Source: Bispira polyomma
Lineage: Eukaryota
NCBI GenBank assembly: GCA_965649765.1
Contig: OZ287752.1
Coordinates: 46,128,001 to 46,192,000, forward strand
DNA length: 64,000 nt
Direction of reading: 5' to 3'
Shown here: one piece after another, positions 1 to 64,000 of the stretch
Position numbering within the stretch: position 1 is the stretch's first letter
How the letters are laid out: every line of letters begins with the position of its first letter
Position numbers and translations under genes: made by a program
The notes under the pieces: generated by a model
The model's input: only the letters and a program-made list of their open reading frames with translations
Database searches by the model: none
Told to the model about the DNA's origin: nothing

Positions 1-225
1 TTGCAAAATAAATTGTTTGGTCGTTTTGAGAGCTGTAAGAAATCGTTATTATCAGGTTTTAAAGCAAAATTATGGGAAAAATAAATTATTGAAACATTTT
101 TTAAGGTGATTTGGTTGTTTATGCACATATATTTCAGATTTTTTTTTGTTGTAACTTATACATTGACAGATAGACAGATAATATTAGTTTACTTTTAGGT
201 AGACAGCTTGAAAAATAGTACATGT

Positions 226-263
226 CTCCGAGATTTGTGACCGCAAGGTCACTTCCTCTTGTT
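226..263 (+). mobile_element. 3' end of a Helentron-associated non-autonomous element (HINE)
   Basis: Sub-TIR CTCCGAGAT (226-234; reverse complement of ATCTCGGAG at 61325), hairpin GTGACC-GCAA-GGTCAC (237-252), end TTCCTCTTGTT. Confidence 0.6.
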
Positions 264-315
264 ATATCTTAGAATGCTACATTATTATTCAATAAATATT
301 AAATAGCATATCAGC

Positions 316-912
316 TGACCTTTAATGCCTACTTCAAGGTCAAATGTGTGTCCATACTTTAGACCCTTATATCTTGCTTATTATGGGGCTCTCAGGTTTG
401 GCATGTGCAACCAACTTCCGGGAAATTATGAGCTGGAAATCAGTTAAGCATGTCCAACTTTACCTTTGACTTCTCCTTCAGGTTCAAAGGAGTGTTAATG
501 TTTTCACTTCATTGTTGGCTCTTCTATTTAGGAAAAAATGTGCTTCAGTTATTAATTGTCTTAACAGTATCATCTCAAGATATGTATGTGGTTTACACAT
601 CTTACTATTACTGGATTAAAGATCTTGTATTTTCTATATGAAAATGTTTCTTATTTCTAAAAAGTGCTCTCCATCCACAGCTATCTGGTATCCCCTAATT
701 TATTTCAAGAATGTACAGATACAAGAACCATTCCAATTGTTAAAATTTCCAAATTGTTGTTTTATGAGGGTAGTTTAGGGAGCATGACAGCTAATCGATA
801 TCAGTAACACCAATCCTCGATAATATGACACCCACAAAAATGGGGCACCTACCGAGACAAAACTCAGACCTACATTGCAAAGCTCCATTGTAAGGTAAAT
901 CGCCAACATTTT
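316..912 (+). repeat. Interspersed repeat, copy 1 (starts with a unit related to the 147-bp HINE satellite)
   Basis: Collinear with 53375-53975 over about 600 bp, e.g. TACTGGATTAAAGATCTTGTATTTTCTATATGAAAATGTTTCTTATTTCTA in both. Confidence 0.85.
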
Positions 913-1149
913 AGGAGAAATTACCTAGGCATCAAGGAGGTGGCTGTAGAGTCACCAACTGGTCCTGGGCATGAACTGGTCCTATTCTACAAGACTCGAG
1001 GCTTGTAGAGGTCTTGTTAGATATTTTCGTCATGTAGATCTTTTTAGTCATTGGCAAAGTAAACATACTTTTAATCAAAACGAAAACATAAAAATTATAG
1101 TAAGTGTTACATAAGAGGTCGGCCTTGTATTTATGTAATAAAGTCAATG

Positions 1150-1240
1150 TTTAAGGCCACCTTAAGGTCTTACTTTGAGGTAACTTTAAGGTAATCCTCA
1201 CAGTTATCCAGCGATGTGGCCCCACAGGCCTATCTAGTTA
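1150..1240 (+). mobile_element. HINE-type 3' end
   Basis: AGCGATGTGGCCCCACAGGCCTATCTAGTT: short palindrome then CTAGTT, resembling bivalve HINE termini as recalled. Confidence 0.5.
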
Positions 1241-1352
1241 GTAGTTTCTGTCTGCTTTTATTCTCAATAAAATACTTGACATTTGGATAAGTTGTTTAAG
1301 TGGTGGATCTGTAAATATTTGTTATATTTTCCTTATATTTTTATCTTGTCAG

Positions 1353-1496
1353 CTGCCTGCAACAGCACAGCATTCAACATTGAAGTAAAGAAATATGAAC
1401 CTGCACCACCACCAACAATTCGAGACTATATGAACCCCAATGTAGGGAATACGATGTATGAAACAAGCAACACATTTCAACAGGAATGGTTGACGG
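1353..1496 (+). CDS. HEATR4: Host gene internal exon A (144 nt, phase 1-1), HEAT repeat-containing protein 4-like
   Basis: Pyrimidine tract ...TTTTATCTTGTCAG acceptor and G|GTATGT donor. Open frame ACNSTAFNIEVKKYEPAPPPTIRDYMNPNVGNTMYETSNTFQQEWLT; P-x2-G-x3-Y-x-T-x-NTF-x-QE matches the HEATR4 motif as recalled. Phase matches exon B. Confidence 0.72.
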
Positions 1497-1655
1497 GTAT
1501 GTCTTGTTAACGTTGAGTATTATTGATCAAGCTCATAGCTGTTTGTATCTAGTGAATACTTTGGTTTATGTGCAATGTGTTTTTGTTCAATAATGCTCTC
1601 CAAGGAAAGCTATTGTGCTATTGTAACTAGCCTCACCAAATTTTCTGGATATAAT

Positions 1656-2745
1656 TGTATCCACTGGTGGATACATTGCTTTACGCTCTGTTATGCCGCT
1701 GCTGCATCAGTGTATGTAGAGATTTAATCGTTGCCGCTCTTCTGGAAAAACTTTAAAACCTAGGCTCCTGAAATTCACAGGAAATGTTCTTTATTACAAA
1801 AGCTTGCCTGAAAGTAATTTTGGCCTCATTTTGAAAAAGAAGATGACCGCCACGGGCGTTTCTTTGAAAATAATCACGCTTTTAACTGTGTCTGTTTCTT
1901 ACCAGTAAAAGGTTGAATATCTTAACAGGTGTTATGTTTAACGGATATATATGTACTGTATAAGCATGCAGACATTTGACCTTGAATCTCCTCCTCATCG
2001 ACAGAGTGCCAAAGTACCCCATGTGACCGATTTTGGCCAAACTTGAAAGTGCCTATATCTCGCTTATTTTTGGTCGGATCGACTGTAGAATCCCCCTGAC
2101 GGAAGTGGAAATAATATAATTAATTTAATTTATTTAATTAATGTGCATAAATTATGCAAATTAATTTTTCTAATATGGCAGAGGATGGTTACAGGTTGAC
2201 AAGATAATATAGAAATAATGAGGTTGCAAGGTCGACAAGGTTGACCAAACCAAGTTATACATATGGAGTTTATGAGGTAGATAGGTAGACAAGGTCGACA
2301 GGTCGACAAGGCAGACAATTTATTTTAATTTTGTAATAAATGTTTATAAGTATTTGTGAAACCTAAAGTAGACAGATTGAAAAGATCGACAAGGTCGACA
2401 AATATAAAAAATTTTTTTTTTTTGGTAGTAATATTTTGTCGACCTTATATCCCATTAAAAAAAAAAAAATATTTATCAAATATCTGATTTAAGATTTTGT
2501 CGACCTTGTCTACCTATAACATTTATGGTAAGTTTCATTGTTTAGTTTTTTTCTCTTAATTATTACATAAATTAATTTATGCAAATTAATTATTAAATAT
2601 TTGCTATTTTATGGTAATTTACTATTAATTATAATATTACCACTTCCGTCAGGGGTATTCTACAGTTCAGCTTTTTGGTCAAACAGGTTTTGCAAGTGAA
2701 ACCAACCTATAAAAAATCATGGCCTGGAAATTTTTTGATGTTTAT
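1656..2745 (+). mobile_element. 3'-truncated copy of the satellite-bearing HINE (same family as 39681-41167), interrupted by a MITE
   Basis: Starts with palindrome TGTATCCAC-TG-GTGGATACA; 1700-2075 collinear with about 39740-40110; resumes after 2680 in a satellite unit. Confidence 0.8.
2076..2671. mobile_element. Foldback/Mutator-like MITE with 9-bp TSD
   Basis: TIRs ACTGTAGAATCCCCCTGACGGAAGTGG (2082-2108) and 2640-2666 with 1 mismatch; TSD TTTTTGGTC at 2067-2075 and 2672-2680; internal GGTCGACAA/TTGTCGACC modules. Confidence 0.9.
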
Positions 2746-3084
2746 AACAGTGGGTTCTCTGTTTTCAGCTAAACTAAACACTTCAAATTGGATACATTTA
2801 CAAAATATATTAATTTAAAAAGTTAAAAGCCTTGTTTCAAATTTAGGCAAATCCTCACTCATTTCAAGATGGATAGACACAATTTCCTGTTTATATACAT
2901 ATTATAGTTTCTTATATACCTGAAAATAAAGACGATATTTAAATATCAATTCCTGTAAAAATATTTTTCCACACAATCAACCTTTTTCCAAATTTATCAT
3001 CTTGGGAATTTATTTGTATATAGTTCTTTTTAATTCTTTCTGCAAGTAATAAATAATAATTACTCTATTTTTTTAACAATAATA

Positions 3085-3594
3085 CCGGTTCCGCTCTTCA
3101 TCTCGCCCATGTTTGCGTAAACGCCCATCCCCAACTTTTTAAATATTACGGAAAATGGCCAATTAATTTTGCAATAAACCGTATCAAATAACAAATACCA
3201 TCAAGAAACTATCAAAAATTGATGTTTTTATGTGCAAAACTTTGTAAAACATACCAGTTTAAGGTAACATATAACCACCTATCATTTGCGCTTCCTGTGT
3301 ACACTAACAATGGTGACGTTTTCTCACCTGGGAGCACCTGTAATTTCCGGTACACAGTTGAAGATGAAAACAACAAAATGGGGCTGTTTTTCGCAAGAAA
3401 TTGTATGGATTTGTTGATTATTTTATATCACAGATGGAATAGGTAATTTTTGTGTATTTTATGTCATTTTAAGGTGTTTTTACGGATTAAAACAAAACGA
3501 GTTCGCGTAATGGCCCATTCTCGCAAACGCCCACCCCCAACTTCTTTGAATTTTCGTCGTTTTCGCCCCTGGGCGCTTCCGAGAGCGGAACCGG
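3085..3594. mobile_element. Tc1/mariner (pogo/Tigger-like) MITE
   Basis: TA|CCGGTTCCGCTCT ... AGAGCGGAACCGG|TA perfect TIRs with TA flanks; internal repeat AAACGCCCAYCCCCAACTT near both ends. Confidence 0.88.
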
Positions 3595-4076
3595 TATATA
3601 TATCTCCTTGTAACTAATAGAATTAGATTCATAGGCAAAAGATCCAGGCCATGGACAGGTAACCAAGTATTTTTACAGTATTAGTCATTATAAAATCTAT
3701 TCCATGTTCATTTAAAATCCATTTTCAACCTGGGTTGCGTGCATGCGCAAGCAAGATTCTTACTTTGGAGCTCCAGATTTTTGACTGTCAACAAGCAGAT
3801 CTCGGAACAGGCAGGGAATTATGGTCTGAAATTTGCATCGAGTCTAGAGCTCTGGCTCTTGTGCTCCCGTTTTGATTTTGGGGTCGATTCCAATATCAGA
3901 AAGCTGGAAAACCACCAAAGATGGCTCACAGAGTCAATTCTGTACCACATCTGTATTGTAATGTACAGATACCAATACAGCAGCCCCATGTCATCCAACA
4001 GCTTCCACCAAAGAGTGCTTTGTTTTTTTTTTCACTAAACTCAAGTAACAACTTGCTTGACATAAAAACCTCTTAA

Positions 4077-4952
4077 GGGGCTATGAACGTAAACACATAA
4101 ACTGATCGCTGAGAACCACGTCAACTGTGTTTGAGCTTCTCACAAACTGAAATACTTTTATTTTTGTGCCCTAAACTCGATTTATGAACAATACATTTAC
4201 ATTTTTGTGAGTAGAAATTATAAAGAATGACTTGTATTATAATTATATACTAATTCATATATTTTACTTGTCATTTTAATAGGTATTTACGAACATACAA
4301 TACAGATAGCAGTGCGTAAAATTGTAACTAAAATGCATCATATTTTCAAAATACATGCTTCACAAACGTGACACAATTCACACACAAGAAGTAATTAATG
4401 CTGAAGTATTGTACATGACTAGAAAAAGCAAAACTTCATCATTATTTTGAATAAATTATTTTTTCAATCAAAATACAAAAACTGGGATTATTTCAGAAAA
4501 ATATTTAAGTTATCATTTCTTAAAAGAAAGAGTCTTTTATATTCTTTGTTTACATAACATAAGGAAACCTATTTAAAAATGTAATTCATTCAAAATAATA
4601 TACATGTATTCTAAAGTTGTATAGCGTATATAATGTCTTTATATATGTTGGATCAATACTCGTATTGTGTTATGATAAAAAGGTCTCTCTGCGAGAATTT
4701 TTTACAAATATGACGTTCCTAATAGATTTCAAATTGTGTGACGTCACAATACAAGAATCGTTATACTACTGTTTTAATCACTTTTTAACAATATAATCAA
4801 ATTCTAAATGGTGTTTGCATATAAAAATTATTTAAACGGTCACTAAAGTACTATTTTAAGGCCGCTGTATTGGGTATATGTACTAAAATTGAAATTCGTA
4901 AATGGAAGATAATATTTTGGCAGCGCATTTATGGGTTTATGTTTATAGCCCC
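4077..4952 (+). mobile_element. Non-autonomous TTAA-specific DNA transposon (Kolobok-like), copy 1
   Basis: TTAA at 4073-4076 and 4953-4956; TIR GGGGCTATGAACGTAAACACATAAA versus its right-end complement; GG termini; inverted homologue at 51379-52253. Confidence 0.85.
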
Positions 4953-5522
4953 TTAAACATAGTGATACAATTAAAATAAGTGGAGTTACTTGTTTTACAA
5001 ATAAAAGAAAAGGCGTAAGTGCTCAGGTGGGGTGGCTTTACTTGTGAATGATTGTTTGTTATTATGAAATTTGTGGATCTAGTAGATAACTGCTGTAAAG
5101 GAATAATTGGTATCAAAATTAAACAGAAGTATAGTAATGAAAAAATTCTGATTTACTTATGTTATCTTGCACCTGAGGATTCACCATGGGCATGGAGGGG
5201 TGGGCGATTACATGAGCATTGGCCATTATGATATAGGATGCCAGCAAACAAGGTTAACAAACTGCATCATACCCAACATTACGTGTTTTGTTTACTAGTA
5301 CTGCAAGTTCGGTGCGAAAAGCTAATTCAGTGTTCAGTCCGTTCCAAATGAACAAACTTCAGTTTGTGATTGGACATTTATTTATGAACTAAAATATCCT
5401 CAAAAAGTTATAAAAACCCTACATTTTATGGCAAATACTACTACCATTTCCTAATATAGCTACATGTTGGAGCCATCCAACCCATTGGCTAATGCAGAGA
5501 TGCAAAAATTAAGGTATAGTAC

Positions 5523-6277
5523 TACTGTTACTTGCCGTTTTCCAACCTTTGGCCGTTTCGAAACGGTTATAGCCGTTTCGGGTCCTTTGCTAAGTTGTGA
5601 AATGGCTTGGCAGTTTTGAAACGGCCATGCCTGTTTCAGGACTTAAAAAAAATTAATATTGAATATTTCATTAATATTTTTATGTTAACAGTTATCAATG
5701 GAATTGAACAACAAATGTAATATTATGTGCTGACATTAAAGAAATATATCTATTAAGAGATTAAATGTATATTACAAAAAAATTAAAACAGAACTAATGT
5801 ATCAATAAAGTGATTGGGTAAAAAATAAATACTTGGTCAATTCTCAAATAGGTGAACTTCCAACTCGTTAATTAAGTTACACTGGTACTGTTATCTTAAA
5901 TTGTTTATTTCTGTTAATTAAGTTACACTAGTGCTGTTACCTTAAATTGTTTAAATTTTTACAATTTTATTGTCAGAATATGTTTTTACTGTAAACAAAA
6001 ATTATGTTTTAGGAAAAAAAACACAAACTGTGCTTTTTAAAACATTAACAAAAATTATTTAAAACAAATACAATTAAGTATAGCTTTAATTCCGCTTATA
6101 GATTTGTTTTATTTACTTATCAGTCAATATTCAATGAAGAAACAAATATTTAAAATGATTTTGGGTAGGTCCTGAAACGGCCAGGCCATATCAGGACCAA
6201 TGTTGGTCCTAAAACGGCCAAGATAAATAGGTGGCCGTTTTGAAACTGCCAAGGTCGGCATTCGGCCAGCTACACTA
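5523..6277. mobile_element. MITE with imperfect TIRs, inserted in the DIRS left ITR
   Basis: Ends about 45-bp imperfect inverted repeats; subterminal GGCCGTTTYGAAACGG modules at both ends; TSD unclear. Confidence 0.7.
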
Positions 6278-6386
6278 CTATCACAATAACTTTTTTTGTG
6301 ATTTTTAGATTATAGTTATATTTGAGATTGTTTTTCTATAATAGTACAAGTTTGTTTTATTCGCTTAAATCCAGTGAGAAGACAGA

Positions 6387-7020
6387 TGTAACTTGATCAA
6401 CTTTATTTAGTAAATATAATTAACAAATCCATATGTAATAATCCAGTAGACATATTTTCACAATCTGATTTTATTCATTTTCATTTATTGATAACATAAA
6501 TTTCCACAAGATTAAAAGCATTCACTTTGATACACACAAACACATATAGCACTAATATAATTAACACTTGTCCTGCTTATATATAAGTTATCTCAAATTT
6601 ATATCTATTTCATGTTCCCTATTCTGCCTATTCTGTTTCACTATTCTGACTATTCTATTTCTCTTATATAATTTTCTCTTAATGCTCCTATATTCTATAT
6701 CTAAAACTTTCCTTCTATTTCCTAAACCAAAACAATTCTCTAACTTTTCTTTTTTTCTTTCTACATACATTCTAAACTATATATAAGGGTTGACTACTTA
6801 GACCTTGACCAGAGATTGGGTAGGGAGCTGACCAATAAGAAGTCATAACCTTTGACCTGAAAGGTCATTGGTCACTTCCACAAATTATCCACGGTCCACT
6901 GTATAGTGAGACACTCTTCTTAATTTTTGTTCATCATTACTGAGACAGTGACATCAAAGACAATACAACAATACAAACATGCCCACCTTTTAAGATAGGC
7001 AATCACAGTTTGACATTACA
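6387..7020 (-). mobile_element. Possible solo LTR
   Basis: TGTAA...TTACA ends; minus-strand AATAAA just inside 6387 and TATA-like 6777-6787; flanks ACAGA/CAAGA give only an imperfect TSD. Confidence 0.35.
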
Positions 7021-9289
7021 CAAGATATTTTACAACAGGGCATTTCCAGCAGGGTTACATGTACAATAAAATTATGACATCAATTGGTACAAAAGATAAA
7101 AGTGATATCTAAACATCTGGGTGTATTGTTTTTTGAAAAAATTTAACAATAAACATAAAAGACAATATGGTTTTTGAAGTAGTTTTCTATCCAAAAAGTT
7201 ACTAATAAAATCTCTGATGTGTGAGCTAATTGCCTTTGATATATTTTATGACAATACAAATGAGGAATTACATTTTCAGTAAAATATGTAGGACAATATT
7301 CTATTCTGGACACCTGGGTGCGTTAAAATACATATAATAAAAAGTAGTTATAATTTTAGACTGATAAATATTTACATTTAAACAAAATGTTAAATTTGCC
7401 AATTTCTGGATGTGTGATACTACCTTAACCAGCCAATGGGTATATACAGTAGTCCAGCCTCTCGCCAAAAGGGTCACATGACCACTTGTTTACTTCATTA
7501 TTTTTGTTGGCCATCAACAGTGAGGTCCATCTTTGGAAATATTTGGAGTTTAAGGGTTTTTCTTTTTTACTTTTTTTTACTCCATCTATTCAACTAATAA
7601 TAGTTGTATCTACAAGACAATGAATTCAACAACTTATGCAGAGAGAGAAGTGACAAGGTTGATCCAACGATTAACTTAAATATTAAGCAATCTTTTGCAG
7701 CCATTTAAGTGAATGGGTCTTTCTTATATAGCTTAAACACTATTGAGAAGAGGCTTTTAGTAGACTTAACACCACAGGAAGTGATAGAACGAGTAAGCAG
7801 AATATATGCCCCTTTGGTTGTCATTGGCAACAAGGTCTCATCTAAAACTTAACAGACGGACTAGTGAGCAGAAGATCAGACTGCAATAAGAGGTTCCATC
7901 CTGCTACTAATTCTAGAATGCGAAACGCTTCACCGAAGATCACTCCACCAGTCCACGTTTTAGCTTGTCCCAGGGCAAGTGCTATGGATGATGTAAACAG
8001 AGCATCAGTACCCCCTAATTTATCGTTATTGAGGCGACACAGAAGTTTTACATGTTTACTGCTGTACCCTTAAAATCATGTTTAGATGTATATCATGAGG
8101 ATGCTGAGTATACGGTTACAGAAGATGGGGACCAGCCAGTACAGAATTATGCGGAGACTTTGTATACACTGAAGAAATGCCTGACTATTGCTTGATTTTA
8201 TTTAGAAAGCAGTCATTGGCAGTCATCTTAAGTCACGTAGAGAGCTTCAGTACCACCTAAAAATCTGTAGTAAGGCGAAACAGAATTTTAGAGGTTACTC
8301 TTTTAAAAAGATTACCATGTGACATCTCAAGCACAGTATTTCCACCAGCTGGAATTGGAGGAAGCTGTCAGGTTTTTAAGGAGTTCCAGCCTTTAAGTAG
8401 AATTCCTTTACTGAACACAGCCCAGCTTTGAAATGGTATCACATCTCTTTTTTAAGCTCCTGCAAGTTTTCTCTGAAAGACAGTATGCTTTGTGCAGTAC
8501 TGTCAGTAGAGAGGATATTAGTGTTTCTAAATCTCACCTATTGGTTCTTTTTAGCTATACCTCATCGATTGCTGACATTTACAACAGTAGGCTTCAGCTT
8601 AAGTCAGTGGACTCAAAAAAAGACAGTGCTTTGAAGGTATGACGACTGTATTCAGTTACAGTTTCTATCAATAGTTCTTTAAGCAAAAGGATGATCACTT
8701 TGATGGAAACTTCAATGTCTCACAGCAGATATGTCTTTTCTGTAAGTCTGAAGTTGTGTTCCAAGATGTCAATGACAATAATTCACCGAAGCTGAGAATT
8801 TTATCCTGCATACAGAATGTCTTGTTCCTGTGTAGAACTTACCTAGATCCTACTTAACTCACATGTGAATAGAGATTCTGCTAGTCCACATGGCAACAAC
8901 AGATATAATTCCTTCACATATCTTTACTCAGAAGGAAGGTTATCTCTTCAACCAAGGAATTTTTCAAGTCTTCCATAAGCACCAGAATGAAGTCACTGTC
9001 AGTGCCCAGGAGGCAGTTTGTCTATTTTTTGGCAGGCATGGCAGAAATAGAATTGGAAGGATGTACCTGCAAGATTTTTGCAAGAAGTGCAAATTTTGAA
9101 GGAAGAATATTGCCTGAATTTCAACTTTTTTTGCAAAATTACACTTACCTCTTTCTAACAGAAACTAGAATTAGAAGGATGTATCTGCAAGATTTTTGCA
9201 AGAAGTGCAAATTTTGAAGGAAGAATATTGCCTGAATTTCAACTTTTATTGGAAAAATACACTTACCTCTTCCTAACTAAAGCACAATT

Positions 9290-12200
9290 AAAATAGCCGA
9301 AAAAGCTGTCACCCTACCTTAAACCTGTAGTTCAGTGGTGTACTTATTAACCCATTTATGACCAGGTCATGTGATCTCGTTTGAATCCTCACAATATTTT
9401 TGACCATCATAGTGTACACACCATCTTGGAATTTTTTTATAGGGTTTTCGTTGTTTACTTGATATAATGGCGGATGATGGTTCTTTAGTAGTGAAGAGAC
9501 AATGTCTGACCTGTAAGCATTGGCTTCTGGCGTGGGACAACCTTGATGCATGTATAAGATGCAGATATGAAGGAAAGTATGAATTTTGTCGGCCAGATAT
9601 GGCGGAAAAATGTCGTATTTGTTTAGGCTTTTCTGATAAACAGACATTGTTAAAGTAAGATTTCTTAAATATAGTCAGAAAGCTCAAGCTAAGAGATGTT
9701 CTGCAAGGGGAGTATACGGATGGTCAACATGATGTAGTGAAATCCCCTGTTGTTCCAAGTGTCCTGGAATCGCTGGCTTTGTTGTTGTCGCAAGTGGGTT
9801 CCCTAGCAACCAGAATGGACAATTCAAAAAGCCCTCCTCGCTTAAGAAGAAAGACTCGGCAAAATCTACGAAATCTTTGAGGAGAAAGTCAGCACATAAA
9901 GCCTCGGCTTTTTCCAAGTCAAAGTCCTCATCTAGATCTGCTTCAAAGTCTGACTCCAAGGGAAATCCAACTCGGCTAAACGCCTTGAGGAATCTTCAGA
10001 TGGCTTGTTTAGTACTGGAAATGTGTCGCAGGGTCCTATCCCTAGCACTCATTTGAAACCAGTCGACAATGCAAAGGCTTCTACTGTTACTGGGCCTAGT
10101 AACCACACATCTACAAGGAAGTCTTTTACAGAGCCTTCAAGGGGCCTTGATTTTGAGGCAAGCTATCAGGGAGGCCACGACTTTTTAAAGGCCAGGAAAC
10201 TCTAGGCGGAAATTTTTTGTCAGTAGGCCATGGGCCTTCACTACAGTGTACTGGCAACGACCCTGCACGCCCACATAATTATACCACACCCACTAGCCAT
10301 GATGATCTTTCTACTGAAGGTTCAGATGAGGAATCTGGTGAGCTGTCTGGCTCTGAAGTTATACACAGGAAGAGGCCTCATTCGGTATCACCAGGACATG
10401 AAGGTGATAGGTCATATGTTGAGCCAGAGATAGATCCATCTTATTCAGAAATGCTAGCAGCCATCAGAAAATTACTTCCATAAAGCACCTCCAACTTTAT
10501 TCAACTAAAAACTGTCCAAAAAAGCGTCAACCTTATCTGCATTGGTGTTTCCTCCAGCTGCCAACATGGAGGATGCGTGGAACTACAGACAAAAGAAGGC
10601 CTCAGGAAGGGATTCTTCAGGCAGTTTAAAGGCTCAGCCTCTTGGCAAGGGACACTTTCTCAATTTTGATAAGCCTGTGATGAAGTGGTACTCCACATCA
10701 CCCCAGCCATTGCACTGACGCCACCTAAGTTGCCAGATGGATATTCCAACATAGCCAGGTCTTCAGTTGTGTTTAATATTACCACTGCAACAAAACAGTA
10801 CCTGTCTCACGAGCAGGCTGCAAGTGAAAATGTCCAGATTCTGGGCCATGCCTCATGGTTCAGTCTGGCTTTACAGGAGATTCTGGGCCATGCCTCATGG
10901 TTCAGTCTGGCATTACAGGAGATAAATTCCAGGATAGCACAGTTGTCTGCTGAAATAAGAGCATGTAATACCAGGGATGATCTCAATAAGAAGTTGGATT
11001 CCTTAGACCATTATAGCCAACTTCACTCATCAATCACTACTTCTTTGGATACTGGTTGAGATACTATAGTATCTCATAGTATGACTTTGGCATGCAACTT
11101 GTTACTAAACAGTAGGGATTCATACTTGAGGGATTGTCATGACCAAGTAACATCAGATGATTTGAACTTGTTAAGATCTGCCCTGTTTGTGTCAAAGGAG
11201 GTTTTTCCTGCAGACGTTTGGACAAGGGTAGAGAAGCATTACATACAAAGACTTCATGACCCAAGTCAACAGCACGTTCGTAAACAAAGTTACAGGGCAA
11301 TCAGAGTTTTGACAGGAGAGATAGCTGTCCTCACAACCAGAAGCCCTATAACAGGCCAAACACTCAGCAACCTCAGAAGAAATCTGGGGCTTACCGACAG
11401 TTTAACCAACAACAGTCCACGAAGCCTGCGTATCAATCGAACTCATCCTCTTTTCCTGGCTCTCGCGGAAGAGGAAGAAGGACCTGACTATCGTGCCATC
11501 TTGCGAGCAGGGGGACGTTTAAAAGGTTTTTATCAGGTATGGAAATATTTTCAAGTACATCCAAGTGTAGTCCACATTTTACAGCACAGCTATTGACTAG
11601 ATTTTCGGATTCGGCCATCGTTGGCTTGGTTTCCAACCATAGTAAGCAGTTTTGCAGATCCGCAGAAACAAAAACTACTTCTACAGGCGGTGACAGATAT
11701 GTTAGACAAAAAGGCAATAGTACCGGTTGTAAAGAGGGCTTTACTAGGTTTCTACAGTCGCTTGTTCCTAGTTCCAAAACCTCAAAACAAATGAAGACCA
11801 GTGATAGATTTGGGTACAGTCAACAAGTTCTTAATATTCCGACATTCAAAATGGAAACGGCGAAGCCGATTCGGAAGTCGTTGGTCAGGGGCAAATGGGT
11901 GATATCGCTTGATCTCACAGACGCATATTTTCACATTCCCATTCATCAAACTTGTCAAAAATACCTGCGGTTTCAGGTAGCAGATCAGGCTTACCAGTTT
12001 GTAGATCTGCTATTCGGCTTGGCGAGAGTCCCTCTCGAGTTCAACAGAAATTTTTAGCTTTGGCTTACAATCATACACCAGTATCCCGACGACTGGCTGT
12101 TAAGAACCAAATCTCGAGTGCTTTGTATTCAGGAGACACAGAAATTACTGGATCTAATTCAGAAATAGGTTGGCTAGTAAATTTTAAAAAATCAGAGCTC

Positions 12201-12482
12201 GTTCCAATGTAAAAACTCGATTTCTTGGGATACCACTTCGATCTCGAGAACGGTCCGGTATTTCCAACAACAACAAAAAAAATGTTCTGTACTCAAAGAT
12301 CACATTGTTTCCATTCAAGATGCAAAGTTTATAACTCCAAGCTAATGTCCCTAATAGGCACCATGGCTTCAATGGAAAAACAGATCCCATTTGCAAGGTT
12401 TCACATGAAGCCGTTCCAATGGTATCTTAAAAGGTACTGGATGTATCATCAATCCCTAGATTTGAGGATTCCAGTCAAGTGA
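9290..12482 (+). mobile_element. Decayed DIRS fragment (family B: gag plus RT) nested in DIRS-A copy 1
   Basis: Gag N-terminal CLTC..WD..C..C (9467-9658); gag core (10685-11290, RDSYL); RT GGRLKGFYQVW, FKMET, SLDLTDAYFHIPIH, KSELVP; frameshifted and 3'-truncated. Confidence 0.85.
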
Positions 12483-15400
12483 AGTGGAAGGTAAGTATTT
12501 TTATTTATAAAAATTCTAATTACCATAAAATTAAACAAATTTCTATTGACGAAAAATTAAGCGAGACTTTTAAGAAATTTTGGGTCGAGAGAAACAGCAA
12601 TTTAGATGAAAGACGTTACTGAATGATCCGCTAAAACGCAATACTTCTGGGTAGAAAAAGCATGGTTCAGTTTGCTAACAAAATCTGCCAGGAAATGGGG
12701 CCAGTGCAAGATTTAAACCCAGATAGTCAGTATTTCATCCTTTCGACTGTTTACAGGGAAACTGCAGAAGTATTTCTGAATTTGTAGTAGCAGTGCTAGC
12801 ATCGTTCCACAATCTAGAGTATATTCAATTTTTTCCTGTATATGCCTTTTACATCGAAGATACCACAGATACCACTTCTATGTAGATAAAACATCTTACT
12901 GCTTAACTCCAACACCATTTAGAATCGTTTCAGCCCAGTATATATACAATTTCCTGTTTGGATCCAAGATAAGGTGAGGGGTCGATACAAGTCATGGCTC
13001 TGGCTTAAGGCTTAAGGATTAACCAGTTTTGTAGACTATTGGCATATCCAAAACATCACTTCCATACTAGCTTCTTTTTCTAAAGTTAGTAGATCTGGTG
13101 TAAAAGTTAGAATGGTTTATATTTTCATAGAATCGGAATTGACACCATCTTAAAACACAGACTTCCTAGGCCATCGGTTCGACTTTAAAGCAGCCTATTC
13201 TTTCCGACCCAGAAGAAGATCGATTTCTTACAGGAAAATATTGTTTCCATGTCGAAAGTACATATGACAACTCCAAGGAAGCTTATGTCTCTCATTGAGA
13301 GCATGGATTCAATGGAAAAGACTCCACCTCAGGGTCGTCTGCATTAGAGGCCGTACCAGTGGTATCTCAAGATGAATTGCAAGTTTCTTCAGTTGCTGGA
13401 TTTTCCAATTCCTCTGAGTCAGGTCATGAGGTCATATTTGGAATGGTCAGTCAAACCTTTCAAAATTTATTGATGGGTTCACCGCTTCATCAGAAGGACT
13501 TGAGACTTCTTCTGTTCACAGATGCTTCAGAGAAGGGCTGGATGTTTCATCTGAACCATTATACAGCAACTGCTCTGTGGAATCAGATGAAAACGAAGCT
13601 TCATATAACATTTTGGAATTTAAGGCAGTGTTTTGAGTTCTAAAGTAGTATTCTTAACTCAATAAACAAGGCATAACACATTCCGTGGAAATGTGTGTTT
13701 TTGTGTGGAGTTTTTTGGCATGAACGAATGCCACAGTCATTTAGATAACAGCCAAGCATATTCCAGGGAATTTGAATGTTTTGCCAGATGATCTATCTTA
13801 AAGAGACAGGTTGATTCAGACAAAATAGTTTCTGAATCCTCAGGTTACATGATTAGTCACAGTTGATATCAACCTGTAGTTGTTTTCTTTGTGAAAAATC
13901 ATAATTTCAAGCTGCTACTTTATGTCTCGTCTGTCCTGGACAATCAAGCTTGCAAATAGATAGTTGAACATTTCTTGGGAGGATCTGGATGCCTATGTCT
14001 TTGTCTAGTGGCTCTTATACATCAGGTGGCGCAACAGATGTTGGCTTACAGGTGCAGGGTGGTCTTTATTGCACCAGGGAGGCTAGAGATGCTGTTGGTT
14101 TTTGGGGCCTACAAAACCACTTATGAGGCTTCCATTATGGTGGAATCTGATGAAGCAGTCGTTCAGCAACGGATGTCATAGCATTATGGAATATCTGAAT
14201 CTTCATGTTTGGCACCTACAGTCAGACTTGAACATGCACACAAAGTTTCACATGAAATGACTATAAGGATTAACAAATCTCATAGATTTTCGTCCAGAAA
14301 GATCTATGAGTCGAGGTTTCATTTTTACAGATGTTGTAATCAAAAGTAAGGTGGACATCTCAAATATCCTTATACCAGATGTAGTAATTTTCCTGAATTT
14401 TTGTTTGGGGAAAAAGGATTGAAACCATCTACCATTGCAGGATATAGATCTGCTATTGTAGAGGATCTTGGTAGTACAGGGGAAACTATATTTAAGAGTC
14501 TAGACTTGAATTGACTTATTGCCAGTTTCTGTAGGGATAAGCCAGTACCAAATACATCCATACCAAATTGGGATTTGTCTCTGGGACTTCCTTTACTTAC
14601 TAAGGCTCTTTTTGAACCTTTAGGTAAGGCATCTCTCAAGATTCTGACTTACAAAACTGTTTTTCTTTTGGCCTTGGCTTTTGGCAAAAGAAGAATTGAC
14701 TTTTATTCTTGGACACATTATTCCTTACTTTTTCACCATCACCAGCTGTTTAGCTAAGAACAATTTGGCTTTTGATGGTCCAAAAGTTATCAAACAAGTG
14801 GCTATTCCAACTTTGAAACCTTTGTTTACATGGCAGTTTACTTGAGCATAGCTTACTTTCCCAGTCAGAGCTTTGAAGTTCTGCCTAGATAGAACTAGCA
14901 TCTTAGGAAAGAAATAAGAAACTCTTGTTTGTGGCTATTAAGCAAGGTCATAACAAAGTTTTCCTAATGTCACGATTTCCGGTTAGCTGAAACAAACTTT
15001 TTTTGGCATATGAAAGTCAGACAGTAAGACACACCATTTTATTGTCAAGTGAAAGCTCATGATAGTTCATCTATTGCTTCTTTGGCTTTCAAAGGTAGCA
15101 ATTCCTTGGATGATTTTGTCCATGCTTGTTTTTGGAAATCCCACAATTTTTCACCAACTTTTATCTCAAAGACCTTTGTTGTTATTATGGTCAAATGCTT
15201 CAGTTGGGTCAATTATGTCTGCACAGAATGTGTGTAGCATTATAAGTATGTCATTTTTATGTTCATATTATATGTGCAATCATCTCATTTGAGATGATTG
15301 CAGTGGTAACATTAGTAGTATGTAATTTTCATACTCATTTTTTATGTTTCCATTTATGTTGGGATGATTACACTTGTAACATTATATATATATATATATG

Positions 15401-16024
15401 TCTTTGATGCTCATTTGTTTGGTTGCATCTATGATTTTATTACAAAAGTATCTGCTGGTATGAATATTTAGGTTATTCTTTCATCTATTGTAGGATGAAT
15501 GGCCTACAACAGTTTTCTACATAGTCATGTCATTTGACTTTTGAGTGGAAGTTTATGATGCTCTTATTTGCAGATGACACTTCCTTTTTAGAGTCGAGGC
15601 AGTTCTTTCTGGTGGTAGTCTGTACATATGTAGATATGTTTAACAGTTTCTACCTGTAGATTTTTAAAACAGCTTCATACCTTGCATGTTGCTTAATGTT
15701 GCTATGATAAGTACATACATTTCCAGCATGATATTTTAAGCTCTAATAACAAGCTTGCTTGTGTAGTTGTGTAATGGGTCTGTCTATAGACTATGCACAC
15801 TGCTTTTAAGGTGGTAGGTGTTTTCAGTAAAATAATTCCCTCCATCTAATTAAACTGGATTCAGCTATATTGGAAAATGGTGGTAGTATTTCGCTATAAA
15901 ATTTAAAAATTTAATTTAAATTAGTTTTAAATTAATTTACAACAAAAATAATAAAGTAAACAAGTGGTCATGTGACCCTTTTGGCGGGAGGGTGGACTAT
16001 TGTATATACCCATTGGCTGGTTAA

Positions 16025-16210
16025 TGAAATGAAATAGTACATTTGTTATAGCGCACTTACAGAACACAGCATCCTTTGTAATGCGCTTCCTCACGGGCAG
16101 CCAATATGGGCGCCGAGGTGCTTGAGGATGACCATTTATCAACGTCCCCAAGGATCTTTTATCTGCCACTGAAGATATTACTCAGTCACAGAGGACCGCC
16201 ATTTTAAGTG
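16025..16210 (-). mobile_element. 5'-truncated SINE inserted in the DIRS right ITR
   Basis: Reverse complement of 18041-18240, with (TTTCA)n tail at 16025-16035. Confidence 0.9.
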
Positions 16211-16919
16211 TTATACCTTAATTTAAAGTACTATACCTTAAGTACTTTTCCTTAATTTTCGCATCTCTGTGTCGTATTTCTAATAAAAATTTTAATTAAA
16301 AATTAAATTTTTTAAATTGGCTTTATATTAATGCATTTCATTATAATTTACCTAAAAACGATTTATATACTTTTAATTTTGCACAACATACACCAAAACG
16401 TCAGATATTTACAACTTCTCTATTTGTCAAGAACTTGGGCCATATCCACGACCACAAAGACTAAATTCATTAAAATTATAGCTAGCTATTGTTTTTCTTC
16501 GCATAAACAACATATTACCCTAAAAACTATTTCAACAATTTGTTTTTTACTTAATTTTGCTTTAAAACCCCATAAAAACGATTTAATTTGCTGGCGATAA
16601 TATAAAATTTCAACGAATTTCCAGAATTGCCGAACATGCGAATTTGACTGTATCGGCTCCGAACCTTGTTTTTAAAAGCTAATCCGAGCAAACTTTCGAT
16701 CTTCTCGGCACTATTGTTTACATTATAAACACTGGACTAAAATAATATAATATGGATGTTTAAAGCAAGGGAAATAAGCTTTTATTAGGTAATTAATATA
16801 TATATATCACGTCTAGTACGTGTTTTTGGGTGTAAAATTGGGTGTTTAAAAGCTTTTTGCCACATTTTAGGGGTGGGCGATAATGCGAGATCAGGCGCTT
16901 CCGCGGATGATATCGGTAA

Positions 16920-17870
16920 ATTTAACAAAAGAGGCAGTTCTGTGGTAGACTGTATTATGACAGAACATTAAACTGTAAATTGATGTACTAAATGTATAGT
17001 TCATAAAGTTTATGATTTTATCAGTAAACCTAGTTTACAGAACATAATGTCAGATAACAGTAGAATCTCTGATCATTCAATAACAATGGTTGAATTTAGC
17101 AATGCCATGTTTTTACAACAAAATTCAGAGAGGCATAGAAAATACTTTTTTCAAAATACAAATGAAAATTTCATGAATAAAAATATCTAAAATTCTGCTC
17201 CTACTGAGTTTGGTAATTTATATGAAATAGATACTTATTTGGATTATAGGGATATTTGTAGAACTAGTAAATTTTTTTTAAAAATTTCAAACCATTTTGG
17301 AGTGAACAGTTAACTACAGCCTGGAAAGATATGCAGATGCAGAAAAAAGGTTTAGAAAATATAACAGTCATAGAAATGTTAAAAATTTACTTGTTTCATT
17401 GTGCTCGATATAACTTTGATAAAATGTTTAGAAAAAGTGAAAGAAACTATAATAATAATATATTAAATATTGAAAATTTAAGTAAGCCCAACCCTAGAGA
17501 CTTTTGGGGTAAAATCAGACAAATGGGTCAAAGTAGAGCTGACATTCCCCTTAAGGTTGAAAAAAATAGTAGTTTAATTACTGAACCAACATTGTATTGG
17601 ACACTTGGAAATCAGAATTTAAACAGCTTTACAATCCACAAGTTGATCATGTAAATGCAGATTTCTCAAAAGAAATCAATGCAAGGCAGTGTGAATTGGA
17701 CAGTAATTCCAAGACATCCGTTAATAGACCAATATTGATATCACAAGTCTAACCAGTAATATGATTTATGTAAAAATAACAAGACTCCAGTATGGGTATT
17801 GACCAAATTGCAAATGAGGTTATCAGAAACCCCAACATAACAAATCTATACCTCCTCACATTCATGTTCA
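16920..17870 (+). pseudogene. Decayed non-LTR retrotransposon ORF2 fragment (APE end to pre-RT)
   Basis: GSSVVD, SDHS, KPFWSEQL, NPRDFWGKIR and GIDQIANEVI motifs in order, with stops and frameshifts. Confidence 0.7.
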
Positions 17871-17890
17871 GTTAATGTTTTGTCACATTT

Positions 17891-18240
17891 GTGATCCCCC
17901 GTGGTCTAGTGATTAGGGTGTTGGTCTGATGATCCGAAGGTTCCCGGTTCAAGTCCCAGTACCAGCCACTAGTTTCATTTCGGTGGGATAACATCCTTAG
18001 GCAAGATGTGAACACAAGTTTGCCTAGTGGCTCGGATGACCACTTAAAATGGCGGTCCTCTGTCACTGAGTAATATCTCAGTACAGATACACTGAGTAAT
18101 ATCTCAGTGGCAGATTAAAGATCCTTGGGGACGTTGATAAATGGTCATCCTCAAGCGCCCATAGTGGCTGCCCATGAGGAAGCGCATTTGAAAGGACACA
18201 GTGTTCTATAAGTGCGCTATAACAAATGTACTATTTCATT
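17891..18240 (+). mobile_element. tRNA-derived SINE with Deu/Nin-like central domain and L2-like tail
   Basis: A box TGGTCTAGTG and B box GGTTCAAGTCC; CGGATGACCACTTAAAATGGCGGTCC...TTAAAGATCC resembles the Deu/Nin domain; tail GCGCTATAACAAAT; second copy at 16025-16210. Confidence 0.85.
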
Positions 18241-18829
18241 CTGATATACTTTCTATGCTAATTTTTGGTTTATTTGTTTGGCAAAAGTAAGACCTATAAA
18301 ATAAGCTAAAATCACAACCTTTTGTTAAATATATAGATTTATGTAGAATTTTTTTGTATATTCCAAAATTTCTTCTCTATCTGTTAACTTGTCCATCATC
18401 TTTTTGCAGTTTTCTCATATACTTACGTATATAATTAAATTTTTCTGTGTGAAAAAAATATTTAGTGCTTTTTCTCCTTCCTCCTACCATCTGACCTTTG
18501 ACCATAATATTGCCCCCTAAATTTTATATTTTTCTGCCTCCTCCAATAACTGTTTTGCTCTCTTACATTTTTCTAAAATGCAGCTTTGTCTGCTTTATCT
18601 AGATCTTCTAAATGTTTTAATCTTGCCCTTAAATTAATCTCTATTAACCTTTTCCCCTTTGCTTTTTTTTACTGTATAATGTACTAATTTTTCTAATTTC
18701 ATATTTTATCAATTCCCATACTTGTTGCTTATCTTTTTTATGTAGCCATTGTGGCAACTGGGCTATGAATTTTTATCTAGATGTTTACATCTAGATTATA
18801 TTATAGAGAGAATTCAATGTTTAGGACAG

Positions 18830-21800
18830 CACTTTTTACCATTTCCTTATATTATTTTGACTTCATTTTTCGTAGTGAATACTGTTTGGTACTAAGGATG
18901 AGGACCATCCTATAATATATCTATTTTTTTTTTAAATTTGTTTGTTAAATGCGTTTAGTACTTTGGTCTCGTAATTACCGCATTTTTCCTTATCTCTATT
19001 CACGCTTGAACGGCCAAGTAAACAAAGTTAGATGTACAAGGAAAAGCATGGGTTTGCAAATATATATATGATATATATACGCCTATACCGACAGGATACC
19101 TGTAAAATTTATGTAACTTGCTCCAAGTTGGGAGAACACACGCCTTTTGACTTTGGTTTCGACCGCTAGACGGCGCCACATTACAGTGTTTTTTTTTATT
19201 ATAAGTATTTCAGATACTCTAGTACATAAATTTCAATTATGTGCATAGTAAAAAGTGAAAAATGCTTCATTATTAGTATCGTTGGTATTGTTGATTCGAG
19301 GGTCTTGTAAATTTGATATTTTCTGTTTTTCTTCAATAACCAAATGTGTTTTATATCTCTTACATTACAGAATTAATATTTTAACAACTCTAGATTAAAA
19401 TACAGCTCCAAGAACGATCTTTTTCAATGTCCAGTAAGCCCATAAAGAAATGGCTCGCGAATCGACGAGACACAAGGCTAGGAAAGCAAGATGGATGGAA
19501 ATCTCAGTAGATGTACCCTTAAATTTATGTATATATATATCTTACCCCGTATGCACATATAGTTGCTTTAATCCATCACAATTTGTTTAGTTTGCGAGAT
19601 TTCCATAGCTTTAGGAACAGCCATTATTTGTTGTTAATAAATATACTTGCACACAAACAAATATGGCGACTGACCTACTTATATCACGTGATTGGCTGAA
19701 AATCTGGGCTGTTTCCAATGCGCGTGCGCATTAACTCCAGCATATCAAGTCAAAGGTCAGACCTCTCAGATGGATTAATTGAAGCGTAAGAAAAGTACCA
19801 AGCACCAACTTCCATTTAAGGAGATTAAACTGTCCATATACAACAGCAGTACATACAAATGGGCCGTGTATTTATCTATCTGTGTACTTACTAGTACACA
19901 ACTTCGGTTACTGCAAATATTAGAGTTAAAAGGTAAAGTATATAGATATATGAAAGAATATATATTACTTGTTTTATATATCAATTTTTTTTTAATATAA
20001 TTAACTAAATAACCCTGCCTCGTTGTACACCATTTCTACGCTTTAATTATTCTTATGATAAAATATATAATATACAGACACACAATGTTCTCCTATAATT
20101 TTCAAATCCAAACTTTGTTTTTAATATTCTCTGTATATGTGTCGGTTAAAAGTTCTGTTAATTGCTTCCTTCAAATATCATACACCAATATATGTTCCCC
20201 AGTCGAGGATATATACAAGGAAGAAACGTAGTGAATATATAAAATTATATATATCTACGCATAAAGTAGACTGATGAAACGGCCCATTTGTAGGCGTTTA
20301 ATTTCCTTATATGGAAGTTAGTACTTAAATCCCCTGTACTTTCTGCCATTTCTTGTAAGCCGCTATAACACACCACTTCTAACTTTGGTTTCGACCGCTA
20401 GACGGCGCCACACTACAGTCTTTTATTTGTGTACAAGGAAGACCTTAAACAGAAGATGAATTCTATTTTTTAAAACGATGGACGAGAAATGGCGAAAAGC
20501 CGAGAAATTGCCATAATTCAATAGAAACATTAATATTAAATGACAGTTTAAAAAAATATCACCTTATCTGCTCATATAGTGACTTAAATCCATTTAAATT
20601 TGTTTAGTTTGCGAGACTTCGGTAGCTTTCAAACCACCATATTTGTTGTTATTAAATACTAGTGAGCGGATGATCAAAGATCTGAAAATCTGGGCCGTTT
20701 CCAATGCGTGTGCGCATTAAGGTCAAGGGTGAGACCCCTTAACAATATTAATTGATTTTTTAATCCACCAATCAGGAACTCGCCCCATCGGAGACCTGGC
20801 CAACACCCTTACATCTAGACATATATACCTTGTAAGGAAGATAGACGTAAACAACAGCTGATTATTGTTTACAAAAAAGACACGTGGACTTCTATACATA
20901 GCGAACGCAGTTGAAATATGTATGTACTGAGTTACTGCGAGTATATTATACATTTGCAGAATAAGGAAATATTATGGAAATAACATGAAGATATGAGGCA
21001 AAATATTGTTTCTTACTTCTTTTTAGATTTCCATCTATTTCCTTTCGTTTTATTTCGATATATATATTTTTATAAACGTGAATCACATGTACTGTATATG
21101 AAACGTCATAATGACGTCACCAGAACTACTCCTCCATTAGCATTGTCCAGTAAATAACACTTCAAAATCTATCTGTGTACTTTTTTTTATTAATTGATAT
21201 GTATATATTTGGGGAATATTAAACAGTGTATTATAAAATGAAGGGGATATCAAGTAAGTATTTACCTGTATATTTATTCCTTCAATTTTCGTTTTAAACG
21301 AAAGCGTGGAAATGGTATGCAATGACACGTGTTGTTTACTATTCTGCAACGACCTTCACCCCAAGTATACATTCATATCTATCTGTGTACTTGTGCTTTT
21401 ATCTTTGAATTCGGAACATATATTAGTGTATGATATTTGAAGGAAGCAATTAACAGAACGGCTTCATGTTATGTTAAACTGTTTTAGTAAATTGTTGTTA
21501 TATACCTGAATATATTTCACATACATATTTAAACTACAATATATTTTATCATTTAAGGGTCTATTTGCAAGTAAGTATTTATTTTATGTTAAAGCGTTCG
21601 CTACGTATAAAAGTCCATGTGTCTTTTTTGTAGGTAAACAATACTCAGCTGTTGTCTCTGTGTACTTCACAGTATGTCGAGAAAACAATATATATTTAAA
21701 TGACGATGCTGTAAGCATATTGCCCTTGATATATCATTCTATTTTCGTTTTATTTGTTGTTAGTTTTAATTATTTCTAAAATTTGGAGTGGATAGAAATT

Positions 21801-22200
21801 GCCGACATTTTGCGAGATTTCTAAATCCTCTGTCGTTATCGCTTACATGTGCTTTTATTTATCCCGACGTTGGCAATATATATTCTTTCATATATCTATA
21901 TACTTTGCAAATACACAAGAAAGGGTAATATAATAATTATTATCAACGTTTTATTTGAGTAAACCGTATCGAATTGTGAAACAGCTGATTATTGTGTGGG
22001 AGTATATATAACGATACGTTTGAAGCACATGGCCCACGAAAGTAAACTATTTTGCTAGGATTTGAAGTAAAACATTGGTTCTTACTTCTTTTAAGATTTC
22101 CATCCATTTCCTTTTGTTTTATTTCGATATATAATATATATTTATTTGTCAAAGACGGGAATCCTATGTACTATATATAAAACGTCATAATGTCACCATT
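18830..22200. repeat. Patchwork of interspersed modular repeats, direct and inverted
   Basis: 18830-19770 and 20370-20800 match 57840-58510; inverted pairs 19800-19866/20280-20330, 20152-20200/21413-21460 and 20851-20908/21594-21652; direct pair 21003-21120/22073-22196. Confidence 0.75.
19163..19178 (+). promoter_or_regulatory. CTCF-like motif within a repeat (identical copy at 20395-20410)
   Basis: CCGCTAGACGGCGCCA versus the CTCF consensus CCRCYAGRKGGCGC; binding unproven. Confidence 0.45.
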
Positions 22201-22805
22201 CATTTATTCTTACCTTATGTATATTAGGCCTGTCGTATCTCCATTACACAGAATTCGAAACTAAAACTCAGCCAGATGATCTTTTATATATTTTACCATT
22301 TCCTTACACAGTTTTTGTTACAATTATATGACTTAAACGTATTAATTCCTTCAATTTGCTTACTAAATATCCCAGCTACTTTATCTCCATGTGTCTTCTC
22401 TACTACGCATTGTTTATTGTTATGAAGCGTCACATGTGTGTAATCAGCCAATCAGAATTGCTGATACAGTAACCAATAAAATCACTCCTTACAAACAAAT
22501 ATTGACCCTCAACAACCAAGATGGAGTTGTAGGTAAACAAAGCAACTTTTGTGAGCTACCAAAAATATAAAATGTTATTTCGTAGTTATTAATCTAAATA
22601 ATGGTCTCACATTTTGACAGAAGATGCAAAGGTATTTATTCTTTCTAAAAATATTTACTTTGTTGTTGAAGGGTGAGATTTCCATTGAACTTTTGTCATA
22701 ATTGTGACCAAAATACTACCAGTCCATTAATTCAGCCGCTAGTGACTGTAACTAGTAAATACAGGTGACGAAAATATCTAGTGTCCCCGCACTTCTAGTT
22801 ATCGA

Positions 22806-22994
22806 TCACTTAGCTTTGCCTTCGTATATTTTCACTTCCAGAGATCGATAATAGGAAGGTTGACGATACTTGTGTCTCAGATACTTCTGGAAAGCATTCA
22901 GGTCGGTGGCATGACTAGGCCACACATTTCTTGTTTTGTATTCTTCTTCCCTCAAACATCTCCTGTCAACCATATTTGATCCATGCTGATCCAA
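22806..22994 (-). pseudogene. Possible Tc1/IS630 transposase relic
   Basis: WPSHATDLNA resembles the WPxxSPDLNP motif; little other support. Confidence 0.3.
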
Positions 22995-23744
22995 ATTTAA
23001 TCCACCAATTTGACTGATGAAAGTTAATCCAGTATTTGTTTGTGAAAATCAACCTCGCCTGATCCAAAAAATACATTTTTCCTCAAATTTGATCTGATCT
23101 TACTATCACATTCATGATATAAAACACAGGTGGGGGAATTCTAAACTTCTTCCATGAAAAGAATCAGAAATCAGTTGTCACTGCCATCACTGTGGCTAAC
23201 TCGCTTGTTAATGTCTCTATACTACAGTCATTCTGAGGGGGTGGGCGATCGAGTTTCAGCTCCTTGCATTCTGGGATTTGAGGGGCAAAAAGATCCCTAC
23301 AAACGGCGTACAAAATTTAGGTATATCTATGTTGTAAGAAAGGTAACACAAATACACGCTCTAGAATACAATTTCATTGTTGGTGAGAACTATAGTGACG
23401 GATGAAAATTTCAATTGCTAAATGGCTGTATCTATATAAATACCTAGCCCAAAAATCCATAACTTTACCATTGCAGATACGTGAGAACCAGCCCACTGAT
23501 TCTTTGTTTTGTGTGTTTTTGCCCTGGTCAAAATTATCAGATAATTTTTTTTGTAACTGATAGGTAGCTGTATAAAAAATCTATCTTCGTCTGTCCTAAA
23601 TCAGAGCCCTACCAAATTAACATTTTGTTTCGTATTATCGCCCACCGAAGACGGTCCCCGATAGCGACTGTGTCCTTCTGAGTATTAGTGGACTCGCAAA
23701 TTTCGGGATATTGTAGGCGCATGCGCAGTCTTCACATTTTTTTA

Positions 23745-24545
23745 TCAAATTAGGTAGGGATTCCACCTAATATATTATAATGGGTGGTGGGGGAGGGGGG
23801 GTGGATTGAACTGGTTGCTGTTGGTTACAAAAATGGGACAACGTAATCTCAGAAGTTACAAGGACCTCAGCTTTCATATTTGTCATACATGTGGGGTCTG
23901 TTTCAAAAAGGCACCGTTTGTAAATTCGTGTTAATTCAGCTAGAATTGAGAGTGAAACAACCATTTTTTCAGCCATTCAACACACAAAGAGACAGGTCTG
24001 TAGGCCATTCTCAAACTGTGACATCATTTACTTGTTTAAGGCTTCTAGTCAATTTTCCGTCTTCGTGGAATAAATTAACTGATCTCATCGGCTGTTTCAT
24101 TGACAAATGGTTTTGCCTGTTTTCGTGAATGAAATTAGAGTACGGGGTAAGGTCACGTGATCTGCTGAGCATGCGCAGTGACACAATCGATACCTTTTTA
24201 CCAATTTATTTTCACAAAGACACAGAAGACTAAGTTCACTCTTGGTTGATCAATACACAAGACGTTGCTAGAACCTTCCAACGATCCTTAGATGTACTGA
24301 TTAAAACAAAAACCTCGATTGGCCAATAGTTCTGAATAAGTAAACTGATAAAATTCATTTGCTTTACAATATATGCATTTATATTTGACCTATTCTAAGT
24401 AGTTAACATATTAAATGCAAAATATTAAATAATTAAGGGATATTTATAGTTTTAGGATTAAAGAAGAGCTTAATTTTGTAATTCAGAAATTGCACACAAA
24501 CTTGCAATGTGCAGTAACATTCCATTGTCTGCCTTTAAAAGCATG
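23745..24545 (+). repeat. Interspersed HINE-like repeat
   Basis: Collinear with 60570-61310; partial copies at 54600-54770 and 55325-55580. Confidence 0.8.
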
Positions 24546-24707
24546 CATTTTTGCTTCTGGGTTCTGGCATTTTTAACACTACTGTTTAATTAGGTAATAT
24601 TTTGAAGTTATAAAGCTGTAAACAAAAATATATAAATGGAAACCAAAGCATGTTAGGATTATATAGTATCACATTTGAAAAGGTATATTTACGTAGTAGT
24701 TTTTTGT

Positions 24708-24777
24708 AGCTGTTTCCGGAAATACCAAAGAAAAAATCTTAATTGAGATCTTTCTCTTGATATTTCCGGAAACAGCT
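24708..24777. other. 70-nt near-perfect hairpin (tiny MITE or pre-miRNA-like)
   Basis: AGCTGTTTCCGGAAATA...TATTTCCGGAAACAGCT perfect 17-bp outer stem, imperfect stem to about 32 bp, about 6-nt loop. Confidence 0.75.
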
Positions 24778-26303
24778 GATTATAGGATTATATAAAATGA
24801 CGTTTGCAAAGATATGGGCCTATTATTGTTGAGGGCTATCTACTTTCATCTATGTCTTTGCTTCTGGGTTAAAAATGAAAATTCATTAAATATGTAAAAC
24901 CTAGACCTTCATTGTTGTTAGGATTATATAAAATGATGTTTGCAAAGGTATAGTTCTTATTTATGGTATGATCCGTGTGTACAAAAGATGGTGTGGATAC
25001 ATGTGGATTCGCTAAATTTTTTATTGAGTAAATGAAAATGAGCCGAGATCTGTTAGAAACTGTGATTAAACTTCAAATTATATAAAAATTAAAATGGGAA
25101 AATGGCAGTTTATTACTTATAAACAAGGTCTGCGTCCTAATGGATGGATTGTATGTTTTAATTTGCATCTGGTAACAAAAATCCTGCAACCACAACTCGA
25201 CTTGAAAACGTAGGGGGTTTGAAAAATATTTTAAAATGTACTTCAAATAATTGGTTATATCTATGAAGTTGAGTGAAAAACCAAATAGAAGCAAGTACCT
25301 TGTATTTGTTTAGTATTTAATTTTAATAAAAATATTTATATTAGTGGCACAGAAAACGTGAGACGTGAGCGATAATAAAAGCTCTTGTAGACCGACTTTT
25401 CTGTCCCCGACAATGCGTTGATTCAATATTTTTATCAGTAACTTGCTTTATATACATGACAATTGTGGACACATTTTGTGATGCTGTCTCTTTAACAGTC
25501 ACCAGATTATGCAGCCTGTTGGCTGCTATATTTTCATCTTGTTATTTTATTGTAAGAATCAAACCTTTCCTTTCTTTAAAAAAAATACTCTGTAATTTTG
25601 TGAAACTTTAATTTAATACAAAATGTCATTGACTAATTTTTTTCTCAAATCAAGATCAGTATGTCTTTGGTTTTTATTTTTACCAAATTTGGTATTCAAT
25701 TTGCCTATATGTAAATGTACCTAAATCTGAACATTAGCCTCATTCTGAAAAACAAAACAGCCACCACAGGCTCATCAAAATTTCGGGATATGTTTACTAC
25801 TATAATATCTAGCTCCTGCTGAACTTTGGTCTAATTTAAAAATAAGGTAAAACTATACAGTTTTGGTATACAGTCTGCCTACAAATACTTCTAAAAGTAA
25901 ACTTTGGCCTCATTCTGAAAAAGAAAATGGCTGCCACAATAAATGCCAAACTATGGCAGCTAGCCTCACCAAATTTCGAAGACAATTTCTTTAACAATGA
26001 TGTTATATCATTCTCTGATAATCCATTACTGAGATGTATACCAAACTTTATATATAGTTTGCCTATATGTAAATTCTAAACTGAGCTATGGCTGTTTTCT
26101 AAAAAATAACATGGCCACCACGAGCAGATATAAAAAAAAGGTGTGGGGGGGGTGGGGGGGAGTGTTGATTGGGTCATTCACAATGTGTACATATTAAAAA
26201 ACATATCCTTGCCTGCACAAATTTGTCCAATTCATTTTGACAAAGTTATATTGAGTCTCACATTTATTATCAAATAATAAATAACTGTTTTTTTTTTTTG
26301 TAG

Positions 26304-26374
26304 GTGGTGAACAGTGGTATAGCAAAGCTGAAGCTTCTAACAGAATAATCATGAATGGAAACAAATACAAAAAG
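26304..26374 (+). CDS. HEATR4: Host gene internal exon B (71 nt, phase 1-0), HEATR4-like
   Basis: Poly-T GTAG acceptor and AAG|GTAACA donor; encodes (G)GEQWYSKAEASNRIIMNGNKYKK, in frame with exons A and C. Confidence 0.72.
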
Positions 26375-28148
26375 GTAACACTAGTTTAGATAACCTATAG
26401 GAAGACAGTCATTTCTATGGCCATGTGCATTTGTCATATACAAGTATATTTTGTACAAATTGCAAATTGTACAACATGCATAATTTATGCTAAATATACT
26501 GACCCTGCTCAGTTTAATATGTATAAAACCTGTCGTATTTTCGTAGGAGTAATTTGACCTATATTTCTGGTAATACAAAAGTTATTCTTTGTTTTTTTGT
26601 ATCATAGTTGACAAACTATTGCTTCCGTGTCATTCACATTTGGTAGAGAGATCGACTTACATCAGAGGATCCCTATATTAAGGTGACCGGAAACTCATAC
26701 ATTTAAGTCACTCACAGCCACTTAACGTTACAAAATGCACATGTACACGTCTTGGTCCACTATTCACAAACTATTGCTCCCATTTCATTCAAAATTGGTG
26801 GACAGACTTACATCAGACGACAATCCCTAGGTTACACACAAAACAATATGAAATGAGAAGAAATTAAAAGTGGTCATGAAACAATTGCTTATTTCTAAAA
26901 AGTTTGCCGAATAATTTGCAGTAAAATGTAGCAGCGCATGAACTTCATTAAGCGTCCTGTAAAGGTGTTTATAGGAGAAAGTTTACGCATTAAGCCAATA
27001 CAAAAGGTGTGAGCTAAGGCTATAGCTCAGCAACCACTGGGTGGATTCTCTTCAAATTTGGCACATGTATGCAGTAGCCCTGAGGAAAAAATTTGATTAG
27101 GGTGTCATCACATTTCGACCAATCAGAGAAGTCGCATGACCAAAAACACGTTTTTTAAAGGCGTGTGCTTGTCCGGATAATAACTTTACGCAAGCGCTTT
27201 ACCTATTCTCATGAAATTTATATAGGTAGGTTTCTTATATGGATGTCTGGCAGTAGAAAACTTTGGGAAGTGATCCGATACAACATAGTTGACTTATTAA
27301 CAATTAATTAAACGTTACAATTTTTTCGAAACAAAGAAAATGAAAAATCCTCAAATCGGTGCAAGATAGAGCGATTTCGACTGAATTTTGGGTCCAGGAA
27401 AAATATTCAGTCTACCCAGTACTCAGCAACTTGCCCAAAAATTCAAAATTTAAAAATTCAAAATTCAAAATTTTCCAAAAAGCCAAAATTTTATAAAAAA
27501 AGAAAAAAAAAAAGAAACTTAAAAAAACAAAAATCAAAAAAGTCAAAATTTTTTAAAATATTAAAAATTATTTGAAAAAGTTAATTTTTTTTTTTTTAAT
27601 TTTCTTTGAGTCTTGGCTCTATGTCTTTCAGATTTGGGTGGATATAACCAGGGAGTTTGTGAATATTAGGCTTTCTTTGAAAAGGTGACGTCATTTTTTA
27701 ATTTTTTCCCTTTGATGTTTCGAAAATCTGCATTTTGTAAACGTATAATAACAGCAAATTAAGTGAACAAATTAAGTGACCTGATCAACTCCCGTCTCTC
27801 TTGACAAAAATCAACGGGGTTACCAATATAGCTAAAATTTTAAGATTAATACGTCCATAAAGAGTAATTAATACACTTTTTGAACCTTTTACAAAACTAA
27901 ATTCCATTCCATATTCACTGAGATGTACACATTTTATAAGATAAAAAATGGCTGTGTAAAATACAGCCAACATATATATTGCCTCACGCGACTCATAAGT
28001 TGGGTATTAATGCGCATGTTCAGAATATCATGTGACCATTTTATGAATAGAGTATATTAGTATCTTGGTTAATCAATGAAAATGCGGCACCAGTTGTTCG
28101 TTGAAAAGCCAAGTACAATTTAATTACCCAATCAGAGAACTGCTACTC

Positions 28149-31100
28149 TTATAGCGAAATACTTCTACTATTTTTAATATAGCTATTTGTTGGAGCCATC
28201 CAACCCATTGGCCAATGCAGACATGCGAAAATTAAGATATAGCACTACTTTAACTAGGCAATGGGCATATACAGTAGTCTGTCCTCCTGCCAATAGGGTC
28301 ACATGACTCTTTGTATACTTCATTAGGCGTCCCGTAAGGGCGCTTGTTTGTATATAGGAGAAAATTCTCCCGTTTTTGGTCATGTGACTTCTCTGATTGG
28401 TCGAAATTTGATGACATCATATTGAAAAATTTTCCCCAGAGCAACTCTATGCATGTGTCAAATTTAAAGAGAATCCACCCAGTGATGGCTGAGCTATAGC
28501 CAATAGAAAAGGCGTAACAAAAATTGTTTCCGTGTAATTTTTTTTTTTTTTTGTGCAATTTTTTAAAATTTTTTGTGCAATTTTTTTTTTCGGCAATATT
28601 TTTCAATTTTTGTTTTTTTAATTTTTAAAAAATCGCTTTCTGTCACCATTTTTGGCGGCCAACTTGAATTTCTGCATTAAACGCAAAAACACGTTTATCT
28701 TGGAAACTGTGCCAGATAGAGCAATTTCGGCCGAATTTTGGGCCCAGAGGGTATATATGTAGAAAATCACTCAATGTCTTATTTTCGTTTCATTTGCAAA
28801 GCAGTTATTTTTGTTGGCCATCAACAGTGAGGTCCATTTTTCAAAATATTTATAGTTTAGAGGTTTTTTTTATCTTTTTAAGATTTTTAACTCCGTCTTT
28901 TCAACTAATAATAGTTGTATCTATAAGGGAATGAATTCTACAACAGATGCAGAGAGATTCCCCTTTTTTAGTGGTCTATTTTCACGAGAATGTTCCATAT
29001 TTGGGATTGAATCTCAAGTTAAATTTCACCCTGATCAAACTTGATTCATGGCTTTGAGTTTAACAGGATATGCTACAAAATAATATTTAGGCTAGCTTAT
29101 TGACTTAATTTTCTTTAAAAGCAGTCTTTGCCAGCCATTTTTGTTACAAATGAAGTATTTCTACCAGCGAAGATATGACTTACAAGGTCTCGTCGTGAAC
29201 ATTCTTACTATTGACTAGGAAGTGATGGGAACAGGAGAAAAGTGACAAGGATGATCCAATCGTTGACTTAAATATTAAGCAATTTTTGGCGGCCATATTA
29301 AGTCAGAAAGGGTTTTTCTCTGAAAGGTTAAAATTCTGTTGAGAAAACTACTGGAGACTTAACACCACAGCAATCTTCAAATGGGTCTCTGGTTGTCATT
29401 GGCACCGAGGTACCCGTCTCATCTCAACAAGAGAACACTTAGTCGGAAGGTCCGACTGCCTGAAGAGGTCCTCTACTGGTAAAATGGGAACTCCCACTGA
29501 GGATTACTTTACTAGTACAGGTTCTAGCTTGTCCAAGGGCAAGTGCTACGGATGATGTAAACAGAGCTTCAGTACCACCAAAAATATTATTTTTTAAGGC
29601 GAGACAGAAGTTTTAGATGTTTACTGACAAGGTTGACTATTGCTTGACTTAATGTATTGAGCAGTCATCTTAAGTCACATAGGGTTTTTCTATAATACAC
29701 TTAACTATTAAAAAGACTTCCAAAGATATGTCATCATACTCACCGTCCAAAGTCTCCTTGGTTCCCTTTGACAATGGTGTGGGTCCTACATCTCAAGGAG
29801 GGAGAATTATGGGGAAGATTTATTACTTCATGAAGGTTTATATGATTCTGGGGTGCCAGAGGGGAGTCCTCAATTTTAATCTAAATAGGTAGAAATCTTG
29901 TCTGCAGTTAAGAAGTGGCTGCACTTTGATTTCTGACATGGACATCATTATAGCCCTTCAGTTTTCTCACAAGTCACACATTAAGAAGTTGGCTCAGGCT
30001 TCTTTAGTTTTGCCACCAGCTGAAAATTTAATGAAGGTGTGGGGTTTTAAGGTGTTGCAGCCTTTAGGAAGAACTCCTTGACTAAAGAACACTTTATTTC
30101 TTTTTTTGATAGCCCAGCTTTGAAATGGTACCAGGTCTCTCCACAACCTTATTATGATGAGGTCCCTACGATTCAGGATGCGTTTAGGTACACAGCTTCC
30201 TCTCTTTATCAAGCTTCTTCAAGTTTTCTCTGAAAAACTGTATGCTTTGTGCAAAACTGTGAGTAGAGACGACATTAGTGTTCTTAATCACATCTACTGG
30301 TTCAATTCAGCCAATACCACATCTATTGCTGACATTCAGAACAGTAGGCTTAAGTCACTGGACTCAGAAGAAGACTTTGACATTGCTTTGAAGGTTTCAA
30401 GGACTGTATTCACTTTAAGGTTTCCATCAATGGTTCTTTGGAGAAAGCTATGTTTAAGTTTGATAAAAGCTTCAATGTCCATCAAGATATGGGTTTAAGC
30501 AAAAGGGATTTTTCCTGAAGTTGTGTTCTAATGTGTTAATGAGGAAGATTCACAGAAGCTCACATTTTCATCCTTCATACAAGCTTCAGTGTCCATCAAA
30601 ATATGGGATTAAGCAAAAGTGATTTTTCCTGAAGTTGTGTTCTAATGTGTTAATGAGGATGATTCACAGAAGCTCACATTTTCATCCTTCATGTCAGATG
30701 AGTTTTGTGTTCCTGTGTAGAAGTTACCTAAGATCCCACTTAACTATTTTCATTGGTCACATGGGAATAGAGATTCCTGTACTCCACATGAGCCACACAT
30801 ATATTTTCTTTTACATATCCTCATCAGAGGATACTAAGGTTTAGCATAGAGGTTCTTTCGTCCTGACAGGGGATAGTATAGCACCTCAGACTAAGCTTCC
30901 AGAGGTTGTGGATACTACTCTACAGCCAGGGTTTCCTTCAGAGGCACTAAAAAAAAGTGACTATCAGTTCCAGGAGGCAGTTTGTCTATTTATTGGCAGG
31001 TATAGCAGCAAGAAAATTGGAACGATGTGCCTAAAATATTTTGTAAAAAATGCAAATTTTAAAGGAAGGATATTGCCTGAATTTAAACATTTTCTATTGT

Positions 31101-34100
31101 TGTCAAATTATGCGAGGATTTCAAGAAAATATTTCGGTCGAGAGAAACAGCAATTTGGATGAAAGCCGTTTACCAAATGATCGACAGAAACGCAATATTT
31201 CCAGTACAGAAGAGTATTGCCTAATTTTGTTCCAAAAACTGGCAGGAAATGGGGTCCAGAGATAAATTTTAAGTCAGGTAAACTAGTACTTATTCATTCC
31301 GAGGTTCTAGAGGGAAATTGTGGAAATAATTCGAAATTCGCCGCAGCATATTTAGATGCATATTTCCATTTAGCTATACCTCATATACGTCCAAGGTACT
31401 AAAGATTCTTCGTAGGTGAGATGTCTTACCAATTCACTTCACAGTTACACCCTACTACTTACACGATTGCCTGTTAGGATTCAAGGCAAGAAGTCGATAG
31501 AGGTCGATTTTCAAGGGCTGCTACATCTTCTGCAAAAGGCTAGGATAGGTGATCAGATTCAAAGATTCCGAACTAATACTATCTTAAAAGACCGTTTTTC
31601 TGGGATTTTGGCTTGACTTACAAAACGTAGTAGTCTTTTCGACTGAGGAAAAGATCGATTTCTTACAAGGAAACATTGTTTCTATGTTGAAAGTTCCAAT
31701 AACAACTTCAAGGAGGCTTATGTCTCTTGTTGGGAGCATGGCTTCAGTGGAGAAGACCATACCGCAGGGTCATCTGCATATGAGGCCGTATCAGTGGTAT
31801 CTCAAGATGAATTGGAAGTTCCTTTAGTCGCTGGATATTCCAATTCCTCTGAGTCTGGTCATAAGGTCGCATTTGGAATGGTGGACAAAACTTCCAAATC
31901 TGTTGAAGGGTTCACCACTCCATCAGAAGGAGTTCAACCTTCTTCTGTTCACAAATAATAAAAAAAGGGCTAGGGTGTTCATCTGAGCTATCTAGCAGCA
32001 ACTGGTCTGTGGAATCAGGTAGAGACAAAACTTCACATAATCAATTTGGAGTTAACATTCTAAATGAAGAAATATTAGTTTCCACAGACAGCTCCACTGT
32101 AGTATCTTACCTCAATTAGGAGGGGGTAACACATTTCATGGAAATATGTGTTCGTGTGTGGGGGATTCTGGCATGGATGAATGCCAGAGGCATCCAGGTA
32201 AGAGTCAAGCAGACTCCAGGGAATTTGAATGTTTTTTGGCAGGTGCTCTATATCAAAGACACAGGGTGATTCAGACCGAATCGTCTCTGAATCCTCAGAT
32301 TTGTCAGATGATTAGTCACATTTGATATCAACCTGTGGACAATCTGTTTTGCGACAAATCATAATTTCAAGCTGCCAGTCTATGTCTCGTCTGTTCCAGA
32401 CAGTGAAGCTTGCAAAATAGATGCGTTGAACATCTTTTGGGAGGATCTGGATGCCTATGTCTTTGTCCAGTGGCTCTCATACCTCAGGTGGTGCAAAAGG
32501 TATTTACTTACAGGTGCAGGGTAATATTGATTGCACCAGGGTGGCCAGGGATACTGTGCTTTCATAGAGTTGTCCACAAAGCCACCAATGAGGCTTTTGT
32601 TGTGGTGGAGTCTGTCTGTTCTGCAACAAATTTCACAACGTTACAATGAACAATCTGGAATATTCGAATCTTCATGTTTGGCACTTACTGTCAGAGCTGA
32701 AGATTCACAAATTTAAACATGTTCACTTACTAAGGCTCTTTTGAGCCTTTAGGTAAGGCATCCGTTAAGTTTTTGACTTACAAGACTGTTTCTCTTTTGG
32801 CCTTGGTTTCTGGCAAAAGAAGAAATGACACATTCTTGGGACTTATATTTCTTTAAGTTATGAGGGGAATTAGTCTCAGGTTACTTTTTCATCATCGCCA
32901 GCTTTGTTTAGCAAAGAACCAATTGGCTTTTGATGGTCCACATGTTATAAAAGAAGTGCTCATTCCAGCTTTGAAAACTCAGTTACATAGGAGTTTAGTT
33001 GAGGATAGGTCACTTTGCCCTGTGAGAGCTTAAAAAGTACTACCTAGATAGAACCAAGCATCTTAGGCAAAATAAGAAAACTCTGGTTTGTGGCTATTAA
33101 GCAAGGTCTTATTAGCATACGAAAAGTCAGACAGTGAGCAACTTTATCAAGTGAAGGTACATGATATTTGTATCTATGGCTGCATCTTTGGCTTTGAAAG
33201 GGGGGCATTTCTTTGGATAAGTTTTTGAATGCTTGCTATTGGAAATCCAACAATACTTTCACCAATTTTTATCTCTAAGACCTCAGTTGGCATAATGGTC
33301 AAATGCTTCAGTTGGGTCCAATTGTGTATGGTGTAACAATATAAGTATGTCATTTTATGTTCATATGATATGTTTACACTTATGTTTGTGATCATTGCAG
33401 TGCTAACATTAGTAGTATGTAATTTTCATGCTCATATGTTTGCATCTATGTTGGAATGATTACACTTGTAACATTATTAATATGTAATTTTATGCTCATT
33501 TGTCATGGTTACATCTATTATGATTATATTACAAAAAGTTTTCATTGGTATCAATATTTAGTTTATTCTTTTATCCATTGTAGGATGAATGGCCTATAAC
33601 AGTTTCTACATAGTCATTTGGTTTGACTCCTGAGTGGAGATCTATGATGCTCCTATTTGCGGATAACACTTTCACTTTAGAGTCAAGGCAGTTGTTTGTG
33701 GTGGTGGTCTGTACATATGTACATAAATTGAACAGTTTCTACCTGTAGATTTTCAGATCAGCTTTATACCTTGCCTCTTGTAAGGTATTGTGCATTTTAC
33801 CTCATGTTGCTTATTGTTGCTATGATAGATACATACATTTTCAGCATGGTATTCTAAGCCCTAATAACCAAGCTTGCTGGTGTGGTTATGTAATGGGTCT
33901 GTTTTTATGGACTATGCATACTGTTGATAAGGTGATAGGGGTTCTCAGTAAAAGAATCCCCTCCATCTAATTAGGCTGGATTTAGCTATATTAGGAAATG
34001 GTAGTAGCATTTCGCCATAAAATTGAAATTTTTTATATTAATTTAAATTTTTATTAGAAATAAAATAGCATTTCCTAATACATAAATTCCCTGCCGCCAT

Positions 34101-34334
34101 CCCCGCATGTAATTCTTTTACTTGTTTTACAACAAAAATAATGAAGTATACAAAGGGTCATGTGAGCCTATTGGCGCGAGGACAGACTACTGTATATGCC
34201 CATTGGCTGGTTAAGCCGGCGCTATACTTTAATTTTTGCATGTCTGCGTTGGCCAATGGGTTGGATGGCTCCAACAAATAGCTATATTAGGAAGTATTTC
34301 TAATAAAAATTTAAATTAATATAAAAATTTTCAA
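28149..34334 (+). mobile_element. Decayed DIRS1-type YR retrotransposon (family A, copy 2)
   Basis: Left ITR 28149-28325 (split by an insert at about 28326-28805); right ITR 34130-34293 plus right extension 34295-34334; ICR 33984-34062 complementary to both termini. Gag, RT (YLDAYFHL), RH, MT (WEDLDAY) and YR relics. Confidence 0.9.
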
Positions 34335-34699
34335 ATCTATGTTAAAGTTATATATACAACAGTCTCTGACCTTTTACTCGAACCGTAAATGACGGGATCT
34401 TGTCTACAGATAATCAAAAGGTAAAAAAAAAAACATTTTATCTTAATCGATTATATAACTTGGTTTCAAATCTAGCACTTGAAATATAAATATAAATATG
34501 TTTAATTGCTTTTATTCTACGTCATGTTGGATCACATGTCCATGTATTTACTAGTAGAAATGAAAAATCCCGACACTACCTAAGCTGATTCCCCTTTAGT
34601 ACACACCGTTATATGTAGGTCACACACCTGAACAACAATAGAGCTTCCACCCATTGTCTTTAGTACAAAATTTACCAGCAAAAAGTATAAAGTATTTTG

Positions 34700-37260
34700 T
34701 TTTTGTATTCAATTTTCACTGAGTTTTCATTTTTGTATTTAATCTATCATATTATAAATATAAATGAGGATGAATCTTCTTCTGCATCTTCGAGAGTTTG
34801 TAAAACTAGAAAGTGCCTAACATGTGGTTTGTTCCTGCCTAACTGGGATGCCCATCACTCTTGTCCAGTTTACAGGGCTGGTTTGAGAGGCCCTAATACT
34901 TGTGTGTTGAATAATGCTAATAAGTGTAGTGTCCGTAAAGGTTTCACTCCTGATCAAGTCAATATTTGCAAAGATAAGGCAAATTTGAAGAAGTTGATGA
35001 TGCCCTGTTGAATGACAATTCAGCTGGGTTGTCAGTGCCTAAGTCTATGTCTGAGACTTTACTTGGGTTGATGAAAGAGGTGAAAGCTCTGTCACACAGG
35101 CTCGATGTCAGAGAGAAAAGGGAGGGTGTTCATAAGAAATGTTCCAAGAAGTCTGCCAAAACGTCATCAGATTCACAGGTTAAGTCAAAATCCTACCTCC
35201 TGGCCTCAACGGTTTCACAGAGGATTGAGACTTAAATAGATGAAGTTCCTGATTCTGCATCTACATCTACTGCCAAGTCTTTAAAAAAGAAATCTTGGGG
35301 TGAGACTTCAACTGCATCAGAAAAGCCCAACGGTCTCTGGTCTATCCAGATAATCATCATCAGTCGAATGCTGAAGTCCAGGCTACTGGTTCTACTGTTG
35401 TAACGGAGGGGACCAGATTCATCACCGTCTGAAGATCGGCAACTTTCTCCTGCAGATTCGGGTCTTTCTGTGAGACATAAGAGGGATATGTCTGTGTCAC
35501 CAGGGTCAGGACTCACTATTTGATCTGTCATATTCTGAGTTATGCTGAATTTGCAGACAGAACAAATGGATTCAAGCATTCGTCCTTCTGTGTTTGCAAA
35601 AAAGTGCTAAAAAAATCATCATTGGCACAGTCTTTGGCCTTTCCACTTGTGCAAGGCTTGAAGCATATATGGGACTATAAAGCAAGCCAGCATCAGGGAG
35701 AGCCCAGATGGCTTGGTGGCGAAGGAGTTCACAGAAAGTAGGTCAGTTCCAAAGTAGTTTCTGAATATCAAAGCTCATTGAGAAATTCTGATTCTTCTGC
35801 GAAAGAGGTGTTTCCTACTACTTTACTCAACAAGGTAGAACAGTATCATATTTAGAGGTTGCATGTTCCATCATCTCCGGCTAAGAGACAGAAGAAAGAC
35901 TTCATGCCCAGGAATTATGATAGAAGAGAGAAGGATAGGTCTTCTTATTCTCACTCTCAAAGCCAGTCTTATAGCCAGAAGCAGTCAAATTCGGGATTTC
36001 GTCCCTTTCATCAAAGTCAAAGCCAGGGGACCCCAGGGGCCTATGGGGTGTGTCAGGGTGGATCCTTTAAATGCTCTGGCCGATAGCTAAAGGTCGACTG
36101 ACGGATTTTGCTCAGGTATGGTTACAAAATCAAGTTTATCCCAAAGTTTTTTGAATTCTAAGAAACAGTTACTGCATAGATTTTCAACAAATGCCATTGT
36201 TAAACCGAAAACCATTTATCAACAGCATTTTTGCAAATCCAGTAAAAAATCTACTGTCAAAGCAGGCAGTGCTAGATATGGTGCGAAAAAATGCAGTAAT
36301 ACTGGTCCGGAAGTCAAATTCTGTGGGTTTTTACAGTCAAATCTTTCTAGTTCCAAAGCCAAACAACAAATGGCAACCAATGACAGATTAAAGTATTTTA
36401 AATCAGCACTTAAACATGCCAACTTTGAAGAAGGAAACAGCATAATCGTAAATTGCTTAAGATAGGTGGATGCGTATTTCCATTTTCTAATTCCCCTTTA
36501 TCTTCAGAAGTACCTACGTTTTCAGGTTCAAGGAAAAGTTTATCAGTTTCAAGCTCTTCAGTTTGGAATTGCAATGGCACCATTAGAGTTCACCCGAGTG
36601 GTAAAGGAGGTAAAATTGATGGCACATTCTCAGAATCTCAGGATTCATCAGTATCTAGATGATTAGATACTGCGATCAGAGTCGGCAAGCTAGTGAATGA
36701 TAGTTGCTCGAAATATAATGGCTCTGATCCAGTCTTTGGGCCAGTTGATAAATTTAGAAAAATCAGAGTTAGTGCCAACTCAAAGCATAGATTTTCTGGG
36801 TTACTACTTTAATCTGCGAGAAGTGTTGTATATCCCACCGAGAAGAAGTTAACAAAATTTCATGAAATCATCGTTTCCATTCAGAAGGTCATTAAACATG
36901 TCAGCTAGAAGTGTTATGTCTTTTATAAGAATGTTAGCTTCTCCGGAGAAAATGGTTTCTCTAGGGAGGTTACACATGAGGCCATTCCAATGGTATCTCA
37001 AGAACTATTGGCATGTACCTCTCTCTCTGGACAGATTGTTTCAACTAAAAGCAAGTCTTATAGAGCATTTGGAGTGGTGGGAAAGCCTATCCAATCTTTT
37101 GAAAGGTGCTTCTCTGCATCTTCAGGTGTACAATGTGCACCTGTTCACAGATGCTTCACTGAGAAGGTGGGGAGTTCATCTAGGGGATCGGGGCTTATGG
37201 AATTTTGTTGAATAGGTTTGCACATAAATCTCTTGGAACTCAAATCAATGTTTCGAGCTT
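34700..37260 (+). mobile_element. Decayed DIRS fragment (family C: gag, RT, start of RH)
   Basis: RKCLTCGLFLPNWDAHHSC gag finger; GFYSQIFLVPKPNNKW, DAYFH, ALQFGIAMAPLEFTR, HQYLDD, LFTDASLRRWG. Confidence 0.88.
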
Positions 37261-37599
37261 TGAGGGAGTTTCACAGTTCTCTGAAATTGCTCTATCAATT
37301 GCTCTATCAAATCTATCAATTGGTACAACTCACTCCGTCGGAAGTCAGCTCGGTCAAAACAAAAAATTCAGACACTACCCAAGCCGACTCCTTTTAGTAC
37401 ACACTGTTATAAAAGTGACACATCTAAACAACAATCGAGCTTCTGGCCATTGTCTTGATTACAAAATTGACCGCCAATGAGTACACAGTGTTTCAATTTC
37501 GGAGATTTTTATTTTAATTTGTCGAATGGTGTGTCAATACAATACATCATAAGTTTGACTTGCTAGGCGTATCACCCACCTCCGTCAGTAAAGCATAAG

Positions 37600-39680
37600 T
37601 TTACAAATCAACAGTTTATTGATCAATTCACAAAGACCCTAATTCCTGTTCTGGCCAGGTCAAAAAATGTTTTAGTGGTGGGGGACTTCAACATTCATGT
37701 GAACGATAAAAGCAATTGAGACTCTGTCCTGTTAAGAAACTGGTAAACAGCATTTGGATTAGTGAATCGTGGTAATTTTCTAACCCATACCAGTGGAAAT
37801 TTGTTGGACCTAGTACTTAGTAAATTTAAACAGCAGCTTAAGATTTTATCTGTGGAACCTGGTGTATGCCTGTCTGACCATACAGAGGTAATATTTTATG
37901 TTGATGAAGCAAAGCCGACTTTAATCAGGACTGAGTCAATCATAAGACACCTACACAAAATACCATTTGAAAAATTCAAGAAGGAAATAAAAGAACTAAA
38001 AATAGATCTGGAAGCTATCCATGATCCAGATGATTTAGCATGTCATTATTCCACAAGACTTTGTAAAATACTTGATAAACTAGCACTACAAAAAAGAGTT
38101 ATTATAACCAAACATCAAAGATTTCCATGGTTTACTGCAGAATCCATCCAACTTAAAAGAGCTGTGAGACCGAAAGAAAGAAAATGGACACATAACAAAA
38201 CAGAGCAGACAAGGATTACACAGAATTACGCAATAGATATGCAAGACACTTGTGGCACAACAAACGTATAATCATAACAGAAGAGGTACAAAAATGTAAA
38301 AAAGTTTAAAAAAAAACTGTATAAACTTGTGAACAACTTAACTGGACGTGTGGGTGGAAATCCGATGCCAAAACATGATACAGCTACCAACCTGGCAAAC
38401 AGATTTACAGACTTCTTTTTGTCAAAAATTGAAAAAAATCAGGAATGATTTATGCAGTACACCAGTATATGGGTCAAGAGTAAGATGTAAATCAGTTACA
38501 TAATTTTAGAGAGTTAACAGACTCTGAAATTTACAATATGATTATGAGCATGAAGGTGAAGTCTTGTGAACTAGATCCTATACCCTAATCTATCCTATCC
38601 TAAAACTACTTAAGACCACGTGGCATGAAAGTGAAAGTAGGTGATCAATACTCAATAGTCAGAAATACCCCATTTGCTGTCCCCAGGGAAGTTGTTCAGG
38701 ACCATACTTGTATCTATCTTATGCCAGCACCCTAGAGGACGTAGTGCCTACTGATATGGGGGTATTATCAGGATTCGCAGATGACCATGGCCTACGAAAA
38801 TCATTTAGTGTTAACAATGTAAATGAAGAAGTCTGTGTTATTGAGGGGCTACACAACACACTCTGGATAGATTCAAATAAACTTTAAATAAATTATCCGA
38901 AAATAGAGTTAATCTTTTTGGATACAACAAACACTTGAGCAAATGTTCTACATCCCATATTACTGTGAATGGAAAAAGGGTTGAAAGATCATCAACCATA
39001 AAGTATTTGGGAGTAACTCTGGTGACACATTGTCCCTGCAACAGTATATTAGTCTGAAGTTTCAAAAAGCAGCCTACAACCTCCACAACATCAGGTTAAT
39101 TCTAGCATCTTTAACAACTGAAGCATGCAAAAAAGTAGTGTATAGCCTTGTTCTATCCCATCTGGACTATTGCAATGGTATCTTCATGGCCTTGCCTAAG
39201 AAAGAGAAAAGTCAGATGCAAAAATTGTGGCAGCAAAGCTTGTGCTCAACTTAGACAAGTACAGCAGTAGTTCACAAGCACTAATGTCACTCCACTGGCT
39301 TACAATTCGCTACAGAATATTGTTCAAAATTTTGCCAATAGTCCATAAATGTATTCACCAGAAAGCACATATTTACAGAAAGATATTTACAGAATCTAAT
39401 TTAAGAAAAAAGAGATCCTGTTAGATCAAAGAAATAGTACTATCTATTGGATGTTCCAAAAACAAGACAAGGACATTTGTCAACTGCAGTTTTAGTGTAT
39501 TTGGGCCAAAGTCATGGAACTCTCTTTCCAGACTACCTCAGAAAAATGGACAGCCACAACCTATTTCAGAAAAACAGCTAAAAACTCATTTATTTCAGAA
39601 GGCATTTTTGTAAAGGGCCCATAGAATACAGATTTGTTTTTTTTATGTACCAGTTGAGTGCTATATAAGATATTTATTAT
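37600..39680 (+). mobile_element. Decayed, internally deleted L2-clade LINE with 3' end
   Basis: VVGDFNIHV, THTSGNLLDLV, SDH, PWFT, KSCELDPIP, PQGS, FADD, LSHLDYCN, LHWL, KTHLF; tail GTGCTATATAAG...TTATTATT. Confidence 0.9.
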
Positions 39681-41167
39681 TGTATCCACCGGAGGAGTAA
39701 CTCCATTGGATACTATGCATTAGTCATCGCTACATCGCTGCCGCGTTAGTGTGTGTAGAGATTTTACCGTTACCGCTCTCCTGGGAAAACTGTTACACCT
39801 AGGCTGCTGAAATTTACAGGAAATGTTCTTTATTACAAAACCTTGCCTGGGAGTAATTTTGGCCTCATTTTGACAAACAAGATGGCCGCCACAGGTGTTT
39901 CTTTAAAATAATCAGGCTTTTAACTGTGTCTGTTTCTCAGCTGTAGAAGGTTGAATCTCTTTACGGTGATATGCTTATTGGATATATATGTCCTTTATAA
40001 GCATGCAGACATTTGACCTGGAATCTCCTCATTCAAGGTCATCGACAGAGTGCCAAAGTACCCCAAGTGACCGATTTTGGCCAAACTTTTCCTCGTGCCT
40101 ATATCTCGCTAACTATTGATCCTAGAGGTTGGGATCTAAAACAAACCTATAAAAAATCATGGGCTGGGAATCTTTTCATGTGGTCCGATTTGATCTTGGG
40201 CCCCTTGTTCAAGGTCAAATGTGGGTGGCCAAACTTTAAAGTGCCTACATCTCGCTTAATATTAGTCCTAGAGGTTTGGGATCTAAAAAAAATCTATAGG
40301 TAATCATAAGCAGGAAATCTTTTGATGTGCTCACATTTGACCTTGGCCCTCTCCTTCAAGGTCAAACAAGGATGGCCGAACCTAACACTGCCTATATCTC
40401 ACTTATTTTTGGTCAAACAGGTTTTGGATGTGACACCAACCTTTAGGAAATCATCGGCTGGGAATCTTTTGATGTAGTCCGATTTGACCTTGGGCCCCTC
40501 GTTCAAGGTCAAATGCGGATTGTCTAATTTAAAAGTCCCTATATCTAGCTTATTATTGGTTCCAGAGGTTTGGAATGCCAAACCAACCTATAGAAAATCA
40601 TGGGCTGGGAATCTTTTGATGTACTCAGATTTGACTTTGGGCCCCTCGTTCAAAGTCCAATGCGGATGGCGAAACTTAAAAGTGTCTATATATCGTTTAT
40701 TATTGGTCTGACACATTTTGAATATGAAACCAACCTGTATGAAATCAAGGCCTGGGAATCTTATGATGTGGTCCGATTTGACTTTTGGCCAAGGTCAGTC
40801 TTGGTCAAACTTAAAAGTGCCTATATCTTGCTTATTATTGGTCGTACAGGTTTAGGATGTGAAACCAACCTATAGGAAATCATGGGCTGCTAATCTTTTG
40901 TTGTGGTCAGATTTGACCTTGGATCCCTCGTGCAAGGTCAAACTGGTAGGCCAAACTATCTCGCACTTATTGGTCCTACATGTTTGCAATGTGAAATCCA
41001 CTTGTGCGATTTACGGCTTTAGCATAAATGTCCTGTAGGAAATCATAAGAACCTAGCTTGGGTGCTAGTTAGGGTGCTTCCTACCTAAGGTGCTTGCTAC
41101 CTAGGGTGCTTTGTCATTTCTGGTGGATAGAAATATGCATCGGTTCTTCGATGTGCTAGGTCTAGTT
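39681..41167 (+). mobile_element. Complete HINE (DINE-1/pearl-like) with internal 147-bp tandem array
   Basis: 5' sub-TIR TATCCACCGGA (39683) in a hairpin; 3' sub-TIR TCTGGTGGATA (41119-41129); palindrome GCATCG-GTTCTT-CGATGT; end CTAGTT. Confidence 0.85.
40010..41000 (+). repeat. Tandem array of about 6.5 units of 147 bp
   Basis: TTCAAGGTCA anchor at 40208, 40355, 40502 and 40649 (variant), period 147; degenerate copies at 40032, 40790 and 40931. Confidence 0.92.
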
Positions 41168-42188
41168 ATATTACAAAATTGAACGCCAACGAGTACACAG
41201 TATTTCAATTTCACAGATTCCGCCCGATTTTATGTATTTTCTTCTTGATTTTGGGAAGATTGTATGATGTATGCTGATTAATCTCTCCCTGTACTGTTTC
41301 TCGGGTATTTATTACTATAAATGCTGAGTTTGTGGTGTCTTATCTTATGAGAATGAACATTACTTCAGCCCTGCTTACTAGATAACAATTTTCTTATTTT
41401 GTTACAACTCTGATATATAACATCATTGCTACTCTGTGTGAATGACTAAAGCTGATTTCTCACAATTTGGCAGAGGACAAGTTCTTTAATGGATGGTTGT
41501 AAGTCCTCATAGAATGCAGAACATTCACAACACAAAAGGTTTTAATGGCAAATCTTTGAGAATTTGATGAATATACAGACAGATTATCCTGCAGTAGAAC
41601 CACCTAGTCAGCTACTTTACAGTGGCAATGGGGACTATGGGAGTAATGGGTTTTTATTGGAAATTGAAGCTACAACCAGAACCCTTTCTGAGAAAGCACA
41701 TAATAAGTAATGCTGCTTTTATCTACAAGGGACGGGGGATAACAGGGCCCCGTTGATGGCCGTTCACCCGTTCAACCGTTCACAAGTCCATCTTGTACAG
41801 CAAAACTTCTGCTTTGATGGATGGCGAGGTTCGTTGAAGTCTGTCTACCCACTTGTTACTGAAGTCCGTTTATGGGTTTCCACGGTACAATATCCTGTTC
41901 AGGGTTGCCCTTGAGTACACAGGATGTAGGCGTTTTTCTAAATTAGAACCTAGGGGTAGCCGGCCCCAGGTACACAGTCATCCCGTAAATTGGTTAGATC
42001 TGTCTGCTCTATTTCAGCATCAGAGGTGGATGGAAACAATAATTTGGATCCATCTTACATTGAATGGTTGGCCACAGTAATTACTTCAATACATCCTGAT
42101 TAGGTTGATTCAACAGCATCTTCTGTATTTGATAAAATATCAAGGGTAAGGGGGCACTAGGGTAAGGGTGCTAGGTAAGAGGGCCTCA

Positions 42189-42925
42189 TCACACAAATAC
42201 ATTAATTCCAGTAGGGGTAAGGGTTGGTAAGGCCCATATATAGTACAGTTCCTGGCGTCTGCGTCAATCTGTACTATTTGCCTTATTATCCAAACCTAAC
42301 CAATGGACAATACGGAACTCCATATTTTTAGCAGTGTTATTTCTGACTGAAGTGCCTTGACACTGGATGATTGTAATTTGGGATTGTGAACACTTCTTAC
42401 GTGTTCATACTTCCTTTGTCTAAATGGCCTTTTGGTTTCCCCTATGTATTGTAATCCACATTGATTACTGTTGATCATGTAAATCAGATTATTTAATTCA
42501 CATGTGAGACGGGGTTTTGGTGAGATATTTATACACTTGTAAACCTTTTTTTGTATGAAAACTGGTGAACTGATCCAGTTTTTTAAGTTTGAGGCAGTAT
42601 GTGCACTTGTCTAATCTGGTACAGACAGGTGGGAGATCATTTAATGACTTTTCACAACTATCTGCAGGGTACAGGATTTTGGCAGAGGTAAGTTTATCTC
42701 TGAGGTTAGGTAGCCTCTTAAACCCAATGATAGGTTTTTTATTGAATATTTTCTTTAGGTCATCTGTGTGTTGGATAATATTCCAATTATGTTTAATGAG
42801 TCCTTTAATGTCTGGGTTCATAGGGTTGTATTCAGTTACTAAAACTGGAGGGTCATTTTGCTTTTTTTTGTTTACTGCAAGTAATTGTGCTTGAGTGAAT
42901 TTGTTAGCTTTACTGAAGTGACCCT
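42189..42925 (-). pseudogene. Penelope-like element (Neptune-type), 3' part: thumb, Cys linker, GIY-YIG endonuclease
   Basis: GHFSKANKF..VTEYNP..NLRDKL, CTRLDKCTYC linker, NLIYMI..CGLQYIGETKR, E..YIW.L.TL.P.GIN; frameshifted. Confidence 0.9.
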
Positions 42926-43320
42926 AGATTGAATGCTTGCGTTATGACAAGCATCAGGTGTCAGTTTCCCCAAGTTGGGCTAATTAAAAGCCACTCATTA
43001 GGCCACCACCAGTGGTCCAGAATTTCCCGCCAAAAAGGGGTTACCTGCCCAAGAATAAACAAGCTTACCCTCATTCTGGGAACAAACATTGAACTGGCAA
43101 CAGCTAAAAAAGGACTAAGTTTTTTTTGGGACGCCATTTTAAATTTTACATACAACCAAGGATTTTTACACATAATTATATAACTACAAGATTTTAACAC
43201 AAGACATTCCATGTACAAATTCAAGTGGTTTTAAAAGAAAGTTATATAACAATTGGTGGTTAGTGAATAGTGAGGTGGTGTGCTGTAATAAGTGCAAGTC
43301 ACAGCTCGTGGGAGTTAGTT

Positions 43321-44538
43321 ATGGGGCCCAAGCAGACCGGTAGGCAGCACAATACCAGGAGTAAGAACCGAGAGGAGTGTTACAAGTGCAAGTTCAGTCA
43401 TCGATTGCCAGTTGGGGAGCTCTGCCGCAGAGAGGGACCCCCTGACCAGACCCTGTCGTCCTCTGGGTCGGACAACCCGAATCAGTCAAACGCACCGGGA
43501 ACGTCTAGCCAGACACAGAAACTACAGGAACATCGCGATTCCACAGCTGAGGGGATGGACGCGTCGCAGAATCGGTCAGTTAAAGCAAAGAAAAAACGTG
43601 TCGGGAATGCAGAAGTGGTGGCCAAATTGGATTTGTTTATGAACAAATTCACGCAGTTGGAAGAGCGGGTAACTCGACAGGAAGAACGCCGGGACAGCGA
43701 GTTGTCCCTCTCAACCAGGCCTTCAGCGCATAGCTCGCCAAAACGGAAAACTACAGGTGAAAGGGCTGAGGGGCGAGGGCAGTCTGATAAGGCTACCAAG
43801 CTGCCTTCCTTGGATTTTCTGCGGGGGAACACCACCATCCAAGACGAGGTCAACAGGAGGTTACGACAGTACCAGGATGTATCCAGAGACGACCTCACAG
43901 GTATTTTCATTAACAAAAAATCGCTTAAATCGGGGAGATTACGTGTAGGGGACCAAAAGGTCAAGGTTTCTGTGCCATGGCCACACGAGTACTGTATGCT
44001 CAACGAACATATGAAAATGCCTACCTATGAAGACTTAACGCTATGCCAGTGGGTACAGGGTTTCGCGCGTTGTGTATTAGAGGAAGCCGATGAGGAAGTG
44101 AGAAAGAACATGCTGCAGTACCAGTATTTACTGATGCAGGACGCAATCGATCTGTCCTGGGCTACGGCCAAGAGAGCACATGTAGCAGTGCTGTCTGAAA
44201 TAGAGAGGGGTAACGCGACGTGGGAAGATGTCGGAGAAATTGATCGCATACGTCAACGGTTCACACAAAGAACCCTGAAAGGGGCTGGCTCGTCCACTTA
44301 CAACGGCTCGACTAAGGAACAAGCTCAGAACAGTAAGGTAACTGTATGTCCTAAGTATTCAAAAGGTGTGTGTAGATTCGAAGGAGACCACTTCGAAGGG
44401 GGTAAAATGCTTAAGCACTCTTGTAGCTATTGCTACAAAGCCGTTCACAAGAACTATGACCATCCTGAGATAAAATGTAACAGGAAAGTAAAAGAAAGCG
44501 GTTCAAAGGGCACCGACAAGGCCGAACCGCGGGTTTAG
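43321..44538 (+). CDS. Gag-like ORF1 of the YR retrotransposon (405 aa from the first ATG)
   Basis: N-terminal CYKCKFSH-x7-C; LKSGR and WPHEY..YEDLT..QWVQGF core; C-terminal CPKYSKGVC-x5-H and HSCSYC-x8-HPEIKC fingers. Confidence 0.88.
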   Translation: MGPKQTGRQHNTRSKNREECYKCKFSHRLPVGELCRREGPPDQTLSSSGSDNPNQSNAPGTSSQTQKLQEHRDSTAEGMDASQNRSVKAKKKRVGNAEVVAKLDLFMNKFTQLEERVTRQEERRDSELSLSTRPSAHSSPKRKTTGERAEGRGQSDKATKLPSLDFLRGNTTIQDEVNRRLRQYQDVSRDDLTGIFINKKSLKSGRLRVGDQKVKVSVPWPHEYCMLNEHMKMPTYEDLTLCQWVQGFARCVLEEADEEVRKNMLQYQYLLMQDAIDLSWATAKRAHVAVLSEIERGNATWEDVGEIDRIRQRFTQRTLKGAGSSTYNGSTKEQAQNSKVTVCPKYSKGVCRFEGDHFEGGKMLKHSCSYCYKAVHKNYDHPEIKCNRKVKESGSKGTDKAEPRV

Positions 44539-44713
44539 TGTAACTAGGGCTCACTCTCACAGTATCACCAGTGCTCGCTTACCAAGCAATCATTCCCAGA
44601 CAAAGGGGGGTATTGTAACGAATAACGACATCTGGAAAAGTGGGTTTTGGCAGAGCCAGCATTTAGGCTCTTGTAGCTGTCAATGGTGTATAAAAGATAA
44701 GGTAAATTATGTA

Positions 44714-47029
44714 TTGCAGGGAATTGATACTGTGAGTAGGGGCGCCCCGCTGCTTAGCTTCACTACTGAATATAATAGGCATAAGGTTCAATGTAGGCGG
44801 GCAAATACAACGTTATTAAACAGTAACTGCACCAGTGTTTACAATGGTTCTGAGATTAATGTATTTTCCATGGTTAGTACCAGCATAGACTATACTGATA
44901 GTGTTTCCTCATACCAGTGTTGGGAGGTAAATAAGGACAGCTGTGTTGATAAATATAGTCAGTTTAAGGGATGGGTCAAGGACGACTTGGCCCCAGGGCT
45001 AGACAGTGTAAGGGTCCATGATATAGGGCATACAGGGAGTCTCATGTTCAATGCAGATTTCGACATGTCAAATCTAAACAGTGAAATAGGAAACACCCAA
45101 GCATATTCTAGTAATTGTGAGGTAGGTAACGAGTCAATTAATGTCAGCACGGCCATAAAGCAGGGGCAATTTGGGGATAACCGTAGAATTAACCACGTCA
45201 GTGTGCCCCCAAATGGCAGCCAATTAAGCCAGTATCAAAGCCTAGTGGGGGAAATTTCCTTACAAATAAAGGGGGGAAACCTTCAGGAATGGCTCAGGGG
45301 ATTTATTCCTATTCAACCAGGTCCCTTTGTACAAATTAATGTCCATAGGGAGGGGGGTGAATTACAAAGTAAGGACATGCAACAATGGGTTGGGGAGGCA
45401 CACACGTTAGTCAAACACAAAGGCGTGCCTAATTACAAGGGGGCTAGAATAATGGTTCCCGCCCAATTGAACATTACTGCTTGGCGTGCTTATTTAAAGG
45501 ACTATGACCTTTCAATTGTTTGTGAGTATTTACAATATGGGTTTCCCTTAGCGCTTGATTATAGTACTTTTCAGTACAACTCACGGGTAGATAACCACTC
45601 GTCCGCAGTGGCATATCCAATGGACGTAGACAAGTATTTTAAAACAGAAATTAGTTACAAGGCAATGGTGGGGCCTTTAAGAACTAGTCCTTTTGAAAAG
45701 TTACATGTGTCACCCTTAATGTCTAGGCCCAAGCCAAATGGTAGTAGAAGAATAATTGTGGACCTCTCATGGCCACGTGGTAACAGTGTAAACTCATGCA
45801 TACCTCGGAATTGCTTTGATAATATTGAATATCAGCTTAAGTACCCAACCATGGACAACATAGTGGAAAAGATAGCCAGGCTAGGCCCACAGTGTTTAAT
45901 TTATAAAATAGACCTTCAAAGGGCCTATAGAAATTTAAGGACCGATCCTTTAGATTATCCTGTACTTGGTCTTAACTGGCAAAGTAAGTTATATGTAGAT
46001 ATATCGGTACCATTTGGCCTTTCCTCAGGCGCATGCGCGTGCCAAATGATGACAGATTGCATAACTTACCTCATGCACACTAATAATTACTGGGTATGTT
46101 CTTACCTGGATGATTGCGTCGGAATTGCGCCTCCTGGCAAGGCTAGCCTGGCTTTCAAAACACTGTATAATTTAATACAAAAACTCGGCCTACCAATTAA
46201 TCAAGACAAAGTGGATACTCCCACAAGTGAATTAGTTTGTTTAGGCATTCAAATAAATGCACACACGGGGCGGCTTACAATACCTATAGACAAGTTAATG
46301 GAGGTCAAACACTTGTGTACACAATGGAAGACTAGAACAAAGGCCACCCGTAAGGGATTACAAAGGCTTTTGGGAAAACTCCTTTACATTCACTGGTGTG
46401 TAAAACCGGCTAGGTTGTTTGTCAACAGGATACTAGGGGTACTTAGGGGAATCCCCCCATGCACAACTGTGTCATTGGATAACGAGTTCTACAAGGATAT
46501 TAACTGGTTCTGTGAATTCTTGGAAGATTTTAATGGGGTTACAGAAATACATCAAATTAATGGCATAATCAATCAAGTATATGTAGATGCATCCTTAAGT
46601 AGCTTGGGGGCCTATTGGGACGAAAAAGTTTACTCAGTACATATACCTCAGCACTATAAAGACAACCTCACCATTGTTCATTTTGAGATGGTAAACATAA
46701 TTGTGGCATTTCAGCTATGGGGACCCAAATGGGCCAATCAAAAAATTAGTGTCCACTGCGACAATTTAGCTGTAGTGCACATACTTAACAGATTTAGATG
46801 CAGAGACTCTTTCCTCAATGCGTGTGCACGCACCTTATGGCTGTTGCAAGCCACAAACAATATTGACATGTCGGTACAACACGTTAGGGGCATTGATAAT
46901 ACCTACGCTGATTTATTGTCACGGTGGGAGCACTTTAAGAATACAAACAAGTCTGATGTAGCTTATTTACATACCTGTACATGGCATGAAGTAGATCCAA
47001 CATGGCTCGTACCTAATTTTAATATTTAA
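44714..47029 (+). CDS. Reverse transcriptase-RNase H (frame open from 44492, first ATG at 44870)
   Basis: RRIIVDLS, KIDLQRAYR, VPFGL, YLDD, LGI; RNase H YVDAS, IVHFEM, HCDN, NTYADLLSR. No methyltransferase-like domain follows. Confidence 0.95.
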   Translation: MQGIDTVSRGAPLLSFTTEYNRHKVQCRRANTTLLNSNCTSVYNGSEINVFSMVSTSIDYTDSVSSYQCWEVNKDSCVDKYSQFKGWVKDDLAPGLDSVRVHDIGHTGSLMFNADFDMSNLNSEIGNTQAYSSNCEVGNESINVSTAIKQGQFGDNRRINHVSVPPNGSQLSQYQSLVGEISLQIKGGNLQEWLRGFIPIQPGPFVQINVHREGGELQSKDMQQWVGEAHTLVKHKGVPNYKGARIMVPAQLNITAWRAYLKDYDLSIVCEYLQYGFPLALDYSTFQYNSRVDNHSSAVAYPMDVDKYFKTEISYKAMVGPLRTSPFEKLHVSPLMSRPKPNGSRRIIVDLSWPRGNSVNSCIPRNCFDNIEYQLKYPTMDNIVEKIARLGPQCLIYKIDLQRAYRNLRTDPLDYPVLGLNWQSKLYVDISVPFGLSSGACACQMMTDCITYLMHTNNYWVCSYLDDCVGIAPPGKASLAFKTLYNLIQKLGLPINQDKVDTPTSELVCLGIQINAHTGRLTIPIDKLMEVKHLCTQWKTRTKATRKGLQRLLGKLLYIHWCVKPARLFVNRILGVLRGIPPCTTVSLDNEFYKDINWFCEFLEDFNGVTEIHQINGIINQVYVDASLSSLGAYWDEKVYSVHIPQHYKDNLTIVHFEMVNIIVAFQLWGPKWANQKISVHCDNLAVVHILNRFRCRDSFLNACARTLWLLQATNNIDMSVQHVRGIDNTYADLLSRWEHFKNTNKSDVAYLHTCTWHEVDPTWLVPNFNI

Positions 47030-47039
47030 TTATTTGTAG

Positions 47040-48016
47040 GTCACCCTCTGATAACTGGCTTGCTTCGAGATGTCAATACAAGGGTGTCCAAAGGATTCAG
47101 ACCCCGCACTTCTGCAGCCTATCAGGCTAAGTTCAGGCTGTACATAGCCTTTCTAGTGTATTTAAGGGTTAAGTCTCACACTCACCTTAATTCAGTTCTG
47201 CTTTTCCTGGAGTTCTTGGCTCAGCAGGGCCATAAAGCTACCACTATTACAGGGTACCTCACAGTATTAAAACATTTCTTCCAAATGTATGACCTCCCAG
47301 CCAGTGCCTTGTATCATAAAAAGGTAGCTCTGGTCATAAAAGCAGTAGCAAATAACACTCCACTTACATACAAGATCAAAGGGATTTTCTCCACCCATAC
47401 CCTCCAACAGTTAGTTGCCTTCGCAACTGGGTTTCCTGGGGTGAGGCAGTACAAGGCAATCTTTTTGCTGGCATTTTTTGGCTTTTACAGGTTGGCCACT
47501 TTAGTACCCAATACTGCAGCTCAATTTCAACCATCACGGTTCCCAACAGAGAGTGACGTCATTTGGGGGGCTCCTGGGGCGCACATCCTCACCAAATGTG
47601 CAAAAAATATGCAAAAATCCGGGCAGCTACAAGTGATGCAGGTTCCTAGGCTTAAAAACTCACCCATCTGCCCCGTTAGGGCCTTAAAGCACATAGTTCC
47701 CAAACAAACCTCCAATAAGATTCCATTATTTAAATACTTACACAAAGGCGCAACTGTGGTCATAACCTCCTATCAGGTTAGAAAAGTCCTCGCTTCACTT
47801 CTCACTAGGCTAGGCCTCCCTCCAGCCGAATTGGGGTTCCATGCACTACGCCGTTCGGGGGCCTCATGGGCTTTTGACCATAATGTAGAACTAGACCATA
47901 TAAAGGTCCATGGGGGATGGCGCTCTGATGCGATTTGGCGCTATCTCATCAAAACACCCGTGGCTGCAAGTAAAGTTGCCACCACATTCACACAACACCT
48001 CACACCTCAATCTTAA
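47040..48016 (+). CDS. Tyrosine recombinase (no ATG near the ORF start; probably a spliced exon)
   Basis: FFGFYR, KN, CPVRAL, FHALRRSGA, GGWRS and WRY give the catalytic set R-K-H-R-W-Y; TTTGTAG acceptor at 47033-47039. Confidence 0.93.
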
Positions 48017-48437
48017 TACCCCTACTTATTGGCTTGGTTATTTCAGTATATACATAGATAAGTAAACCTACAACATTAGTGTAAACAGTTAAGTAGTAGA
48101 GTAAATAACAAATTAGTAGGTTAACCTTAAAGCTCAACTTAAGCTTAAGATAACCCTAACTCATAGTGTAAGGTCACCTTAAAGTCACAGCGTAGTGGCC
48201 CTTTATGTTAACCTTAACTCAAGCTAGGGACACCAGTTTACCATATAAGGTCACCATAAAGTCACCAGTAAAAGCGCGGGCTAGTGCGTTGCCATGGTTA
48301 AACTTCACTCTAGTTAAGGACACCTTTGGTTAGCCTTAAGGTCACCTTAAAGTCACAAGTTAAGGCCTTGGCTACAGTTTAAGGTGACCTTATGTCAGTA
48401 GATTAGTTTTAACCCTGTATATGTTATGTGTGTAATT

Positions 48438-48443
48438 AATAAA
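48438..48443 (+). terminator. Putative polyadenylation signal of the YR element
   Basis: AATAAA followed by GT-rich TTTGTTGTT about 20 nt downstream. Confidence 0.5.
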
Positions 48444-48546
48444 GCCAAAATATGTGATAAATTTGTTGTTACTCTGCGTTATGTCCACAAACCTTTCGCA
48501 TGACTAAGATCACCTGATCACTTACCTCACAGCTTGGGGAAACTGA

Positions 48547-49100
48547 TGAGTGATTTAATGGGGTAACCATGAGCAAGGTAGTACTCAGTGAGTTTCTTGG
48601 CATTGCTGGTGAAATCCTCATTTAGTGTGCATATGCACCTGAGTCTGAGGTATTGCCCATAGGGACCTTTATCCAAAACGCTTTTTGGGTGTGCTGAGGT
48701 GTGGTGTCGATACAGGTGAGTATCAGTGGGTTTGTTATACAGAGTAGTGATGAGCTCTCTTTGTGGATTAAAATAGACTGTTGTGTCTAAAAAATCTATA
48801 TGGGTGCTGTTATATTCATATGTGAATTTAATGGTTTGGTGAATGTTATTCAGGTAATTCACAAAATCCATTAACGCATTCTCACCATGAGTCCAGATGA
48901 TAAACATGTCATCAATAAATCTTTTCCACACTAATGGTTTTAATTGGTAGCCTTTTAGTGCTTTGGTTTCAAATCTGTCCATGAAAAGATTGGCATAGTT
49001 GGGTGCAAGTGATGTGCCCATAGCTGTACCTCCTATTTGGATATAGTGGTCGCCATTGAATTGGAAGTTCATACTGTGAAGAACTAATTTGAGTAGGTCC
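48547..49100 (-). pseudogene. Penelope-like element, RT part (5'-truncated)
   Basis: GTAMGTSLAPNYANLFM, WKRFIDD, IKFT, FLD, LYNKPTD, SAHP, GYP; continues at 42925. Confidence 0.93.
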
Positions 49101-50639
49101 TGTCACCTACACACAGTTCAAATAAACTCTTATATTGATAAAATATCGTTCAAAATATCTTCACAAACCCCGTCTTTACTTTTCCCACTATTTCTGCTTT
49201 GGAGAATATATAGAATTTTTTAACAACAAAGGTGACAGGGAAGATTTTACATGGCTCCATTGAGGATAAATCTTAGAAGAAGTCACACTTTTGCTTCCAA
49301 GATGGTTCTGTGACGGATTTCTTGCAGAAATCCCAGTTATTGAAATCTCAGTGAATCCTTATGAATGGTGAATCCATGCAGTTATGTTTCAAAACAGTCA
49401 TTAGGACAGAATTCTTGCAGAAGTGCTTACCATACAGATAGAAGAGTTTTCCCTTAACGGGATCACCTTCTGTGTTTCATAGAAAGTCTATTTTTTCCCT
49501 ATTCCTGGGTTGAAGAATATATGAAATTTTTTAAAGCAAGGAAGTCTCCAGGGAAGGTTCCACATGACTACATTGAGGTTGAAACCTTGCAGTTTTGCTT
49601 TCATAACAGCCCTTATGGTAGAGTTCTTACAGAAATCTCAGTTCTTGGAATAGGAACAACCCCTGCTAACCCTGACCAATGGTTTGTACAGTTTCTTAAG
49701 TGTTCTTCAGTCTTTAAGGATCTGTCATGGTTAGAAACACAAAATTATGTTTCTCATTTACTGCATCCACTACAGTCTGTTACGTGATTTTGGGTGGTTA
49801 CAACGGTTTTTCCAGGGAGAAGGTATTAACAGGATTCCCTTGTTATGACCTTTTGAAGTCAATTTGATGATCTAAACCAACAACAGTCAGATCTGCAGAT
49901 GCTGGGCGAGTTAACTTTACTTCATGAGTATGTCTTCTAACTTGCTTTTGGGTAGCACAGACAATTTTTTTAAAGTTAGCTCAAACAGTTCTAATGGCCA
50001 TGGTATGTTACAGACTACAGGTGTCACTTTCCAAGGAAAGTCCGGAAGGATTCACTCCAGTCTTTAGAAAATTATGACAGAGAGATGGGGAGGAACAGCA
50101 TGATATTCAACGACTGCATGTTATCATCATAATGATGATCTGTGATACAAGTAAATCTGTCAAATCATCATTTGTAGGAGGAATGGGAAATTTCCATAGA
50201 CCTAATTAATACTTATTTTCACATTCCACGATTCTATTGCAGGGTCTTTCGTTCGGAATGGTGACAGTTTCATTAGAATTCACTCATGTTGTCAAAGAAG
50301 GGAAATTAATGGCACAGTCACAGGATCTAGCGGTTTATCAGTATGTGGGCAACGTCATACTTTTATCAAGTTCATGGTTGCCCACGTTTTAAAACAATAG
50401 TTGAGAGTTACAGTTAATACTGCTTTTAAAACAGTGTTTGTTTGTTTTTTATTGTACATTCTCCATTTTATATGTAGTACAAAATATGTAGTACAAAAAC
50501 ATGTAGTACAAGAAATTGACTCTTTAACATATTACAAGATTACTTTAACATTACACATTTATTAATAATTTCATTGAACATACAGTATGCAGTAAACTTT
50601 ATTTTTGTGCCCTTTTTCAATGTGTTCTTTAACACGTTA

Positions 50640-51250
50640 GATATCCTAAAATAAAGGCTTCCATGTCTCCCAGTATGTAACAAATATTTTTCCCTTCTGG
50701 ATCCTTTAATTTGAGTAGTGTCATTGGTTCATAATAAGTCGCTTTAAACTTCTTATGGAAAAAATAAATATTTATCTTTTTATAAGTCACTGCACATTGA
50801 AATATATATTTGTTAGATGCATAGCTAGTATATTAACTGGTTTTTAATTTTCATACATATTGAATAGCCAAAAATAACTTGTTCTATATTAAATAATACT
50901 GGTATACCTAGTTAATTCTAACTTAGAAATAAATTTCCAAAAATCTTTTGACTTCTCACAGTAGAAAAATAGATGTACAATGGTTTCTTTATCATTTGAA
51001 CATAATCTACAAATATCAGAATCATCTTTATGTATAGTAGTTAAATAATTCCTAACACATATTATTCTAAATAAAATTCTATATTGTTCTATATTGTAAG
51101 GTGAGGCATCACTAGTAAATCTAAAACATACTGTGAATAATTTTCTCCAAACTATATCATCTAATTGTTTGTTTAGTTCTTTACACCATTGTATCTTCAT
51201 TTTTGTCATGGTAATTAGTTCATAAGACTATAACTCATTCAGAAGTTTGA
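50640..51250 (-). pseudogene. L1/Tx1 LINE 3' fragment with C-terminal zinc finger
   Basis: QYRILFRI..CRLC...ETIVHLFFYC...FW. Confidence 0.8.
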
Positions 51251-51378
51251 TCTGATACATGCATTATTTAATTTAATGCATAATAGCGTATCTTTTGTAA
51301 TATTTAGAGTCTGTCATGATTTTTTATAATATTTATATACCCTTAGGCTTACAAAGATATAGACACCTACCTTATTAA

Positions 51379-52253
51379 GGCTTTAGTAACGTAAACACAC
51401 AAATACGTCGCCGATAAATTATACTACATTTGCGCAGGTTCATTTTCGCCTATATACACACTATGGCATCTTAAAAATAATTCCTTAGTAGTCTTTTTTA
51501 ACTATTTTCTTATGCCTACACAATTTAAAACTTAAGTAGTCTGTCACAAAGTGATTAAAAAGCCCTATAATGCTTCTTGTATTGTGACGTCACACAATTT
51601 GAAATCTGTGGTGGAACGTCATATTTGTAAACAAATCTCACAGAGAGCCCTTTCTGTTGTGACACAATACGAGTATTGATCCAGCATATATGAACACAAT
51701 ATATCTGCTACACAACTTAAAAAAACGTGTATATTATTTCCAATGATTTACATTTTTCAATATGTTTCCTTATTTTGTAAAAAAAAGAATACAAAAACAT
51801 CTTTCTGTTTAGAAGAGTGTAACTTTTATGTTTTTCAAAAATTATCCCTGTTTTTTGCTTTTGAAAAACGAATTCACTCAAAATAATGCTGATGTTTTCT
51901 TTTTTCTAGTCATGTACAATACTTCAGTATTCATTCCTTTTTGGTGTATGAATTGTGTCACGTTTGTGGAGCATGTACTTTAAAAATATTACACATTTTA
52001 GTTACAATTTTACAGACTGCTATATGTATTGTATGCCTCAAGATACCTAATAAAATGATGCATAAAATATATAAATTACTAAATAATTAAAATATATGTC
52101 ATTCTTTATTATTTCTACTCATGAAAATGTAAATATGTTATCCATAAATCGAGTTTAAGGCCACAAAGAAAAAGTTGTGCAGTTTCTGAGAAGCTCCAGC
52201 ACACATAACGTGGCTAACGGCGATCATTTTTTTGTGTTTGCGTTACTAAAGCC
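51379..52253 (-). mobile_element. Non-autonomous TTAA-specific DNA transposon (Kolobok-like), copy 2
   Basis: TTAA at 51375-51378 and 52254-52257; TIR GGCTTTAGTAACGYAAACACA; interior is the reverse-complement homologue of 4077-4952. Confidence 0.85.
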
Positions 52254-53374
52254 TTAAAAACTGTGTAATAGGTGTACAGAGAAGTCCCCATCAGTAAGTT
52301 CCCCACCAGGAAAAGTCCCTATCAATTTAAGTGAGGGGGAGGAAAAGTCCCCATCAATTTTTTTTTTATAGAGCACAATTATTAGCAAATTTATTTATAA
52401 CATGATAATGTAGAAGATGCATATTAGTCAGACTATTCCAAATATTTGTAAGTTAATCTTGTTCTCCAGAATGACTAAAGGATCAGTCTGAAATTTTGCC
52501 AACGTATACCTTACCACACAGATATTAAAAGCGGTTTATGGCATTTTTCTTAGATTTTCAGTTTTGGAGTTGTGAATTTAAAATTTTTCCAAATTTATAA
52601 AGCGTCAATACCTCATTAATTATTGCATTTAGACACTTTGTATGTGTTATGAGCATATGGAAAACCAGGGTCAGATAAGCTAATGCACTGGTCAGATTTG
52701 ACCTTGGATTTAAGTATTTTGTGCCCTACTCAAAAATGATTAGTTACAATGCCACCAAACTTTCTAGTATATTTTTTGAGTGCTCAGCAACATTACTGAT
52801 AAGGGTTTTAACCATACAGATCCATCAAGGTTACTTTTCAGGCCCAAAAAGGGTTAATTTTTATGTTTTTGCTTTATATCTTATTAACCAGAGTTTTGAG
52901 ACTTGGAATGTAATCAGTGTATTGTGAGCCTATATAAAACCAGATATTTGACCTATGTCCTTGCGATCAATGTCAAACTGGTATGAAGGTCATCGATCAG
53001 AAGGAAACTGACGATATGCCTGTTGGGACATTCACATCTCGAAAACGGTGCGAGAAAGAGGAATTTCGAGATCTTTTCAACCCACAAGGCTGATTTTAGA
53101 AAGCTCATATCAACTTTTTTTTTCAGAATCCAATTTTGGCGGCAATCTTGAATTTCTGGCGGCTCAGCGATTACTGTCATGACTTTAACTTTAATTCAAC
53201 CTTGTACACTAGAACAACTTTATTATTGCTTCAAGGGACGCTTCTTTTTTGTTTTCAAAAACCGTTTTCTAGTTTGTAACTGTTTTTGTCAAATATGTTG
53301 TACAGCTCTCTTTGTAAAACTAGTAAAAAAATAATGTAAATCAATAAATATTAAGTAGCAAATCAAGTGACATT

Positions 53375-53975
53375 TGACCTTTGATGCCTTCTTTAAGGTC
53401 AAATGTGTGTCGATACGTTAGACCCTTATCTTTTGCTTATTATGAGTCCTACAGGTTTGGTACATGCAACCAACTTCTGGGAAATTATGAGGAAAATCAG
53501 TTGACTCCTCCTTCAGGTTCAAAGTAGTATAAATGTCTTCCATCCATTGTTGGCTCTTCTATTTCGGGAACAAATATGCTTCAGTTATTAATTGTCTTGA
53601 CAATATCATCTCAAGATATATGGTTTTCAAATCTTACTGTTACTGGATTAAAGATCTTGTATTTTCTATATGAAAATGTTTCTTATTTCTATAAAAGTAC
53701 CACCACATCTATCTAGTATCCCCTAATTTTTTTAAAGAATGTACTCGCAGAAGAACTAATTCCACCTGCTAAATGAGAACATTGTTGTTTTACAAGGGTA
53801 TTTTAGGGAGGGTGACAGACATAAACAACTGATCAATATCAGTAACACCAATCTATGAAAATAGGACACCCACAAAAATGGAGCCCGTACAAAAATAGGG
53901 CCCCTACCGAGATATGACACCTTGTAAAACTCTGACCTAAATTGGGGAGCATGTGAGGTAAAATCGCTAAAATTT
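53375..53975 (+). repeat. Interspersed repeat, copy 2 of 316-912
   Basis: Collinear similarity; ends about 12 nt upstream of the exon C acceptor. Confidence 0.85.
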
Positions 53976-53989
53976 TATACTTTCTGTAG

Positions 53990-54133
53990 CTCCTGCAAGA
54001 AGAGTTGCCAAGAAAACCAGAGCAGTGGTATCCTCTTAACACAAAAGGAGTTGACAAAATATCCAATTCTTCAAGTATCAAACAGATAGAGAAAGGTCTG
54101 CACAGATGGAATGCGCTTCCAGTTCCTGTTGAT
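53990..54133 (+). CDS. HEATR4: Host gene internal exon C (144 nt, phase 0-0), HEATR4-like
   Basis: TTTCTGTAG acceptor and GAT|GTAAGT donor; LLQEELPRKPEQWYPLNTKGVDKISNSSSIKQIEKGLHRWNALPVPVD; P-x2-PE-x-W and G-x2-RW-x-ALP-x-P match HEATR4 as recalled. Confidence 0.75.
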
Positions 54134-56264
54134 GTAAGTTATTACTGTTATTATGAGCAGAAGATTTCTGGGTTTGTATGTACATGTATAACCTGTCAAC
54201 TCAAAGTACGTTGACATGAACAATTTGGCGACATAATATCCCATAATGTCTTCATATAGAACATCTAGAGTTATTTAACTACACAATGTTTTTGCATGAT
54301 TATGCCAATGCTTATTGGCTTAATCATACTTTCTTGGAGATAGGGGGGAGGGGTTATTGTGAAAGAACCATGGTAACCAGGGTTACATCCTGTTGACAGG
54401 GTAACCTCTGAAGCTGGAGGAGTTGTGCTCTTATATTTGGTATATATGCATTCTCTGGTCTCTAGTTGGTCCAAAATTAATTTGGTTTGATTATATGGGG
54501 TATGGTAGAAGTTATTCAAGTTTTATATATTGAAATCGTCAGATTTGATTGAAAGGTCCATTACCGCCCATTTCCAGTTTTTCAGTTTCTAGAAAAATTT
54601 TCGTTTTCATAGAATTAATTAAGTGATCTCATCAGCTGGTTCATTGATGGATAGTTTTTGTTGTTTTTGTGAATGAAAGTAGAGTACGGAGTAAACACGT
54701 GTGATCTTTTGAGCATGCGCAGTGACACAATCAATACCCTCTTGCTAATTTATTTTCACGAAGACCCAAAATTGACCCAAAATTAACCTAAAAAGTTGAG
54801 ACAGCAATTTTATAGCAAAGACAGATCTCTCACGTTTCTGTTTCGAAAAATTAACAAAGTTACCAGTAAAGATCAAAACTAAACAATAAGAATTTGTATA
54901 ATATATTACCTTAATAGTCACAAATGGTTAAGTTCATTTTATTTTCTTCCTCACAGATTTCGAAGTATATATATTGTGTATTTCGTTGCAACTTGCCAGA
55001 CCTAATTTTATCTCAGGCGAGAAGGGATTGGCTGAAAATCTGGGGTGTTTTCAATGCGCATGCATAGTTGTGCAAGTGTGTGCACAGTAGGTCCGGGGAT
55101 TTTCCAGCAATATATAGAACTTTATGGCGGCAAAAACAATATAAAAATTAATAAAAATTAGAAATAAAATATGTATTCAAGGAAATCACAATTGTTAAGC
55201 CACAATCTTCATTGCGGTTAGGGTAAAATAAAAAGGTTATAGTTTCTACACTGCTACCGCAGCTTTGAGAAATTTGTATTTATATCCTGGCTGTCCCATA
55301 AGGCATTATTATTGTTAATTTTTAAATCCCCTACCTAATATGATATAATGGCTTCTCTTAGCAAACGCCTAGCAACAATATTGAGACAACATAATCTCAG
55401 AACTTACAAGGACCTCAGCTTTCATATTTGGTATACATGTTATGTTGGTTTCAAAGACACACTGTAAATTTGTGTCAATTCAACCAGAATTGAGGGAGAT
55501 ACAGCTATTTTTCAGGTAATTAACACACAAAGAGACAGGTTTGTAAACCAATTTCAGACTGTGACATCATTCACTTGACTTGTAGTGCTACTTTACACGC
55601 TAGTTAAGGGGCCTAGCATGATGTAAGATTTGGCCAATGTAAACCTTGTCTGGGCGTGGCTTAATATAATTTGGGAGTACCAGTCACTAATGATTTTCTG
55701 TAACTGGTGTTTTGCCTTTACAACCCTGGGCCAGACCTTGTTCACATGAACAGTACAGTACCTAAGTCTACAATGGTTTTTAGGAAAACATGTGCTGTAA
55801 CTTATAGAAGTTTTTTACTAGAACGTAACGTGGTATTCTATACAGGATACTTTGTATATATCATATGTTACATAGCTTAGTATAAAGTATTTTAAAGCTC
55901 TTAAGTTACAATTTTGTAAGCTTTGAGTTAAATATCAGCTTTTAATATTTTCGATATTAGCCAAGTGAAGGGTGAGTCAGCTGACAGGTACAGTAAAGTG
56001 CAGAACTTGCATCTTATTGAGGAAAAGTTTTGAGAGTTTTCAAATATTTTTCACTGAATACTGAACTTTAAATGCTTAAACCTTATTACATATTTGAAAG
56101 GTTTAACTTCCTCTTAGTGATGCTGTTTGTGTACTTTCACTAGAAGGTATTTAATAATACTGAAATAGTAGAGTGCATACAACCTCTGTTATCCAAACAT
56201 GTTGAAAAAGTTACATTTTGCAAATATACTACATGACAATTTGTTTGTTCTGTTCTGTATGCTC

Positions 56265-56870
56265 ACTTTAAGGTTACAGCATGTTTTAGTCATTCCGGAC
56301 TCTAATTCCAAAACTGCTTGATGGATTTTATTCATATTTGGTACACAGATGTATATGGATCTGAGTAGGAACCCTATGGTATGGTGACCTTAAACTCCTA
56401 AGAGTTAAAACTTTATGACGACTTTAAGGTTAAGTCATATTTTAGCCTTTTTTGGTACACAGATGTATATGGACCTGAGGAGGAACCTTATTGTATGGTG
56501 ACCTAAAACTCCTAACAGTTAAAATTTTATGACGACTTTAAGGTTACAGCATGTTTCAGTCATTCTGGACTCTAACTTCAAAACCACTTGATGGATTTTA
56601 TTCATATTTGGTACACAGATGTATATGGACCTAAGGAGAAACCCTATTTTATGGTGACCTTAAACTCTTAAAAGTTAAAATTTCACGATGACTTTAAGGT
56701 TACAGCATATTTCAGTCATTCCAGACTCTAAAGCTAAAAGTGCTTGATGGATTTCATTCATATTTGGCACACAGATGTATTGGGCCCTGAGGAGGAACCC
56801 TGTTGTATGGTGGCTTTAAACTCATAACAGTAAAAGTATTATAATGAGTTTAAAATTATGACATGTTTGA
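56265..56870 (+). repeat. Tandem repeat, about 156-bp unit, 4 copies (second internally deleted)
   Basis: ACTTTAAGGTTA and TGGTACACAGATGTATATGGA recur in each unit. Confidence 0.9.
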
Positions 56871-57839
56871 TTACTTTCACACTGTAACACAAAACCTTTC
56901 TACACACTTTTAAGTTAATATTTGAGTTTAAAAGCAATTTTTGTCAATTTTGGCCACTTTACTAGTACGGTAGACTAACCCAACCTCACGAAAACGGATT
57001 ATTATTTTGTGAAGAATGTTATTCGGGTCTCATAAATTTTAATATGCTTTGAAATAAAATATTTAGGGTATACTAGCTCCACCTGGCGAAAATCTGTTCC
57101 ATTTCCTTAAAATAAAGGTGATGTTACCACCGCATGCTTGTTTTATACTTGTTTTCGTTCATGCAATTTTTTCTCTCCCCAACTTACCTTAGAGCAGGGG
57201 ACACAGTAACATTCATCTGATTTCTTATTTTATTTCATTTCTTATTTTTATTAGACGTTTTGCCCATGTCTTGTACACACATTCAAATAGCAAACTGGTA
57301 CTTTTTATTGCATTTTTCGCCCACTGAGGATGAATATATACTGATAGGTAGCTGTACAAAAAATCCATCTTCGTCTGTCCTAAGTCAGAGCCCAACCTAA
57401 TTGTACGACCAATTATTGGTCACAATTGACATCTTGTTAAAATTTCTTTTAATAGTGACTGAGATAAGGGTCTTTAAATTATACACACATATTTTAATGT
57501 GAATTCTTTTTGGCAGTTATTTTTTCTTTATTGTCGGGAGAAATCTGCGTATACCGAACGATCCTTCACCCAGCCATTATATATATGAAGTTGAATACTA
57601 TGCAATTAAATATGTGACAACACTTCACAACTCTCTTATAAAAAATGATAAAAGGCAAAAACCCCATATATAGAAGCAAGTACCTTTTATTTGTGTAATA
57701 TTTAATAGTAAAACAAGATCCGTGAGCGATAATAAAAGTTATTGTAGACCCATATTTCTGCTCGACAATGCTTTGATTTTTATCAAGATGGATTTTATCT
57801 TGATTACGCTACAGGAAAAAAATCCAAACGTGTAGACCG

Positions 57840-58600
57840 CACTTTTTACTATCTCCTTATATCATTTTTACTTCATTTCTCGTACTTAAGATTGTTTAGT
57901 AATAAGGACGACGACCATGTTATAATATATCTATTTGGTATTTTATTTGTTTGTTAAATACGTTTAGTACTTTTGTCTACTAATTACTGCATTTTCCTTG
58001 TATCTTTCCTTGCTTCAACGGACATGTCTCCACAGATAGATATACAAGGAAAAGCATGGGTTTGATAATATAGATAAGATATATACGTATACGTTTGGTT
58101 ATTTTGTAGTCGCCAAAACTCACCTCTTCCTACCTTTAGTTTTGACTGCTAGAGGTCGGCACACTAAAGTCTTTTTCTTTGTAAACAAGGAAGACCTTAA
58201 ACAGAAGATAAATACCATTTTTCAAAACGATGGGTGAGAAGTGGCGAATAGAAAACAAATTGCTTTGATTCAATAAAAATATTATTATTACATTAAAGTT
58301 TGACAAAATATTACCTTATATGCACATATAGTTGCTTCAATCCATTAAGATTTCTTTAGTTAAATATATGGCGACCGACCTCATTTTATCATGTGAGACG
58401 GTAATTAGCTAAAAATCTGAGCCGTTTCCAATGCGCGTGCGCAGTAAGGTCAGAGGTGAGACCTCTTAGACGAGAATATTTGATTTTTAATCCGCCAATC
58501 AGGGAACTCGTCATCTGTGTACTGCCTGCGAGTATATATAAATGGACACAGATATACGGTAATATATGTTGGAAGGAAGCAATTAACAAAACTTTCCGAA
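57840..58600 (+). repeat. Copy of the 18830-20800 repeat family
   Basis: Shared blocks, e.g. ACAAGGAAAAGCATGGGTTTG and ACAAGGAAGACCTTAAACAGAAGAT. Confidence 0.8.
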
Positions 58601-58827
58601 AATGGCTTTGATCTTTGACGCAGCAATATATATTAGTGGGTGAATGTTTATTTTTTTGTTTGTATTCAGTGTGTTTGTTTTATGTTTACTTTGTAGTTAA
58701 AAAGATAGAGCCTATTACAAATACAACTCCATTATATGATGTTTCAGTTCTGAAATTTAAATCTGTACTTTACCAAATAAAATGTGCAAGCCTTTGTTTA
58801 AGTGAATCTGTTAGATAAAATATCGAT

Positions 58828-60036
58828 CAGCTCTTTTAACTGCAGGGGATTAAGAGAAACAAAGAAAAGACTGTTTTTAATTGGTTAAAATCTAGAAATA
58901 GTAAGATGACAATGCTGCAAGAAACACATTCAATTTCCTCAGATGAATTTAAATGGGTCACTGAGTGGGAAGGAGATATATACTTCTCACATGGTACAAG
59001 TCAGAGCAGGGGTGTAGCTATTTTAATACCAAAATTGATTAATGAAAAAATAACTGTTGCTAGGGTGGTGGCAGATGAAGAAGGAAGAATTGTTATTCTT
59101 GAGTGTAAAGTTGATGAAAATCCCTTGCTATTAGTAGACATTTATGCGCCCACAAAAGACCACACTGATTTACAACTGCAGTTTCTTAATGACTTAAAAG
59201 GCCATCTACAAGAATTTAGTGATAAAAATATTATAATTGGGGGAGACTTTAATACCTACTTAAATATCAAATTTAATAAAAAGGGAGGCCGGACTGAGGG
59301 ACATACAAAGTACAGAGGAGCCCTGATAAGTCTCATGGAAGAACTTAATCTCAAGGACATATGGAGATTAAGGAATCCAACAGAATTAAAATTTACTAAA
59401 AAAAGAAAATACAAAATCAGGGTTGGTGCAATTAAGGTAAGATTATCTGTTAATCTCAGGTCACTTAGAATATCAAGTTATGGATACCATAATTAAACCT
59501 GGTTTTAAATCAGATCATAGTATCATTAGACTAACTTTTCACCTTCTCAATACACAGCACAGAGGATGGGGATATTGGAAATTTAACAAACTATTAACAG
59601 ATGACATATATGTAACATTGATAAAACAGGAGATAAAAAATATCAAATTAAATAGTTTAGAAAACAAAAGTGTTGGGATTTTACAAAGTGTCAGCTAAGG
59701 ACAGTCACGATGTCTTTTACAATATCTCAAGCCAAAAAGAATAAAGAAAGGGAAAAATTTTTGTTAACACAATTAGAAAACCTTGAGAAAGAAATATTAC
59801 ATAACTGCAAAAAAATAAATGAATATAATATAATAAAACGGGATTGGGAATATTTAAAAAACTTAAAGACAGAAGGGATAATACTTAGATCAAAAGCACA
59901 ATGGGTTGAAAGTGGCAAAAAAGATACACAATATTTTTTAAACTTAGAAAAACGAAATTATAATCAAAAATACATTAAGAAATTGATATTAAGTGATTCA
60001 ACAGAAACAACAAAACCAGAGGAAATGTGTATTTGA
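58828..60036 (+). pseudogene. L1/Tx1-clade LINE ORF2 5' fragment (AP endonuclease plus linker)
   Basis: SFNCRGL, LQETHS, SRGVAILI, IYAPT, IIGGDFN, DIWR, SDHS, GYWKFN, RSKAQWVE..YFLNLEK; frameshifted. Confidence 0.92.
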
Positions 60037-60569
60037 AAAGATAAAAAAGAGGTGTTAACCTTATCCAGGGAGATGTTAAAAAAATGGTGTATTTGGAGGT
60101 GGGCAGGCGCTCCACTCATGAATTCTGACACCGGCCAGAACCATGCAAGGAAGGAGTGTGAAACAAAACTTCTACATCTCAGAAATCAGGGAACACTAAC
60201 AAAAGTAAGGAAATAAGTAACAAATTACAGCCAGACAGTCGCAGAATGCAAGATGTATAATATTGTATGTGTAAAACAGTTATAGAACTATAAATATTCA
60301 AGAAAAAGCCACATAGCGGAAAGGGAGATGCAAAATTCGCAGAAAAAAATGCGCAAAATGGGGTATGTGGGCGATAATAATATGTAATCTATTACTGCCG
60401 AGTCAAAGGTCAGAAATAGTTAAATATCCTTATATAGAAGTTGGTGCTTTGGGGGAGCTCCTAACGATGATAGATTGCCTAATTTGCATCAAATTCTTCC
60501 ATTATCGCTCATATACACGTGCTTCACATCCCCGACAAATAATAAATTCATCGTCGGGTTTTAATTTTA

Positions 60570-61310
60570 TTAAATTAGGTAGTGAAATCCCCTACCTAAT
60601 ATGATATCATGGGAACTCAAATGGTTGCCGTGGCAACAATTTGGGGACAACATAATCTCGGAACTTACAAGGACCTCGGCTTTCATTGTTGGCATACATG
60701 TTGGGTCGGTTTCAAGGAGGCACCATTTGTAAATTTTTGGTAATTCAACCAGAATTGAGGGAGAAACAGCAATTTTAAAGCCATTTGACACAGAAAGAGA
60801 CAGGTCTGTAAGCCAATCTCAGACTGTGACATCATTCACTTGTTCAAGGCTTCCAGTCAATGAATCAAAAGTGAACCTAGTCTGTTGCGTTTTCGAGAGA
60901 ATAAATTAAGTGATCTAATCAGCTGTTTCATTGATGGATATTTTTGTGAATGATTAAGGTCACGAGCATGCACAGTGACACGATTAATACCCTCTTGCTA
61001 ATTTATTCTCACAAAGACGTATACTGGAGATAGAGGTACTGATTAAAACAGAAACCAGGAATGGCTGTATGTAATTTTAAAATGCCAGTAGTTTCAAATA
61101 AGTAAACTGATAACATCCATTTGCTTCAGAATATATGCTTTCATATTTGACCTATTGTAAGTAGTTAACATATTAAATGCAAAATATTAAATAATTAAGG
61201 GGTATTTATAGTTTTAGGGTTAAAAAAGAGCTTAATTTTGTAATTCCGAAATTGCACACAAACGTGCAATGTGCAGTAACGTCATTCCATTGTCTGCCTT
61301 TGAAGGCATA
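60570..61310 (+). repeat. Copy of the 23745-24545 HINE-like repeat
   Basis: Starts with hairpin ATTAGGTAG-N9-CTACCTAAT; collinear with 23745-24545. Confidence 0.8.
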
Positions 61311-61320
61311 ATCTTTTCTT

Positions 61321-61560
61321 TATTATCTCGGAGGACGGAAGTCCTCAGAGATCATGTAATAGGAAAATGTTTTTGGTCTGTAGACAGCACTATCTACCAG
61401 TTCCGTTAATTATTTTAAGTTAATTTTCGGCAGTTACATGTGGTTGGTACTAAGGACGAGTCAAAAGCATTCATATATCTATTTATTTTTTTATTTTGTT
61501 TATAAATAAGATTTAACCTTTGACCTCGCAATTACCGCATATTTTGTTATTTCCATTTTT
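61321..61560 (+). mobile_element. HINE 5' end
   Basis: Hairpin ATCTC-G-GAGGAC-GGAA-GTCCTC-A-GAGAT (61325-61352); downstream matches 18880 and 57890. Confidence 0.55.
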
Positions 61561-62329
61561 CGTGCAGCCAATGCTGGTCGTAGCATTCAAAAGGCATTTA
61601 TATATTGTCGTAACCTGAACTGGGGGGTAGCATAGAGCATGTCTAAAATAAAGTGTTAAAATTGTATTTCGTATTATAAATAGTGCAAGCAAAAATCGTT
61701 TAGTATTGATTAATTTTAGTTTATTCAGTGTAAACAGAACAATTAAGAGTACTAATTATTTTTTAATAATTTAATATAGATCCAGTTAATGATCTACCAT
61801 CGAGCCACAGGCAAACAAACTTTTTCTGTTAAATTACTTCAATAGTCAGTAGTGCAGTTAAGAACCACTTAACAGCAGGAATATGTGTAACAAAACTCTT
61901 TTCTTAATATTATGTTAGTTCTAGCTTGTGTTCAATGTATAAAATGTTTTATGTTGTATTAAAATGGGAATGTTAGATGTAAGCACACGTAAATCCTTTT
62001 CATTTACTACATGTTTTTCTCCTTTATACTAAGGGTACTGTAAAGTCAGCCAATTTTTTTCCTTTTAAATGTAAGAATATCAATTCCTTAAAAGTGTTGC
62101 TACTTATTGTACATGTAAATTCCAATATTTCAATATTTTCAATATGACTAACAGAGTTAAATCTACAGTGCATAGATAAAACACAGTGTAACTTTCGAAA
62201 ATGGACTTCATTGACAGTTTGCTTTTTATACGGCTTGAATATTATTAAATATCAGTCCTGGGTAAATTCAAAATTAAACTCTGCTGTTTATATAGAGATG
62301 GTATCTCCATATATGTGATCTCTTAAGCA

Positions 62330-62550
62330 GGTTTACCTGTATACAATACTTATATGTGTGAGAAGTTCAGACAATCAATTGAATTTTCAAGTATATTACC
62401 AATTATATGTAACTTTTGAAATGGTTAACTGTATACAATACATACATGTGCAATAAGTTCAGACAATTAATTGAATTTTCAAGAATGCTACAACAAAGTG
62501 TATGTGACTATTGAAAGGGTTCACTGTATACAATACATGCATGGGTACTA
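62330..62550 (+). repeat. Short tandem repeat, about 93-bp unit x2.4
   Basis: CTGTATACAATAC three times; AAGTTCAGACAATYAATTGAATTTTCAAG twice. Confidence 0.75.
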
Positions 62551-64000
62551 AGCTAAATAATTAAACAAAATCTCTCTTCAAATTGTCACAAATAATTGTG
62601 TAAACCAGTACAACTGAGAAAATGTATCTCACTTCAATTATTTAAACTAGTTTGTAGAAAAAGCTATGCTTTTAGATTATGCGACTTGTCTTAAAACTAA
62701 AAAGATGATATGTATTTAACACTGTATTCCCCAATTCACGTGTGTGTAAATTTAGACAAAAAGCAATGTTAATTTTCTTATATACAGGGACAATTAGGAA
62801 TGGAATTATCTGGTTGTCACAGATATAGTACAGTCATAAAGCCAGTGCCCGAAAAAAACTTGTTCAAGTTTAAACATTCAAGCCAAACACATTATCGTAA
62901 ATCTACAGGGCAATCTTCCCCCCCTCAGCTTACAGCTTTGAGATGGTATAAACCAGTTACACAAGAGTGTCAGATTGCGCAAGCTAAAATTTCATCTTCC
63001 CCATAAACCACTGACAAACGACCAAGTCAGTATGCTCTATTTTAACCAGTTTACTGCAAAGTTTTTCCCTTAATCCCTTTTTTCAAAATCGCAGTCAAAT
63101 TGTTAAAAACTTCACACATTAAACCTTTTTAATGACACTACGCCAACCTTAAACCCAGAAATAGCGAAGAAAAACTGGACTGCTATGGATATAAAAACAC
63201 TCACACAAAACGGGTTGAGATTTTAAAAAAAAATTTACATGGCAAGCTCCCATTCCAGTTGCCAATTAGGAGAAGCCATTGGAAAGAAATTTATGGGAAA
63301 AGAGCTTTCAATCCTGTATAGAAAAGAGGGAACGGATAGTTACATCCTCGCCAGTAAATTAGAAAGCGTTGACATTAAAAAGTTCATTGAGGGCCTCCCA
63401 TGGATAACACAAACTTCTCGCCTTTCACATCCAATCTCAAAGCAGTATTAAAAACTCAGACACTAAATAATTGCAACCATAAAATTTGCCGGCAGGACAA
63501 CAGTCTATTGGCCAAGCACACCAGCTTCCCCAATAAACCACCATTTAATGAACCACAGGAGCTCGTAATCCTTCGAGTAATCACATAGCTACGTCAGCCA
63601 AGCACACAAAAGTCCCATTTTCTAATAAGTTATAAGACCATAAAACTTCCACAAAGTCAGCCACTCCAAACAGCTAGCTTTCACCACCCTCATAAACCCC
63701 CATTTTTCTCGTTAACAAAAGCCTTTCATGGAAGTAATATCCCCAAGATATCTTCCCATCACGAAAAGCCTATTGTTTTATTTAACCCCCCCCCCCCACA
63801 CACACTCTTAAATCACCAAATCATTCTTATGCAAATATGCCCAGAGTCAGAAGAAGGAATATAGCATGGACAAAATCTGCGCACTCCTGTAGCTTGCTAC
63901 CTTATTCTTCTCAGCAAGCAAACAAGCATAAACACTGCATGCAGTTCATTCATTCGTCCCCTCTCATCCAACTTCATTATCATATCATTATCCTTAACAA

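Follow-up and report, generated by a model that had tools for sequence, protein, structure and literature searches.

The 64,000-nucleotide stretch of Bispira polyomma DNA that was analysed here (referred to below as the window) contains an element that is, judging from its sequence, a young copy of a Ngaro-type tyrosine recombinase (YR) retrotransposon without the usual repeated tail. Comparison with other copies in the genome indicates that the window copy is a recurrent tail-less by-product of the form A-ORFs-B, the lineage itself being carried by elements of the form A1-ORFs-B1|A2-spacer-B2, and that a conserved hairpin, predicted to form at the join between the B end and the beginning of A, probably marks the element's cut-and-join site. 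The explanation as a whole, viz. a Ngaro-type family, a tail-less by-product in the window and a conserved B|A hairpin that would guide cutting and joining by the YR, is the one that we favour and consider likely. The restoration and joining of the ends in YR retrotransposons and their recognition by the recombinase are largely a model, and experimental tests have been made only of the ICR of DIRS-1 (PMC7192593). The short junction hairpin, in which the shape is conserved and the terminus holds a constant position, and of which no description was found in the papers on YR retrotransposons that were consulted, provides a concrete candidate for a recombination or priming site, which can be tested with oligonucleotides.

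The limits of the element in the original prediction (42921–48550) were corrected to 42925–48545 on the forward strand, where the alignment of at least 20 genomic copies begins with TAAAT... and stops at ...GGGGAAACTG and where the empty site in six intact copies of the Penelope-like target also places the ends. The target is a Penelope-like ORF on the reverse strand, the downstream half of which is present at 42498–42924 and the upstream half at 48546–49072, with Penelope sequence following directly after B in the window copy. In the six uninterrupted Penelope copies the empty site reads gtgaccc-c-tgagtgat and, because of this, a target duplication, which had earlier been left as a point to be checked, is ruled out. 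One flanking base (position 48546, the first of the upstream half) is A in the window but C in these six copies, a difference that the favoured explanation does not account for. A target bias was also observed, with A at −4 and T at −2 (13/18 copies in each case), Y at −1 (17/18) and W at +1 (15/16). As read from these sites, insertion is precise and duplication-free, into loosely alike sequences of the form A-N-T-Y|W.

The three clean ORFs that had been described for this element are indeed present and open, all of them on the forward strand and in the order gag-like, RT and YR. The gag-like ORF1 (43270–44538) is comprised of 422 codons, of which the first ATG is codon 18; it has Cys/His-rich motifs at its C-terminus and matched no Pfam family. 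ORF2 (44714–47029) is a reverse transcriptase with an RVT_1 match at residues 372–514 (E = 1e-8, which exceeds the Pfam cut-off), followed by a C-terminal part of 257 residues. RVT_1 was the sole Pfam match of ORF2 even at E = 5, there being no match to a methyltransferase (the DIRS methyltransferase may lack a Pfam model); ORF2 gave no direct match to an RNase H domain, and the corresponding ORFs at loci of another genome match RVT_3. ORF3 (47060–48016), the tyrosine recombinase, lies in the frame of ORF2, from which it is separated by one stop, and it is without an ATG near its start. Its assignment is based upon weak integrase matches together with conserved catalytic residues, R144, K182, H261, R264, W287, and Y295 being invariant or nearly so in 15 homologues, several of which contain PF00589. 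No useful match was obtained when PDB sequences were searched with ORF2, with ORF3 or with a YR profile built from 15 members.

It was correctly noted earlier that the window copy has neither split direct repeats nor a long ITR: no duplicate of A or B is present within 42700–48800, and the sole terminal inverted repeat of this copy is a 17-nt pair (I2). Repeat A (42925–43113, forward strand, 189 nt) is, in the long-form sisters, repeated as A2 straight after B1. Repeat B (48031–48545, forward strand, 515 nt), of which only B1 is present in the window copy, contains a 21-mer of the TAAGGTCACC type in three direct copies, as well as an AATAAA at 48438–48443, 102 nt upstream of the element end. 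Long forms of the structure A1-ORFs-B1|A2-spacer-B2, with a spacer of about 490 nt, were identified at no fewer than eight independent sister loci (i.e. at least 8) belonging to three subfamilies, which are 72–98% identical to the window copy. The claim that the element fits neither known class consequently fails, as Ngaro-type split direct repeats at eight sister loci are the outcome that the original prediction had itself named as refuting, and the distinct circularisation scheme that was suggested is left unsupported by sister loci of this form. The exact B|A junction occurs nine times in the genome, every time as int-B1|A2-spacer. Within the long forms, the identity between A1 and A2 is 98.9–100% and that between B1 and B2 is about 97.5%, and in comparisons between elements the spacer is nearly as conserved as the coding part (81% vs. 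82% and 95% vs. 98% identity). In five families of another assembly the A2-B2 spacer was found to be 49–769 nt in length.

In three of the eight long forms B2 is truncated, at differing points, and right ends are therefore not always produced at the junction site. Nested insertions were considered as a cause of these truncated tails and rejected, as no B2 remainder was present within 8 kb and there was no poly(A) at the break. The possibility that the tail is an independently integrated mini-element was likewise rejected: the spacer and the coding part diverge together, int-B|A-spacer is the only order that occurs, and full tandem dimers are absent. Only sub-threshold, miRNA-shaped matches were obtained when the tail region was searched against Rfam.

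The structure known for Ngaro elements is A1-[ORFs]-B1A2B2, from which recombination can produce solo AB repeats (PMC8547959), and Ngaro copies without split repeats, these having been lost, have also been described (10.1101/2021.08.05.455354). The present family resembles Ngaro-like elements of the DIRS order (Goodwin and Poulter 2004, as summarised in PMC8547959, PMC4157794 and 10.1101/2021.08.05.455354) in its order of gag-like, RT and YR genes without a methyltransferase match, in having sister copies with A1-[ORFs]-B1A2..B2, in its duplication-free insertion and in that repeat-less copies are common. It differs from them by a conserved A2-B2 spacer of about 490 nt, by the tail-less copies forming the majority and by a covarying B|A hairpin in which the terminus occupies a constant position; for these families, where a conserved spacer separates A2 from B2, the textbook B1A2B2 is a simplification. 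Split repeats in the family are also shared with PAT-like elements, for which the absent methyltransferase match has to be read with the same reservation as to Pfam coverage.

The miniature ICR that had been reported near the left end is real. The terminal 16 nt of the element (R, 48530–48545, forward strand), ending in ..ACTG, are the reverse complement, with one mismatch, of 42962–42977 (R′, forward strand), so that nucleotides 38–53 of the left end form an inverted copy that is complementary at 15/16 positions. Two matches of the R/R′ type are present in the window vs. 0.04 expected, and none of 100 shuffles reached two. Once B joins A, R becomes the 5′ arm of an outer stem of 14–16 bp, which in the predicted fold is followed by an internal loop of about 5 × 5 nt and by an inner stem-loop (42930–42956, forward strand), where TGAATGC (42930–42936) pairs with GCATCA (42951–42956) across the loop. 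A 5-nt junction core (42925–42929, forward strand), which is TAGAT here and TAAAT in 17/18 copies, makes up the internal loop on its 5′ side, and the opposing core on the 3′ side, GGTGT (42957–42961, forward strand), has no complementarity to TAAAT. In the displayed folds, the terminus, ..ACTG|T, coincides with the inner limit of the outer stem. A further complementarity, between CACCTGAT (48511–48518) and 42953–42960, had also been pointed out; the match exists, but it is an 8-mer, near chance, with an extra base in other subfamilies, and the pairing of CACCTGAT with ATCAGGTG, not being cleanly conserved, was discarded as evidence.

The conservation of the junction complement was borne out by other families, its pairing being observed to covary across 12 related families of this genome. 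In the hairpin, 86% of the cells are paired vs. 32–50% when the partners are slid; both sides have changed in 9 of the 16 pairs of the outer stem, and the inner helix is 94% paired and shows little variation. The scores for pairing and covariation were reached by none of 500 shuffles, and the z-scores of the folds were between −3 and −8 in 14 of the 16 junctions tested. The same architecture, with unrelated sequence, is present in four of five families of another assembly. No convincing fold was obtained for the family L056 of that other genome or for the junctions L051 and L053 of the genome at hand. Folding of the sense strand is slightly preferred, by about 1.6 kcal/mol (DNA parameters), in 17/17 junctions, many of the families being related. 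The hairpin is equally present in the long forms and in families with normal split repeats and, as the junction complement is both real and recurrent, an ICR-like element therefore exists alongside the split repeats rather than replacing them.

In DIRS-1, the ICR is essential for retrotransposition and the cDNA is single-stranded (PMC7192593). The likeness of the present family to DIRS1-like elements consists of an internal sequence that is complementary to both termini, by which a single strand could align the ends side by side. However, ITRs are absent here, the complement is of 16 + 6 nt in contrast to 88 nt in DIRS1, it lies 26–53 nt from the left end rather than beside the right repeat, and its halves are split by a non-matching 5-nt core. 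As this core mismatches the junction, the complement in the window cannot template the join. The extra AGAT at the left end, interpreted originally as a variable coupling sequence of the Tn916 type, is the fixed family core TAAAT with one substitution. When the termini were aligned, the proposed 4-nt core was not variable within the family, the core being constant there (TAAAT) and differing only between families; in the copies aligned, the right end never carried a copy of the core, and the left end never one derived from the target. With Tn916-type systems the element shares a YR enzyme and an assumed circular intermediate, but it differs in its fixed core and in showing no target-derived heteroduplex footprint.

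Short forms outnumber long forms by about 2:1 (about 14 vs. 7 among the aligned copies), and the genome contains 67 A motifs vs. nine exact B|A junctions. In a tree that included both forms, based upon only about 21 copies, they were fully interleaved, with seven changes needed, as is also the case for shuffled labels. The sister of the window copy in this tree is a long copy, the short copies are terminal leaves scattered among the long ones, long copies are nested within short groups, and no short-only clade with a real stem was present among these copies. The original prediction, according to which A-ORFs-B is self-sufficient and the miniature ICR replaces split repeats or ITR/ICR in a third terminal architecture, appears very improbable in view of this branching, even though the short forms are in the majority, have exact ends and ORFs that are still open, are as young as the long forms and retain the R/R′ pairing. 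Co-divergence of the spacer with the coding region means that the tail has to be present in the lineage that propagates; moreover, the hairpin is as common in long forms and in normal split-repeat families, and its loop cores are non-complementary, hence it cannot be a simple templating splint like the ICR of DIRS1. It is also rather unlikely that the missing tail reflects an old post-insertion deletion in the window copy alone (B1 × B2, similar to a solo LTR), which would be mechanistically uninformative. Such a deletion could be favoured by the length of B and by the short distance of about 680 nt between the two B copies, this genome contains one solo A-spacer-B, and recombination-derived solo AB repeats are known in Cafeteria Ngaros (PMC8547959). 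However, two thirds of the copies are short, including the youngest (terminal branches of 0.003), and the median terminal branch length is 0.009 in both short and long forms (p = 0.97). Since the short copies do not exceed the long ones in age, the loss occurred mostly at or very soon after insertion. For the tail-less by-product that we prefer, the tail might be lost by an RT template switch between B2 and B1 in reverse transcription, by excision through the element's own YR, or by a B1 × B2 homologous deletion shortly after insertion, and all three routes would give the identical product. The predominance of tail-less by-products among the genomic copies of this family is relevant to annotation, because consensus builders will often capture the short form and overlook the split repeats.

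In the mechanism that we propose, every copy would carry a conserved cis element giving rise to an imperfect hairpin when the B end meets the A start, either at B1|A2 or where the two ends of the element are joined in an intermediate of circular or panhandle form. This hairpin, or the inverted repeat encoding it, would tell the YR to cut and join at ..ACTG|T, and it would draw the two ends together, as does the ICR of DIRS1. Covariation of an inverted repeat is, however, likewise predicted where a single protein is bound to the two arms of a DNA duplex, and it is no proof of folding. A site of this latter kind, at which R, R′ and the inner arms of a double-stranded circle would be bound by the recombinase or by Gag without any folding, one protein reading both arms, is conceivable although we consider it unlikely. 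Classical YR sites are inverted repeats, and both strands of the junction fold nearly equally well. Known YR cores are of 6–8 bp, however, far below the approximately 40 bp that lie between the arms, and the R-core-L sequence is itself asymmetric. In addition, a staggered exchange over a 5-nt overlap predicts target homology or mixed cores, neither of which is seen, TAAAT being present at the left end in 17/18 copies and never at the right end. The established DIRS/Ngaro models assume a double-stranded circle (PMC7192593). A long-form circle has two identical junctions, yet only one permutation is observed (8/8 loci). G-T pairs, furthermore, favour the sense strand in 17/17 junctions. In another reading the hairpin would act in the RNA rather than in recombination: within a read-through transcript, a bulged stem-loop located at B1|A2 would be a signal for RT initiation or packaging, comparable to epsilon in hepadnaviruses, with minus-strand DNA starting at the B end. 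In favour of this are the better folding of the sense strand in 17/17 junctions and the coincidence of the terminus with the loop boundary, and a start at the B end would yield unit-length A-ORFs-B cDNA, the commonest genomic form; no primer is known for the RT of DIRS-type elements, a 3′ hairpin having been proposed in the case of DIRS-1 (PMC7192593). We nevertheless regard this as doubtful, since the origin of new long forms is left unexplained and AATAAA lies 102 nt before the B end, so that many transcripts may stop short of the junction.

A more specific form of the favoured cut-and-join explanation would be that Ngaro-type elements integrate via a folded single-stranded junction hairpin, which would correspond in eukaryotes to integron attC or CTX attP(+), and on sequence comparisons this is a speculative proposal that we hold to be improbable. 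The exchange by the YR would here involve a single strand, at ..ACTG|T, where the outer stem gives way to the unpaired 5-nt bubble. The likeness to attC and CTX attP(+) is one of shape only; the present element is a eukaryotic retroelement, and its arms are not recognisably symmetric. It extends, however, to an imperfect hairpin with two duplex arms, an unpaired central bubble and the join at the arm/bubble boundary, to conservation of the hairpin in shape rather than sequence, and to products that fit a single strand exchange (precise, without duplication or mixed core). If true, this proposal would explain the precise, duplication-free insertions, cores that are family-specific yet invariant, and the use of the cDNA-end junction only and not of the identical internal B1|A2, and it would tie in with the single-stranded cDNA of DIRS-1.

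More than 20 copies of the window element were found in its own genome, and all of them could be aligned from TAAAT-TGAATGC at the left end to GGGGAAACTG at the right end. Because these termini are shared, the element extends from 42925 to 48545, rather than from 42921 to 48550 as in the original prediction. Likewise the "extra AGAT" at the left end, which had been proposed as a possible variable crossover or coupling sequence, belongs to a 5-nt core that reads TAAAT in 17 of 18 copies, the window copy having TAGAT (one substitution). The element interrupts a Penelope-like RT ORF on the minus strand, the two halves of which were recovered as flank ORF matches (42498-42924 and 48546-49072); this ORF is part of a large young family of at least 40 copies with 91-96% identity. 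The empty site in six uninterrupted Penelope copies (loci L035-L040) is gtgaccc-c-tgagtgat, and comparison with them revealed no target duplication at the window insertion, which is precise. Base 48546 is A in the window versus C in these six copies, and across copies the base following ACTG is A in 9/16, T in 6/16 and never C. The A at 48546 could reflect either target selection favouring W or a base change during integration. Across insertions a weak target pattern, A-N-T-Y/W (slash, point of joining), was observed, which resembles ACTG/T.

The original prediction had placed this element in neither known class of YR retrotransposons, as neither split direct repeats nor a long ITR with a 3' ICR were visible. 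However, split direct repeats are present in its sister copies, an outcome that the original prediction had itself named as refuting that placement. At eight independent loci, A2 (a repeat of the first 189 nt), a spacer of ~490 nt and B2 (a repeat of the last 515 nt) come immediately after the full element, with identities of 98.9-100% between A1 and A2 and ~97.5% between B1 and B2. The subfamilies represented by these loci share 98%, 97%, 82% and 72-76% identity with the window copy. The exact junction GGGGAAACTG/TAAATTGAATGC occurs nine times in the genome, each time in the order internal coding part-B1/A2-spacer, and a permuted order or a full tandem was never seen at these nine junctions. 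The window element, itself a short form (A-ORFs-B), is another member of the Ngaro-like group and not a third architecture. The same split-repeat architecture is known for Ngaro (PMC8547959, PMC4157794, 10.1101/2021.08.05.455354), whereas the A2-B2 spacer is additional here. These elements differ from the accessible Ngaro descriptions in three ways: this spacer is conserved, tail-less copies predominate and have arisen repeatedly, and a covarying hairpin in which the terminus has a fixed place spans the junction; no comparable junction hairpin for Ngaro was found in the accessible literature on YR retrotransposons.

The three clean ORFs that had been predicted were confirmed to be open on the forward strand. 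ORF1 (43270-44538) has a Cys/His-rich C-terminal end and was not assigned to any family, ORF2 (44714-47029) has an RVT_1 match exceeding the Pfam cut-off, and ORF3 (47060-48016) matched both integrase domains weakly. When ORF3 was aligned with 14 homologues, the YR catalytic set R144, K182, H261, R264, W287 and Y295 was invariant or nearly so, and PF00589 is present in several of the homologues. ORF2 (RT) and ORF3 (YR) lie in one frame with a single stop codon between them (47027-47059), and there is no ATG near the ORF3 start; hence, judging from the reading frames, the recombinase must be produced in a non-standard way, such as stop-codon read-through or splicing. Within repeat B (48169-48392), a TAAGGTCACC-type motif is present four times, three times in direct orientation and once inverted. 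This motif resembles a nuclear-receptor half-site, and the array may serve as a regulatory module.

The spacer and the coding part have diverged to similar extents (81% vs 82% and 95% vs 98% identity), indicating that it has been inherited together with the element. At the long-form locus L002 (7319-7810), and also at L007, L026 and L028, its conservation across subfamilies equals that of the coding region. One GC-box-like and one TATA-like run lie within the spacer, as does a GC-rich block of ~100 nt. At least 20 other genomic loci match its positions 297-398 (~100 nt) at ~78-80% identity. The seven homologues of the ORF3 recombinase that were looked up (31-56% identical) all came from one assembly, ENA ERZ22147071 (loci L056-L063), in which no fewer than five distinct split-repeat Ngaro families occur; in five families there, the spacer between A2 and B2 measures 49-769 nt. 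In three of the eight long forms (L008, L016 and L031, with L064-L066), B2 is cut off at ~240, ~350 and ~457 of its 515 nt, with no poly(A) and with the rest of B2 absent within 8 kb, so that the right ends of long forms do not always originate at the junction site.

The "miniature ICR", a left-end complement of the junction, proved to be real. Apart from one mismatch, 42962-42977 and 48530-48545 are reverse complements of each other (two matches vs 0.04 expected in the window), and an inner pairing joins TGAATGC (42930-36) with GCATCA (42951-56). Near-matches to the junction pattern located 12 related families with B/A junctions in the genome. Conserved features of these families are the proximal arms, GGGGAAACTG and TGAATGC. 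The core is TAAAT, TGAAT, TGTAT, TAAGT, TTAGT or TAATT depending upon the family, and in the distal outer stem both sides change together (e.g., CATCAAT with ATTGATG, GGGCTGGT with ACCAGCCC, and GAGACTG with CAGTCTC). In a fixed alignment of these families, many of which are related to each other, 86% of the cells were paired, compared with 32-50% when the partners were slid; double changes were seen in 9 of 16 outer-stem pairs, and none of 500 shuffles reached the observed pairing or covariation score. Fold z-scores ranged from -3 to -8 in 14 of the 16 junctions tested; poor folding was seen for two junctions in this genome and for one family from the other. Four of five Ngaro families of the other assembly, the recombinases of which are 31-56% identical to ORF3, share this design even though their sequences are completely unrelated. 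It consists of an outer stem of 14-16 bp, in which the B end pairs with a stretch of A located 35-55 nt from its start, an internal loop of ~5x5 nt and an inner stem-loop. In the displayed folds, the inner end of the outer stem coincides with the terminus, and the join is usually ACTG/T. The sense strand was the better folder at all 17 junctions, by a small margin under DNA parameters.

We infer that a cis element, either the hairpin at the junction or its underlying inverted repeat, would set the site of cutting and joining by the recombinase. If the intermediate is single-stranded, this element would in addition keep both ends together, the role that the ICR plays in DIRS-1 (PMC7192593). The split repeats, which coexist with the hairpin, would likely be the template from which ends truncated in the transcript are restored. 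Three observations speak against a classical staggered exchange on a duplex circle: the core is never mixed with target sequence nor copied to the right end; the arms are ~40 bp apart; and a long-form circle would carry two identical junctions, only one of which was ever the integration point (8/8). A single-strand exchange at a folded junction, as in integron attC and CTX attP(+), would fit all three points; the likeness to these systems is one of shape alone, and we consider such an exchange rather unlikely. A serious rival is a role for the hairpin in RNA, where it would be a bulged signal for initiation or packaging, and the observed covariation is also compatible with a duplex protein-binding palindrome in place of folding.

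Short forms make up 14 of the 21 aligned copies, and the genome contains 67 A motifs, 34 B-end motifs and nine exact junctions. In a maximum-likelihood tree of the 21 copies, short and long forms were completely interleaved, the seven form changes required being equal to the shuffled-label value. The window copy and a long copy branched as sisters, a long copy was nested within a group of short copies, and no short-only clade with a real stem was observed. Terminal branches had a median of 0.009 for each form (p = 0.97). From this interleaving and the equal branches we conclude that the propagating lineage is the tail-bearing one, with short forms arising repeatedly, at or soon after insertion. 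The tail could be lost by an RT template switch between B2 and B1, by YR excision of A2-spacer-B2 or by homologous deletion between B1 and B2; all three routes would give an identical product. Solo AB units exist in Cafeteria Ngaros (PMC8547959). One solo A-spacer-B unit (L032; C2:89981265-89982471 in the genome searched, G000) has exact ends and the flank pattern of full elements, and would have arisen either by recombination between A1 and A2 or as a mobilised mini-circle. One long-form copy is doubled in inverted, near-identical form ~19 kb apart in the same genome (C11:49576294-49582981 and C11:49601927-49608602), an arrangement suggestive of a local inverted segmental duplication.
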